Shown in pieces: positions 1 through 64,000 of a stretch of DNA of 64,000 nt. The DNA is taken from NCBI GenBank assembly GCA_030324005.1, contig JARDVH010000124.1:22906085-22970084 (forward strand), read 5' to 3'. Below the pieces are notes generated by a model. It worked only from the letters and a program-made list of their open reading frames with translations, had not been told where the DNA came from and searched no databases. The number at the start of each line of letters is the position of its first letter. Position 1 is the first letter of the stretch. The stretch comes from Negaprion brevirostris (taxonomy: Eukaryota). Both the position numbers and the translations under genes were made by a program.

Positions 1-141
1 CAACAGTTTTTTTCCAAGTAGAGCTTTCTCCAGGCATCTTTTAAATGAGAAATGCAAACCTGAGGAATGGTATTCTAATGGGAGTCTTGTGATGGCGCTC
101 TTCCATTTATTTTACTTTCTATGACCCAAGTTAATTAATTA

Positions 142-800
142 ACATAGAACACTACAGCACAAACAGGCCCTTCAGCCCACTAGTTGCGCCCATCACATCC
201 ATACCTACCAAGCCGTAGAACTGTCTGTAACTCCCAATCCCATTAAATCCCGTATACTCATCCAGAAGCCTTTTAAAAGGTCCCAGTGAGTTCGCCTCTA
301 CTACCACCGACGGCAGCCGATTCCACCCACCCACTCACCACCCTCTGAGTGAAAAACTTATCCCTAAACATCTCCTCTGTACTTGCTTCCCAGCACCTTA
401 AACCTGTGTCCTCTCGTAGCGACCAATTCAGCCCTGGGAAATAGCCTCCGAGAATCCACCCTATGTATTCCTCTCAACATTTTATAAACGTCTATCAGGT
501 CACCACTCAACCTTCGTCTCTCCAGGGAGAAGAGACCTAGCTCCCTCAACTTATCTTCGCAAGGCATGTCTCCCAATCCAGGCAACATCCTTGTAAATCT
601 CCTCTGCACCCTCTCAACAGCTTCGACATCCTTCCTGTAGTGAGGTGACCAGAACTGTGCACAGCACTCCAAATGGGGTCCGACAAGGGTCTTATAAAGT
701 TGCAGCATTACCTCCCAACTCCCAAACTCAATCCCTCGATTAATGAAGGCCAGTACACCATATGCCTTCTTGACCACATCCTCCACCTGTGAGGCCGATT
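142..800 (-). mobile_element. CR1-type LINE 3' fragment (end of ORF2 plus 3' UTR), fairly young, cut by a gap
   Basis: ORF 364-786 contains LYKTLVGPHLECCAQFWSPHYRKDVEAVERVQRRFTRMLPG and LGLFSLERRRL, typical CR1 ORF2 C-terminal motifs, followed by a CR1-type tail (gggctgaagggcctgtttgtgctgtagtgttctatgt). Confidence 0.92.
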
Positions 801-900
801 NNNNNNNNNNNNNNNNNNNNNNNNNNNNNNNNNNNNNNNNNNNNNNNNNNNNNNNNNNNNNNNNNNNNNNNNNNNNNNNNNNNNNNNNNNNNNNNNNNNN

Positions 901-1620
901 GAAATGAACAGGTTTAGGCAGGAATTCCAGAGCTGGGGTTTAGACACGGGCACCACGGTGGCAGTGGTTAGCACTGCTGACTCACAGCGCCAGGGACCCA
1001 AGTTCAAATCCCAGCTTGGGTCACTGTCTGTGTTGAGTTTGCATATTCTGCTCGTGGTTGCATGGATTTCCTCCGGGTGCTCCGGTTTCCTCCCACAGTC
1101 CAAAGATGTGCAGGTTAGGTGGATTGGCCACGCTAAATTCTCCTTCAGAGTACTCAAACAGTGCTGGAGTGTGGCGACTAGAAGATTTTCACAGTAACTT
1201 CATTGCAGGGTGAATGTAAGTCTACTTGTGACTAATAAATAAACTTTCAGACTTTACAGCTAAAGTTTACAACTTTTAGTTGTAGGCTCTGCTCCTAATG
1301 CTGGGGTGAAGGAAGCGAGGGGTGCACAGTGACAAGAGTTGGAGGGGAGAATCACAAGTTCTTGGGAGCTTCTACAGCTGAAAGGGGTTTTGGAGGCAGG
1401 GGAGGAGGAGGAGGCCACTTGAATATAAAAAGGTGAGGTTTTTAAAGTTGAAACATCAAATCAAGAACCAATGTGGATCTGCTAGCACTGGGCTAATAGG
1501 TGAACTGAAGAACTTGGTGCAAATTAGGCTACAGGCTACACAACATTGAGTGTAAAGTTATAGAGGGCAGAATATAGATGAAACAGATGCTCCATTCCTG
1601 AAGTTAACAAAGGAAGAAAA
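901..1620 (-). mobile_element. Degenerate L2-like LINE fragment interrupted by a SINE
   Basis: Resembles recalled shark L2 sequence (aggtttaggcaggaattccagagct...; aaccaatgtggatctgctagcactggg...ggtgaactgaagaacttggtgcaaattagg). Confidence 0.5.
948..1247 (+). mobile_element. tRNA-derived V-domain SINE with a non-CR1 tail
   Basis: Pol III A box (tggcagtggttagc) and B box (gttcaaatccc), V-domain core (gggtgctccggtttcctcccacagtccaaagatgtgcaggttagg), tail gtgtggcgactag...ttttcacagtaacttcattgcag...ttgtgactaataaataaacttt. Confidence 0.85.
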
Positions 1621-3499
1621 TCCAGCTTTGCGATTTTAAATTCAACTGGAGATGTGATAGCATAATATGAGTCTCTAGGTGCTTAGCTAGATCAGTTTGC
1701 AGGAGGGCACATGGATGCACAGATACCATACAGTTACAGTGCTAAAACTGCCTCCCAATTCCCCATAAAATAAACTGGGGAAAAACTACGCTGCCATAAA
1801 TGGAGCTGTTTCAGCAATGTAGATGTGGCACACAGACATTGCTCTCCTGTAATATGGACCAAACTAGTGCTTCTGATGTGCCTATGATGTCATTGGGGGC
1901 CAAAGTCAGATTATTTAAATTAACATCACTGGCACAGAATCCAGGGAAAATGCTTTCAAAACTCCTTGGGCAAATGAGATCTGTGCAGGGCACTTGATCG
2001 CAGTCTCTTGTGCCGGGGTCTAATGAACGAGTCCATCGACAAATGTGAATGTCCTTTTTTTCAAAAAGTTCCAAAATCTTGCAAGCCTTCCATTAGAGTT
2101 CTGTCTTTCTGCACTCTTGATAAATCACAACTTTAAGTGACATTAGTTGTTCTGTGCCTTGAGCAATTTCTTTCCAATTACATTCTTGAAATAGTGCCAC
2201 TAACTGCCTCACTAGCTTGATTGCCACTTTGTCCAGCTGTTTTGATTGTGCTAAGTTTGATAGCTAGCCATGTGCATCTACTAAAATGCAAAATGTCATT
2301 TCAGTACTTTTTTTATTTTANNNNNNNNNNNNNNNNNNNNNNNNNNNNNNNNNNNNNNNNNNNNNNNNNNNNNNNNNNNNNNNNNNNNNNNNNNNNNNNN
2401 NNNNNNNNNNNNNNNNNNNNTAGAAGAGGAAGGATATCTTATTTCTGTGATCAATAAAACACACAAAGCGTGTATTTTTTTAAATTACGCTTTAAAGAGA
2501 TTGATAATTATTAAAAGTACTCTATACTATTCTTTATAACATTTCTGTGAGCCACAACAGAGTGACCTCTGGCACCAGCATCATGTATTACTTTTACTGC
2601 TTGGCTGAAAGTTGCTGCTTCTGGGCCACAACAGCTGCTGAGCAGAGCAGATAGCGTAAAAAAAAATATGAAATACGGCCAGAAGGTACATCCATAATCT
2701 AAACTCATCAAAACAATAAGACTATAATACAGATACAGAGCACGCAAATCAATAAAAACTGGAAAGATATAAACAAGTTATTATGAGGCAAATCATTTAA
2801 CTCCCAGATACCTTTGTGAGGGAAGGAATTGAGGGATGTTACCAGGCACCCTGAATCCATGAATTCCTCAATTACGTATTTGCATTAGCACATTTTATTT
2901 TGATGCTTCAACCTAATATTTTATGGGGTGGGGGGCTGGCTGGCCATGAAGGAGGGAGGCAGGTGGGGGGTGGTGCTGGCTGGCTGGCCAGGACGGAGGT
3001 TAAAGCTAGAATAAAAGACTATTTGATGCAACTGCGTTACTCTGGTGGTCTACAATGATGAGGCATACATTCTTATTAGCCTCAGTCATCTCTGAAGACA
3101 CTGAACTTTTAGGGATACTTTCTTTATCTTTAGACATTTAAGCGGCACCTTATCAGACTTGCTTAATTTCCTATCCTTGACTCAGCAGGTCATTGTGGCA
3201 ACATTTCTATCAGGGAGTTCAACTATCTGCAAGTTAGGGACAAGTTTGCATTTGGATCTTTTAACATAATTTCAGTTTGGATTTCCAAGTAAATTGCTTG
3301 TACTTATCTTCAATGGCATTTAAGATACTGTATCTAAATGCAGAACTATGAATATCTTCACCCAATATGTTGAATAAAACAATCAGCACATATCTCCCTA
3401 CTTTTGACATATTTTTGCTTTGGGAGGAGAGGGTGATAAGGGGGAGGAAAAATGGAGTAAAGATTCAGTTTTAAAACTAAATTCCTAGAAATTCCAAGA

Positions 3500-4690
3500 G
3501 GGACCTGGGCATACAGGTCCCTAAAAGTGGCAACACAGTTTGCCAAGGTGATTAAGGCGGCATATGGCATGCTTGCCTTCATCAGCTGGCACACTGAGTA
3601 CAAGAGCTGGAAAATCATATTTTTGATTTGAATTCATTTATTATCATATGTATTAATATACAGTGTTTCTTGCGTGCTATGCAAAACATACTGTTCACAG
3701 GCAGGGAAAAGAGAGTGCAGAATATAGTGTTATAGTCATAGCTAGCTTATAAAGAAAGATCAACTTAATGCAAGGTTGGTCCATTCAAAAATCTGATGGC
3801 AGCAGAGAAGAAGCTATACTTGAGTCGGTTGGTACGTGTCCTCAAGACTTTTATATCTTTTTCCCAATGGAGGAAGGTGGAAGAGAGTATGTCCAGGGTG
3901 CATGGAGTGCTTAATTATGCTGGCTGCTTTTCCAAGGCAGCGGGAAGTGTAGACAGTGACAACGGGTGGGAAGCTGATCACGACCCTTTGTAGATTCTTG
4001 TGGTCTTGCACAGAGGAGCCATACCAAGCTGTGATACAACCAAAAAAGAATGCTATGGTGCATCTATAAAAGTTGGTGAGAGTTGTAGGTGACATGCTAA
4101 ATATCCTTAGTCCTCTGAGAAGTTGCAGTTATATAAAACTATGGTATGGCCATATTTGGCGTTTTGCGTGCAGTTCTGGTTACCACACTATGAGAAGGAC
4201 GTGGAAGCCTTGGAGAGTGCAAAGAAGGTTCACCTGGATGTTGCCTGGTCTCCAGGGTGTTGATTACGAAGAGAGGTTGAATAAACTAGGATTGTGTTCA
4301 CTTGAAAGAGGCTGAGGGGATATCTGATAGATGTCTACAAAATTGTGTGAGGCATAAACAGGATGGATAGTCAGAGGCCTAGGGTGCAAGGGTCAATTAC
4401 AAAGGGGCACAGGTTCAAGGCGAGAGGGAGGGGTGTTTAAGGGAGATGTGTGGGGGAAGGTTTTCATTCAGGCGGTGGGTGCCTGGAACACGCTGCCAGA
4501 AATGGTGGGGAAGGAGGCACATTAACAACATTTAAGAAGCATCTGGATGGGTACATGAATAGGGAGGGAAGAGAGTGATATGGACCAAATAAGCGCAGAA
4601 GATTTTCTTTTTAGTTTAGTCATGGCGTCATGATTGGCATGGGTCTGAAGGGCCGGAAGGCCTGTTTCTGCGCTGAACTGTTCTTTGTTC
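3500..4690 (+). mobile_element. CR1 LINE 3' fragment split by a Rex1/Babar insertion (CR1 parts about 3500-3618 and 4123-4690)
   Basis: ggcatatggcatgcttgccttcatc...gagtacaagagctggaaaatcat joins gttgcagttatataaaact...; RVQRRFTWMLPGL...YEERLNKLGL motif; CR1 tail at about 4575-4690. Confidence 0.85.
3620..4122 (-). mobile_element. Rex1/Babar-like LINE 3' fragment
   Basis: ORF 3814-4095 reads TLTNFYRCTI...GCITAWYG...LQRVV...KAASIIK...HPGHTLFHLPP.GKRY, the Rex1/Babar C-terminal region, followed by an A/T-rich tail. Confidence 0.85.
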
Positions 4691-4855
4691 AAAACTGTAG
4701 GGAGCAAAAATGAGTGTGAGGTGGAAAAATAGTGAAAGAGATAGAGAGTGAGGTACAAAGGAGTAAAAGGAAAGAGGGAAATGAGTGGTGTACAGGGAAG
4801 CATACAGAGAGATGAGGAAAGAAATGTTCTCTATTTGGCCCACATCAGCAGACTA

Positions 4856-5030
4856 AATTACTTCAAACTCTAATTCATTAGTGGAAGGTTTCTTAATACA
4901 TATGTTTCTTGCTATTTTTAAAGTAGAAGCCATGTGAACAGCTTAAATTGCTCTATATAAGCATCATCCTTCTCACCATTGCATAGCCTCCGTCATTGGC
5001 TAATATGACGACATCTATTGGTGACGTGTG
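4856..5030 (-). promoter_or_regulatory. Candidate intronic promoter (CRE half-sites, two CCAAT boxes, TATA-like element)
   Basis: CCAAT on the minus strand at 4995-4999 (AGCCAATGA) and 5017-5021; TGACG/CGTCA at 4991, 5006 and 5022; TATATAA at 4954-4960; TAAT-TC-ATTA at 4871-4880. Confidence 0.4.
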
Positions 5031-5182
5031 GTTTGCTACACATATGCCTCCTCTCTTTGGCTTGTTTTCCCTGTAACCAAAAAGTATTCATTAAAGTTTT
5101 CCCACATTAATAGTCAACAATCCCCAGCACCTCCAATCCTCTCATCACAGCCAATAATGCCAAAGCCTTAAATTGTAAGACC

Positions 5183-5380
5183 TCCAGATGCTCCAGTTTC
5201 CTCCCACAGTCCAAAGATATGCGAGTTAGGTGCACTGGCCATGCTAAATTGCCCCTTAATGTTCCAGGATGTGTAAATTAGAGGGATTGGCAGAGTAAAT
5301 ATGTGGGGTTACAGGGATAGGGCCTAGGTACAGACTCGATGGGCTGACTGGCTTCCTTCTGCACTGTAGGGATTCTATGA
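5183..5380 (+). mobile_element. 5'-truncated HE1-like V-SINE with CR1-derived tail
   Basis: V core (tttcctcccacagtccaaaga...gttaggtgcactggccatgctaaattgcccctt) and tail cttctgcactgtagggattctatga. Confidence 0.8.
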
Positions 5381-5675
5381 TTACCAACGCAAAAATGTAG
5401 CGTTCGTGCTTGGAATTCAGACCCAAGCCTTCACAATACCATCTGCAACCAGCAGTCTTAGAGATTGCTTTCCTTAGAACTTCCACAGCCTACCTGAAAC
5501 TGCCTTCTGTACTGTGGCCCTATCCTCTTCTAACAAAGGGAACTGAACAACCTGCCACTTTCCACGGGATGGAAGTCACCAGCCCCTGGAGCAGCTTCCT
5601 CCACCATAATGTGAGCCACTTGATGATAAAAAGCAGTAAGAGTGAGGCAACATGACAGAGTCCATCCCACCAGCA

Positions 5676-5961
5676 ACTTCACAATTAGGGCATCCTTTTT
5701 AAAGAGCACCCTGAATTGAATAAAAATAGAAATACTACCACCCCTCCTCCCCATAAACCACAGAACTCCCACCACACTGCCAAACCCCTACACATCTCCC
5801 CCATCCCCCCAACCCTACTTCTGTCCCCCACCACAGAAGTGCCAGGGCAGTGTGCCAGTCTGGGCATGACCCTCCCACCAGCTCCATTCCCCTAACCCAC
5901 CCGTGCCTCCGATGGGTTCTGCCCACCAGGTGCACCTCGTGAGGGACCCGTCATGATTGAA
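5676..5961. repeat. GC-rich, C-skewed fragment of an unidentified interspersed repeat, possibly DNA-transposon derived
   Basis: Abrupt C-rich segment with gtgccagggcagtgtgccag motifs ending at an assembly gap; family not recognised with certainty. Confidence 0.35.
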
Positions 5962-6061
5962 NNNNNNNNNNNNNNNNNNNNNNNNNNNNNNNNNNNNNNN
6001 NNNNNNNNNNNNNNNNNNNNNNNNNNNNNNNNNNNNNNNNNNNNNNNNNNNNNNNNNNNNN

Positions 6062-6175
6062 GATATGGTCCAAGTAAAGGCAGAAAGTTTTTTTTTAATT
6101 TAGTTAGGGCATCATAATCTGCACAGGCCTGGAGGGTTGAAGGGCCTGCTCCTGTGCTGTACTTTTCTTTGTTCT
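6062..6175 (+). mobile_element. CR1 3' tail next to a gap
   Basis: Closely matches the CR1 tail at 4575-4690 (gatatggtcc...ttagttagggcatcat...gaagggcctg...ctgtgctgtac). Confidence 0.8.
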
Positions 6176-8586
6176 TAAAATGGAACTGCAAGATTTGCAA
6201 GTCCCACACTATAGGTGAACTTGACTAATAAAACTTTTCCATCTCCAATCAAACAGTGCAACAGCATCTGGCATAAATACAAGGCAGATTAATGTTCAGA
6301 GGAAGGTATGCCTAGAATTCAGTGGAAAACAACCCGTCATGTTACCAAATTGCAAATGTTGGATGTAAAGCAGTCACAATCATCGGTATCTCACAGTAGG
6401 AAGATTTCCTCTGCTCGCTATCTGTAGCAAAATCATAAACACATTCTTTGTGATTTTGCTTTGAAGAGAAGCATTCTTCACCCCAGAATGTTGGTCGTAG
6501 CCACATGTTCAAGGCTCACACTGATTAGGGGGTTTTGCATTGTTTGCATTTAATGAGATGTGAATAGGCAGAGATATGTATCAGCAAATGACATATCAAC
6601 TCTTCTGCTTTCTAATGGTTTGTACAGGAACTCCATCACACAATTTTCATTTGGCATTTTACTTCTAAAATGTTATTCCAAACCAGAGTGACAGACATTA
6701 CTATTTATCTTCAGTTAAATTCTCTACAAATTTCCAAATATTCACTGACTGCAACTAAAACCTGCATTACAGGATTACCCCACACGTAGAAACTTTTTAG
6801 TGTCCATGTAAAATAAAGGGTTTTCAAAACTATGTTCTTGAAGTCATGTTAAGATTTGATCAGAACAAGTCATTGAAGCATTAACACAATAACAGGAACA
6901 CAAACTGCACATGCCTCCCTCTGCATTTCTCTCAACTTCAAGGAGGGAAAACTCAAAATTTAGCTACATTAATTGCCAAGGACAACAGGTGAAAGTTTCA
7001 AAAAAGGTGTTGAAGTTGACATCTTCTGATATCTCCTGAAGGCTGTCAGTCATACAGAAGAGCTCATATGCAACTTTAGGTGAGCAGGGCAGTTATCTAA
7101 AACATTCCACCCATAACCACTAAGGCATCAATTCTTGTTAGGAGAAGGTGGTAGAATTATTGCCAAATAAAATAAAATAAATAGCTTGACAAAAACAAAA
7201 TGTTTCTCTTTCATTGTCGATTCTTTTGCACAACACACTGAATACTATAAACAGGAGTTACGGTGGGAAACCAAAATCATGCACAATAGATGCTGCCAGA
7301 AAGCTACCATAAATCCCAGCTCCAAGTTTTATTTTTCAAAAGACACAACAGCGCCATAATATCTTACAAATTTAACAATTGGACTATTAATCAGGGCTTG
7401 ATGATAATATAACAAAGGACAGCACACACAGGTGTTTTGTTAGCAGCTGCAGCGGATCACAGTGATAATTGGGGTCAAAGAATAACCTATTGTGCAGTGT
7501 TCAGACCGTCACTGAAGCAGAGCAAAGAGCACTGCTCAGGGTTCACTTGCGTTCGTGAATACAGAACAGGAATGCTGCTGGAAAGGGAAAAAGGACATCA
7601 TGATCTTGCACAACTCCGGAGTTACATTTATACGGGTACCATTCAAATATAGGTCCCCAAATAATGATGTCCATCAGCTAGTTCCTGGCACTTATCCTGA
7701 TAAATCTGGCTTCCCCCTCCCAATATGAGAAACAGACTCGAAAGCCCACAAAAATCATGGTCTGCGCATCAGCTGCTGGGTAAGACAGCCACAGTAATGG
7801 GATAAATGCTGAGAAATGGTGCATGCATCACGGTCTCCCAGAAGTCACATTAGAACTGGTAACATAAAGTATTAAGTGCCACAATAGCAGCACCCACTAC
7901 TGCTTGCAGTGTTATTCAGTTTTTTTAAGTGGAAAATTCTACATTAAAACAATTAGTACTTCACAGTCTGATGCAGCCAATGGGATTCATTTTTACTTAA
8001 TTGTAGTTGTGAACACACTTCACAAATATTGAGAAAGTTACCTTACACACACACACACACAGATACCAGGTGAAATTTGATTCCATGCATTAGAGGCATC
8101 CGCTTCATAGGATTAACTGGTAATCTATTTTCTACCAGTATTAAGCTCTTTCGTACAACCAGTGCCCCACTCCCACCCCATATGCTTTTGAAAATGAGTT
8201 ATGTTTTCTGTAAAGATAAGTGAGACCCCAAAAAAATTGAAACACTGTTGCTAAAATAACAAGAAGGGCATACTTTTAATTATAAAGTTAGTTTTACCCT
8301 CTTAGCAGGGGCCAGAGACCAACCTCACTGACACTGCACATCCATATTTGTAAGTTAAATTTTGATGTGGTTCTCCCTTTGGCAAAGGTACATCATACAC
8401 AATTGTATATCACAGATTCTACGTGTGCTGAAATTTATGGTACACATTAGCAGCAATATGACAGGTTCTTGGAGCTCATTTATCATCAGTTTTATTCTTG
8501 GTAGGTACTACCTTTTTAATGAAAGGAAACATCAAGCTTCGATTTCTCCTACTGAAGCAAAGAAAATGCAGCTAGCCACTACTTAC

Positions 8587-8688
8587 AACAATATGTGCTG
8601 GAGATGGGGACCTAGCATCCTTCAGTCCTTGCCTACCCTGTAGGCTCCCTGCCTGTACATCAATCAATGGCCATTTCATCTGCAGGTA
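8587..8688 (-). CDS. TCF7L2: Internal coding exon of transcription factor 7-like 2 (TCF7L2/TCF-4), between the beta-catenin-binding domain and the HMG box
   Basis: The minus strand translates to YLQMKWPLIDVQAGSLQGRQGLKDARSPSPAHIV, nearly identical to the recalled human TCF7L2 segment YLQMKWPLLDVQAGSLQSRQALKDARSPSPAHIV. TCF7L1 has a shorter, different middle. The exon is 102 nt, with acceptor ttttgtttcccatttccag (AG at 8690-8689) and donor gtaagt (8586-8581). Confidence 0.96.
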
Positions 8689-10149
8689 CTGGAAATGGGA
8701 AACAAAATAAAGGAAAATGATTAAATGAAAAGAAAACAAAAATTCATAAATACAAATGAACACAAACACAAAATGAGAAAATATAAAGATGAGTAATCAT
8801 AACCAAAATATTTACTGTGATGAAGAATAATGTCTTGGACATAGATCTGAATAATCGTTTCAGCTTCCACAATGTTTATTGTGTTTATTACAGCAGTAAA
8901 ATTGGGCTAAATTGCAAACATACTTCCATTTGCAGAAGCAGTGTCACCCATTTCCCTTGAACCCTCTCTTTTTTCTCCTTTCTACACTTCTAACCAATCT
9001 GAAATAATTTCCCAAACTGCTGCACTAACGTGTATGAACACTCGAGTAGTGAGGTGACTACACCAAAAGGAACATGCAGGGTAGGAACAGGGTGGAAAAA
9101 CAAACATTACACTATTACTTGGGCTGGGTTGGGTGAAGAAATACTGAGTTCAACAAACTTTGAATTTGAGGTAGTGAAGGAAGAAACAGGTACAGTTGGG
9201 TAGCACCTCAATTGACTTAAGGTGGTGAGTTCTAGGGCATGATTTTTAAAATAACAATGCAGTACGCTGTTTGATAAAAATTCAGAATTATACATGATTG
9301 TTAGTAATATTCTGAAGTGCTGGCACCCCCACAGTAACAGAATGACAAGGCAGTGAAATTAATATCAAAGAATTGGAATATGACAGCATTCATGCCCAGG
9401 AAACCCAAGTATTTCCAGGTCTGCAAGCCTGCTGAAAGTGGAATACTCAAGTTAAAGATAACTATAAACTTAGTTACATATTTGTGTAAAAATGTATCAA
9501 TTTTACATTTGTAACAATATTAAGTGAATTTCTTTATACCAATGTTTCCCCCAGCCTGCCCTCAATATAAGAATAAAGATTAATTTTGTTCAATTCTTGC
9601 ATTCCAAACCCAGCTACACATAGGTACACAACACTATGTATTACAGCTATTTAGTAACTAAATCGCAAAAAAATCTGATTTTCCAAAGGCATTAGATCCT
9701 TAGCTTTGTCACTAGGATTCTACGTAATACACACATGGACCACATCCGGCAGGCTTCTCAGGAAGAGATTTTTAAGCACACTGGCTTAACATGGAACCAG
9801 ATTTTTCAGGTGTTCTAGTGATGTTATTATTTGTACGGGGGGGGGTGGAGAAAGAATATGCAGGTGAAAATATAAAGTAACATGTATTAAATATGTCTAA
9901 AGTCAAAACTAAAACAAGATACGTGGAACTCCTTTCTTGATCAGATCCTCATTCCATTTGATAATGGTATAAAATGCAAAGCCAGTCATTCTTTCATTAT
10001 AAGTTACTTGCCACCATTTAGGCTGTGAACTTATTGGTAAAGCTGTTCATGAATTTTTATATGCTCATAGAACAAACTTCACCTTATTCAGCGGCTTGGC
10101 AACAATGGTTTACAGAGCAATATCAAAAATAGCTTCAACTCAGCAAATG

Positions 10150-11445
10150 GTTACAGCACTGGAAGACATTTTGTTTGACAAATCCATGCTGGTTCTTCAT
10201 AATGGCAATTTAGTTGGTTCCACTCTCCACTGCCCTCCCAATAGTCCTGCAAATTTCTCTTCAGGTGCTTATTCAATTTCCTTTTGAAAACCAATTCCCT
10301 GTTGGAATCATTATTGTAAAACTGTTTCAAAATTGGATAGTTGCAATCACATATCAGTCCTTGAAAGCTCACACATATACACATAGGGTTTTGGCAACTG
10401 CTTGTGTGGCTTTTTACAATCTCTAATGATATGCTTGGAGAGGAAGTCTTATCAGAACCAGTTTTCTAAAAAAAAATGTAGCAAGGATTTCTGATTAAAA
10501 TTTAACATCTTTTCATTTTGTTACATCCACTAGATTCATGTTTTGTGAATATTTTAATAGAATGCTTATGGGATAATGAAGGGTACTGAGTCTGATAGTG
10601 CATATGAGTTAGCATCGCATCAATACTTAAGGACTTACATTAGGCCTCTTGCCTGTACAAATGGTAACTTAGGTCCTTTCATCTTGCTCCAAAAAATTTA
10701 GTGCTGATTTGGCACCTTCTTAACTTGCTACCACAAAGAGTAGTTGAGGCAAAGATAGATAGATGCATTTATCCCAAAGGAAACTGACACAAGGGAGAAA
10801 GGAAAAGGAGGATACATTGATGGGGGTTAGATAAAGAGTGTGAGGAGGCTTGTTTGGTGCATAAACTTTGAAAAAGCTGTTGGTCCTGTTTCTGCCTTTT
10901 AAATTCTGTGCGCCACTAAAATTCATTTTGGCATTATTGTTTAGATAACTTGTTCTTCTTTATGATTTTTTTTAAAGTAACTTGCATGCCCTGTGAGATT
11001 ACTACCTTCTGCACCTCCTCTGANNNNNNNNNNNNNNNNNNNNNNNNNNNNNNNNNNNNNNNNNNNNNNNNNNNNNNNNNNNNNNNNNNNNNNNNNNNNN
11101 NNNNNNNNNNNNNNNNNNNNNNNNNNNNNNNNNNNNNNNNNNNNNNNNNNNNNNNNNNNNNNNNNNNNNNNNNNNNNNNNNNNNNNNNNNNNNNNNNNNN
11201 NNNNNNNNNNNNNNNNNNNNNNNNNNNNNNNNNNNNNNNNNNNNNNNNNNNNNNNNNNNNNNNNNNNNNNNNNNNNNNNNNNNNNNNNNNNNNNNNNNNN
11301 NNNNNNNNNNNNNNNNNNNNNNNNNNNNNNNNNNNNNNNNTAAAACATTAGATAGGGGTCATGGGTAGAGAGGTGGTGTTGAGATGGCAGCGTGGGCTCG
11401 TTGGGCCGAAGGGCCTGCTTCCCAGGCTGATTTTGTTCTCTTTGT
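10150..11445. mobile_element. Cluster of old CR1 3' tail fragments (about 10150-10295 minus, 10790-10900 plus, 11341-11445 plus)
   Basis: CR1 tail motifs such as ggaggcttgtttggtgcataaac and gggctcgttgggccgaagggcctg. Confidence 0.55.
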
Positions 11446-12497
11446 TTGTTTGGGTGTATGCAACTTACTGAGTCAAAATGTCACCTACAATCTTCACTTA
11501 CAACTTCAGAAGAATTGCCATCTGAATAAAGAAGCTGCTCCGTATTACTTGTGTGGTTCTTCAGTAATCTAAGTGCACTCAATTATTTAGGATTAAGAAC
11601 ACTGAGTTGCTGCTAGCTCTCTCTATACAATTGTGCCTTCAGTACACTGTTCATTATCTGGATTTGTCATTTTGCAACCAATTTTCCCTTGAAACATTTC
11701 AAGTTACCGCCTTTTGTTCATGAACCAACAAAACAATTCTGCCCCAGTAGAATAACCCCATTATTAAACAAAACTTTAGATCAAATGTTTACTATTTTCC
11801 AGAATTAAAATCTGAATGCAATAGCATTCCGCAAAATCAAAATATAGCATTCAATTTCATATTATCCACTGGGATACACAACAGTCACAGGAAGTGTTCT
11901 TACGTTCTTCATTTGGAAGTTGTGCTTTTGAAGGGGGGGAAAAAAAATCAGCATAACTGTGTAACAGCATCTATTGCCAGCAAAACTCCCAGATTAAATG
12001 CAACACAGAGCGAATAAAGCTCCCCCAACATTGCTTTAATACAGCACCTCCTTCTGTCTTTTCCACTTTCAACATCAATTTACCGACCAAGTGAAATGCA
12101 AATTTTAAATTCACATTTATGCTTATTAATGAATGATTTTGTGCTTTGAATGCATGACTGAATAACTTGAGAGTACCCAAACTCAACTTACACAAGAACC
12201 CACGTATCTGGGCTGGATCTAAAACCAGGTCCCAAAAATGAAAGGGCGCCACGCTTTCTCACTGCACTATTCTGCTAAACCTGAGTGGTTGTCTAAATTT
12301 CACTCCTCAAAGCTAAAGTGCACAAGTGTTCTAAAAGAAGACAAATCTTGCCCTATAACTTACTATATAAATCATTCTACTCACAAAGTACCGCCTATCT
12401 AGTTGATTGGGAGTTTGAAGTCATTTGGATGTATACCACTGTAAATCAACAACAGATTCCATATGCAACTCCCAACTTAAGCAAGGCCTCTCATCTT

Positions 12498-12860
12498 GCA
12501 GTGGTAATGTGACAGGACCAGTAATCCAGAGGCCAGGGCTGGGTTCAAATCCCACCATGGCAGCTGATGAATTCAAAATTCAGTTAATTAATAAAAGATA
12601 CAGAATTGAAAAACATATAGTTCCAGTTTCATGGCATCATTACTATCATCGTTTGTTGAAAAATAAACCATCTGGTTCACTAATGAGAAGATCTGCCATC
12701 CTTACCTGGTCTGGCCTACATGTAATTGTAGACCCATAGCAATCTGCATTGACTTGGCATTGCCCTCTGAAATGGCCTAGCAAAACAACGAAGTCAAGAG
12801 CATTCAGGGATTGGCGCCAAATATTGGCCTTGACAGTCATGTCCACATCCGATTAAAGAT
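12498..12860 (+). mobile_element. tRNA-derived SINE (second family) with LINE-derived tail
   Basis: Head gtggtaatg...ccagtaatccagagg...gggttcaaatcccaccatggcag, body ctggttcactaatg...atctgccatccttacctggtctggcctacatg; homologous to 22385-22742 and 58025-58325. Confidence 0.8.
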
Positions 12861-13029
12861 CTTTTTAAAAACTAAATTTTGCTGCTGCAAATGCTGCATC
12901 AAGTACACCACTTCTACTTGAGGATTTCCCAACACTAGGGTGATATCATCAGAACACATTCATGGATGCCATACATGGAACAGAATGCAATTATTCTCAT
13001 TAGTCAGCAAAGGTAAACTACAACTCCTC

Positions 13030-14000
13030 CACAATCATCCTCAATATCAGTGCCTCTCAAGGCTGTGTTCTCAGCCCCTTATTATACTCGTTATACATAT
13101 GAATGTATGGCCAAATTTCTCTCCAACTCAATTTTCAAGTTTGTTGATGACACCATTATAGTGGGTCATACCTTAANNNNNNNNNNNNNNNNNNNNNNNN
13201 NNNNNNNNNNNNNNNNNNNNNNNNNNNNNNNNNNNNNNNNNNNNNNNNNNNNNNNNNNNNNNNNNNNNNNNNNNNNNNNNNNNNNNNNNNNNNNNNNNNN
13301 NNNNNNTGCCCTGTTGGGAGTTGCACATGGAACCTGTTGGTGATTTACAATGGCATACATCAATGGGGATGAAGTGGAAATGGTCGAGAGCTTCAAGTTT
13401 TTAGTTGTCCAAACCACCAACATCCTGTCTTGGACCTTCCACACTGATGTTATCATTCAGAAAGCCCATCAACGGCTCTACTTTCTCAAGATGCTAAGGA
13501 AATCTGGCATGTTTGCTACAACTCAACAACTTTTACTGATGCACCATAGAAAACATTCTTTCTGGTTGTAGCACAGCTTGGATGTGGCTCCTGAGCTGGC
13601 CGAGACTGCAAGAAACTTCAAAGGGTCATGAACAAAGCCCAGTCCATTACACGTACCGGCCTTCCATCCACTGAATCTGTCCACACTTCCTGCTACCTCA
13701 GAAAAGCAGCCAGCATAATCAAGGAACCCACACACCCCAGACATACTCTTCCACTTTCTTCCTTTGGAAAAAAGGTACAATAGTCTAAGGTCACATACCA
13801 ACACCAATTAAAGAACAGCTTTTTCCCTGCTGCCAGACTTCTGAATGGACCTACCTCATATTAAGTTGATCTTCCTCTACATCCAATGTAACATTACATT
13901 CATTTTCTCCTTCTCTGCAAAGGGTATGCTTTGTCTGTATAGCACGCAAGAAGCAATACTTTTCACTGTATACTAATACATGTAACAGTAATAAAATCAA
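13030..14000 (+). mobile_element. Rex1/Babar-like LINE, decayed RT and 3' end
   Basis: RT motifs (caaggctgtgttctcagcccc = QGCVLSP; SIFKFVDDTIIVG; YINGDEVEMVESFKFL; KAHQRLYFL). The 3' half is homologous to 3620-4122. Confidence 0.88.
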
Positions 14001-14741
14001 ACCATTATAATCAATTTATTAGGTAAATATGGTCAAGTAGGGTGAAAAAGAATTGTAATCCACAAAAAGCTATCACACTGCACTATTGTTTTCCAAGAGA
14101 TCTGAATCACTTTCAAAATCACTTGGCTGACTCATAGCTAACTCTGTAGTAGTATAACCTCTGAAAGTATAACAGATAAATTGGGGCATCTTCTACTGTG
14201 GTCATTCGATGGATGGGAGTAAAATTAACCCCATCGCATTAATACACACAGGTATGAGGTACTATGAAGAAGCAACCAAAATGAGCAGAAAATAAAAAGG
14301 ACTTCATGTTTCACTTCCAGTTTGGGAGTTAATGCTGAATTCTTCTGAAGTCAGGAGTTCACATCATGGAAAAAAACATGAATGACATCGACAAGTGAAT
14401 GTATGATGGCAAGTGAACATAGCTGCTGCCAAAACATCTTCCCTTCCAGCAGTTTTCACTGGGCATATCCCACCCGCCCACATCACACCCCCTTCAATTT
14501 CCTGTCTTCACTCATTTTAAACCCACAGTCAACGGTCTCAATTTCCAAAGGTCCTCTCCTTGTGGGCAACAAAAAAAAAAGGATAAATGGTGTGGTTCCA
14601 CCATGAGGGAGTAACTCTGCTATCACAGTTGCTTTCCACCATGGTCTTTCCAGCTTTCACATTTACTCATTTTCTGTCTTTATGTAACTATCGCTATAAA
14701 TGGCATTCCATGATAAGCTGATTGGATTGTTTAAAGTTCAT

Positions 14742-14881
14742 TTTTTGGTGTCGCAAATAGGCTTACATTAACACTGCAATGAGGTTATTGTGAAAATCCC
14801 CTAGTTGCCACACTCCAGTCTGCTCGGGTACACTGAGGGAGAATTCAGCATGGCCACATCTTTCGGACTGTGGGAGGAAAC
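14742..14881 (-). mobile_element. 3' part of a V-domain SINE (same tail type as 948-1247), truncated by a gap
   Basis: ggcttacattaacactgcaatgaggttattgtgaaaatcccctagttgccacac...tttcggactgtgggaggaaac. Confidence 0.8.
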
Positions 14882-15649
14882 NNNNNNNNNNNNNNNNNNN
14901 NNNNNNNNNNNNNNNNNNNNNNNNNNNNNNNNNNNNNNNNNNNNNNNNNNNNNNNNNNNNNNNNNNNNNNNNNNNNNNNNNNNNNNNNNNNNNNNNNNNN
15001 NNNNNNNNNNNNNNNNNNNNNNNNNNNNNNNNNNNNNNNNNNNNNNNNNNNNNNNNNNNNNNNNNNNNNNNNNNNNNNNNNNNNNNNNNNNNNNNNNNNN
15101 NNNNNNNNNNNNNNNNNNNNNNNNNNNNNNNNNNNNNNNNNNNNNNNNNNNNNNNNNNNNNNNNNNNNNNNNNNNNNNNNNNNNNNNNNNNNNNNNNNNN
15201 NNNNNNNNNNNNNNNNNNNNNNNNNNNNNNNNNNNNNNNNNNNNNNNNNNNNNNNNNNNNNNNNNNNNNNNNNNNNNNNNNNNNNNNNNNNNNNNNNNNN
15301 NNNNNNNNNNNNNNNNNNNNNNNNNNNNNNNNNNNNNNNNNNNNNNNNNNNNNNNNNNNNNNNNNNNNNNNNNNNNNNNNNNNNNNNNNNNNNNNNNNNN
15401 NNNNNNNNNNNNNNNNNNNNNNNNNNNNNNNNNNNNNNNNNNNNNNNNNNNNNNNNNNNNNNNNNNNNNNNNNNNNNNNNNNNNNNNNNNNNNNNNNNNN
15501 NNNNNNNNNNNNNNNNNNNNNNNNNNNNNNNNNNNNNNNNNNNNNNNNNTAGGTCCTCAACTTGCCTCAGATTTGATTTACGATTTCATATGTTCATCAA
15601 AATGGTTGCAAAATAAAACGAAGTGCAGAGCCAAAAGCGCTTAGGGGGG

Positions 15650-15651
<2 letters not shown>

Positions 15652-15680
<29 letters not shown>
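15652..15680 (+). repeat. (GA)n microsatellite
   Basis: About 14 perfect GA units. Confidence 0.95.
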
Positions 15681-15684
<4 letters not shown>

Positions 15685-16951
15685 ATAGCAAAATCAAGAA
15701 AGCTCCAGAAACCTGCTGATCTATTTTTTTTGGGGGGGGGGTTTAACGTTATTACCAATGCAACTTATTTTCCTTGTTTCTTTACCTGAACCACATGTTT
15801 TATGTGTCTGCATTTTAGTGCTGCTAGTCTGCGCAACATGTAATTTTCAATTATGTTAAGGCATAACAAGATCACTGCTTGTAGTGCGTTGTGAGTGTGA
15901 GGAAATGAGACTCAGCCCTACTGCAGAGAGAGATAACCAGAACCAGATGGGCACAAGCAGTCCTACAGAGTTACGTAGTAGTAACCACCCCACAAACAAT
16001 TCACTCACACAATGGACACAGACGCCAGATAATTGCTGAGGCCCCATGCTTTCTGCACATAGCATAGAGCGTTAAATTCTAGACCAGGAAAGTATGAAGG
16101 AAGCACAGGTCAAGAGGTTTAATGACAAATTGCTATAAGCAGAATATTTCTGTAAGACTTAAAATTGGATTTCCTACAAGGACAGGTCAAAAATAATAGA
16201 ACATCATAGTTATTTATTCATTAATTCTTCCTTACATCCCCCCCACCAAAAAATCTCAAATACCCACATCTTTCAAACATACACATCTAAAATTACACAG
16301 AGTAAAAGATCTATATGCTTTTCGACAAAAATATAGAATTTTTTTTAAAAATCCAACTGTTGTTTAGAAAGATTAATTTCATTCCAAATCCCCAAATAAT
16401 CCAATAGCCATTTAAATACAACATACATTTGGGATCCCAATTCAGTGGCGTTATCGCAATTCCACCCTCTCCTCTGCTCGAGAGGTCTTTGTCAAGGTGG
16501 CCCCAATGCTCACTCTCTTAAAACTAAAACCCAACAACCCATATTGGCAGCTTAGAAACTGACAAGAGGAGAAACAATTAATTTCAAAATAAGTTAACAT
16601 ATGTCTTAACTGTTATCTGCCAACTTCTCATTGCACATGGCATCCACATGCAAGGACACTCACAAATGCATGCAAATGGGATACTTTGGTTTCCAGAATT
16701 AACTTTTCCTACAGCATTTTCAGGTTTCTTACAAATGGGCAGGAAAGTGCTTCATGGGAAATTTGACCAGTCTATTAAGTACCACAGCTCTCTCATTAAG
16801 GGTGGCAGCAACACTCAAGTAAACCATGGAGCTCTAGAGAATGAAGGGAAGTATGACAAGCAATCTTAACCAAATAAAAGTGAAGTCAGGAGACACGCTG
16901 ATCAAATCCAATTAGTACTGGTGGTTCATACAGTTTTTTCTTAATCAAATA

Positions 16952-17268
16952 CAGTGGTTAGCACTGCTGTCTCACAGCTCCAGGAGATCCAGGTTTGATT
17001 CCCAACCGGGGTCACTGTCTGTATGGAGTTTGCACATTCTCCGTGTTTGCACGCGTTTCCTCCAGATGCTCCGGTTTCCTCCCACAGTCCAAAGATGTGC
17101 AGGTTAGGTGGATTGGACATGCTAAATTAACCCTTAGTGTCCCAGGACGTGACAAATTACAGGGATTAGCAGAGTAACTAAGCAGGTATAGGGCCAGGGT
17201 GAGATTGTTGTCGGTGCAGACTCGATAGGCTGAATGGCCTACTTCTGCACTGTAAAGTTTTTATGATT
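16952..17268 (+). mobile_element. HE1-like V-SINE, near full length, CR1-derived tail
   Basis: cagtggttagcactgctgtctcacag head, V core, tail ggctgaatggcctacttctgcactgta. Confidence 0.88.
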
Positions 17269-18339
17269 TCAAATACTTCAATACATGGGCCACTATAAAT
17301 ACAATACCAAAGAAAATCAAGTTACCATGACAAGTGTAATCCTTCAGTTTTCTATTGAGACGCAAGGTTGCATCCACAAGTTAACTTTCCTCATTAGAGA
17401 TCAGCATATTTGCAGCATTTTCTGCTTTCATTTCCAACATCTCCAATTTTTTTTTTAACATATAAAAAAGCCACTGGGCTGGACAACACATTTCCAATCC
17501 CTAATTGTTCATACTAAGCACATGCCATTAAGCACATTGACCAGTAACAACATGTACTGCAAATGCCAAGCATTGCAATGTGTATTTTAGGTGTGTTTCT
17601 GTGTACAGACCAAAATATCACTAATTTAAAATCTGATACCACCGTTTGTTTTATCAGTGCCCACTGATCACAGAGTCTTCTGATCGATAAGCAGAAACTG
17701 TCACCTGGTACTTTAATCCTCTCCTTTATATTACATCCATATTGGTGCATAATGCCTCTTTTATGTAACCTTCACACTTGAAGGTAATTCCCCCTTTGTG
17801 TCTCATGTTAAAGTTGAAGCAGTTCTCCAATACAAAACTTTAGAATCTGCATTATATTTATATTGCACAGCACTGAAAAAGGCAAATACACAAATTTTAT
17901 ACATGCATGGCTGTCTGGAAGTCATAATCACCACTTCCAATTTTAGCCACCAGGCAATTCCCCATTGTTGAAGCACAGATCTACAATGGAAAAGCAGTTG
18001 CCATCAGCAGTATTTATATTTGCTACAGTCAGCTCCACTGCCTTGGGAGGAACCAAGGGAAAACCACTGCTTCCTTCAAGAGCTGCTGTCAGTGACAATG
18101 CAAGAGTTCAGGGGGGGTCATTAGGTCATTCATACACCAAAAGATCAAAATATCAAAAAAGCAATAAGACATCCTGCCCAATGATATGACACTTTGTGGA
18201 CTTGTGGCATGGCAGTACAACTTCAGGCCAACAAAGTTCTGAGGATCACACAGCTTGGCAAAAGGGTGAACAAATTTAACTGATGTGAGAGGGAAATGAT
18301 TTAGAAATCAGACTTCAACCAATGAAGCATTGTAGAAGC

Positions 18340-18590
18340 ATAGAATCCTACAATGCAGAAGGAGGTCATTCGGGCCAACGAGTCTGCACCAACCACCATC
18401 CCATCCAGGCCTATCCCCATACCCCATGCATTTACCCTAACTAGTCCCTCTGTCACTAAGGGGCAATTTAGCATGACCAATCCACCTAACCCACACATCT
18501 TTGGACTGTGGGAGGTAACTGGAGCACCTGAAGGAAACCCACACAGACACAGGGAGAACATGCAAACTCCACACAGACAGTGGCCCAAGC
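18340..18590 (-). mobile_element. HE1-like V-SINE
   Basis: Reverse complement of V core and CR1 tail (catagaatcctacaatgcagaaggaggtcattcgg...ctttggactgtgggagg...catgcaaactccacacagacagtggcccaag). Confidence 0.88.
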
Positions 18591-18962
18591 CACTGTACCA
18601 GCAAGCTGCCCCACTGTATTGGGGCAGCATGCTGGTGGGTCTACTCTGTGTAGACTGAGGGTCTACTCTGAAGGCAGCCAACAGCAGCAAGCTTGCCACA
18701 TAAGTGTTGGTGGCACTGCAGCACTCTTAGACCAGGGATTAAATATCTCACCTCCAAAATGCTAATTTTTCTCATCATTGCTGGCAAGTGGGTCAGTCCT
18801 GCATTTATGAAGGTGTGATTATACACAAGATGAGATATCTTTGCAGCCAAGAAGGAAGAAATGTTAACTGACAGAAAATTAAAAACAATTAGATCAGCTG
18901 CAAAGTTGATGCCTGTAGGCAAGATAAAGTGAGAAACTTAATGGCAGACTTTGAGATTGATA

Positions 18963-19041
18963 AGAACATAAGAACATAAGAAACAGGAGCAGGAGAAGGC
19001 CATCTAGCCCCTCGAGCCTGCCCCGCCATTCAATAAGATCA
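18963..19041 (-). mobile_element. Young CR1 3' end with short terminal tandem repeat, followed by a gap
   Basis: taagaacataagaacataagaaacaggagcaggagaaggccatctagcccctcgagcctgccccgccattcaataagatcatggctgatct. Confidence 0.85.
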
Positions 19042-19162
19042 TGGCTGATCTGTCGTGGCTCNNNNNNNNNNNNNNNNNNNNNNNNNNNNNNNNNNNNNNN
19101 NNNNNNNNNNNNNNNNNNNNNNNNNNNNNNNNNNNNNNNNNNNNNNNNNNNNNNNNNNNNNC

Positions 19163-19292
19163 AAAAAGCCCGCGAAAATGCTTTTAAATGATTTAAACAG
19201 TTCTACAAGGTAAGTTCTTACTACACACTAAAAAGCCCGCGAAAATGCTTTAAACTTATTTAAACAGGTTTTAAACAGGTAATTTCTTATCT
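19163..19292. repeat. Two copies of an approximately 67-bp tandem unit beginning aaaaagcccgcgaaaatgcttt
   Basis: Identical 22-mer at 19163-19184 and 19230-19251, with similar downstream sequence. Confidence 0.85.
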
Positions 19293-20759
19293 GACTTTCT
19301 GCTCCAGCAAACAATGGAAGGCTTCACCCAGTGAGTACCAATCCAATGTTGCATCTTCTAGAGGACATCCCAACTTAAATTGCTGCCTGTAACACAGGCT
19401 GTCAACATGCGACAGCACCCAACATCGATGCTGCCAAAGGGAGTGACCATTAGACTGTTTAAGAGGCAACCCCCAAACTAATGGCATATCAAATGAGACA
19501 GCTTGGTGAGCAGTTTATATAGGCATTGAGGTAAACAGAAACCTGCTGGGTATAGGAAGTTAGCAATTCTGTTTGAAACAAAATCTAAGAATTGATGGCT
19601 GTCTAGTGAAGATCAAGATTTAGCAAGTCCTCCTTCAACAGCCCTAGTAGTCATATGATAGAATAATGAAGCTGTTGACTAATCATACATGATTAGTCAA
19701 CTAATGTCTATAATTAGGCTACAACGTACTCATTCAAACGGATGGCAAGAAAACCTCCAGTGATAGAAAACTTTGGGAACCATAGACCCAAAGTCACCTG
19801 TTCCCACAAGCACACTACACTTGCCATGTCATGTCTCAAATTACTCTCATACTGCAGTATTATTCATGGCAGGAAATTGAATTTGCATTTGAATCAAGCA
19901 ATACTATTTAATTCCACCATCGCCCTTGGGAGCCTATTCCATAGATTCACCACGTGCTCACTGAAACATTGGCCTGGATCTTGCAGTTTGTGGCCAAGCA
20001 TATCAAAGAAAGCTGCACATGACAGTTTAGCAGGCTCCACAGCAGCGTCAAGCTTCCCTATTATGATGTCAATTTAATTCATACACTTCTAAAGTGGGTC
20101 TGGTGACTAGGAACAGTATCAAAACAAACAGAGCAAACAAATAATCAGATTGAAGAATTCCCAGACAGCAAACCAAGAAGCAAACACTGTTTATTTAAAT
20201 AGTATTTTTTAAACATACTAAAACACCCAAATATAATGCACTAATTATGCAGTTTTTAATCATGTTGCAAAGAGCAAAATGAAAATCAAGACATATGGGA
20301 TTACAGTAACAAATATTAAAATTCAAACAAAATTAATTTTATTTTGAAAACCTATGGAATGGAGGCAAATGCCAGACTTCTAAAATCAGTTTTTCAGGGA
20401 CAGGGAGGTTGTTCAGCAGTAACTATGCCTTAGTACACCATAAAAACTCAATCACAACACATTCAACAAGACATAACATCTTCAATGGTTATTACAGAAA
20501 GAACAGTGCATAAAAGTTGGAAGTTCAACTCAAACCACTGATTTTGTGAAGACTGTCTGTGACAATGCACCCCAATGGAGGAGTGGCAACTTCTGGATTT
20601 CTACGTGCGCAGCAGCCAGAAGTTGTCATCAGTTCCACAAAGTAATGATGCCAAACACCAACAGTTTCACTGTCAATAAAACCACAATATTTATGTGCAA
20701 TCCAATCCCTCCATTCTGGTTAGCCTCTTTGGCATCTTTACAATAGCTGTTGTATCTTT

Positions 20760-21260
20760 TTGAAGTGCAGTGACCAGACCTGCCCACAGTTTTCAGAGTC
20801 TTGTCACATCCACGATTTATAAAGTAGCAGGATTACTGCACACTTTTAAACTCAATAGTAATCTCATCAACCTAATGCCTGATTTGTTCTGCCAGCAAGC
20901 ATGGTCACAATAGTTTCAATTTAACAGATCACTCATTTTCCATACATCTTTTCTTTCCATTTAAGTAATAGCCCCTTCCTGGATTTGGCATCCACACGTG
21001 GAGCACTTTGAATACCACCACATTGAGTTTTCAACTGCCATAGGTAGTCCAGTTCAAAAATATATTCAAAGCCCGCTTAGTCTGTGCTGTTCAGATTCAG
21101 ACTGTATCATCTTTGTTAGCTTTGTATCATTGGGAAATTTAGCCACTTTGCTCGTCAATTCCAGCACTGGATCAGTGAAGTAGTAGTACAGACGACCAGG
21201 GTAACGAAATCCCAGATCATTGGCAATGCCTCCACCACTACCCTCTGAAATTATAGGGCC
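20760..21260 (-). mobile_element. Highly decayed CR1 RT fragment
   Basis: VAKFPNDTKL (degenerate KFADDTKL) in ORF 21066-21263 and a gtgaccagacctgcccacagt motif. Confidence 0.55.
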
Positions 21261-22384
21261 CATTACTTGAATATTCTCTTATAGAAGTAGACAAATGAGC
21301 AGTGCAGGTGAGTTACAATCACCCTGTTACTCCACACAGCCCCAACAATAAGCACCAACTACAACCTCAAAAAAAAACACAATCCCTTCTGTTCCAGTAC
21401 TTCTGACACCAGAAATTCTCTGTGCTTCTTTTAAAGGGAGGTTTGCCCAATTAGGGCCAAATTATTGGAGTTGATGCTGCGGACAGCGTTCCCCTGGGAA
21501 TGGGCTGAGACTGCTCAAACTCATTTGACCCAAGACCCTTAACAGCAATCACTTCCATTCTACTTGAGCTTGAGCCCCAGAGGGAAAGGGCATTCAATTA
21601 AAAGAACTAACTTCCTAATCGCACTGGGAAAGTTCAATCCAACAAATTCCACACACAGGTAAAGCTAACTTCTTACACTTTCAAAAGGGTGCATTGTGAT
21701 GGGTGCTACGCAGGCAAAATGCAGAAAGATATTGTTTATAACACTATACTAAACATTAAGTCTTAAATTTAAAAACAAAACAGTAATGCTCCAAAAAATG
21801 TTTATTTGTAGAATGAGAGGTTTAGTCATACATCCCAGGTATTGGACATCAATTGTCATTAATTAAGGAATCATCCTTTGCATATACATTTCAGTGCTTT
21901 TGAAGTATTTCTTATTTAATTGCTGATGAGAAGAACTAGTTTAGAAGAATCCTAAATTTATCTGAATTGAAGAGTTGACATATCACTGGGCTATGCTAGA
22001 GACCTGGATTTCCCTGTGGGTATGCTTGCCAGCTGATTGATCAATGGCACAAACTGGTCACACTGAACCAACCAAGGATGGACACCAGCACAACAATTAA
22101 GATGAGGGGGCATATTTCTCTTCCAAACTCCAGAATTGACCCTTATGTTTGTCCCCAACTCTTTATACATGATTGCATCTGTTGGACCAACTGAATTAAC
22201 TGTAATCTCCATCCCCTTTTTGCATGCAGTTCGCTTGGTAGCATTGGAGAGAGTAGAAATAATACTGGCATCAGTGCAAATTCAACTCCACCTTCCTGAC
22301 TCCACAGAAATCCAAAACACTGTCTCTTAATGCAATAATGAGCAAGGTGTTACAGAGCTGTCTTTTGTTAATTCTTTGGTTTTA

Positions 22385-22742
22385 CTCTTTCATGGGATGT
22401 GGGCATTGCTGGCAAAGCCAGTATTTGTTACCCAACTCTAAGTGCTCTTCAGTGCCTTGCCACAAAATTTCAGAGGGCAGCTCAGTCTGGAGTCACATGT
22501 AGGCCAGAGTAGGTAAGGACAGCAGATTTCCTTCCCTAAACGGCATTAGCGAAACAGATGGATCTTTACAACAATCGACAATGGTTTCATCGACATGAAT
22601 ACTGAGACTAGCTTTTAATTCCAGATTTATTAACTGAAATTAAATTCCACCAGCTACCCTGGAGTTGAACCCTTGCCCCCACAGCATTAACCTGGGCCTT
22701 TGGATTATTAGTCCATTGGTATTACCACTACGTCACTGCCTT
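22385..22742 (-). mobile_element. tRNA-derived SINE (second family)
   Basis: ttcatgggatgtgggcattgctggcaaagccagtatttg tail; ggtaaggacagcagatttccttccctaa body; ctgggcctttggattattagtcca...taccact head. Confidence 0.82.
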
Positions 22743-25700
22743 CTCCCTTTCCCTCTCTCTCTCTCTTTCTCACTCTTCCCCCCCGCCGCCACCCCCCACT
22801 CTCTCTCCACCACCACAAGTTTCTGCAAAAGCTGTTCCTGGCACTGAATTTTTTTTTAAACGTTTAAGTCGGAAATGACAGGAAAAAAATGAAGTTAAAA
22901 GGAAAAAATCAGGACAATAAATATGTAGTTATTCTTCTATCAGTTCCATATAACTTTTAAAATAATTACAATTGCAAGGTTTCCCAATAGAATGATCAGA
23001 TTAATTCTTGCGGAGAATATGGACCAAATTGCATGCACAACTTGGAATCCTCCTACACCATCTCCATTCCACAAGACTGCCACTATCAACAGCAGGGGTG
23101 CAATGTTGAATTCAACTCAGACATCATTCTTAAAAGACACAAGCCCGAGGGAAAGAAACCTTGCAAAACATTGAAGCCGGCATAACATTTATAGATATCA
23201 ATGTCTTTGTCTAACAGATTTTAAAATTAGCTTTATGTTTTGAAATGGAGATTTCGCAGATGTTACATACATGGGTTACAAGCCAAGAATTAATGCTGTT
23301 CAAGTAAAATATTTGTGCAAGTTATCGTGAAACAATTAATGCAGGCAGTATTAATTTGAAAAATCTCAGCTCACCAAGAATTAAATTTTCAAACAATTTT
23401 AAATTAGGATAGCAATTCTAAACACTCCATTTGGAGGTAAGGGGTCATCAACCTTTCAAAGCCATATAGTTGACAACACAGTAATACAAATACCACAGTT
23501 GTAAAGTTAAAACTCAAATGCCAGGTGGCACTTACAGATAATGGAACTATATTTTGAAAAATTAACAAAATATGTTCAGCAAAAAAAAGGATCAATATTT
23601 TAAGTTACCCATAGCTCTTAACTCTCTAACCTTTATTCACATGCTTCTGAGAGATGTCACAGAAATACAGCTCAGTATAATATGGTACAAAGCTCAGACT
23701 TAATTAGACTCACCCGAGCTTAACATCAGTTCTCATAGCAATGTCAAAATACCAAAAGAAAAATCTATTTTTTTTTCATCCTCTCAAATATGGCTCATTT
23801 TCTTACTCATGAGGATTGGGAGGTTAAATTTAGTATCTGTTTTAAAATGTCACATTCTCAATGTTAAAGACAATCAAGGTTGAAGATGCTACTGAACTGA
23901 GCAGAACTATCTACTCCAGTCCATGACTGAATGGTTGCTTTGTTAAAAGATGTGAAGCAATAGGCTGTTAAGTGCAGTGCAGCAAAAGAACGCCTTCAAA
24001 CTCCTAATGCAACAATCTATCTTGACCAAAAAAAATAAGTTATATCAATGCAATTTGCTTCCATTTCTCACACAGGTCCCCCATGTACAACAGAAGAGGC
24101 CTACATGCCTACAGGTNNNNNNNNNNATGGAATCAAAACTTCCCAAATTCAATTCAAGTTCATATTAATTATAGCTGGTACGCAGGAAGCTAGTTGGTTT
24201 TCAAGTTGGGGTTCAAAGTTTCCATTTTGGAATCCTGGGTTTTGGGGCAAAACACAAGTCAAAGGGCTTCTGTCTGGATCCAGAATGTACTAACTTGCAA
24301 GCTCAGTTACTATGCAAGAAGAAAAAAAAAATCTGCCTTATTCATGGAAGCTAGCAGAGATGCCAAGATTTGTTAGAGCTTCTACTGTCAGCACCTCCAA
24401 CTAGATTCCGAACTCAAGGCAGAATGATACATGTGCAGGATTCCAGAAGTTTGCTGTCTTTTGATTTAAAAATGAAAAGGCTGGCTTTCGTGTAATGCCT
24501 TACCGCACATCTTCAGAAATCTTATGTCAAGCACACTGAAGACTGTTACTGATGTCCAGCTTTTCTGAACACAGGGAGATCCCACAAACAAGACAAAATC
24601 ACCAGTTAACTTGCAATGTTTAAGGGAGGAATTTTGGCCAAGTCAGGGAATTGGATAAATAAGTGAAGGGGGGAAATTTGCTGTGTGAAAAAGAAGTGCA
24701 GGGAATTAGAATGAATAGGATCATTCTTTCAACAAGCAGGTCCAGCCGCAATGGGCAAAATGGCCTCTTCCTGCACTTGTCATTCTCATAAAATTCTCTT
24801 TCCCCGAAGAGCAACCAGCGAATCTTCAGTATCCAATCCAACCACTGAAATAGGCAGACAGAAGGATGTTTGCTAAACACCTCAGGTGAGGCATACTATC
24901 TGCAGCAGAGAGGAGCCCCCCATTGGCCTGCGCTGGAGTAAAGCCTGAAGAATGCGCTGCAATCCTGGAGTTGGACTGCAAGCATGACTCCAGCATGAGT
25001 ATCACCCACAGGACCACAATAATTCTAATGACTAAGGAATAAAGGAACAATTCATTCTTGAATTCCTTGTAATCACCCAGCTTTAAAAGGTGAACTTTTG
25101 TTGTAAAATAGCTATTGTTTCATTAGACTTATGATTAAAGGCACCTGAACCAGTCAACTTGTTATTGAGCTTCGGGACTGCAACTCATTTTAATTAAAAC
25201 TGACAAAACAACTCAGTTAGAATTTTGGTTGGGTATATTGACCAGCTTAATTTTTTTTTAATTGAATGTTGGGACTTTATTAATTTTGAAATTTCTTTGT
25301 AGTGCTTTTCTATAACTGGTGAATTGATGGTCATGGTTACTCAATGGTATTATGGCATATTATACTCATGCAGCCTTTACTTCCAAAAGATTTTGAAACG
25401 TTTATGGGCAACCTTAGTGCTGTGGGGCCATTCTCTCCCTTGTTGCCTCTGCCTGACAGGAAACAGGTTCAATCTCACGCTCCACAATGGTTTGACACTT
25501 ACGATCTGCTGTTACAATCCTTTAAAGAGTAGCATGGTTCTAATAAAATTTTCCACAGTAATTGTTCTAAAACTACTGCATATGATAAACTCAGTAGCCT
25601 TAGAAAACAAAATAGACGAAAATATTGAGAGAAGAACTGCACAATTAGCCAATCTAAACTAAAATAAAATAGTCTATTTGTGCAAAGCAACCTATCTATA

Positions 25701-25944
25701 TTACGCCATTCTTTGCACACACACAATCCAGAACTTCAGTGAATGATAATCATCTCATAAAAATTGAATTGCAATACAGTGGGCTAAAACTTAGCTCCTA
25801 CACGATTCCTGCTCTGCTCAAATATTCAACAGATTGAAACTTAAAACTAAGGTAAAAGTTGGAAGAAGATTTGAGAAACATACTTCATTAAAAATTAACA
25901 TGCCTTGGATGTCCCATTAGATGGGCTGTCAGAACAAGAAAAAT

Positions 25945-26255
25945 GCTTCTATATATATGCAGCATTCATCACCTTAGGATGTCCCATAGCATTTTACAGC
26001 CAATTGGGTACTTTTGAGGTGCAGTCATGGTTGTAATGACGAGAAACGAGTTAACCAATTATCACTCAGGAAGAACGGACGAAAAGCAAGGAGATAATAA
26101 GCAGATAATCTGTTCTTTATTGAAAGAAACAAATGTTGACGAGATAAGTTTCAGCCAGGACACTTCTGTCTGAAATAGTGCCATGGGATCTGTGTGTCCA
26201 CCCAGGAAGGCAAAAGAACCTAGGTTTAATATTTCACCCAAAAGAAAACACCTCT
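25945..26255 (-). mobile_element. Deu-domain SINE (SacSINE1/AmnSINE1-like), old copy
   Basis: gcattttacagccaat...cttttgaggtgcagtca...; gaaatagtgccatgggatct...tccaccca...ggtttaatatttcacccaaaaga, resembling the Deu core. Confidence 0.7.
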
Positions 26256-26611
26256 TTCCTTACATCCTTCTCCCACCAAAGCTATTTGTGCATCTCTAAA
26301 GCTGCTTTAATCTACCAGAAACTAAAAACACTTCGAACCTGGGAGAGATCATAGGATGTTTCCCAGTTGCTTTTGGCTCACTGACTAAATATATTTTCAG
26401 GAGCATCGGAATCTAGCAGTTGGCTGCTGGATTGCTGAGATCACCTTCATTGCTAAGAAATGGGTTATGACACAAGATGACAAAACTATCAATATGTGGG
26501 GATTTTTTAGAAGTTGATGGCAGGACACAAGTGGAGAATCTTGGCCAATGTCTATTGTTGCAAATCCAAATTAAGCCATTGTGACAAAAATGAGCAGGGA
26601 ATCAACAGAAT

Positions 26612-26892
26612 TCATACACTGCAGAAGGTAGCCATTCGGCTCATTGAGCCTGCATTGACAACAATTCCACCGAGGTCTATCCCTGTAACCCCATGCATAC
26701 ATAACTTGTTACTCCACCTAACACTAAGGGGCAATTTAGCATGCCTGATCAAGCTAACCCACACATCTTCATAGTGTGGGAGGAAACCAACACAGACATG
26801 GAGGGAATGTGCAAACTCCGCACAGACAGTGACCCAAGGCTGGAATGGAAACCTGGTCCCTGGCATTGTGATGCAGCAGTGCTAACCACTGT
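26612..26892 (-). mobile_element. HE1-like V-SINE, near full length
   Basis: gtgggaggaaacc...tgtgcaaactccgcacagacagtgacccaagg...gcagcagtgctaaccactgt. Confidence 0.85.
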
Positions 26893-29800
26893 GGGGCCTT
26901 GCAGCCAGGGAAACAGGGACAGTCAGCACAGAAGCTTTGCAAACAGATGCACAGACAGCGATTGGAAGGAAAGAAGCTAGTGAATGTGACTGGAACCAAT
27001 CTACATTAGCAACTGAAACAGTATCATTCACCAAGGGAATGAAGTAGCAACACACTGTTGCTTTTTCACTGGCAAACCAAAAACTGGTTTATCACAGAGA
27101 TCAGCCTCATCAAAAACCATTCTATGCTTCTACAGCAGGTCAGAGACTGGGTATTTTGCAGCAAGTGGCTCACTTCCTGACTCCTCAAAACCAAGTTATT
27201 GCCTCTTAACTACAAGAAAGAAGTGGAATGGAACATTGTCTGTTTGCCTAGGTGAGTGCAACTGCAACAGAAATCAATAAATAAGACATTATGCAGGACT
27301 AAAGCACTGCTGAATGATTTAAAAATATCATATTTCACCCCTCACCTCCAACTTCTCCTTGCATTAAGAATGGATCAGAAATGCTGCCACAGAAGTTAAA
27401 ATGTGAGAAAAATATGCGTTTTTATTTAAGAAGGACCTTAAGATAGTCTTTCCTCCACAACAGCACAGGTACCCNNNNNNNNNNTAGCTAGCAAGATTAT
27501 GCTTGCTAGGAACCAGACTAAACATTATGGCCAGCCTCTCAAATTTTGGTGGCAAAACGTGTCCACATGCAACAAACACAACTGAAATATTATAGGAATA
27601 AGGCCAGATTTAAGCACATTCAAAATGAGGTACTACAGAAGTAATAGGCTTCGCCTTGGGAATTGTCCAAATACCCAACTGAATGTGAGGTCCTGCTCTC
27701 CTTGTCCATCAGCTCATGATCACACGACACAAGACATAACCAGACATTTTAAGAGATAACACAATATGGTAAGTTGCCTCCATCTGCAGTACACTTCATG
27801 GACTAGTAAATAAATTTCCATACCAAGCCTGCATAACTAGAAATAACCAAAACATTGATGGAGACACAGGATAACACTGAGCCTGCCCAACCTTCCATTC
27901 ATCTGGAAAAAAAGAATGATTTTGAAAAATCCCTTCCCAAAGTGGAACTGAACTCCAAATACTCTTCACTGCTCCTAAAAATACCACTGGATTCCCAAGT
28001 AAACAAGTGTTTTTTTGTGATCTCCTCTCCCACCACCACCACCATCCATGGTAACTCCTGGCCTAGAATCTCTGTTGTGGAACAACTGGTCAGAACCATG
28101 TTGGCCAACAGCACAAATTTATTCAGAATTGTTTTCTATTTTCAAGCTACACAACTGATACATTTGTGCTACAACACATAGAAGAGGATTTCAGCTACCT
28201 AGTAGAGGCTACACTCTTCACAGTGCAGCCTATTTACTTCCGCCTCATGAATCAGCAGGTAATGTTAACAAGAATTGTGATGCACATATGGCAGTGTAAC
28301 AATGCCAATAACTGTTTCAAGACAGGTCAATTGACCACATCTACTGGGGAGAGCAGGAGAAGAGAGAACAGTCCAGGTGGCAAAAGAACAGGACTTGCAA
28401 CACTCATCCTACTTAAGTTGCTATCCAGGGTGGTGAAGATGTAATGCAGCTCCATTGATGGTGCACATACCACGCAGGTAAATTTACCAAACTGATGTTG
28501 ATCCGCAACTCCACAGTAGACAGGATACAACTTTGAACTAGTTCATGGTTAGGTTAAGTCAATGACCATGGGATGAAAGAGCTGGAATAATCCACACACA
28601 CAGCAGCTGAAACCACCAAAGTAGAACCACAATAAGCCAATGTCAAAATCAAACAGATAAAACTAAAGAGGAAAACGTAAATGTTAGATGTCAAAAGAAG
28701 AGTTTCAGAGTCACAACTACAAACTTATAAAAGGAAAACATCCTCAGGCTAGATTCCAATTAGAATCACAACACAAATGAAGTTAAGGTTACAACCCAGT
28801 ACACTGTTGTACAGCGCTAGCACATTCTACTTATGTAATTCAAATGAATACCTGGACTAAAACAAAAGTAAAGGGAAAAAAATAATTTGTCTGCGCTGCG
28901 TGTAACAAAGCAATGACTCATTTATATGATTTCTGCTTTGTTACACATAATACAGAAACTGTTGCCTTGCAATCGCTACTGAATAAAAATCTGCCAATCA
29001 GCGATCACAACCCCATATCTTTCACTAAATCCTAATTAAACACCTTAAGTAACTCACTGAATTCCAGTCATATTTAGGATATATTTTCTCACATGGGCTA
29101 TATTTTGCTCTTTGATTTAAAAAACTCCAACCAATTAAAATAGCAGAAGTATGTCAAAGCTGTAATTAAAGTAGCTATTTTAACAAACTGCAAATACGTG
29201 GGCAATTTTACTTCTATCTTTTTGATTAGCTGGAGGTTGGGGTATAGGGTGTAACTTCCTTCTGGAAAGGAATATGAACTTAAGATCAGCTGAGGTTGGT
29301 GCTCAACAAGGTTCAATTATTGGACTCTATCCCTCCCGTCCATTGCACAGTGAAAATCTGCACGATACATAGTTATGCAAGAATGAACCTCAGCTGTCTT
29401 GGTACTGCACACATGAATTATCAGTTCTATTGCATTGCTGACCAAAGACCTAAAAGCAGTGGTTAGTTGGTTTTACGGTATCACTTAACTTTTTACAAGC
29501 ATGATTCAATACTGAACACTGATAAGCAGACTGTGTTCCATGTTCCTCCCAAAACGGCAATTATTTCTATAAATATTGAATCAGGGCTTTGCACGCCTCC
29601 ACATTAAGGGCGGAGGCATCTAAACTTCAGCTTACATTGTGCAACTAGCTTTCAGTTTCATTAACCATTGCTTTCGGTTATTTTTGGTTTGGGCTCATCA
29701 CAGTGACGGATGACAGCACAGCACATTGCAACACAAAACTGTTCCTTTCTGACACTAGGATCTGCGAATGAATTCAGTCAGCAATTAAGAAATGAGAAGT

Positions 29801-31559
29801 TTCTAAAACTGACTATAAAGGGAAACAAATTATTTTGGAAAGTGTGACTTTTAGGGACTGAGCCCACAATACAAAACCAAACAATCTCACGCAAAGTAAA
29901 AATCTAGAAGGCTGGCTGATGCAAATAGCAGAAGGGGCATATTGCTAGTCCAGAAGGGCTCTAGGGTTGGACTAAAGAATTTTGTTGGAGCAAAGTTCAG
30001 CATGCTAATATAGTAGCTAACCTTGGAGTGCCTCAAACAAACAATGGGTGCAAAAGGTGCAAAACTTTCTCACTCCTCTTACCCACCCCAACTTGGCATG
30101 AGAGCAGTACATAAAAGGATTAAGTACAGAATAAAATTCCCAATAAAATTGAAACAGTAACAAATATCAGGGATCTATTTCAAAGCTGTAATCAGAGCTT
30201 GGTGTACCGATGAATAGTTGAATTTGTTGTCATGGCGTAGGATTTACTAAATCAAATTAATTTCTCTCCATACTCATTGAGTTTGTCTACTTTGATTGCC
30301 CTGCATTTTTGTTACCCCCTCGAGCTTACGAATACAGCCAAACTGTACTACTTAACTCCAAAGCATAAATTCAAATCAAAATATTTTGATGAACAGGAAA
30401 GAGATGGTCATTGGCATACAGCATCAAGATGAAAACTGAAGCTCCTGGTGCGGAAATACATCGCAGGGGTCTTTACGAATGCCACACTGTCAATGTTTAA
30501 CACCATACTTAAACAAAATCCTATTTATTCTGAAAGATAACAAAGAGTAATAAAGGGTGCAACTTACATCTAACATTGGGACTGATCATCTCAAGTTAAC
30601 TTATCTCGCATTCAAAGTGAAAGACCCCTCTCCCAAATAAAGTGCAAAAAACCCAGCCTCATTTTGAATTCCTTTTAAACAAACTTTACCAACTATCTAA
30701 CAACAAAAGTGAAATTTCAAAGTTACCTTGGGGATTTGTAAAGCAAAAGGTAAAGCATATTTATAACCAACATGGCAACATTTGAGGGTCTACTTGAACA
30801 CCTTGTTAAACTTTGTTGTGCTCTTTTTACATTCCCTTTGGGGGTCTGAAAAGAATCCAATTGCATCCCAGGTCACCCTGAGTCAGCTTGTACACTTCTT
30901 GCCATTTTGCTGTCTGCAAAATGAGAAGCTTCTCGAAGCACACTCAGGTCAGCAGAACACTGCAGCAGTATCGTTACTCTGNNNNNNNNNNNNNNNNNNN
31001 NNNNNNNNNNNNNNNNNNNNNNNNNNNNNNNNNNNNNNNNNNNNNNNNNNNNNNNNNNNNNNNNNNNNNNNNNNNNNNNNNACTGCAGCAGTATCTTTAC
31101 TCTGTAACTCTGAAAATTGGCATGTTGATTTCATAACATCCAATGTGTTGGTCAAAGAATTTGGGAAAAGGGTGTGTTGAAAGTTGTTGATTTCGCTAAC
31201 AAAAACAGGCCAATCCCCTCTGCAATGTGCTCCAATACCACATGCAGTTTGGATTCCAATTGATGAATACATGAAAAATGTGTAATGCCGCTTTACCAGC
31301 CACATGATACAGCATAAAAAAGTTAACTATCCTGCCCATTATGACTATCAACAATATTCAAAATAATCTTTTCTTTTAGCTTCTAAAAAGAATCAACAGA
31401 AATAGTTGCAAATTCTTTAAATTGCATTTCATGCCAATCAATTTTTAAATCATTCTTGTAGGCATCGCCTACCTGCCTTAATTTTGACAGAAGTTTAGTG
31501 GAAACTTTTGTTTGCTTGCACAAACTTTTGGCTAAAATTATGTCAATGGATTTTGTTTT

Positions 31560-31850
31560 ATTTACTAGTGTCATAAGTAGTCTTACATTAACACTGCAGT
31601 GAAGTAACTATGAAAATTCCCTAGTCGCCATATTCCGGCGCCTGTTGGAGTTCACGGACGGAGAACTTAGCATGGGCAATGCACTTAACCAGGATGTCTT
31701 TCCGACTGTGGAAGGAAACCGGAGCATCCGGAGGGAACCCACACTGATGAAGGGAGAACGTGCAGACTCTGCACAGACAGTGGCCCAAGCCAGGAATCAA
31801 ACCCAGGTCCCTGGCACTGTGAGACAGCAGTGCTAACCACTGTACTACCC
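31560..31850 (-). mobile_element. V-domain SINE with non-CR1 tail, full length
   Basis: Tail cttacattaacactgcagtgaagtaactatgaaaattccctagtcgccaca; head ccctggcactgtgagacagcagtgctaaccactgt. Confidence 0.88.
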
Positions 31851-32999
31851 CAGTGGGGGTAACATTGAAAATGTAGAAATACAGACCCGTATGCAACATG
31901 GTTGTCAGCCTTCACTCCATGTCTTTATAAATCTATGATTTACGCAGTGGTATGAACGTGGTGCAAAATCCCAATGTAATGCACACTTCCAATAGAGCAG
32001 ACAACTTAATAGGGGGCTCAACTAGTGAATGGTATCTTTCTGAAAACAGTTGGAACTTGCATTCTGACCCAGAAACCAATATAAAGATTACAACTTGACC
32101 TGAAATCAACTCATTTCCTTACATGATTCTTAATCTCCCATCACCTGTTGTAGGGTGCTAGATATCATTCAGAAGATCTGAATGATGTCCTTATAGTCTT
32201 TAGAAGATTAACTGTATGTATTTAACTACAAGAACTATATCCATATATACATTAAAGGGTTCAATCTAGGAGCCATCTACAGTTTCTTTGTGCACAGCTC
32301 TAACACCAGACTGATCCCAAGGTGAGGGAAGCATCTCTTTTTCCTTCTCTGTGGGCTATATTATACTCTGTTCCACTTTAACCCTATGTGTGCCCTTATA
32401 CTACACCACCCACCTTCATGCAGGTGAATAATTCATGCAGATGAATAGATAATTAAATAGAATGAAATGCAGATCTAGCCAGATTAAAATTGATGCCCAT
32501 CCTTGTTGCTTGGTTCTTTTTTCACACATAAGAGCTGAAATACCAGGAAATATAATACTGCTGGCACCAACAAGTTCTGTGTACCTCATAAGAGACCAGA
32601 GTTGAAGTTTTATGCATATTTCTGTTCAGAATAAGGTATGAAAATCAGAGTGGGCCCCCAGAAGCAGAAAAACATACAGTATGAAAGAGAAAGTGAGCGA
32701 GACACACACCTGCACTTATATAGCACTGTTCATAACCACAGGCATTCTAAAGCACTTTACACCCAAGTGTAGTATCGTTGGGATGTTGTAATGTAATCAC
32801 AGGGAAGGGGCTAGGAGGAACAACTTCTTAATTCTGGTCTATTTGACTTGGTTAAGCAGGCAGGCTGTTCCACAGTCAGCACAGACCCACTCCTCGAACC
32901 AGCAGCTCCTAATAATCATCAACTCTTAATAGACATCAGCACAGGGTCAAATGATGACAGAAAACACTGCAGAGATCAGGCACTACAACATCTATGCCC

Positions 33000-33185
33000 C
33001 CAAACTCTGGGTTTCCCTCCCTATAGTGCTATCTGTCCACCTCCTTTTAGGACTCTCCTCTATACCCACCTCTTCAATCAAGCATTTGGTCATCTGACCG
33101 CTATTATCTGCTTGTGCCTTGGTGTCAGATTTTGTTTTCTACTACACCCATAAAGTGCCTTGAGACATATCGTTACATTAAAGAT
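33000..33185 (+). mobile_element. L2-like LINE 3' end, old
   Basis: cccacctcttcaatcaagcatttggtcatctg...taaagtgccttgagacat...ttacattaaag. Confidence 0.6.
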
Positions 33186-34114
33186 CCTAATCTCTTATTG
33201 TAAAGCAACAATTTCGGAACATACCCAAGGGAGATACACAAGGTATTGGATAGGATAATGAAAGTGAGGCTGGAACAACAATTTCAAGTGCACCAATATG
33301 GCAGGACAATGGAATAGAGGTAGAGGGCTGTGATGGGCAATGCTGGGATAGGGATCAGGAAGAACTTCTTCACACTAATGGCAATCAACAGCTGGGAAGG
33401 ATTAGAAGGAAAAGGTAATTGAGGCCACTGCATTCTTTTAACATACTGGGAAAGGATGGAAAAAGGTCTGAAATTCTGGAAGAATGAAATCAAATGGGGA
33501 TGATACTGTTACTGGTCAAACTTATCTGTGGCACCTTTACTATAGTATGGTAATATTTTATTTCAAGTACACTATTAGATTGCCTTTTTTAAAAAAAAGT
33601 GCACACCAAATACGATTTGCTAGGCGTTGCTCAGTTCTTTCGAGAGATAAACTATCAGCTGTGTGCAGTTTATACTAGTATAAAGAAATCATTAACTCAT
33701 GGGCTACATATCTTCAACCCATAGATATCATAAGCAGGATGACACGAGACACTTTTATGGTTGTGATAGAGATTTTCAATATAAGTGGTGACCCATACCA
33801 TACAAGCAAATTGTGTTTTAAAACCAATGTTCTCTGTCAGAGGTCTAATAGGAAGAGGCGTGGCATGTTAGTGCCTTGTCTGGAGCAATATGCAGGAGTG
33901 ATCAGCAATATTACACAAACAGTAAAATGTTGGGGTTACTATATGTACCATAACTGGATTTAACAATTTGTAGCCACAAATTCTAGCCACTGAACATCTT
34001 TAATGAGCACCTGAGATGGGTCAGGGTCACTGTAGCTAGCAGTACGCAAGACAAAGAAAATTTTAAAATATCAGCTATCAAAGACGAGAGTTTCAACTCA
34101 GTAACTTTTTTTTT

Positions 34115-35215
34115 AAATTCATGACATTTGGGCATTGCTGGCAAGGCCAACATTTATTCCTAACACTAATTGCCTTTAAGCGGGTGGTGAGCTACTTGCA
34201 GTCTGTGTGAAGTTATTTCCGGAATGCTATGAAGTAGGGAGATCCAGTGACACAATAATGGAACAACAACAACATATTTTAAAGCCAGGGTACTGCAGGA
34301 CTTAGCGAGAAACTTGAAGGTGGTGGTCTTGATGCCCTCATTCTTTTAGGCAGTATAAGTTGTAGGTTTGGAAGGTGAAGTTGTCTTGGCAAGTTGCTGC
34401 AGTGCATCTTGTAAATGATGTACTCTGTTGCCACAGTGTGCCAGTATTGAAGGAAGCTGAACATTTACGGAGGTGGCTGGAACATGAAGCAAGAAGAATA
34501 TTTCATCCTGGATGGCTTTGAGCTTTTTGAATTTTATTGGAGCTGCATTCATTCAGGTAAGCAGGGGGCATTCCATTACACTGTTGACTTGTACTTTTAG
34601 ACAACGTAAAGGCTTTGGGGACTCAAGTGGGTCTCTTGCCGCAGAACTCTCTAAGCCTCTGATCTTCTTCTGTAGCTACAGAATTTGCACGGCTGGCTTC
34701 TTGACTGTAGTGATCACAGCAAACGTATGATGGGAATTCAGTGATGGTAATGCTGTTAATGGGAAGATGGTTAGATTTTCTCTTCCTGCAGATGGCCATT
34801 ATCTGGCACTTCTGCAACATAAATGTTGGTTGTCACTTATCAGTCCAAGCCTGTATGCTGTCTGTTATGGCTGCTTCATTATCAAAAGAGTTATGAATGG
34901 AAGCAAACACTATGGAATCATGGACAAATTTCCTCACTTCTGACATTATGATGGATCATTGATGAATCAGTTTATGACGCTTGAGCCTAAGACACCGCCC
35001 TGAGGAACTCATTCTACAATGTCCTGGGGCTGACATGATCAGCTTCCAACAACAAATATCTTCCTTTTGTATTTTGATACAACTCCACCCAGAAGAATTT
35101 TTCACCCTAATTCTCAAAGACTACATTTTTATTAGGGCTCTTGATGCATTGGTAAATGATAGTCACTCCCGCCTCAGGGATTTAGCTCTTTTGCCCATGT
35201 TTTGGACCAAGATTG
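34115..35215 (-). mobile_element. Decayed CR1/L2-group LINE 3' region sharing its tail with the second SINE family
   Basis: Minus-strand remnants MNAAPIKFKKLKAIQDE and HTVATEYIIYKMHCSNLPR; 3' tail ttcatgacatttgggcattgctggcaaggccaacatttatt. Confidence 0.75.
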
Positions 35216-37654
35216 GCAGATCCCAAACCATTGTCCAATTCCTTTTGAATTATTACAGCACCATCATAGTTATGGTCACACGTCATGTTATAAACACACG
35301 GATGCTTAGCTTATTGTTTAATATCTGCAGTAGGCACACGACCATCACTAATCCTCTTGTTTAAGTGTTGTCAAGTACTAAATAGAGCATGGTTGCTTGG
35401 CATCAGAACTTAACAACCATTGCCAAAATAAAATCTCCCCAAGTAAAACTCAACAGAATATAGGCTAGATCTAGGCTCCAAGATAGCAATCTCTTAATCA
35501 TATGAGCTTTGTTCATAGTTTAGACATCATCCAAACAACTTAATGAGATGTGATTACTGTATGTTGAGTCATTCATTATTTGCTGTGCGATAGAAGCCCC
35601 CATTTCCAACCCAATCTTTATATTGCCCCCATAAAAATTAGTTTTCCTTTACGCACTCTTCAGCAATAAACCAAATTCCAATGTGCATAAAATGATTTGA
35701 GTTCGCAAAAGATTCTTATCACTTTTTGCTGGAAAATATTTCTTAACTGTAATTAAGAATGTACATCATTTTATGTGCAGCTGGTATTTTTATGCATGTT
35801 GTTTGCAGTGTATACATTAAATAGTCCTGTGTTTGCTTTTACTATTAATACTGTGTCTTTTTGTGATCTTGCCAACAGGGACTTATGTTTGACTTGCCTC
35901 AAGGTTGGCTAAGTGAGTTAACCTGTACAAATGCAGTATTAAGAACAAAGAAAACAGTTCATAGCAGCAATTCCTATACCAACTACAGGTTTGTGAAACA
36001 GGTTACATTGGTGATTATTGCAAAATGATTTAAACCAGCTACTTTTCTATGTTTTCTAAAGGCAAGAGAGGAAATTAAAGTGTAACTGTTACAACTTTTA
36101 ATATTTAAAGTAAAAGGCAGATAAAATAANNNNNNNNNNNNNNNNNNNNNNNNNNNNNNNNNNNNNNNNNNNNNNNNNNNNNNNNNNNNNNNNNNNNNNN
36201 NNNNNNNNNNNNNNNNNNNNNNNNNNNNNTGTAACTGTTACAAATTTTAATCTTTAAAGTAAAATGCAGATAAAATAATTACAACCTTTAAAGAGAGATA
36301 TTGTTCAGAAACGAGGCCATAATTCTCATTCCCATTACTCTGGAAAAGAAAGGGACTTTTGCAAATAGTAGCGTATTACTGATATTCCCAATGTATATCA
36401 GCCATGGTCCATGTAGGTGGCAAGAACTGCACAACATTCCAGGGATATATTCTTGTAAAGATCCTCCTATGGTAGGCTCTTATTTTCATCTTAAAAGTAG
36501 CAATGTTTTATTTCCAAACCAACAATCTTGTAAAGCTTGTGACAAGCATCATATCCATGCAGCCCTTCAGTTTGACAGTCGAACATTAATCTTAGTGAAT
36601 GCATTCAGCTGCCAGTGGCCAAGCTTCTGAGGTTTCAAGTCAGCCTGACCTTCAATACCTTTTACTCCTCCCCCTAACCCTACTCAACTACCTTGCCAAG
36701 AGCCCCCTGCTATTCAAGTATCATCTTGCTGTAACAAATTACACCAGGGACAGGATTACAGAACCTTCCATTCCCTCCTAGAGAGCAGGGAAATAAACAT
36801 TCCCTCCCAGGATTTATCACCAGTTGTTTCTCAATCAGTAATCCTCTGGTTGCCATTTCTACAGAATAGGCTTCAAGGCTTGCAACAGGACTCTCACCCT
36901 TCCCCCAATCAAAAGTAAGCTGAATGTCTTAATTGTCTATTATGAAGTGAAAGACAAGGGCTTTCCTCTTCAATCCACATACAATGCTGGACTATCTCCA
37001 CACACTTGTCTATCTGACAGCAGGCTACGAGAGCCTAATCCTGCAAATTCGGGAAGGAAGAATGTCCCCTAAAGCTACTCATTCAGCTGATTTGCCGAAT
37101 CTCCCAGGGATATGTGGCTAGCTATCACCTCTTCACTGCCAAATGATGTGGATGCCAAAGACTTTGAACCACACAGCCATTGGTGCAATTGCTTACAAAG
37201 AACACAGAAAAGCCAAGTAAAGTAAATTATATGCGTTGCTAAGGTCAGCAGGGAGGATTTAACCAAAGATTAACCCCTTCCCTTCCTAATAACAGCATTC
37301 AAGGGCAAAGATTGCAAACAGACTTATTTCCTTTGGAAACGTTTGCAGTTGTACATTTATGATACAGATAAGGCACTTCTTGGAAGTCCTGAGAACTAGC
37401 ATTGTAAATATTTTCACAACAATGCCTTCCGGTTCTGTTGAAAGATTATTGACCTGAAGTGAAGCATCTGTTTTTCCCTAAACCACAGCTTGCTTCTAGC
37501 ATGTTAGAATTCATTTTAAATAAAACTATGCTTGAGATTAGGCAATCTTTGGACATCCTTTACAAAAGGGGAAGCTGAAAGCACAAGGAGCACTGCAAAA
37601 GCAGAAGGAGCAGAGCGATAGGGAGTCCAACAAGAAGCACCATATTAAATCGAC

Positions 37655-38520
37655 AGCATAGTGGCACATTGGTTGGCACAGCTACCTCACAGCTCCAGGA
37701 CCCAAGTTCAATTCCAGCCTTGGGTCACTGTGCGGATTGTGCAAAGTTTGCACGTCTCCTCTTGTCGGCATGGGTTTTCTCCGGGAGCTCCGGTTTTCTC
37801 CCACGAGTCCGAAAGATGGGTGGGTTAGGTGCACTGGCCATGCTAAATTCTGCCTGTACCCGAAAAAAAGTGTACCCGAACAGATGCTGGAGTGTGTCGA
37901 CAAGGAGATTTTCAGAGTAACTTCACTGCGATGTTAATGTAAGCACACTTAGAACCATATAAGATTACAGCACAGAAACAGGCCTTTTGGCCCTTCTTGG
38001 CTGTGCCAAACCATTTTTCTGCCTAGTCCCACTGACTGCACCTGGACCATATCCCTCCACACCCCTCTCATCCATGTACTGGTCCAAGTTTTTCTTAAAA
38101 GTGAGCCTGCATTTACCACTTCATCTGGCATTCCACACTCCCACCACACTCTGTGTGAAGAACCCCTCCTTAATATTCCCTTTAAACTTTTCCCCCTTCA
38201 CCCTTAATCCATGTCCTCTAGTTTTTTTTTTAACTCCCCAAGCCTCAGTGGAAAAAGCCTACTTGCATTCGCTCTATCTATATCCATCATAATTTTATAC
38301 ACCTCTATCAAATCTCCCCTCATTGTTCTAAGCTCCAGGGAATAAAGTCCTAACCTATTCAACCTTTCTCTGTAACTCAATTTCTCAAGTCCTGGCAACA
38401 TCCTTGTAAACCTTCTCTGCACTCTTTCAACCTTATTAATATCCTTCCTGTAATTAGGTGACCAAAACGGCACACAATAACTTGAGACACAGTTAATTGT
38501 GACACTAATAAATAAACTTT
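37655..38520 (+). mobile_element. V-domain SINE (37655-37950, tail resuming at about 38497-38520) interrupted by CR1
   Basis: SINE head, core and tail up to gttaatgtaagcacact; the tail end ttgtgacactaataaataaacttt appears after the CR1 insert. Confidence 0.82.
37950..38480 (-). mobile_element. CR1 LINE 3' fragment
   Basis: ORF 38204-38473 FWSPNYRKDINKVERVQRRFTRMLPGLEKLSYRERLNRLGLYSLE, plus a CR1 tail. Confidence 0.92.
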
Positions 38521-40974
38521 AAAACTTTAAATTTTAAATGTTAGTCCAGCTGTTTCCAAATATGTATCTCTTGCCAAAGTATCCAAAAGCATTAATCACA
38601 TCCACAAATTTTCAATATAAACTGAAACGGGACTTTGCCATTAGCAGGAATGCTCAGGGATAAAATGAAAGATTTGAACTTCAACTGAGTGTCTTTCCAA
38701 CACAAGAATTAAACACATGTTCAGAAACATAGTCTCACCACACATTCCTTCCATCTGTCATTGTTGCCAAAGGGACATGGACCAATTCAGATTCAACATG
38801 AATGATAGAGGTAGCATTCTCCACCTCAGCAACGATCCCATTCCTATCACACCATGTAACTTAAATCTTCAGCTAATACCATATTTGAATGATTCAATAA
38901 TGAATCTATCGAGATAGCATTCAGTGTGAAAGCAAACTAAAAGATTTGCAGCTATCCAACATTAGATGTATTTACTGGTTCCAAAAGGATGGACCAAAAG
39001 TCCAAATGTGGTGTTTCACACTACAGCGCTTCAGATTTTATTTTGGCAAAGCATAAACCAAAACCAGCAATGAATTAGCTGACAAATAGCAATTCCTGTT
39101 ATCAGGTGATTAAGGGTTAATAGTGTTGGCAGAGTTCAAAACTGTAGTGATAAATTTACTCAGCAAAGAGATCAAGCTTGATTGGTTGGGCAAAAGCAAG
39201 CCATTTTCAGATGTCAGGTATATCTTAAGAAAACTGTTCTTATTTACTTCATATGCATAGCTTTCAAAAGACTTCACTTAAGACAGATCTTGTACTATTA
39301 CGGGATTAAAGTGCAATTTCATAAAGCTCACCAAGTTTTTTTTAAAATGATCTTTCATCCGTTGACAGGACCAAGGAGTCTTATGAGATATACTTCTTGT
39401 GCTCAGATTTCTTCACGTTTGATCAATGTACTTTTAACATTTGGGAAATACATTATTAAGTAACGGCACCTCAACAGGCCTCATGAGAAACCCAAGGAGG
39501 AAGTTGAAGCATAGGACTGACTAGCAAAAAAAAAAACATCCTATCTGCCCAGGTTTAATAGATCAGCTGTACAAGTGTAAAGCAATGTCATGGCAGACTT
39601 GATTTGTAGCACACAAATACTGTAAAGCAAACATGCTTGTTGTAATTATTTATTTGGAGAAAAAAGTAACATCTGATACATTAAATCTTTGTAGTGTAGT
39701 CACAATGATGAGATTTACTCAACTCTGTTTTTCTGACATTTACTGTAGACATAGGATGCAAAGGTTTATAGTTAACAAATCAATAACTAATTAAACCGAT
39801 AATCAGCACAGAGAAGGCAACCTTTCCAATAATCAAAGAGTTAGCAAGTGTGATGGGGCCCTCAGGTAGAAAGCTACAATTTACAACTACACCTCTCAAA
39901 TACCAGTTTTTCCTTTTTTTTCAAAAAATAAAGAGTTGTCTTAATGAGTGAAGGTTAATGATTGGAGATCAACTTNNNNNNNNNNTACAGGCAAAAGCAC
40001 AAGATGTTGTACTGTGTATATACGCTGTCAAAATAGCTCATTCCTTAAGTAATTATGGTTTAAATGAACTGATGCAAAATAAATCAGTTGTTACTGTAAG
40101 CAAACAAAAATCAACTTGAATAGCCAGAGGGAGTAGGTAACAGCAGACAGGAGAATACTGCTGGAGATTGGAGCTGGGGGCGGGGCAGAGAGCCTTAGGT
40201 TTCATAGCCTCAGGGCAGGTCCAAGAGGCTTCAACATGCCTGTNNNNNNNNNNTTTGCTCAACAGCTCAGATAGAAAGCTGCAATCTGCTGAAGGCAGGG
40301 CCAAGAGTTGTGCCTCCATCGTAGTTCTCTCCAAGAATAGGCCTGGATTTCATTAACCCTATCTTCTCCTCTCTCTTATATCAACACAATGACATGTCAC
40401 TTACTGACAATTTCCAATTTCCTTGTGCAGAGGGTACAGTAACTTACAAAACAGATTAGCTAATTCAAACCCATGTCTCAAACAGTTACTAATATAGAAG
40501 CAGAATAACCTCACAGAACATCGCAAGAAATCAGCTTTCAAAAAACTGGAAAAGGGACACCTGCAATTCTCAACAGACAGATACGGTTTTTGTTCTACAA
40601 TAGCTGTTGAATTCACTGCCGATTCAAAAAAAGTATCCACTTTCACAAGACACGCATTTTCCTTCAAGCCAGCTTTTTTAATAGTGTACTCACACACCAC
40701 ACGATTCACACCTGTGGAACTTGTGGATGTGATTCTAGTGTCAAGACCCAAAAATGATGAGACCCCACTTCCCTGGAGCTTCTCACTTCTCATTGTTCCA
40801 GTATCGATCTGTGCTCAGGCTCTAGCTTCCAGATTTGAGCCACAGCCGATTAGTATAGATGGTGCTTGACAGTGTCAGAGCAGTCCAAAACTAAGTACAT
40901 CAGGCATTTAAAAAGAAAATCAACATTTCTGTGAAAGATTTGTATTTGTCTGATACTGCTTTTAAATCTAACAG

Positions 40975-41255
40975 GCGTGTCTGTAGCACTTTTCACAATC
41001 ACTTGACATCTCAGTGCTTTACAGCCAATGAACTGCATTGTGTAGTCACTGTTGCAATGTGAGAAACACGACAGCCAATTTGCACACAGCAAACTCCCAA
41101 ACAGCAATCTGACAACGTCCAGATAAATCTGTTTACATGATGTAAATTAAGGGATAAATATTGACCAAGACACCAGGGATAACTCCCTTGCTCTTCTTCC
41201 GAATAACGTCATGGGGTCTTTTACAACCCCAAGGGGGCAGGCAGGATTTCTAGTT
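40975..41255 (-). mobile_element. Deu-domain SINE
   Basis: gtgctttacagccaatgaa...gtgtagtcactgttgcaatgtgagaaac...ccaatttgcacacagcaaactcccaaacagcaat...gggataaatattgaccaagacaccagggataactccc. Confidence 0.8.
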
Positions 41256-43009
41256 TTAAAACTTTTACTTTAACAAATGACCAAAACACTGTTAACTAAA
41301 CACTTTTTCAAGGCAACTTATACTTTTAAACTACAGAAAGATACACTCTTGGTTTATACTTACTACACATTGCACTCTTCATGCATTAATCCACAGTTGC
41401 TCCCAGTTTCCAATAGGTTTTCATTTCCTTGTTTCATTGAATAGTAACTTTGAGTGACTGGCTCCCAGCCCTTCTCTTAGCTTCCAAGGTTTTCTAAGTC
41501 AACTACTAGCATTAAAGCCTGTCCTGATCATTGTCCCCCTCTGGCCATGACAGGACAAGTCTCCAAGAATCCTTAGATGACTACAGGAGGCCTTCCTTTG
41601 ACTAGCAATCATTATTATGGACACAGAGATATGGGATAATTTTCTCCTTTTTTCATATCTTGACTCATTGCCAAGTGTTGAGATTTTAAATAAACAGACA
41701 CAAGCAGATGTACACACAAGCAATGACTTCTGAAGCTGTAACATGTACTTAAATTACTAGATGGGTAAAAGCAAAACAAGTCACTTCTTTACACAGCCCT
41801 TAAGATGGTGAGTGAAATGTTAGAGGCCTGGAGGACCCTCTCACAATTCACTGATTACGTTTGAAGTTTCTGGCTTTTCAGTCGAAGTTGTGGTTGAGCC
41901 TGCTGTGAAAAAATATAACTTGTACATAACAAATTAGCACCGCTTCTCTACATAACACGATTTTCAGGCAGGGTCCTATCTGTGATGGGCAAGAGGTGGT
42001 TTCTGTTTAGTCTCCATATCCCAGTCCAACTCTTTGGGCTGCCCATGTAAACTAATAAAATATTGACTTGCTCTCCAGCCAGCTTCAGTCATGTGATGAC
42101 AGTATTAATGTATTCTACTGTCCACACAACAATTTGATAGCAGTTGTAATTGGCATACAATGGGAAAAGAATGATATACCATAAACAATTCAGCTATCAT
42201 TAGTCTCAGAAATGTCATTATTTGAAACACCATCTTCGTTGGGCCAACTGTCTGGCAATAATTGTCATTCTAAGCCTCTTTCATTGAAATAGTAAGGGGC
42301 AGTCAATCAGCACCAGGGAAGGCAATTTGCATTTTAAATAACTTCCCAGATACATCTTTGTCTCTATACAGAAACTGCAAAATAAGTCATCGGTCTCCCT
42401 TAGGTCCATTTTGTGAAATTATAGTGTGCTCATATCCCATGTTTCTTTTTGTAAAAATTAAAATGTATATCTCATAATATGCTTTATGGGCACATGACAT
42501 GACCGTAACACCATCTTCTTTCCATTCCAGGCTGTGGTAGTTCATAAAGCCAGGCAGCCTCTTCACTCCACTGACTAAATGAAAATCTGCTGCCTGTCAC
42601 CAAATTCTAGGGAAGCCTGTAACCCAATCTCAAAAATAGCTTCCACTGTCCTTCTCTCCACAGCAATCTGAAACACTTGCATCTGGGTGGAAATGTTGAT
42701 TAGCTTTTCTTGTTGCTAATTCTCTTTCATCTGATCAGTAAATGAACAGTATAAAGTTCAACCATTTGCAACGCAATACCTTCAATACCTTTCTTAGACT
42801 TTAGGAGATGCGAGTGTCTCCCTACTGTGAACTCAGAAATTGCTGCCATTATCTCCATCCATGAAACCCAGTAACACAATCAGATCTTTCCCTTAATCTT
42901 TAACCACCCAAGCCTGTTGTCAAGCAGAACAGCTCCCTCTCCTTTTCACCTTAGATTTAAAGTCACAGTCCCAAAACATAATCTTGTAAACCACAGAATT
43001 GAAGCATAT

Positions 43010-43125
43010 TCCTTCAATGTTACACTGGAGTTTAGCCTTGACTTCTGTGCTTAATACGTCCTGGGGTCGGACTTGAATCCACAACCTTCCAACTCGGAGG
43101 CAGGTATGTTACCAACTGAGCCATG
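43010..43125 (-). mobile_element. tRNA-derived SINE head (Deu-SINE type)
   Basis: ggacttgaatccacaaccttccaactcggaggcaggtatgttaccaactgagcca, a reverse-complement A/B box head. Confidence 0.65.
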
Positions 43126-43234
43126 CTTGAAAATATTCGAATCCCAAACCTAAACAATACAATTCTGTAAAGCTGCACCAAAATCTAGTCCTGAATACAC
43201 CAACAAAATCAAGTTAAAAGTAGAATTACTCAGC

Positions 43235-43790
43235 ACAGGGGATGTCATAGGAACTTACAAAATTCTAATAAGATCAGACAGGGTAGATTCAAAAAGAATG
43301 TTCCCAATGGTAGGGGAGTCCAGACTAGGGGGGTCATAGATTGAGGATGAGGTAAACCTTTTAGGACTGCGATGAGGAGAAGTTTTGTCACCTAGTCAAT
43401 GGTGAATGTGTGGAAATCACTAGCACAGAAAGTAGTTGAGGCCAAAACAGTGTGTGATTTCAAGAAGAAATTAAATATAGCTCTTGGGGTTTAGGGAGAG
43501 GGGCTAATGAGTATGTGGGGAGAACAGAGTTTGGAATAGGTACCTGTGCATTTGTGTGGTGGGAGCAGTANNNNNNNNNNNNNNNNNNNNNNNNNNNNNN
43601 NNNNNNNNNNNNNNNNNNNNNNNNNNNNNNNNNNNNNNNNNNNNNNNNNNNNNNNNNNNNNNNNNNNNNNGGGGGGTTGGAGGTTTATGATCAGGATATT
43701 GAATTTGATAATCAGCCATGATCAAAATGTATAATGGAGCAGGCTCAAAAAGGACCGAATGGCCTACATTTGCTTCGATTTTCTATGTCT
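43235..43790 (+). mobile_element. CR1 LINE 3' fragment containing a gap
   Basis: aacttacaaaattcta...gacagggtagattc...tgttcccaatggtaggggagtccagactagggg...; tail gatcagccatgatc...gaccgaatggcctac. Confidence 0.85.
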
Positions 43791-44792
43791 CTACGTTTTC
43801 CTATTTCATTAAAGAATTTATTTGCAATGGTTAAAAGAATTGTGAATGCTTAAAAACTAACCACTTCAAAATGAAAGGTGAATCTTTAGTTGGGGGGGGT
43901 GGACACAAGAGGGGTAAGGCTCAATAGTCTATCTCTACGTCAGTTTCAGCAGTACCTGCCCGCATCTGCACCCCCCTTCCCCCAATCAAGCCGTCAACTT
44001 GAATGTTGAACTTCACAGTACTGGCTGGCTTTCTCTCCCATCCTTTTGATGTTACCTCCAAAGCTAGAGATCAAAGCAGCAGAGTGCGGTGTGGGGAAGT
44101 CCCAGGCTCTTAGGCTGCCAGCCTGTGATATATGTAAAAACCGAAGCCAAAAAGGGAAGGCTTGAAGAGAGAAGTGTTGAAACAGTCCAGTCTAGTCAGA
44201 GATTGAATCAAAAGGGGAGAAATAAAATTAAACAAATCTTAATGCTTTTGCTCTAAAATCAATTTTGAACCAACAGCAGTAATAATTTTACCACGCAGAT
44301 TTTAAATTTCAAACATGTTTGGCTCAGATAAACATAAACATTTATTTTGCTTTGTCTGTCCTCCCCCAACACACCTATACACGGAGGATGGGTGGTTTGC
44401 TATTAATGTACAGCTCGGTAAACTTGCAAAGTCTTCTTTCTGTAATTAGTCATAATATATATTCTTGCAAGAATGTGGTTTGTGAAAGCGTAGTTTCACT
44501 ATCTGTCAACTGTTTAAGTGTGTGTGTGCACGCATGTGTTTGGGGGGGTAGTGTTGGTGTGCAATGACAAACAGTGCAGTTAAGTCTCCCACACCACCAC
44601 CAAATTTTTTAAAAAGAGATCATCCTCTGTCCAATATTATCGAACATTCTACGCTACAATAGTCAAGAGTGCTCGTAAAAATCATGCCTTGGGATTTTAG
44701 GTTAATAGACCCTTACCCTAATGATTGTTTAAATCACACTGTAGAAGCAACAATGATATTATCTGCATCAGCTGCATCCAAGTCTATGTGAC

Positions 44793-45210
44793 TGTAAGAC
44801 ATAGGAGCAAAGGGAAGCCATTCAGCCCACCGAGTCAGCTCTGCCATTCAATGAGATTATAACTGATCTGATGTGACAATCCTCACTCCACTTTCCTACC
44901 TTATCCCCATAATCCTTGATCCCCTTCTAATTAAAAATCTGTTTATCGCAGCCTCGGAAATATTTAAAAATGCAACCTCTACAGCCCTCTGCAGGAAAGA
45001 ATTCCACAGATTTATTACCCTCAGACAAGAAATTCCTCCTCATCTGCATCTTAATTGAGTAACCTATCACTCTAAGAGTATGCCCTCTGATCCTAGACTT
45101 TTCCACAGGAGAAACAAGCTCTCAGCCACTTCCTTGTCAAGCCCCCTGAAAATCTTATATGCCTCAATGTGGTCACCTCGCATTCGCCCAAACTGCAACG
45201 AGTACAGGCC
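44793..45210 (-). mobile_element. CR1 LINE 3' fragment
   Basis: taagacataggagcaaagggaagccattcagccc...gccattcaatgagat...gaattccacagattt. Confidence 0.85.
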
Positions 45211-47966
45211 CTCTCTAGTATAACAGGACAAATCTAGTCATTTTGGTGATGAGGCAAGAAGGGTAAATAAATAGTGTTGAAAAACAACTCATGAAAAATA
45301 TAAGGACTAACAGTTTAATGATACATAGATGTAACATGAACACATTCTCCCTTGAGGTTATTGACCTAACACTTGTTACTGCAGAAAGTGTCAACTTAGT
45401 TGAAGAAAACGAAGATCAATCTTTTTTTAAAAAATGACCTCTCTAGTAGATCAGACATTGACAGCATTGACAAGAAAACAAATTCCCTTTTTAAAAAATG
45501 GAAAGGAAGGAAATGGGGGGCCAAATTCCGACAGGTTTACATGAAACAATCCACTATGAAAGCCATGAGAATATACAAACATTGTATCCACTCAGATGCG
45601 ACCAAATCCAACTTGCAGCTGAATTAAACCTTCAGTACATCTTCTCCAAATGTTTTACCTGGCCAAGATTGTGGCAACACAGCTCAAAGCGTGCAGATAC
45701 TATCTTCTAGGAAGTTCAGGCAACTTCATGTTTAACACACACCTCTTGGCTGAGGCAAATAAATATTGAATAACATTGACTAGAATGTCAACACCAAAAA
45801 GCACTATTGGACAGAGACAACCTTAACTATGTGAATTAATTTTAATTTGAATGGAATTTCATATGTACTGTAAAATGAGGACTACTGCTTACTGGAAAGC
45901 ACATTTACAACTGCAAATCACCAGAGAAGGATTGGACAAAACGGTTATCCCATTGCTGACCACTGGGACTAACTGGATTCTTTTACAGAGCCTGCAGGGG
46001 TTCCATGAGTCAAATGGCCTCCTTCCATGCCATTCTGCCTCTATGACACTGTTCACTGCCCAAGCTCCCTCAAAAGATACCAGAGGAGAAGCAGTATCCA
46101 GAGACGGTAAGAACTTGTGAACTGATACAATCAGGAAGAAGAAATAGAAAATCTGTCTTATACAATCTACAGTAATGAAATGGCATTAAAAAAAGGGATA
46201 GCACCATTCAATCAGCTCTGCTTGCAACGTCTGAGTCAATTAGTAAGTTTAGAAACTCTATGTTCCAAATATTTTTCCAAGAAGTTGCAAAATTGATCAA
46301 AATCAGCATGTAACAACAAATGTCCTTCAATTGAACATCAAAAAAGCTTTCTTAAAAAAACTGTAGTCAAAGTGCAAAAAGCCCAAGACATTGGAGTAAC
46401 ATTTAGGATATGAGCACAAAACAAACAAACAAACAAACAGCACATGTTGTGTAAATACCATTCTTGGAAACACTGTACACCAGACCACCATGCCTGGTTT
46501 CTATTCCCACCAAGGAGGCTGCTTTGCTGTTAATTTTTTTTCCTTCCACTTCCACTATTACAATGTTTGGACTCTCTCTTCTCATTTTACGTAACGTTCC
46601 TGAAATGACCCAGATGTCATCAGGAGCCTGCTCTCCTTTAAATGGAGTCTTTAGACAGATGTGCATTTTGGACCTCTTAACTTGCAAGCTATTTGGCACA
46701 TTTTCCTTCCTCAGAGACACAGACATGCATGTGCATCATTCCTTGGTGCTATGTGTTGCAGCATTCCCAAATACTACTCTTCAAGGAAGGTGTTGCTTGA
46801 GATCAATGAAACATTAATAACACTGATCTGACATACCTTTCAGAGACTAAAATTTTAGCATTATTCCAGCATAAGTGCACTATGACTTAAATGTGGAGTT
46901 AAGCTGTTTGGCTGATGGACTGGCTCAATGAGTAACAAAATACTGTCTGCTGACCAAACGGCTCCCATCACCAAAGGTCAGAGGCATTGTATTGACCATG
47001 AAAAAGGGAAAGGGTGACAATAAAATCTCCTGACAATGTCAAAACCTAGATATCAACAAGATAATTTAAGAACTACAAAAAATAGAAGTGGCACATGTAT
47101 GTAGCAAGAAAGAGGAAATTAAAACACATTGAAAAGCTAAATCAAAACAAGGTGAGCGTTTTGAATTCTAAGTGTAATGTATTTTCAGAATGCAATAAGT
47201 TGTTTTTTAAATGAATGGTTCATTCATTTTTATATATTGAACCATGTTTTAGGAATTGAAATGTTTAGTAATTTTAACACTAGTCAGTAACATTTCCCAT
47301 CAAAAGCACAGTTCCAAAAAATTCCGACTGAAGAGTCTGGAATTAGGGGTTGGTATGCCAACGAAGATAATGTTCCACTCCATACCACAGCTCACCTCAA
47401 TGTCCCCTGATGGTCATTGCTACATCCTGTACAGGCATTGTGGTCGTCTGCAGAATTCCATGCTTGAAATGGTTTTTGTGTTCTCAGTTCACCAGTTCTG
47501 CTCCTGGATAGACTTACGTTTATTTCCGGTACAGCTCTATTCCTGGGCTGGCCGAGTGTTTCTCAGCACACCAACCCCAGGAGATTTCTAATTACCAGCC
47601 GTCCACCTATAGTCTTCTCAACGACGCACAATACCAGTTATCTTTTAAGAAAAATCCCAATCAGAACCCAGAAAGATATTTAAAAGCAAGGAGGTGATTA
47701 TCAAAGATCGGATCACAGGAGTCAATTTGGCAAGTTTCAAATCTGAATATTCATGAATGGCTCTGTAGGATTTGTGCTACCAACCAGCCATTGCTCCAAA
47801 TATTTATTTCTACAAGTCAAATAGTCAAAGTACTATCACCTCACTTGCATGCACAACTACCAAACTGAAAGATAATATAAAGAAAGGATTTCAAAAATTT
47901 ATTTTAAGAAATACACAATTCAAGGAGCCGCAAGCCTTCACCTTCCCCCATCGATTTCCCTTTCCA

Positions 47967-48073
47967 TTTGATAATGTTTATTATCAAATAAATCGGTTGG
48001 ACTANNNNNNNNNNGTGTTTGTCAGACTTTTTACTGTGTTTACCCCAGTCCAACGCCGGCATACCCACATCAT
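47967..48073. mobile_element. Truncated copy of the Penelope-like repeat seen at 59086-59322
   Basis: tatcaaataaatcggttggact...tgtcagactttttactgtgtttaccccagtccaacgccggcatacccacatcat is the reverse complement of the left part of 59086-59322. Confidence 0.75.
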
Positions 48074-50542
48074 TTCCCAGATCCTACAGAATTACGTAGT
48101 GACTTATTTTTGCTAAGGCACATTGTCTGGCCTTTCTAGAATCTATTTAGAAGTTACATTCCATATTGCTGCTGCGGCTGTCAAAAATTATCCCAGTGGA
48201 TCTGTAGCCTGTAATCTGTCTTGTACCAATAACCCAATTAGTGNNNNNNNNNNGCTGATTAATTTGAAGGCAAATGGCTTTATGCTCTTCTGAAGGTCTA
48301 TTTGCCGATTCTCTACAAATAGATTTTGCCTCCCAAATACAAGGCTCTACCCAACTCACTACACTGCACGTGTTGGTCATTATTAGGTGAGAGCTCTCAG
48401 AATCCTTACAGCACAGGAGGCCACTCGTTCCCCTCCTGTCATTTGTTACAAAGGAAGGTTTTCCATCTTTTCCATTGCAAAAGTCTGCACAAACCACAGT
48501 TCCTTCTGCCTGGTCTACAGAAGAGTGAGAAATCATGCTCTAGGAGCATATTAAAAAGGCACATGCTGTACCTGCGACCTCCATAAACAGATCACTAACA
48601 GAAATATAAAAATTCCATTTTTGTTGCATGTCAGGTTTACCGCATTTTCACAAATTGCAAATACACATGAAATAAAACTTCCATTTAAAAATCACTCTTC
48701 TGCTTCAAAATGTCCTGACCTGATACTAACTAGCAGGCACAAAAGGGGACAGGAAATTACATTCAAAATGCTCAGTCCTTGAATTTTTAATAATTCTCCA
48801 CTAACTGAAAAAGAAATCAGAAAAGTCAACAGAAAATGTTGATTGGCTAGTAAAAGTGTGAAGAAATGGATGAAGAAAAACATTAGTTCTGGAACCAAAG
48901 TACTAACCTAATTTCCTGTTAGTCTGCCAGTCTGACAGCCATTTTCATTAGCACAAAGCCAGTATTTAGTATAGGAGATTTAGAGTTACTGGTTATCCAA
49001 CCAGAAGGCCCTAGCTGTTAAAAGATGGCACATTAATTTATCAAAATAACCTATATTCAAAATTCTGATTAAACAAACAACAGGCCTGGGTATCTTAACT
49101 CAAACAGCCCCTTCTGTACTTTGGAATGCGGTTATATATTTTTAAAAACTGAATTTAGAAATAAATTTACAAATTCATAAGTGACCAACATGTCTTTCAG
49201 TAATGCACCAATCTTAATGTAACCATCTTTACTACATTCTGCGAAACTTCACTCAGCAATCTAACAATCACAACTGAACCTCCTGTTTGAGAGATTGAGA
49301 GTCTGTTTTGTTACTGGAAATCAACAAGTTGAATCTCGTCAGAGCAGTTTGAAAGAGCTTAATTGATCTTTTTGATAGACTCAAAATAAATCAAACCAGA
49401 TTGACTCACATGAGAACGAAACTTAATCCCACAGTCAGATCCATGTGAACAGAAACCAAAACAGCAGTTAATTTGGGCTTTATAACATGAAGCATGAGAA
49501 ATCCCAACTGATGTACAGGACAGCAGGGTTTTAGGTAATATCTGCAATAATGAATCTACTTGTGAGAATTCACAAATCAACAAATCTAATGAAAAATGAA
49601 AGAACAAAATTTAAGATAGACGCACATTTTTGGCAAATAAGGTCAATATCAAACACAATCTAACATCCAAAAGCAGCTCTCCCCCCATCTCGCTCCAGTC
49701 GTTCACCAAGTTACTAGCACTTAGCCATCAAGAGGTTAAGTCTTTGGAATCAATAAAGATTTGGCTATCTCAATTCAGCCAGCAAGCAGACCACTAGGTG
49801 GCTATCAGGAAAAAACATCTATTCAAAGCCACAGCGGAAGGAAAGGTTTCTCAACTCATCTGAATGCTCAACCTCAACATGCTGAACTGCTGCACTAAAA
49901 GGTTCGCATTAAGGCCCAAGTGAAAATTTCCTTTATTTCTAGGATATCTCCACAGAATTGCACTGTTGACCATAGTAGTTCACAGCAACAAGAATGAATT
50001 TTTCCATTCATTGCTAGAAATCAAGTAATTTAATGAAGCACAACTGGTGTTGATTAAAAATTCATCCAGATTATGCTGAAGTTTAATTTCAGATTAATGG
50101 AGCCTTGCAATAGATTTTCCAAGAATGGAATTCCAGGAAATTCAACGTTTCAAAATTCCCACACACATCAGTTTAGGATGATACATTCTTGGAAACACCA
50201 AATTATAGACACAAATTATGGTTATAATGTAAATCCAGACTGCAGAAACTGTGGTATCCCTCACAGAGGCCACTCATGGTGAAATTCACAGCTTTGCCTT
50301 CAAACAGAACAAGCAGTATCTCCAGCATTGAACACTCACTGTTGCAGACTCTCCTTGTCCGGAGTGAGCTGCTAATGGCTAGATGGCAAATACCTCTTGG
50401 TTTGAATCTGTGCCAGTTAGATCACCAATTACCAAGATTCAAACTCTTTGTGTCACTGTGATAAAAACAGGCAATANNNNNNNNNNNNNNNNNNNNNNNN
50501 NNNNNNNNNNNNNNNNNNNNNNNNNNNNNNNNNNNNNNNNNN

Positions 50543-50610
50543 TTATTGTCACATGTATTAGATTACAGTGAAAAATATTATTTCTTGCATGCTATACAAA
50601 CAACGCATAC
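50543..50610 (-). mobile_element. Rex1/Babar-like 3' tail remnant
   Basis: ttattgtcacatgtattagattacagtgaaaaatatt...ttcttgcatgctatacaaaca matches the tails at about 3635-3690 and 13925-13995. Confidence 0.65.
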
Positions 50611-53600
50611 ACTATGAATACCACAGGCAAAATAAAGATCATCCTAATATTTATAAAAGTGGCTTTATAAATTTAAAAAAGAATCCTGCAACTGTACTTG
50701 GCCATGGTAATGGAATCATATGTAACTGCTTAGTTTGTTTTACAAAGTATAGCCCTTTAGGAGTGTTATGAGTCTTACCCAAAGCTTCCTTCAACAAACC
50801 ACCTCCATTAACTCCCTTCAATTATTTGACATAAACCATTGCACCCTGCAGCAAACAGCCTGGAGAAATGTCCAAATTATGTTTAACAATGAGGAGGAAT
50901 GTGCATTAAATTTTATAACAACCTTTACATAGGAGTACCAGTAATGCCACATTGTCTATCGGACACACTCCCAGGGCTCAATCTAGCCTCACAAATACCA
51001 AAGGGAATGCACATACAACCACTAAGCTATGAAGCTCAGGTTGCCAATAACCTCTGTAAACAATTAGGGAAAGGGTTCACAATTTACGAGGCCTCAGGTC
51101 CCCAGCAACAATTCATAAATCACAATAAATCATAATCTGGTCCAGATTGCCCCTGCCGTCTTGCCAAGAGCTATGAAGTAAATAAGATCATCCTGCACCA
51201 GCCTGAAACAGAGCAAGGATCTCGACAATGAACCGGGACACAACATTAACTTGAGCACAGGACTGGAAAACCAAATAAGCAAATACAAATGAAATCAGCC
51301 GTTACCTTTTTCTTAGCTAAAACTTCCAACCCGCCACAGACACTGAGCAGGACTGAAAGTGATAGCATTGCAATCACAAACTACAATGCCAAGATTTATT
51401 TTGTCTCTTTTTTAAAAATAGAAGTGCCTGCTCTCACACATGCAAACTTTTAAATAAACTTACAACATCTCACAGCACTCTGAATACCAAAGTGAAAAAC
51501 AAAACTTCCTTTGTGGTAAGAATACCTTATAAATCCAACACTAACATTTAATCAGATGACTATCTGTCAAGGTTTACAATTAGCAAATCGTTTCGTTCCA
51601 TGAAAGATTACAAAAACCAAGGGCTTCATGATACGACCAGAGACTTTCTTACAAAATGTGACACAAATTGTTATCTTTCACAACATTTGAATGAATATTT
51701 CATTATTCCTCTCTTTCATTAACTCTAACTTATATTTCTCAAAGAAAAATACCCAAATACATTCTGTTCAAAAAAAAAGTTTTTCTGCATTGGTTAAAAA
51801 AAAAATCAAAGTCAAATGACTTTCTAAAATGACAGAAAAATCATAAGTTCCCAACTTATGGTCAGCTCACATCACAGTGCGAAAAATGACACGTCAGGAA
51901 TGTTGCCCATCACTACTGCCAATGTAAACACTGCCACACAAATATTCCGGGATCTTACGCAAACTAGAGATTAACTGACAAGTATAGACAAACTGATGTT
52001 CAAGGTAGGAGCTCCTGCAATAGGCATTTCCTACAAATACAGCAATAATATCACTGCGAGAAAACATTAATGCACAGTACAATTACCATACTGCTGGAAT
52101 GCACATCCTTTTCCAAAAAGCTACTGCTTTGTCCTGAAAACTCTGGCTTTTTTTTCCAGTTAAGACGCACAAAAGCACTTACCAATACTTGCAAAATTCA
52201 AAAGCAGTTAAACTTGGAAGCTAAAAACTTAAAATAGCCCAAGCCCACATTAAGGGATTAGATCCAATTTAAAGAAGAAATATTCTATAGATATGGAACT
52301 GAGTGAACACACACAGAGCCTTTTTTTAAAAAAGAAAATGAAGCCACTGACAGCATTTCCTGGACATTACATCCACAATTTCTCCCTGCACTTTCCTCGG
52401 GTTTTCCTTGTTTGACAGGCCAGTGAGACAAATTTTAGCAGTAGCCGACTCAAAGTTTTGATTCAACAAATAAATAAAATTCAAATGGAGCGACAATAAG
52501 ACACAAAATAAGCCTTAAGTTAGAGGCAGCTCAGTTCCAACACTTCCACCAGAAAAAAAATTCAAAACAAAAAGCATCAGATCAACAAACATAAAAACAC
52601 TTTTTTCTTGCTGTACCCTTTATTCCAAAAAACACTTCAAAGTACTTGTGGAACAGAATATATCAAGAAATGCTGAAAAAGCACAAAATAGGATGCTCAA
52701 CTTAATGCCTTCTTAAAAAAGTGCAAAATGTGGAAATCTCGAGGCACAACTTATATCTTAGATAATAAAATTATACATTACAACACTGTTACCAGGACAA
52801 CTCAGTAGAAATATCATGAATTGATGTGGCCCCATGTTATTGATGCACTGACCCCATTATCATGCGGTGACAGTTTTGGTTTGAACTCGTCACATCACAC
52901 CTTCCTTAAGAAAGCCAACTGAAAACAGGAGAACAAAATAAAACTGCAAAGGCGGGGTGTTTAGGAACTTCGAGTGGTCACAACTTGTATTTAAAAAAAA
53001 CACATTAATGAAGGACCCAACCATATAATCAAGATCAACAGACTACTTAACAATCAAAACCACAAACCAAGCCTCTAGTCACAGCCAGTTCATATGATTT
53101 CTAACACTCAGATAAAAAGCCACATAGGCTGAGGCTAGGGCAGTCATGAATTGAGTAATTTGAATTCAGAAACCTGCACATTTTAGATGTGTGGTTTCAA
53201 ACTGCGAACCAATTCTTCTTTTGGTCAAACCACTTATTTTTCAAATTTGCATACTGGGTTAATCACTCCCGTGACATATTCCCAAACAGTGCAGATTTTG
53301 TTTNNNNNNNNNNAATAATTCTGTTATTTAACTCTTTTAATGGATCACAGGAGTATTTCACCATTTGACTAAGTAAGGATTTGAATTTTTTTTGCAAGTG
53401 TGCTGTGTGTAAAGGACAACTCTCGCTGTTCATAGGAGTGGAAACAACAATGAGCATTCCAATTTAAATCTAGCAACCAAATATATACAGAAACAAATTC
53501 AGCTAGAAAGATTACGATGTATTGCATTGTAAACTGTACCATTGAGAAGGCAAAAAAAAAAATGCATTGTTGAAAAAATATGACGCCAAAAGGTTCATCT

Positions 53601-55964
53601 TAAATGTGCATTGTAATGCTCACAAGCAGCAACATTATACTCAACTTTTACTTTTCAGTTCATCTTCAAATTCCACAACTTTAGATTTCAACGAATGCAA
53701 AATAAATTATTGCACTGGAGTACAGACTTTTTTTTCGCGGGGTGGGGGGTGCAGAAAGAGTGGGAGAAACAATTATTCAAGCTCCAAAAGCTAGTTAGGC
53801 TTGTCTTTCTGCCTGAGGTACCTCCGGTTGTTGTATTTACACTGGACTGCTCCTGTAATATCAGTTAGTACATCTTTTTGCCATTTGAGCTTGTGAAACC
53901 TATTTGTACTAGCAGCTGGAACTGGGTACCTCTCTGCTGCTGTCCCAACAAGAAACAGCCAACATCTGCTTCAGCGCATCCAATCACTCTTAGCACATCC
54001 ATCCCCCTTTGACTAATGTGCACCGACACTCGTATATCACCTGCAAATTGGCCCAAATGAATTAACCAGTGCTCTGCTTAACATTACGAGATTTAAATGG
54101 ATTTTCTCTCTACAGGTCTCCTCAATAATTGCATTTATCCATCTTGTTGAAATACAGTTTACACTTGCTAACATCATTCCAATTCAAGCTACATTTTCTG
54201 CTCCAGTGGCAGGAACACTGGAGATTTGTCATCATATCATAACGGGTAATTCAAACAACAATTAGTTCTATGACTGCCCGTATGTCAACATCTGCTCCAG
54301 TAAGCGCAGCTTCAGTACCCCATACAGCTCGCTAAGATGAATTGTGCTTACTAGTTTTCAATTTGGATACAGGCTTAACAAGTCAAAGCTTCAAAAGCAG
54401 AAGGCTCGTTACTTTTTTTTTGAAACTTCACTGTTAAGGAGGAGAGATGCTGCAGTCTTAATTTATGTTACACTAAATATTTTATAAAATGAACAAAACA
54501 ATTTAAATTTAAAAACAGTATTTTTCTGAACAAGTCGTCAACTATATTTTTTTTCCCTAAAAAATCAAACTGGAACATCCTTAGTCTCAATCACTGGAAC
54601 CGGCTAAATACTTTAACTGTCAATTTGGGCCAGATTTTCTTTAGCAAATAAAAACTAAATAGGTGAGTAAAATATAGGAAGATGAGACCAATACAGTATA
54701 AAGCTTTCCTGTGTAATGCAAATACCTCAACTACAAAACTGGTTTCGTTCAGGCAATTATAAAATTGCTTTTGAAGCTAAACAGCACCCATTTGTAAAAC
54801 GCATCTAACTAGTGTTTCATGCATTAAGTTCGAAGATAAACAAGAACACAATTGATGAAACCCAAGGCTGGGCTAGGCAATGGTGTGCAGAAAAGAGCTG
54901 GTAATGAGCACTGCTAGACAGCTGAAGTCTCGTGCAGAATTGCTAGGAGATGAGTACTTCTGCATTCAAAAAATAGACTGGAACAATGTAACTAACTCCT
55001 AGGCAACAGCACCAATTCAGCTGTGTAAACACATGCTTTCTCTCTATTCTCATCTCCCCACCCCCTCAAAAAAATCCTCATTATCTGTAGAGCTCCAGAA
55101 ACTCCTCAACCCCATTACACACATTTCTGAACTATACGATACAATGTCAGCTGGGTACAGGATACGATTTCAATCGCTTTGTTTTCAGGTTTTCTGCCTT
55201 TAACATCTGAAATATTTACTGAGATTCAGGGGGGAGCTAATTAAAACACTACACAATCAGTTGACAAACAGACGAACAATAATAACATTTGACATGTGCT
55301 GGACAGAGGAACAATCTACAGGTGCTGTTTGCCACTGTTGATCGAAGAACAAAAGAGTAGCTGGTTTTGTTCTCTAACTTGCTGCCCAATACAGCTGTAG
55401 AACATGGAATCTGTGCTCAATATTCCTCACCTAACATGTTCCTGGGTCCAGTCAAATTGTCAAGAAAATCAGTGAATACAGACCAGGTACTACCCTCGAG
55501 CTTATGCTGGGTCACTTTTTTTCAGTCAGTAGAAACTGAAGGCATGTTTACGTTGATAGCATCTGTGCATCAGCTTTGCACATTTGCAGTGCTAACTCTT
55601 GACAAAATGCTGGTCTACAATTCTGCCACTTAGATAAGGCAGCCAGTTTTAGCAGTGCAAACGCAAGGAAGTCACATATGGATGGTACTCTCCTACAGTC
55701 AAAACTAAACAACTACAATGGAAAATAATCCTACAAGGCCAAGTAATGAAGCACACCACAAAGGATTGAATTCCCTCCAATAATATAATATGCAAGAATC
55801 TTAACTTTTGCACATACAAGAAGACAGCAGTCTGCACTTCCTGCAAAACAGTTAATATCACCAGCTGGAGTCACACTAAATCATACACAGGAGAGGTCAC
55901 TGGCTCAACACATGCTCTGTGCCAAGTTGGATGATCTCAGCCAAGCCAGAAACTTAGAAGACAG

Positions 55965-56560
55965 AAAACAACACAAGAAATAGAAGCAGAAGACCATATG
56001 GTCTGTCAAGCCTGCTCCACAATTCAGTGTGATCATGGCTGATCTTGGGTTTCAACTCCATTTTCCTGCCTGCTCCCCATACTCCTTAATTCCCTGAGAC
56101 ACCAAAAATCCATTTATTGCAGCCTTAAATGCTTTCAACAATGGTGCATATACAATCCTCCAAGGTAGAGAATTCTTAAGATTCCCAACCCTTTACGTGA
56201 ACTAATTTCTCAGTCCTAAATGGCTAGCCCCTTTTTCCGGAGGCTCCCTGACTGGCGGGGCTAATCTCTCAGCATTCACTCTATCAAGCCCTTTCGGAAT
56301 TTTGCAGGCTTCAAAGAGCTTGCCTCTGATTTTTCTAAACTCCAGAGAATATAAGCCCAATTTACTCAGCCTCTCATAGGATAATCCCCTCATCCCACAA
56401 AACAATTTAGTGAACCTTAGCTGTACCCGCCTCCACTGCCAGTACATCATTTCTTAAATGTGAAGACCAAAACTTGACACAGCATTCCAGATGCGGTCTC
56501 ACAAAAGCCCTGTGCAACTTTAACAAGACTTCTTCATTCTTGTATGCCAATCCCCTTGTC
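55965..56560 (-). mobile_element. CR1 LINE 3' fragment
   Basis: ORF 56202-56450 RVQLRFTKLFCGMRGLSYERLSKLGLYSLEFRKIRG, plus a CR1 tail. Confidence 0.88.
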
Positions 56561-57139
56561 TACATGCTCCTGCAGATGGACAGGGAAGGGGGGCTGTGGA
56601 TAACAAGAGTTGCCACTCAAGTTACGATCCCAACAACCCTAACTNNNNNNNNNNNNNNNNNNNNNNNNNNNNNNNNNNNNNNNNNNNNNNNNNNNNNNNN
56701 NNNNNNNNNNNNNNNNNNNNNNNNNNNNNNNNNNNNNNNNNNNNGTTGCCACTCAAGTTACGAGCCCAACAACCCTAACTTAAATCTGTGCATACTCTGA
56801 CTTCAGACAAGACTACCAATTTTAATTATTGCTGCTGTAATGAAATATCTATAGTGGTGGTCAACGCAGTGATGTATTTCCAAATAAAAATGTGTACTAG
56901 ACTGGATGCCTATAGAGAGTGGTAGAGGCTCAAGTCAGACAGTGCTCAATCAAGCTAATAAGACATTTAGCATAATACAGATTAAAATGCTGAATATACC
57001 ACCTCAACAGTCCAAAGTACAGCAACTTATTCTTTACTTATTTATATTAATTGATACAATGGGAAATATTTGGAATACATGTCAAAACATTTTAAGCTGC
57101 TTCAAACAATCAATTAATTTAGGAGTGCAATGACTGTTG

Positions 57140-57365
57140 TTATGTAGGAAACATGTCATCCTTTCTGCATTCTCCACAGTTCACAAATAAATTAGATGAA
57201 TACACAGTAATCATATTTGCTATAGTACTGGATGAGTGAAGAACATTGTTCCACAGTGAAAAGGATCCTGCTCTTCTACAAAATGTCATGACATCTTCAC
57301 CATCCACTTGAGTATGCAGATAGGGTTTCTGTTTAATGACACCATCAACAATGCAAATCCCTAAC
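57140..57365 (-). mobile_element. Degenerate Deu-domain SINE
   Basis: ctgttgttatgtaggaaacatg...cctgctcttctacaaaatgtcatgacatcttcaccatccacttgag...ggtttctgtttaatgac. Confidence 0.55.
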
Positions 57366-57480
57366 ACTAGTTCTACAAATGTAACCAGTCACTCAAATTC
57401 AATAAACCCAAAACAGTATTTTACAGTGGATTATGAAAATGGCAGGCAATTATAAACAGCAACAGTCCAGGTATCCACTC

Positions 57481-57800
57481 GCGGCATGGTAGCACAGTGG
57501 TTAGCACTGCTGCTTCACAGCTCCATGGACCTGGGTTCAATCCACAGCCTGGGTCACTGTCTGTATGGAGTTTGCACATTCTCATGTCAGAGTGGTTTTG
57601 GTCCCACAGTCCGAGGATGTGTGGGTTAGGTTGATTGGCCATGCTAAAATTGCCCCTTACTGTCCTGAGATGCATAAATTAGAGGGATTAGTGGGTAAAA
57701 TATGTAGGGATATGGGGGTAGGGCCTGGGTAGGGTTGTGGTCAGTGCAGACTTGATGGGCCAAATGGCCTCTTTCTGTACTGTAGGGTTTCTATGATTCT
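57481..57800 (+). mobile_element. HE1-like V-SINE, full length
   Basis: ggtagcacagtggttagcactgctgcttcacag...gggttcaatcc head, V core, tail gggccaaatggcctctttctgtactgtagggtttctatgattctat. Confidence 0.9.
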
Positions 57801-58024
57801 ATTCCTTCTATGATGACTATCTCTTCAACTATTTTTTTAAAATGCCTTGATTACCACACAATTAGATTTAGGAAAATCCTATTACACAAGAAAGGCTAGG
57901 TAGATGGTATTCAGGCCCTTAAAAGTGCGAGTTGATGTATACATTTTCACAAAAGGGTTTTCTAACTCTATGTACATAATAAACAGTGAATACATTTTTA
58001 GAAAATAAATTTATTAAAATAGGA

Positions 58025-58325
58025 GGAAGACAGTGGCATTGTGGTTTTGTTTCTGGATCAGTATTCCAGTGTAATGCTCTGGGGACCAAGGTTCCAATCC
58101 CGCCACAGCAGATGATGACATCGGAATAAAAATTTTGAAATAAAAGTCTAATGCTGACCATTGTTGATTATCATAAAAATCCATTTGGTTCACTAATGTC
58201 CTTTCAGGAAGGAAATCTGCCATCCTCACCTGGTTTGGCTTTTGACTCTTAAATGCTCCCTCAAGGGTAATTAGGGATGGACAATAAATGCTGACCCAGC
58301 CACTGACACCTCATCCCATAAAAGA
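58025..58325 (+). mobile_element. tRNA-derived SINE (second family)
   Basis: ggttcactaatgtcctttcaggaaggaaatctgccatcctcacctgg...agggtaattagggatggacaataaatgctgacccagcc. Confidence 0.8.
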
Positions 58326-58389
58326 ATTTTTTTTAAAAATCAGTCTATAGTCATGGGGTCCCTGGCAATGAAATTAGGACTGGCACTCG

Positions 58390-58548
58390 GAATCATAGAA
58401 TCCCTACAGTGCAGAAAGAGACCATTCAGCCCATCGAGCCTGCACCAAAAACAATCCTACCTAACTCCTATTCTTGTAACCCCACCTGCTAATCTCCCTG
58501 ACACAAGGGACAATTGAGTATAGCCAATTAACCAAAGATGCACATCTT
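58390..58548 (-). mobile_element. 3' part of HE1-like V-SINE
   Basis: atcatagaatccctacagtgcagaaagagaccattcagcccatcgagcctgcacc. Confidence 0.8.
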
Positions 58549-59085
58549 GGGATATAGTTTTTATATATAGGATGGGTATAGTTTATATATGCACCTTTGC
58601 TAAAGTTCTGCAAACTGTAAGACTTTTAAGTAAAAATCAATTCTTTGCTCTCATGGTTGCCCCATCCGAATCCCAAGCTTTAGGTTCCACACCAGATACC
58701 AATATTTACAACACAAACTGGGAACCTTTAGGAACAGCTATGCTCAATCCTGTATTATGTATGGTGCTGGTAGTTTTGACACAGAGTAGGAAAATTCCTC
58801 ATATCTTTGACATGCAATGACCTTCATTTTGAATGATTGACTGTGAAGTTATTTCTGCGGATGTATTGACAATGCTAAGTTTGGCTCAGCGGCTGGCACC
58901 ATCACCTCTGAATCACGAGACTGTTGGTTTGAGCTCTACTTCAGAACTTCAGCAATCCATTGCAGTGCTGAGGGAATGCTTCATTCATCGTTGTGAGCTC
59001 AGTGCTTTAGATGAAGCATTAAGCCAAAGTTCTTCTCNNNNNNNNNNAGATGCACTAATGTCCATCCCCTGCTCAGTTTTAACCA

Positions 59086-59322
59086 TGATGTGGAGATGCC
59101 GGTGTTGGACTGGGGTAAATACAGTAAGAAGTCTGACAACACCAGGTTTAAGCCCAACCGATTTATTTGATAGTAAGCTCACAAGCTTTCGAGGTTTCCC
59201 TCTTCGTCAGGTGGATGGCGAGTCATCCATCTACCTGACAAAGAAGGAAAACTCGAAAGCTTGTAAGTTTACTATCAAATAAATCAGTTGGACTTTAACC
59301 TAGTGTTGTCAGACTTCTTACC
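59086..59322. mobile_element. Penelope-like (PLE) pseudo-LTR-derived non-autonomous insertion, arranged as an inverted repeat with a 12-bp target-site duplication
   Basis: TSD cagttttaacca at 59074-59085 and 59323-59334; approximately 95-bp inverted arms at 59124-59218 and 59227-59321; each arm has a hammerhead-like motif. Confidence 0.75.
59180..59213 (-). ncRNA. Minimal type I hammerhead ribozyme-like motif (PLE-associated)
   Basis: Minus-strand RNA reads CAC CUGACGA A GAGG-GAAA-CCUC GAAA GC UU GUG: CUGANGA and GAAA core boxes, 4-bp helix II with GNRA loop, 3-bp helix I (CAC/GUG), palindromic AAGCUU in place of helix III. Confidence 0.6.
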
Positions 59323-62300
59323 CAGTTTTAACCAACCAATACTCCTCCAACCCCACACCCAATAAAACAAAAAGTGGTTATGCAGTCATTCACTAACACT
59401 ATTTTTGGAATCTTGCTGTGTAAAAATTGAGGTTCTACACACTGGTTTCCATCTATATATACACAGTGTATGGGAGGTATTTCAGATAGTTTTGAAAATT
59501 AAATAAACATAAGTTTCAATGAATCATTCAAATTTTACAGTCAGCTTGAGTCAGAAACAAACATTACACTGGTGGAAATAAATACTGCAAAATACCAATT
59601 TTTAAAAAAAATAAAACTAGTATTGAATTTCAGCACCTGATTACGTTGTCTTAGGTTGGGTAACTTCAGTATCGTTGTCAGGGTTCCAAACTATGACAAA
59701 AGCATATTGATCTGGCAAATTTTTGCCTGAGGTTTCTCCCCATGCTTTTGGCACTGATGGGGGAAGGGGCCAAGTGCTATTAGAGCTACCATGTTCTCTC
59801 TAAAGAGAAAGGAACAAGAAGAAGCGCAAGGGTTTCAAGTTGTCAAAGTGACAGCAGCCATGGTTTTGGACCGCTGATGACTTCATTTTTGTTGTTGTTC
59901 AAATAAAAAAGCCAGAGGCTTGCTTGGCAAATCTAACTTTCTATGAAGAACTGATTACGTCCTATGAAACACCTCAAAATGTTTTCTTATAGTAAAAGCA
60001 TTATCTAACTATAAGCTCTTGTTGACAGTAGGAGTTCCAAATTGAATGTTTTTTCCAATGAGTACGTATATTTGTGTTTCTTCAAACACAAGACCAAGGA
60101 GGTGACAGGAACTGTCCCACCCTACTACACAACCTAACTTGACCAATTGTTATATAAAAACATTAAACTAATTCACTACAAATTAGTTCCACATGACAAT
60201 TATTAAAGAGGTCTCAAAATATTGAGGTTGTTTTTGTTTCAAATTATGCCAATTGATTGGATGATGAAGTGTACATTCATTGAATAATGAGGAAGAAGAA
60301 TCAATATTCAACAACATCATGGAGGACTTAAACTCTATGGGTGCTATTACAAAGGCCACACAGGCAGCTCTAGCGCAGAGCCTGAAATTCATAGCTTTCC
60401 AAATGTACTTGAAGCACAAAAATCTCAGAGAAACATATGAACTGTTAAAAAAAAAACTGCACACACAATATTCTTTAAGAAATAAATACTTTGGTACAAT
60501 TTTTGCACAAGATTAAGCCATGTTACTCAATGAATTAACTTGCATTGAGAGATAAATATATTTTTATATTTTTTTCATCATTACACAAAACATAAGCTAG
60601 TTAACATGTACACTTTTCTTATACATCAATATACACTGAGGTTAATTTAAAAGATTAGATGAGTTTATATTAACTTTTTTTTTTACAGTCATTGAGATTG
60701 CAGTAAAACTGACATCATGTAACATCCAGTTTAAGTTTCGACAGAAACTTGCATAAAATCCTATCATACTTTTGCAATTAGTGAATTAAACAGTCTAACT
60801 TTGGAACTACACCTGCATCACTATTGTTCTGATATAAAATGACTGAAAAATGCCACGCTCCAGTATTTAGAACATTATCACAAGCTTGGCCAGGGTCCTT
60901 TTCTAGCAGGAATGTCGATATACGGAGCCCTAGAAACAATAACCATTATTTCTAGACATAGTCTTTAACACATTCTGGCTTTCAAGCAAGTTCAAAGATT
61001 CTACACTTTTGTATGTGTAAGTGCGTGAAGTACACAAATTGATTATGGTTATAAGGGAAAATGTATTAGCATCTGATTGCACGTAATTACTGGTCTCTAT
61101 AGAAATAATCTTGTTCCTATAATTTTCAATTTAGATTTTGAGCTCAATAGCAAGTAATCATGCTTATATATTATATATAAGCCCTTGCTTAATGTTATCA
61201 TGTGCAAACAAACTCTGTTGCATCTCCCTATTACTCAGAAAACAAATAAAGCTCTTAAAGAGAAGAGAAAAACCTCATCCCACTGGACTGAAGCAACTAA
61301 GTTGCAATACAATAACGAGAGAATCCAAACCTGTACATTGTTTCCATTGCACATTAACTAATACTGCACTGAAGGGAAACTCTGTTGGGACATTTATTCG
61401 AAGTTCCTCATCAGGTTAGGAGGGTTCGTTAGAAGACGGTGTAAAAATATCAATGTGAATGGCTAGATTTTATTTCAAAAGCATGGACAGACTCATCTGA
61501 TAGGTTGCAACCAGTAACAATTTAATACAACTGAAAATGCTGAAATGCCAGAACTTAGTTGGCAAAGGAACGACAACAAAATATCTAAAGGTTTTATTTC
61601 ACTGACAATGCGAAGTTAGTTGGTAAAAAAGGGGGACATATTTAAAGAACATAATCTTACAGAATTTTTGAATTGCAAGCATCAATTGCATGAGTAGTGA
61701 AATGGTACAGTGACTCAAAAAGCATTTAACCAAATGGCATTAGTGGTCAAAGGACACGTAGAAAGTAACAGTGAGGATAATCACACTGTACAGGGGACTT
61801 CTTTTATTTTTTAAAAGTATATATAAATTGTTACCTATGTTTTACAGTTCAAAAAACACCTGAACTCAAGTTATGATCTATGCCAAAGATTTATAGCAAT
61901 CAGATCCCAACAGATATACAAGATAAAATATACTGCCTGTGATCCTACCACTTGTAAAAGGAGGGCAAAAANNNNNNNNNNNNNNNNNNNNNNNNNNNNN
62001 NNNNNNNNNNNNNNNNNNNNNNNNNNNNNNNNNNNNNNNNNNNNNNNNNNNNNNNNNNNNNNNNNNNNNNNTAATGCTGGTCAAAATTTAAAACATATTA
62101 AAGAAAAAAAGAAATCAAACATTCAGCACTGCTCCCATCGATGTCTGCTCATCATAACATCATTGTCATCGCTGCAACAGGCAACATTAGAAGATAAAGC
62201 CATGTATATTCAAGATTCCTTCCAAGACATTTCTCAGCTATAAGAGAATTAAAACGTGTTGCAAAAGTCAAGAAAAACCTCGATGCAAGGAACAATCTTA

Positions 62301-64000
62301 ATTAGTCATAGATGATGGTAAGAATTTTTTATTGATTTGTAACAAGATTAAATTTGGAAAAAGTACAGGCTGCAAAACCTACATAATGTTGTAACGATAG
62401 AATAAAATGAAGCTACATGATTAATTTACAAACAAAGCAAACAGGCAACAAAAATCACATTGTGTTTCTGCTTCACAAAAGCAACAGAGAAACCAAGCAC
62501 ATGAAAAAAAACTCACATTTCTGGCCAAGCAGCAGGAAATGGAGCAAACAACAGCTAATTACTACATACTAATTCCCTGTAAAACTCTCCAAATTGGACA
62601 CTGGTGTTTTAAAATAATTAAGTTTTGTGTTAGTACCATTATTCTATTTTGGGCTACTGCAACTCCAAACTCAATAGGCCACACACCTTGACATTCACTC
62701 CAGTTTACATCCTGCAGGTAACTACACATTGTAATAATAAATACTCTGGAATTTTTCATACAATGAAAGGAAGTCAGTACAGACAATTAATGTTAGCTGT
62801 GACTGCCCACAGTTCGAACAAGGCCTCTAAATGAACCTATTTTTCCTTCAAATTCCTGTATAGTAATTGAATCCTTAGCTGTTTTCTTAAGGATTGGAGT
62901 TACAAAAACATCCAGCCTTTCTAAATCCATTTGTACTGAATAAGTGCACAGAACAAGATAGGGCTGAAATTAGGAAAAGACAGACAAGAACCACACACAT
63001 GGAAAACTCAGGATTATAACAGAAGTACACCCGCTCCCCCCCACCACCCCCTCTTTGACAAACATGAATTTGAATCCCTCGTCCCTTTTCTTCTCATAGG
63101 TAGCTGGGGGGAGAGATTGTTCTAATTATTGTAACATTAACAGCAATTACAAGTACTACTCAAACACCTTTTGTTTCCTGTACAGCTTTTGCCAGCCTGA
63201 AATTCCTGTCCTAAGAATGCTCTCTCTGGAAGCTCTTTTCCCCTTCAGAAAGAAACATTAACAAGTTTCTGCCCATTTTATTCATGTCCCAGTGGCCCAA
63301 TTGAAATTTTAATGGAAATTTGTCCAGGCTTTTCTTTCCAGAAAGCCAGTGCAGCNNNNNNNNNNNNNNNNNNNNNNNNNNNNNNNNNNNNNNNNNNNNN
63401 NNNNNNNNNNNNNNNNNNNNNNNNNNNNNNNNNNNNNNNNNNNNNNNNNNNNNNNNNNNNNNNNNNNNNNNNNNNNNTTCCCCACCAGGCCTCTGCAACT
63501 ATCCAGGTGCCTATTCAACAGTTTGCACTGGGGTTCAATTTGAAAATTCCATGCATTTTCTTTGTCTGAACATTTCATTACTCTCCATTTAAAAACAACT
63601 CACGGGTTTCTCCACCACAGAACAACAGCAAACAAAAATGTATTTCACAGCCACAGTAATTTGTCTTTGTGGCAATTTTATTGCTGCTTTCTGGTACTTT
63701 AAACTCAGCAGGCCACTGTTGCATTAAACCCAGGTCACTGTCAAATTTATCTCCACTATTAATTGCCGCAGTTCACAAGTTGCAAGCCAATTTAATTCTG
63801 CAGTTTTGTTAAAAGTTACTCAGCTCTTTCAATGGCCTTAAAACCTGATCACTGGTCCACTCTAGATGAGGGCATTCAAGTCCACCTTCGAAAGCTCCAA
63901 AAATCACTGCAAAAACAAGAGATGTCTTGTATCCAAAGTATGAAATATTAGCCACCCATGTGGGTGTTTGCCATTTTGAAATGTGAAAATAAAATGACCA

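What the first reader, a model, noticed from the sequence alone, without database searches (positions are those of the whole stretch)
59074..59334. Penelope-type fold-back insertion carrying two hammerhead-ribozyme motifs inside the TCF7L2 intron
Seen: a 237-bp insert flanked by a 12-bp direct repeat (cagttttaacca), made mostly of two approximately 95-bp inverted arms. On the minus (pre-mRNA) strand the left arm reads CAC-CUGACGA-A-GAGG GAAA CCUC-GAAA-GC-UU-GUG, a minimal hammerhead core with a GNRA-capped helix II and a palindromic AAGCUU replacing helix III. The right arm gives a plus-strand copy (59232-59265) with a damaged core (CUGACAA) and helix II, but a compensatory helix I (UAC/GUA versus CAC/GUG). 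Known: Penelope-like retroelements carry minimal hammerheads in their pseudo-LTRs, which are thought to work as dimers through a palindromic loop III. Inference: this is a short, non-autonomous, ribozyme-bearing mobile unit. It would place either a self-cleaving motif or a long dsRNA hairpin (possible ADAR/Dicer substrate) in the TCF7L2 pre-mRNA. The extra A after CUGANGA and the near-absent helix III make monomeric activity doubtful.
Basis: partly seen in the sequence, partly recalled or inferred. Interest (0 to 1): 0.7.

Follow-up and report, generated by a model that had tools for sequence, protein, structure and literature searches.

The report
Inverted Penelope retrotransposon scrap in intron
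This is a short, head-to-head double copy of the end of a very common shark Penelope-type retrotransposon that landed in a TCF7L2 intron; its built-in hammerhead ribozyme is predicted to be locked inside a long hairpin, so it is likely an ordinary decaying transposon remnant.

Summary
A 237-bp insert with 95-bp inverted arms and a 12-bp duplication lies in a TCF7L2 intron. The duplication is a true target-site duplication: two related organisms have the empty site with one copy. The insert is two 5'-truncated ends (pLTRs) of a shark Penelope-like retroelement joined head to head. The family has at least 13,580 exact hits to a 3' 26-mer. Relatives run into a GIY-YIG endonuclease and a reverse transcriptase, with the Neptune-type cysteine linker. 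The hammerhead is a normal PLE minimal hammerhead: helix II covaries across copies, and the 'extra A' is the published norm. It is not a self-copying unit, since junctions differ from copy to copy. The UAC/GUA 'compensation' occurs in no other copy. The two motifs cannot dimerise, because they lie on opposite strands. In TCF7L2 pre-mRNA the antisense arm is made first, and forming the ribozyme is predicted to cost about 46 kcal/mol. The arms decay at a neutral-looking rate. This layout is described for PLEs in print. Verdict: ordinary fossil, new member of a known kind.

The parts
59074..59085 (.). left target-site duplication (its last A also fits the element's first base)
   Evidence: single copy at the empty site in runs X12 and X14
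59086..59123 (-). PLE 'tail' (38-39 nt), the element's far 3' end, on this arm only
   Evidence: 30-40 bp tail described in PMC8557442 and PMC11167929
59124..59225 (-). tail-side arm: 5'-truncated pLTR, sense on the pre-mRNA strand
   Evidence: 91% identical over 137 nt (with tail) to L066, whose pLTR follows the ORF end
59180..59213 (-). minimal type I hammerhead with intact core: helix I CAC/GUG, core 59210-59204, extra A 59203, helix II 59202-59191, predicted cut between 59183 and 59182
59163..59168 (-). AAUAAA in the pLTR, conserved in the family, predicted to be paired in the hairpin
59219..59226 (.). head-to-head junction and hairpin loop, different from the junctions of other copies
59227..59321 (+). 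inverted short arm: 5'-truncated pLTR ending at the family's second fixed 3' end, no tail
59232..59265 (+). decayed hammerhead copy (G8>A at a CpG, helix II broken), antisense in the pre-mRNA
59323..59334 (.). right target-site duplication
8587..8688 (-). next downstream TCF7L2 exon found in the window (host gene context; exon identity recalled)

Best explanation
It is a single old insertion of a shark Penelope-like retroelement (likely Neptune clade), made of two 5'-truncated pLTR ends joined head to head between 12-bp target duplications, and it is likely a neutral fossil whose hammerhead is predicted to stay locked in a hairpin in TCF7L2 pre-mRNA. Shown: the family, the RT and GIY-YIG link, the TSD and empty site, two fixed 3' ends about 39 nt apart, copy-specific junctions, and arms that share subfamily variants. 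Inferred (about 0.6): the GIY-YIG nicked both strands about 12 bp apart; each 3' end primed reverse transcription on the same element RNA, one at the tail end and one at the inner start site; both cDNAs stopped after 100-140 nt and were joined. Inferred (about 0.9): in the intron the antisense arm is transcribed first and pairs with the ribozyme as it emerges, so there is no cleavage, and the arms drift apart by neutral mutation.
For: Copy number: 13,580 exact hits to a 3' 26-mer, 1,830 to a 31-mer just 5' of the HHR, 2,271 to the ORF end, and 611 head-to-head places with both HHR starts within 30 nt; reversed-pattern controls 0. ORF link: L036 and L066 join the ORF end to this pLTR subfamily. 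L122 holds RT motifs (RVT_1 E 3.8e-5), the endonuclease end and a sister-subfamily pLTR with HHR in one locus. GIY-YIG in L107, E 0.0018. Homologues 62-83% identical in shark proteins. L128 and L140 have the same inverted pLTR in front of ORF fragments, spanning about 1.9-2.0 kb. 3' ends are bimodal: 36 inner, 26 tail, 10 other of 72. Tail on one arm in 37 of 40 pairs. Arms share minority variants: 39 against 14.2+-3.7 in 23 pairs and 106 against 38.7+-5.4 in 30 new pairs; 0 of 5000 shuffles reached either. Empty site in organisms D and E; contigs run from the flank into the element in B and C. The ribozyme fold costs +45.7 kcal/mol and P(helix II) is 2.5e-13. The arms differ at 10 of 95 sites, more than the 6-8% flank divergence to species that lack the insert.
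Against: Both Pfam hits lie below the curated cut-offs, on broken ORFs, and no RT tree was built. The loci holding RT belong to a sister subfamily (77-86% identical to this arm); only the ORF end is tied to this subfamily directly. Most fold-back pairs were picked by similarity to fold-back queries, which biases tail and length counts (unselected: 16 of 17 with one tail, 7 of these from a tail-based search). A few pairs carry different subfamily variants on the two arms (L015, L114), which needs two templates or later change. The insert appears shared with organisms B and C, which fits fixation by drift but does not exclude retention. Folding is equilibrium modelling of naked RNA; the anole PLE ribozyme is protein-assisted (PMC11167929). 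Twin priming is not distinguished directly from antisense self-priming (PMC3846280).
Confidence: 0.9

Rival explanations
1. A dedicated non-autonomous hairpin element (SINE-, MITE- or retrozyme-like) that is copied as a 237-bp unit.
For: The top hits to the insert are nearly all 220-290 bp fold-backs with the same ends; 611 places join just 5' of the HHR.
Against: Those hits were selected for that layout. Junctions are distinct in 22 of 23 and 28 of 30 pairs. Among the first 100 positional hits I count 10 head-to-head pairs within 2 kb, with inner distances of 22-1048 bp (window: 146); 6 of the 10 are too short to hold both HHRs. Simple truncated copies are common.
Confidence: 0.03
2. A functional intronic ribozyme that cuts TCF7L2 pre-mRNA, like the domesticated amniote RECK-type hammerheads.
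For: The sense-strand core is intact, as in 48 of 92 motifs; helix II forms in the isolated arm (P 0.96); it is sense to the pre-mRNA.
Against: The hairpin blocks the fold at every transcript length tested. Helix I is weak even alone (P 0.05). Helix III needs a partner with a 4-bp duplex (-2.5 kcal/mol), and the second motif is antisense and broken. The insert is absent in organisms D and E. PLE min-HHR monomers showed no cleavage in PMC4209133.
Confidence: 0.02
3. The hairpin is a used dsRNA substrate (ADAR editing or endo-siRNA) that affects TCF7L2 splicing or helps silence the family.
For: A stable duplex of about 95 bp is predicted in the pre-mRNA. Inverted Penelope copies yield siRNAs in Drosophila (PMC3681739 passages). 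Hundreds or more such hairpins exist.
Against: The arms are not kept matched (10 of 95 differ, no compensation). The insert lies about 16 kb and 50 kb from the nearest exons found. Incidental editing would be no surprise and would not be a function.
Confidence: 0.05

Closest known systems
EN+ Penelope-like elements, Neptune clade (Craig et al. 2021, PMC8557442; Arkhipova et al. 2013, PMC3846280)
   Same: RT then C-terminal GIY-YIG with two Cys inside the motif; CX2-5CxxC linker; pLTR with HHR; inverted 5'-truncated copy; 30-40 bp tail on one end; variable TSD.
   Different: This copy has no ORF sequence left, only two pLTR stubs. The target is not a (TA)n microsatellite. The clade is assigned by motif, not by tree.
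PLE minimal hammerheads (Cervera and de la Pena 2014, PMC4209133)
   Same: Type I core, extra base between 9 and 10.1, G10.1-C11.1 pair, palindromic 15.2-16.2, no helix III, high variability within the genome; opposite-strand pairs 100-700 bp apart were noted in Schistosoma.
   Different: Helix II is only 4-5 bp here (7-8 bp in Schistosoma). Sharks were not named in the sections read.
Poseidon of Anolis carolinensis (Frangieh et al. 2024, PMC11167929)
   Same: Two RT start sites delimit the tail; both DNA strands are cut and extended. This would account for the two 3' ends seen here.
   Different: Penelope/Poseidon clade without the Cys linker. The main text read does not treat inverted insertions.
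Non-LTR retrozymes (bioRxiv 10.64898/2026.07.22.740005)
   Same: Short, non-coding, PLE-derived, with a type I HHR.
   Different: Retrozymes are head-to-tail tandem arrays; this is a head-to-head pair, which cannot form the dimeric ribozyme in cis.
Conserved intronic hammerheads of amniotes such as RECK (PMC6155905 passages)
   Same: A type I HHR in the intron of a vertebrate gene.
   Different: Those are deeply conserved; this one is lineage-limited, minimal, decaying and predicted to be masked.

Membership tests
EN+ Penelope-like element | RT followed by a C-terminal GIY-YIG endonuclease in one ORF | tested here: met
   In family loci, not in this copy: L122 RT motifs plus EN end plus pLTR; L107 GIY-YIG E 0.0018; Pfam scores below cut-off
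EN+ Penelope-like element | [quoted passage not shown] | tested here: met
   Read in L107, L099 and shark homologues; definition
EN+ Penelope-like element | pLTR with HHR directly after the ORF | tested here: met
   L036 and L066 are 90-91% identical to the window arm
EN+ Penelope-like element | Optional 30-40 bp tail, usually on one end | tested here: met
   38-39 nt here; bimodal ends, 36 and 26 of 72; one tail in 37 of 40 pairs
EN+ Penelope-like element | Variable-length TSD and 5' truncation with inversion | tested here: met
   Exact 9-15 bp repeats in 11 of 27 and 17 of 37 copies; empty site
EN+ Penelope-like element | RT groups with PLE and telomerase RTs in a phylogeny | not tested
   No reference set was fetched; the PDB search gave no significant hit
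Neptune clade | CX2-5CxxC motif between RT and EN | tested here: met
   C-X4-C-X2-C in L107 and in P0001, P0005, P0008; the motif is shared with Nematis
Neptune clade | Placement in the Neptune clade by tree | not tested
   No tree was built
PLE minimal hammerhead | CUGANGA, GAAA and UH core with N7 and H17 free | tested here: met
   92 motifs: N7 C64/T19/A6; H17 T45/A36/C5/G1; G8>A follows C in 16 of 17 cases, i.e. CpG decay; 25 of the 92 were selected on the 5' letters
PLE minimal hammerhead | Extra base after A9, G10.1-C11.1 pair, palindromic 15.2-16.2 | tested here: met
   A 88, G 86, C 78, G 88 and C 84 of 92
PLE minimal hammerhead | Helix II covariation | tested here: met
   Pair 2 GC45/AT23, pair 3 GC60/AT18; it also holds in the 41 motifs not selected on HHR letters. 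It reflects a few subfamily changes, not independent events
PLE minimal hammerhead | Self-cleavage as a dimer or with protein | not testable with these tools
   Needs a bench assay
Non-LTR retrozyme | Head-to-tail tandem units, each with an HHR | tested here: not met
   Head-to-head pair only
MITE or fixed non-autonomous unit | Fixed internal structure and length across copies | tested here: not met
   Copy-specific junctions and a continuum of lengths
Domesticated intronic hammerhead | Deep orthologous conservation | tested here: not met
   Empty site at 6-8% flank divergence

The most novel reading that the evidence does not exclude
Shark Neptune fold-backs form an Alu-like layer of hundreds to thousands of intronic dsRNA hairpins that are edited or diced, silence their own family and tune host pre-mRNAs such as TCF7L2. 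Their one-tail, same-template arms also record twin priming by a dimeric Penelope enzyme in vivo.
Probability: 0.1. Interest if true: 0.55.

Novelty: new member of a known kind. Interest (0 to 1): 0.17.

Why it matters
As a locus it matters little: it is one of hundreds of similar remnants. The family is a usable resource. Many short fold-backs with readable TSDs, two fixed 3' ends and same-template arms could test twin priming against antisense self-priming, which PMC3846280 leaves open. The insert is also a presence/absence marker among related sharks. My searches of the held library found no paper on shark PLE hammerheads: one search gave one review, whose only 'shark' refers to the ribozyme's name, and the retrozyme preprint includes one chondrichthyan genome. 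Repbase and Dfam were not available, so the family may already be catalogued.

Tried and rejected
Rfam: no hammerhead family at E<=10; MIR841 (63 bits against a gathering score of 200) and mir-745 only reflect the hairpin. No RNA holder was listed by the run search, so expression and editing were not examined. A tail-arm GC versus short-arm AT bias in query-selected pairs (63 vs 33, p 0.003) did not replicate in 16 unselected pairs (35 vs 43) or 30 new pairs (64 vs 66); rejected, along with ideas of cDNA deamination or template editing. Pfam scans of the thumb and linker pieces gave no significant hit; L104's endonuclease piece gave none and L099's only E 0.32; one RT reference was in the wrong frame (L136). 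A PDB search with the RT gave no significant hit. Run X19 did not cover the site; X23's contig also starts at 59323 but its loose letters were not shown; X6's contigs stop short of the insert. No earlier scan finding matched. Dropped before counts: duplicate loci; 7 of 47 pairings that joined separate insertions or were undecidable; 2 of 39 new loci without a pair; 52 of 144 anchors that lacked the upstream match, which also removed the window's own right arm from the 92-motif set.

Full report
Observation. The minus-strand RNA folds into one long hairpin at -157 kcal/mol, z -19. The hammerhead letters are present, but the bare pattern is at chance frequency in the window (8 against 6.8 expected), and Rfam reports no hammerhead. 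The window lies between TCF/LEF exons on the minus strand. Exon 1 best matches TCF7L2, and one 102-bp exon lies at 8688-8587 (its identity as a TCF7L2 exon is recalled). The insert is about 16 kb below the nearest upstream exon found and about 50 kb above the next.

Family. A DNA search of the own genome gave 5,579 candidates; the 40 scored places matched at about 80-89% identity besides the window itself. Exact patterns give lower bounds: 13,580 hits for a 3' 26-mer, 1,830 for a 31-mer just upstream of the ribozyme and 2,271 for the ORF end, with reversed controls at 0. Walking upstream reaches an ORF end in L036 and L066, which are 90-91% identical to the window's arm. Further upstream lie a GIY-YIG domain with two internal cysteines and a C-X4-C-X2-C linker, and then RT motifs. 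L122 holds RT, endonuclease end and a sister-subfamily pLTR in one locus. Pfam scores on these broken frames are significant but below the curated cut-offs. The closest proteins are from sharks, 62-83% identical. The linker motif marks Neptune or Nematis (PMC8557442, introduction and passages read); no tree was built.

Architecture. Copies end at two fixed sites about 39 nt apart: 36 at the inner site, 26 at the tail end and 10 elsewhere, of 72 ends from loci not picked by their 3' end. In head-to-head pairs the tail is on one arm in 37 of 40 and 30 of 37; most of these loci were selected by fold-back queries. Exact 9-15 bp end repeats were found in 11 of 27 and 17 of 37. Junctions are copy-specific (22 distinct of 23; 28 of 30). 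Spans of unselected pairs run from 109 to 2,006 bp. Among the first 100 positional hits I count 10 pairs within 2 kb, with inner distances of 22-1,048 bp. So the 237-bp form is one point on a continuum, not a unit that copies itself. The arms of one insertion share minority variants far beyond shuffled pairing (39 against 14.2; 106 against 38.7; 0 of 5000 shuffles), so they likely come from one RNA; L015 and L114 are exceptions. This layout is described in print: an inverted 5'-truncated copy, a 30-40 bp tail and a TSD (PMC8557442 passages; PMC3846280 passages). Opposite-strand minimal hammerheads 100-700 bp apart were noted in Schistosoma (PMC4209133, parts 1-2 of 4 read).

Target site and age. 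In organisms D and E, contigs that follow the right flank continue into the left flank across one copy of the repeat (loose ends of X12 and X14). This confirms the TSD and an empty ancestral site at about 6-8% flank divergence. In organisms B and C, at 2-3% divergence, contigs run from both flanks into the element. Only X11's and X2's right-hand contigs reach the 31 letters that the tool asks for bridging, so sharing is likely rather than proven. The arms differ at 10 of 95 sites, 8 of them transitions and 2 at CpG; the mean for 23 pairs is 8.7%. There is no sign that pairing is being maintained.

Ribozyme. Across 92 motifs the core is conserved, while N7 and H17 vary as hammerhead rules allow (G at 17 once), and losses of G8 sit almost all at a CpG. 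Helix II covaries (GC45/AT23 and GC60/AT18), also within the 41 motifs not selected on ribozyme letters; these are a few subfamily changes. The extra A is present in 88 of 92 and is a published hallmark of PLE minimal hammerheads. The motif was therefore selected in the active element, not at this locus.

Mechanism. Inferred: both strands were nicked about 12 bp apart, and each end primed reverse transcription at one of two start sites; the two short cDNAs were then joined. This fits the anole Poseidon enzyme, which cuts and extends both strands and starts at two sites that delimit the tail (PMC11167929, parts 1-2 of 4 read). It also fits my finding that short arms stop where many non-inverted copies stop. 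The alternative, self-priming on an antisense template, is not excluded. In the pre-mRNA the antisense arm comes first. Forcing the ribozyme fold costs 45.7 kcal/mol, helix II has probability 2.5e-13, and it is absent in all four growing transcripts tested, whereas it forms in the isolated arm (0.96). The second motif is on the other strand, so no dimer forms in cis. These are models of naked RNA.

Rivals and novelty. A self-copying hairpin unit (0.03), a functional intronic ribozyme (0.02) and a functional dsRNA (0.05) are each unlikely, for the reasons listed. Inverted Penelope copies do yield siRNAs in flies (PMC3681739 passages), so incidental processing is plausible, but nothing here tests it. 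Retrozymes are tandem and differ (bioRxiv 10.64898/2026.07.22.740005, part 1 of 5 and passages; its supplements were not seen and may list chondrichthyan families). Intronic amniote hammerheads are deeply conserved and differ (PMC6155905 passages). Figures and supplements of these papers were not seen. Verdict: a real, ordinary Penelope-like fossil, a new member of a known kind, interest 0.17.

Noticed in passing
window 47977-48073 (+): A second, simple 5'-truncated copy of the same PLE subfamily with its tail lies in the same intron, broken by a 10-N gap and lacking the hammerhead.
   Followed up: partly
window 8688-8587 (-): A 102-bp exon with AG/GT borders, which I recall as the alternative TCF7L2 exon upstream of the HMG box.
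   Followed up: partly
L015, L114: The two arms of one insertion carry different subfamily variants, a hint of two RNA templates in some events.
   Followed up: no
L002, L011, L073: Fold-backs with the tail on both arms, 3 of 40 pairs.
   Followed up: no
L031-L060: Many copies abut assembly gaps just 5' of the pLTR, so inverted copies are probably under-counted.
   Followed up: no
proteins P0010, P0012, P0013, P0015, P0017: Annotated shark host-gene isoforms (NOXP20-like, septin 5a, CYP2C31-like, XRCC5, PPP1R12A-like) contain pieces of this PLE endonuclease: exonisation or annotation error.
   Followed up: no
family alignment, loop II: Loop II and helix II come in many variants shared by both arms of a copy, implying many source elements.
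   Followed up: partly
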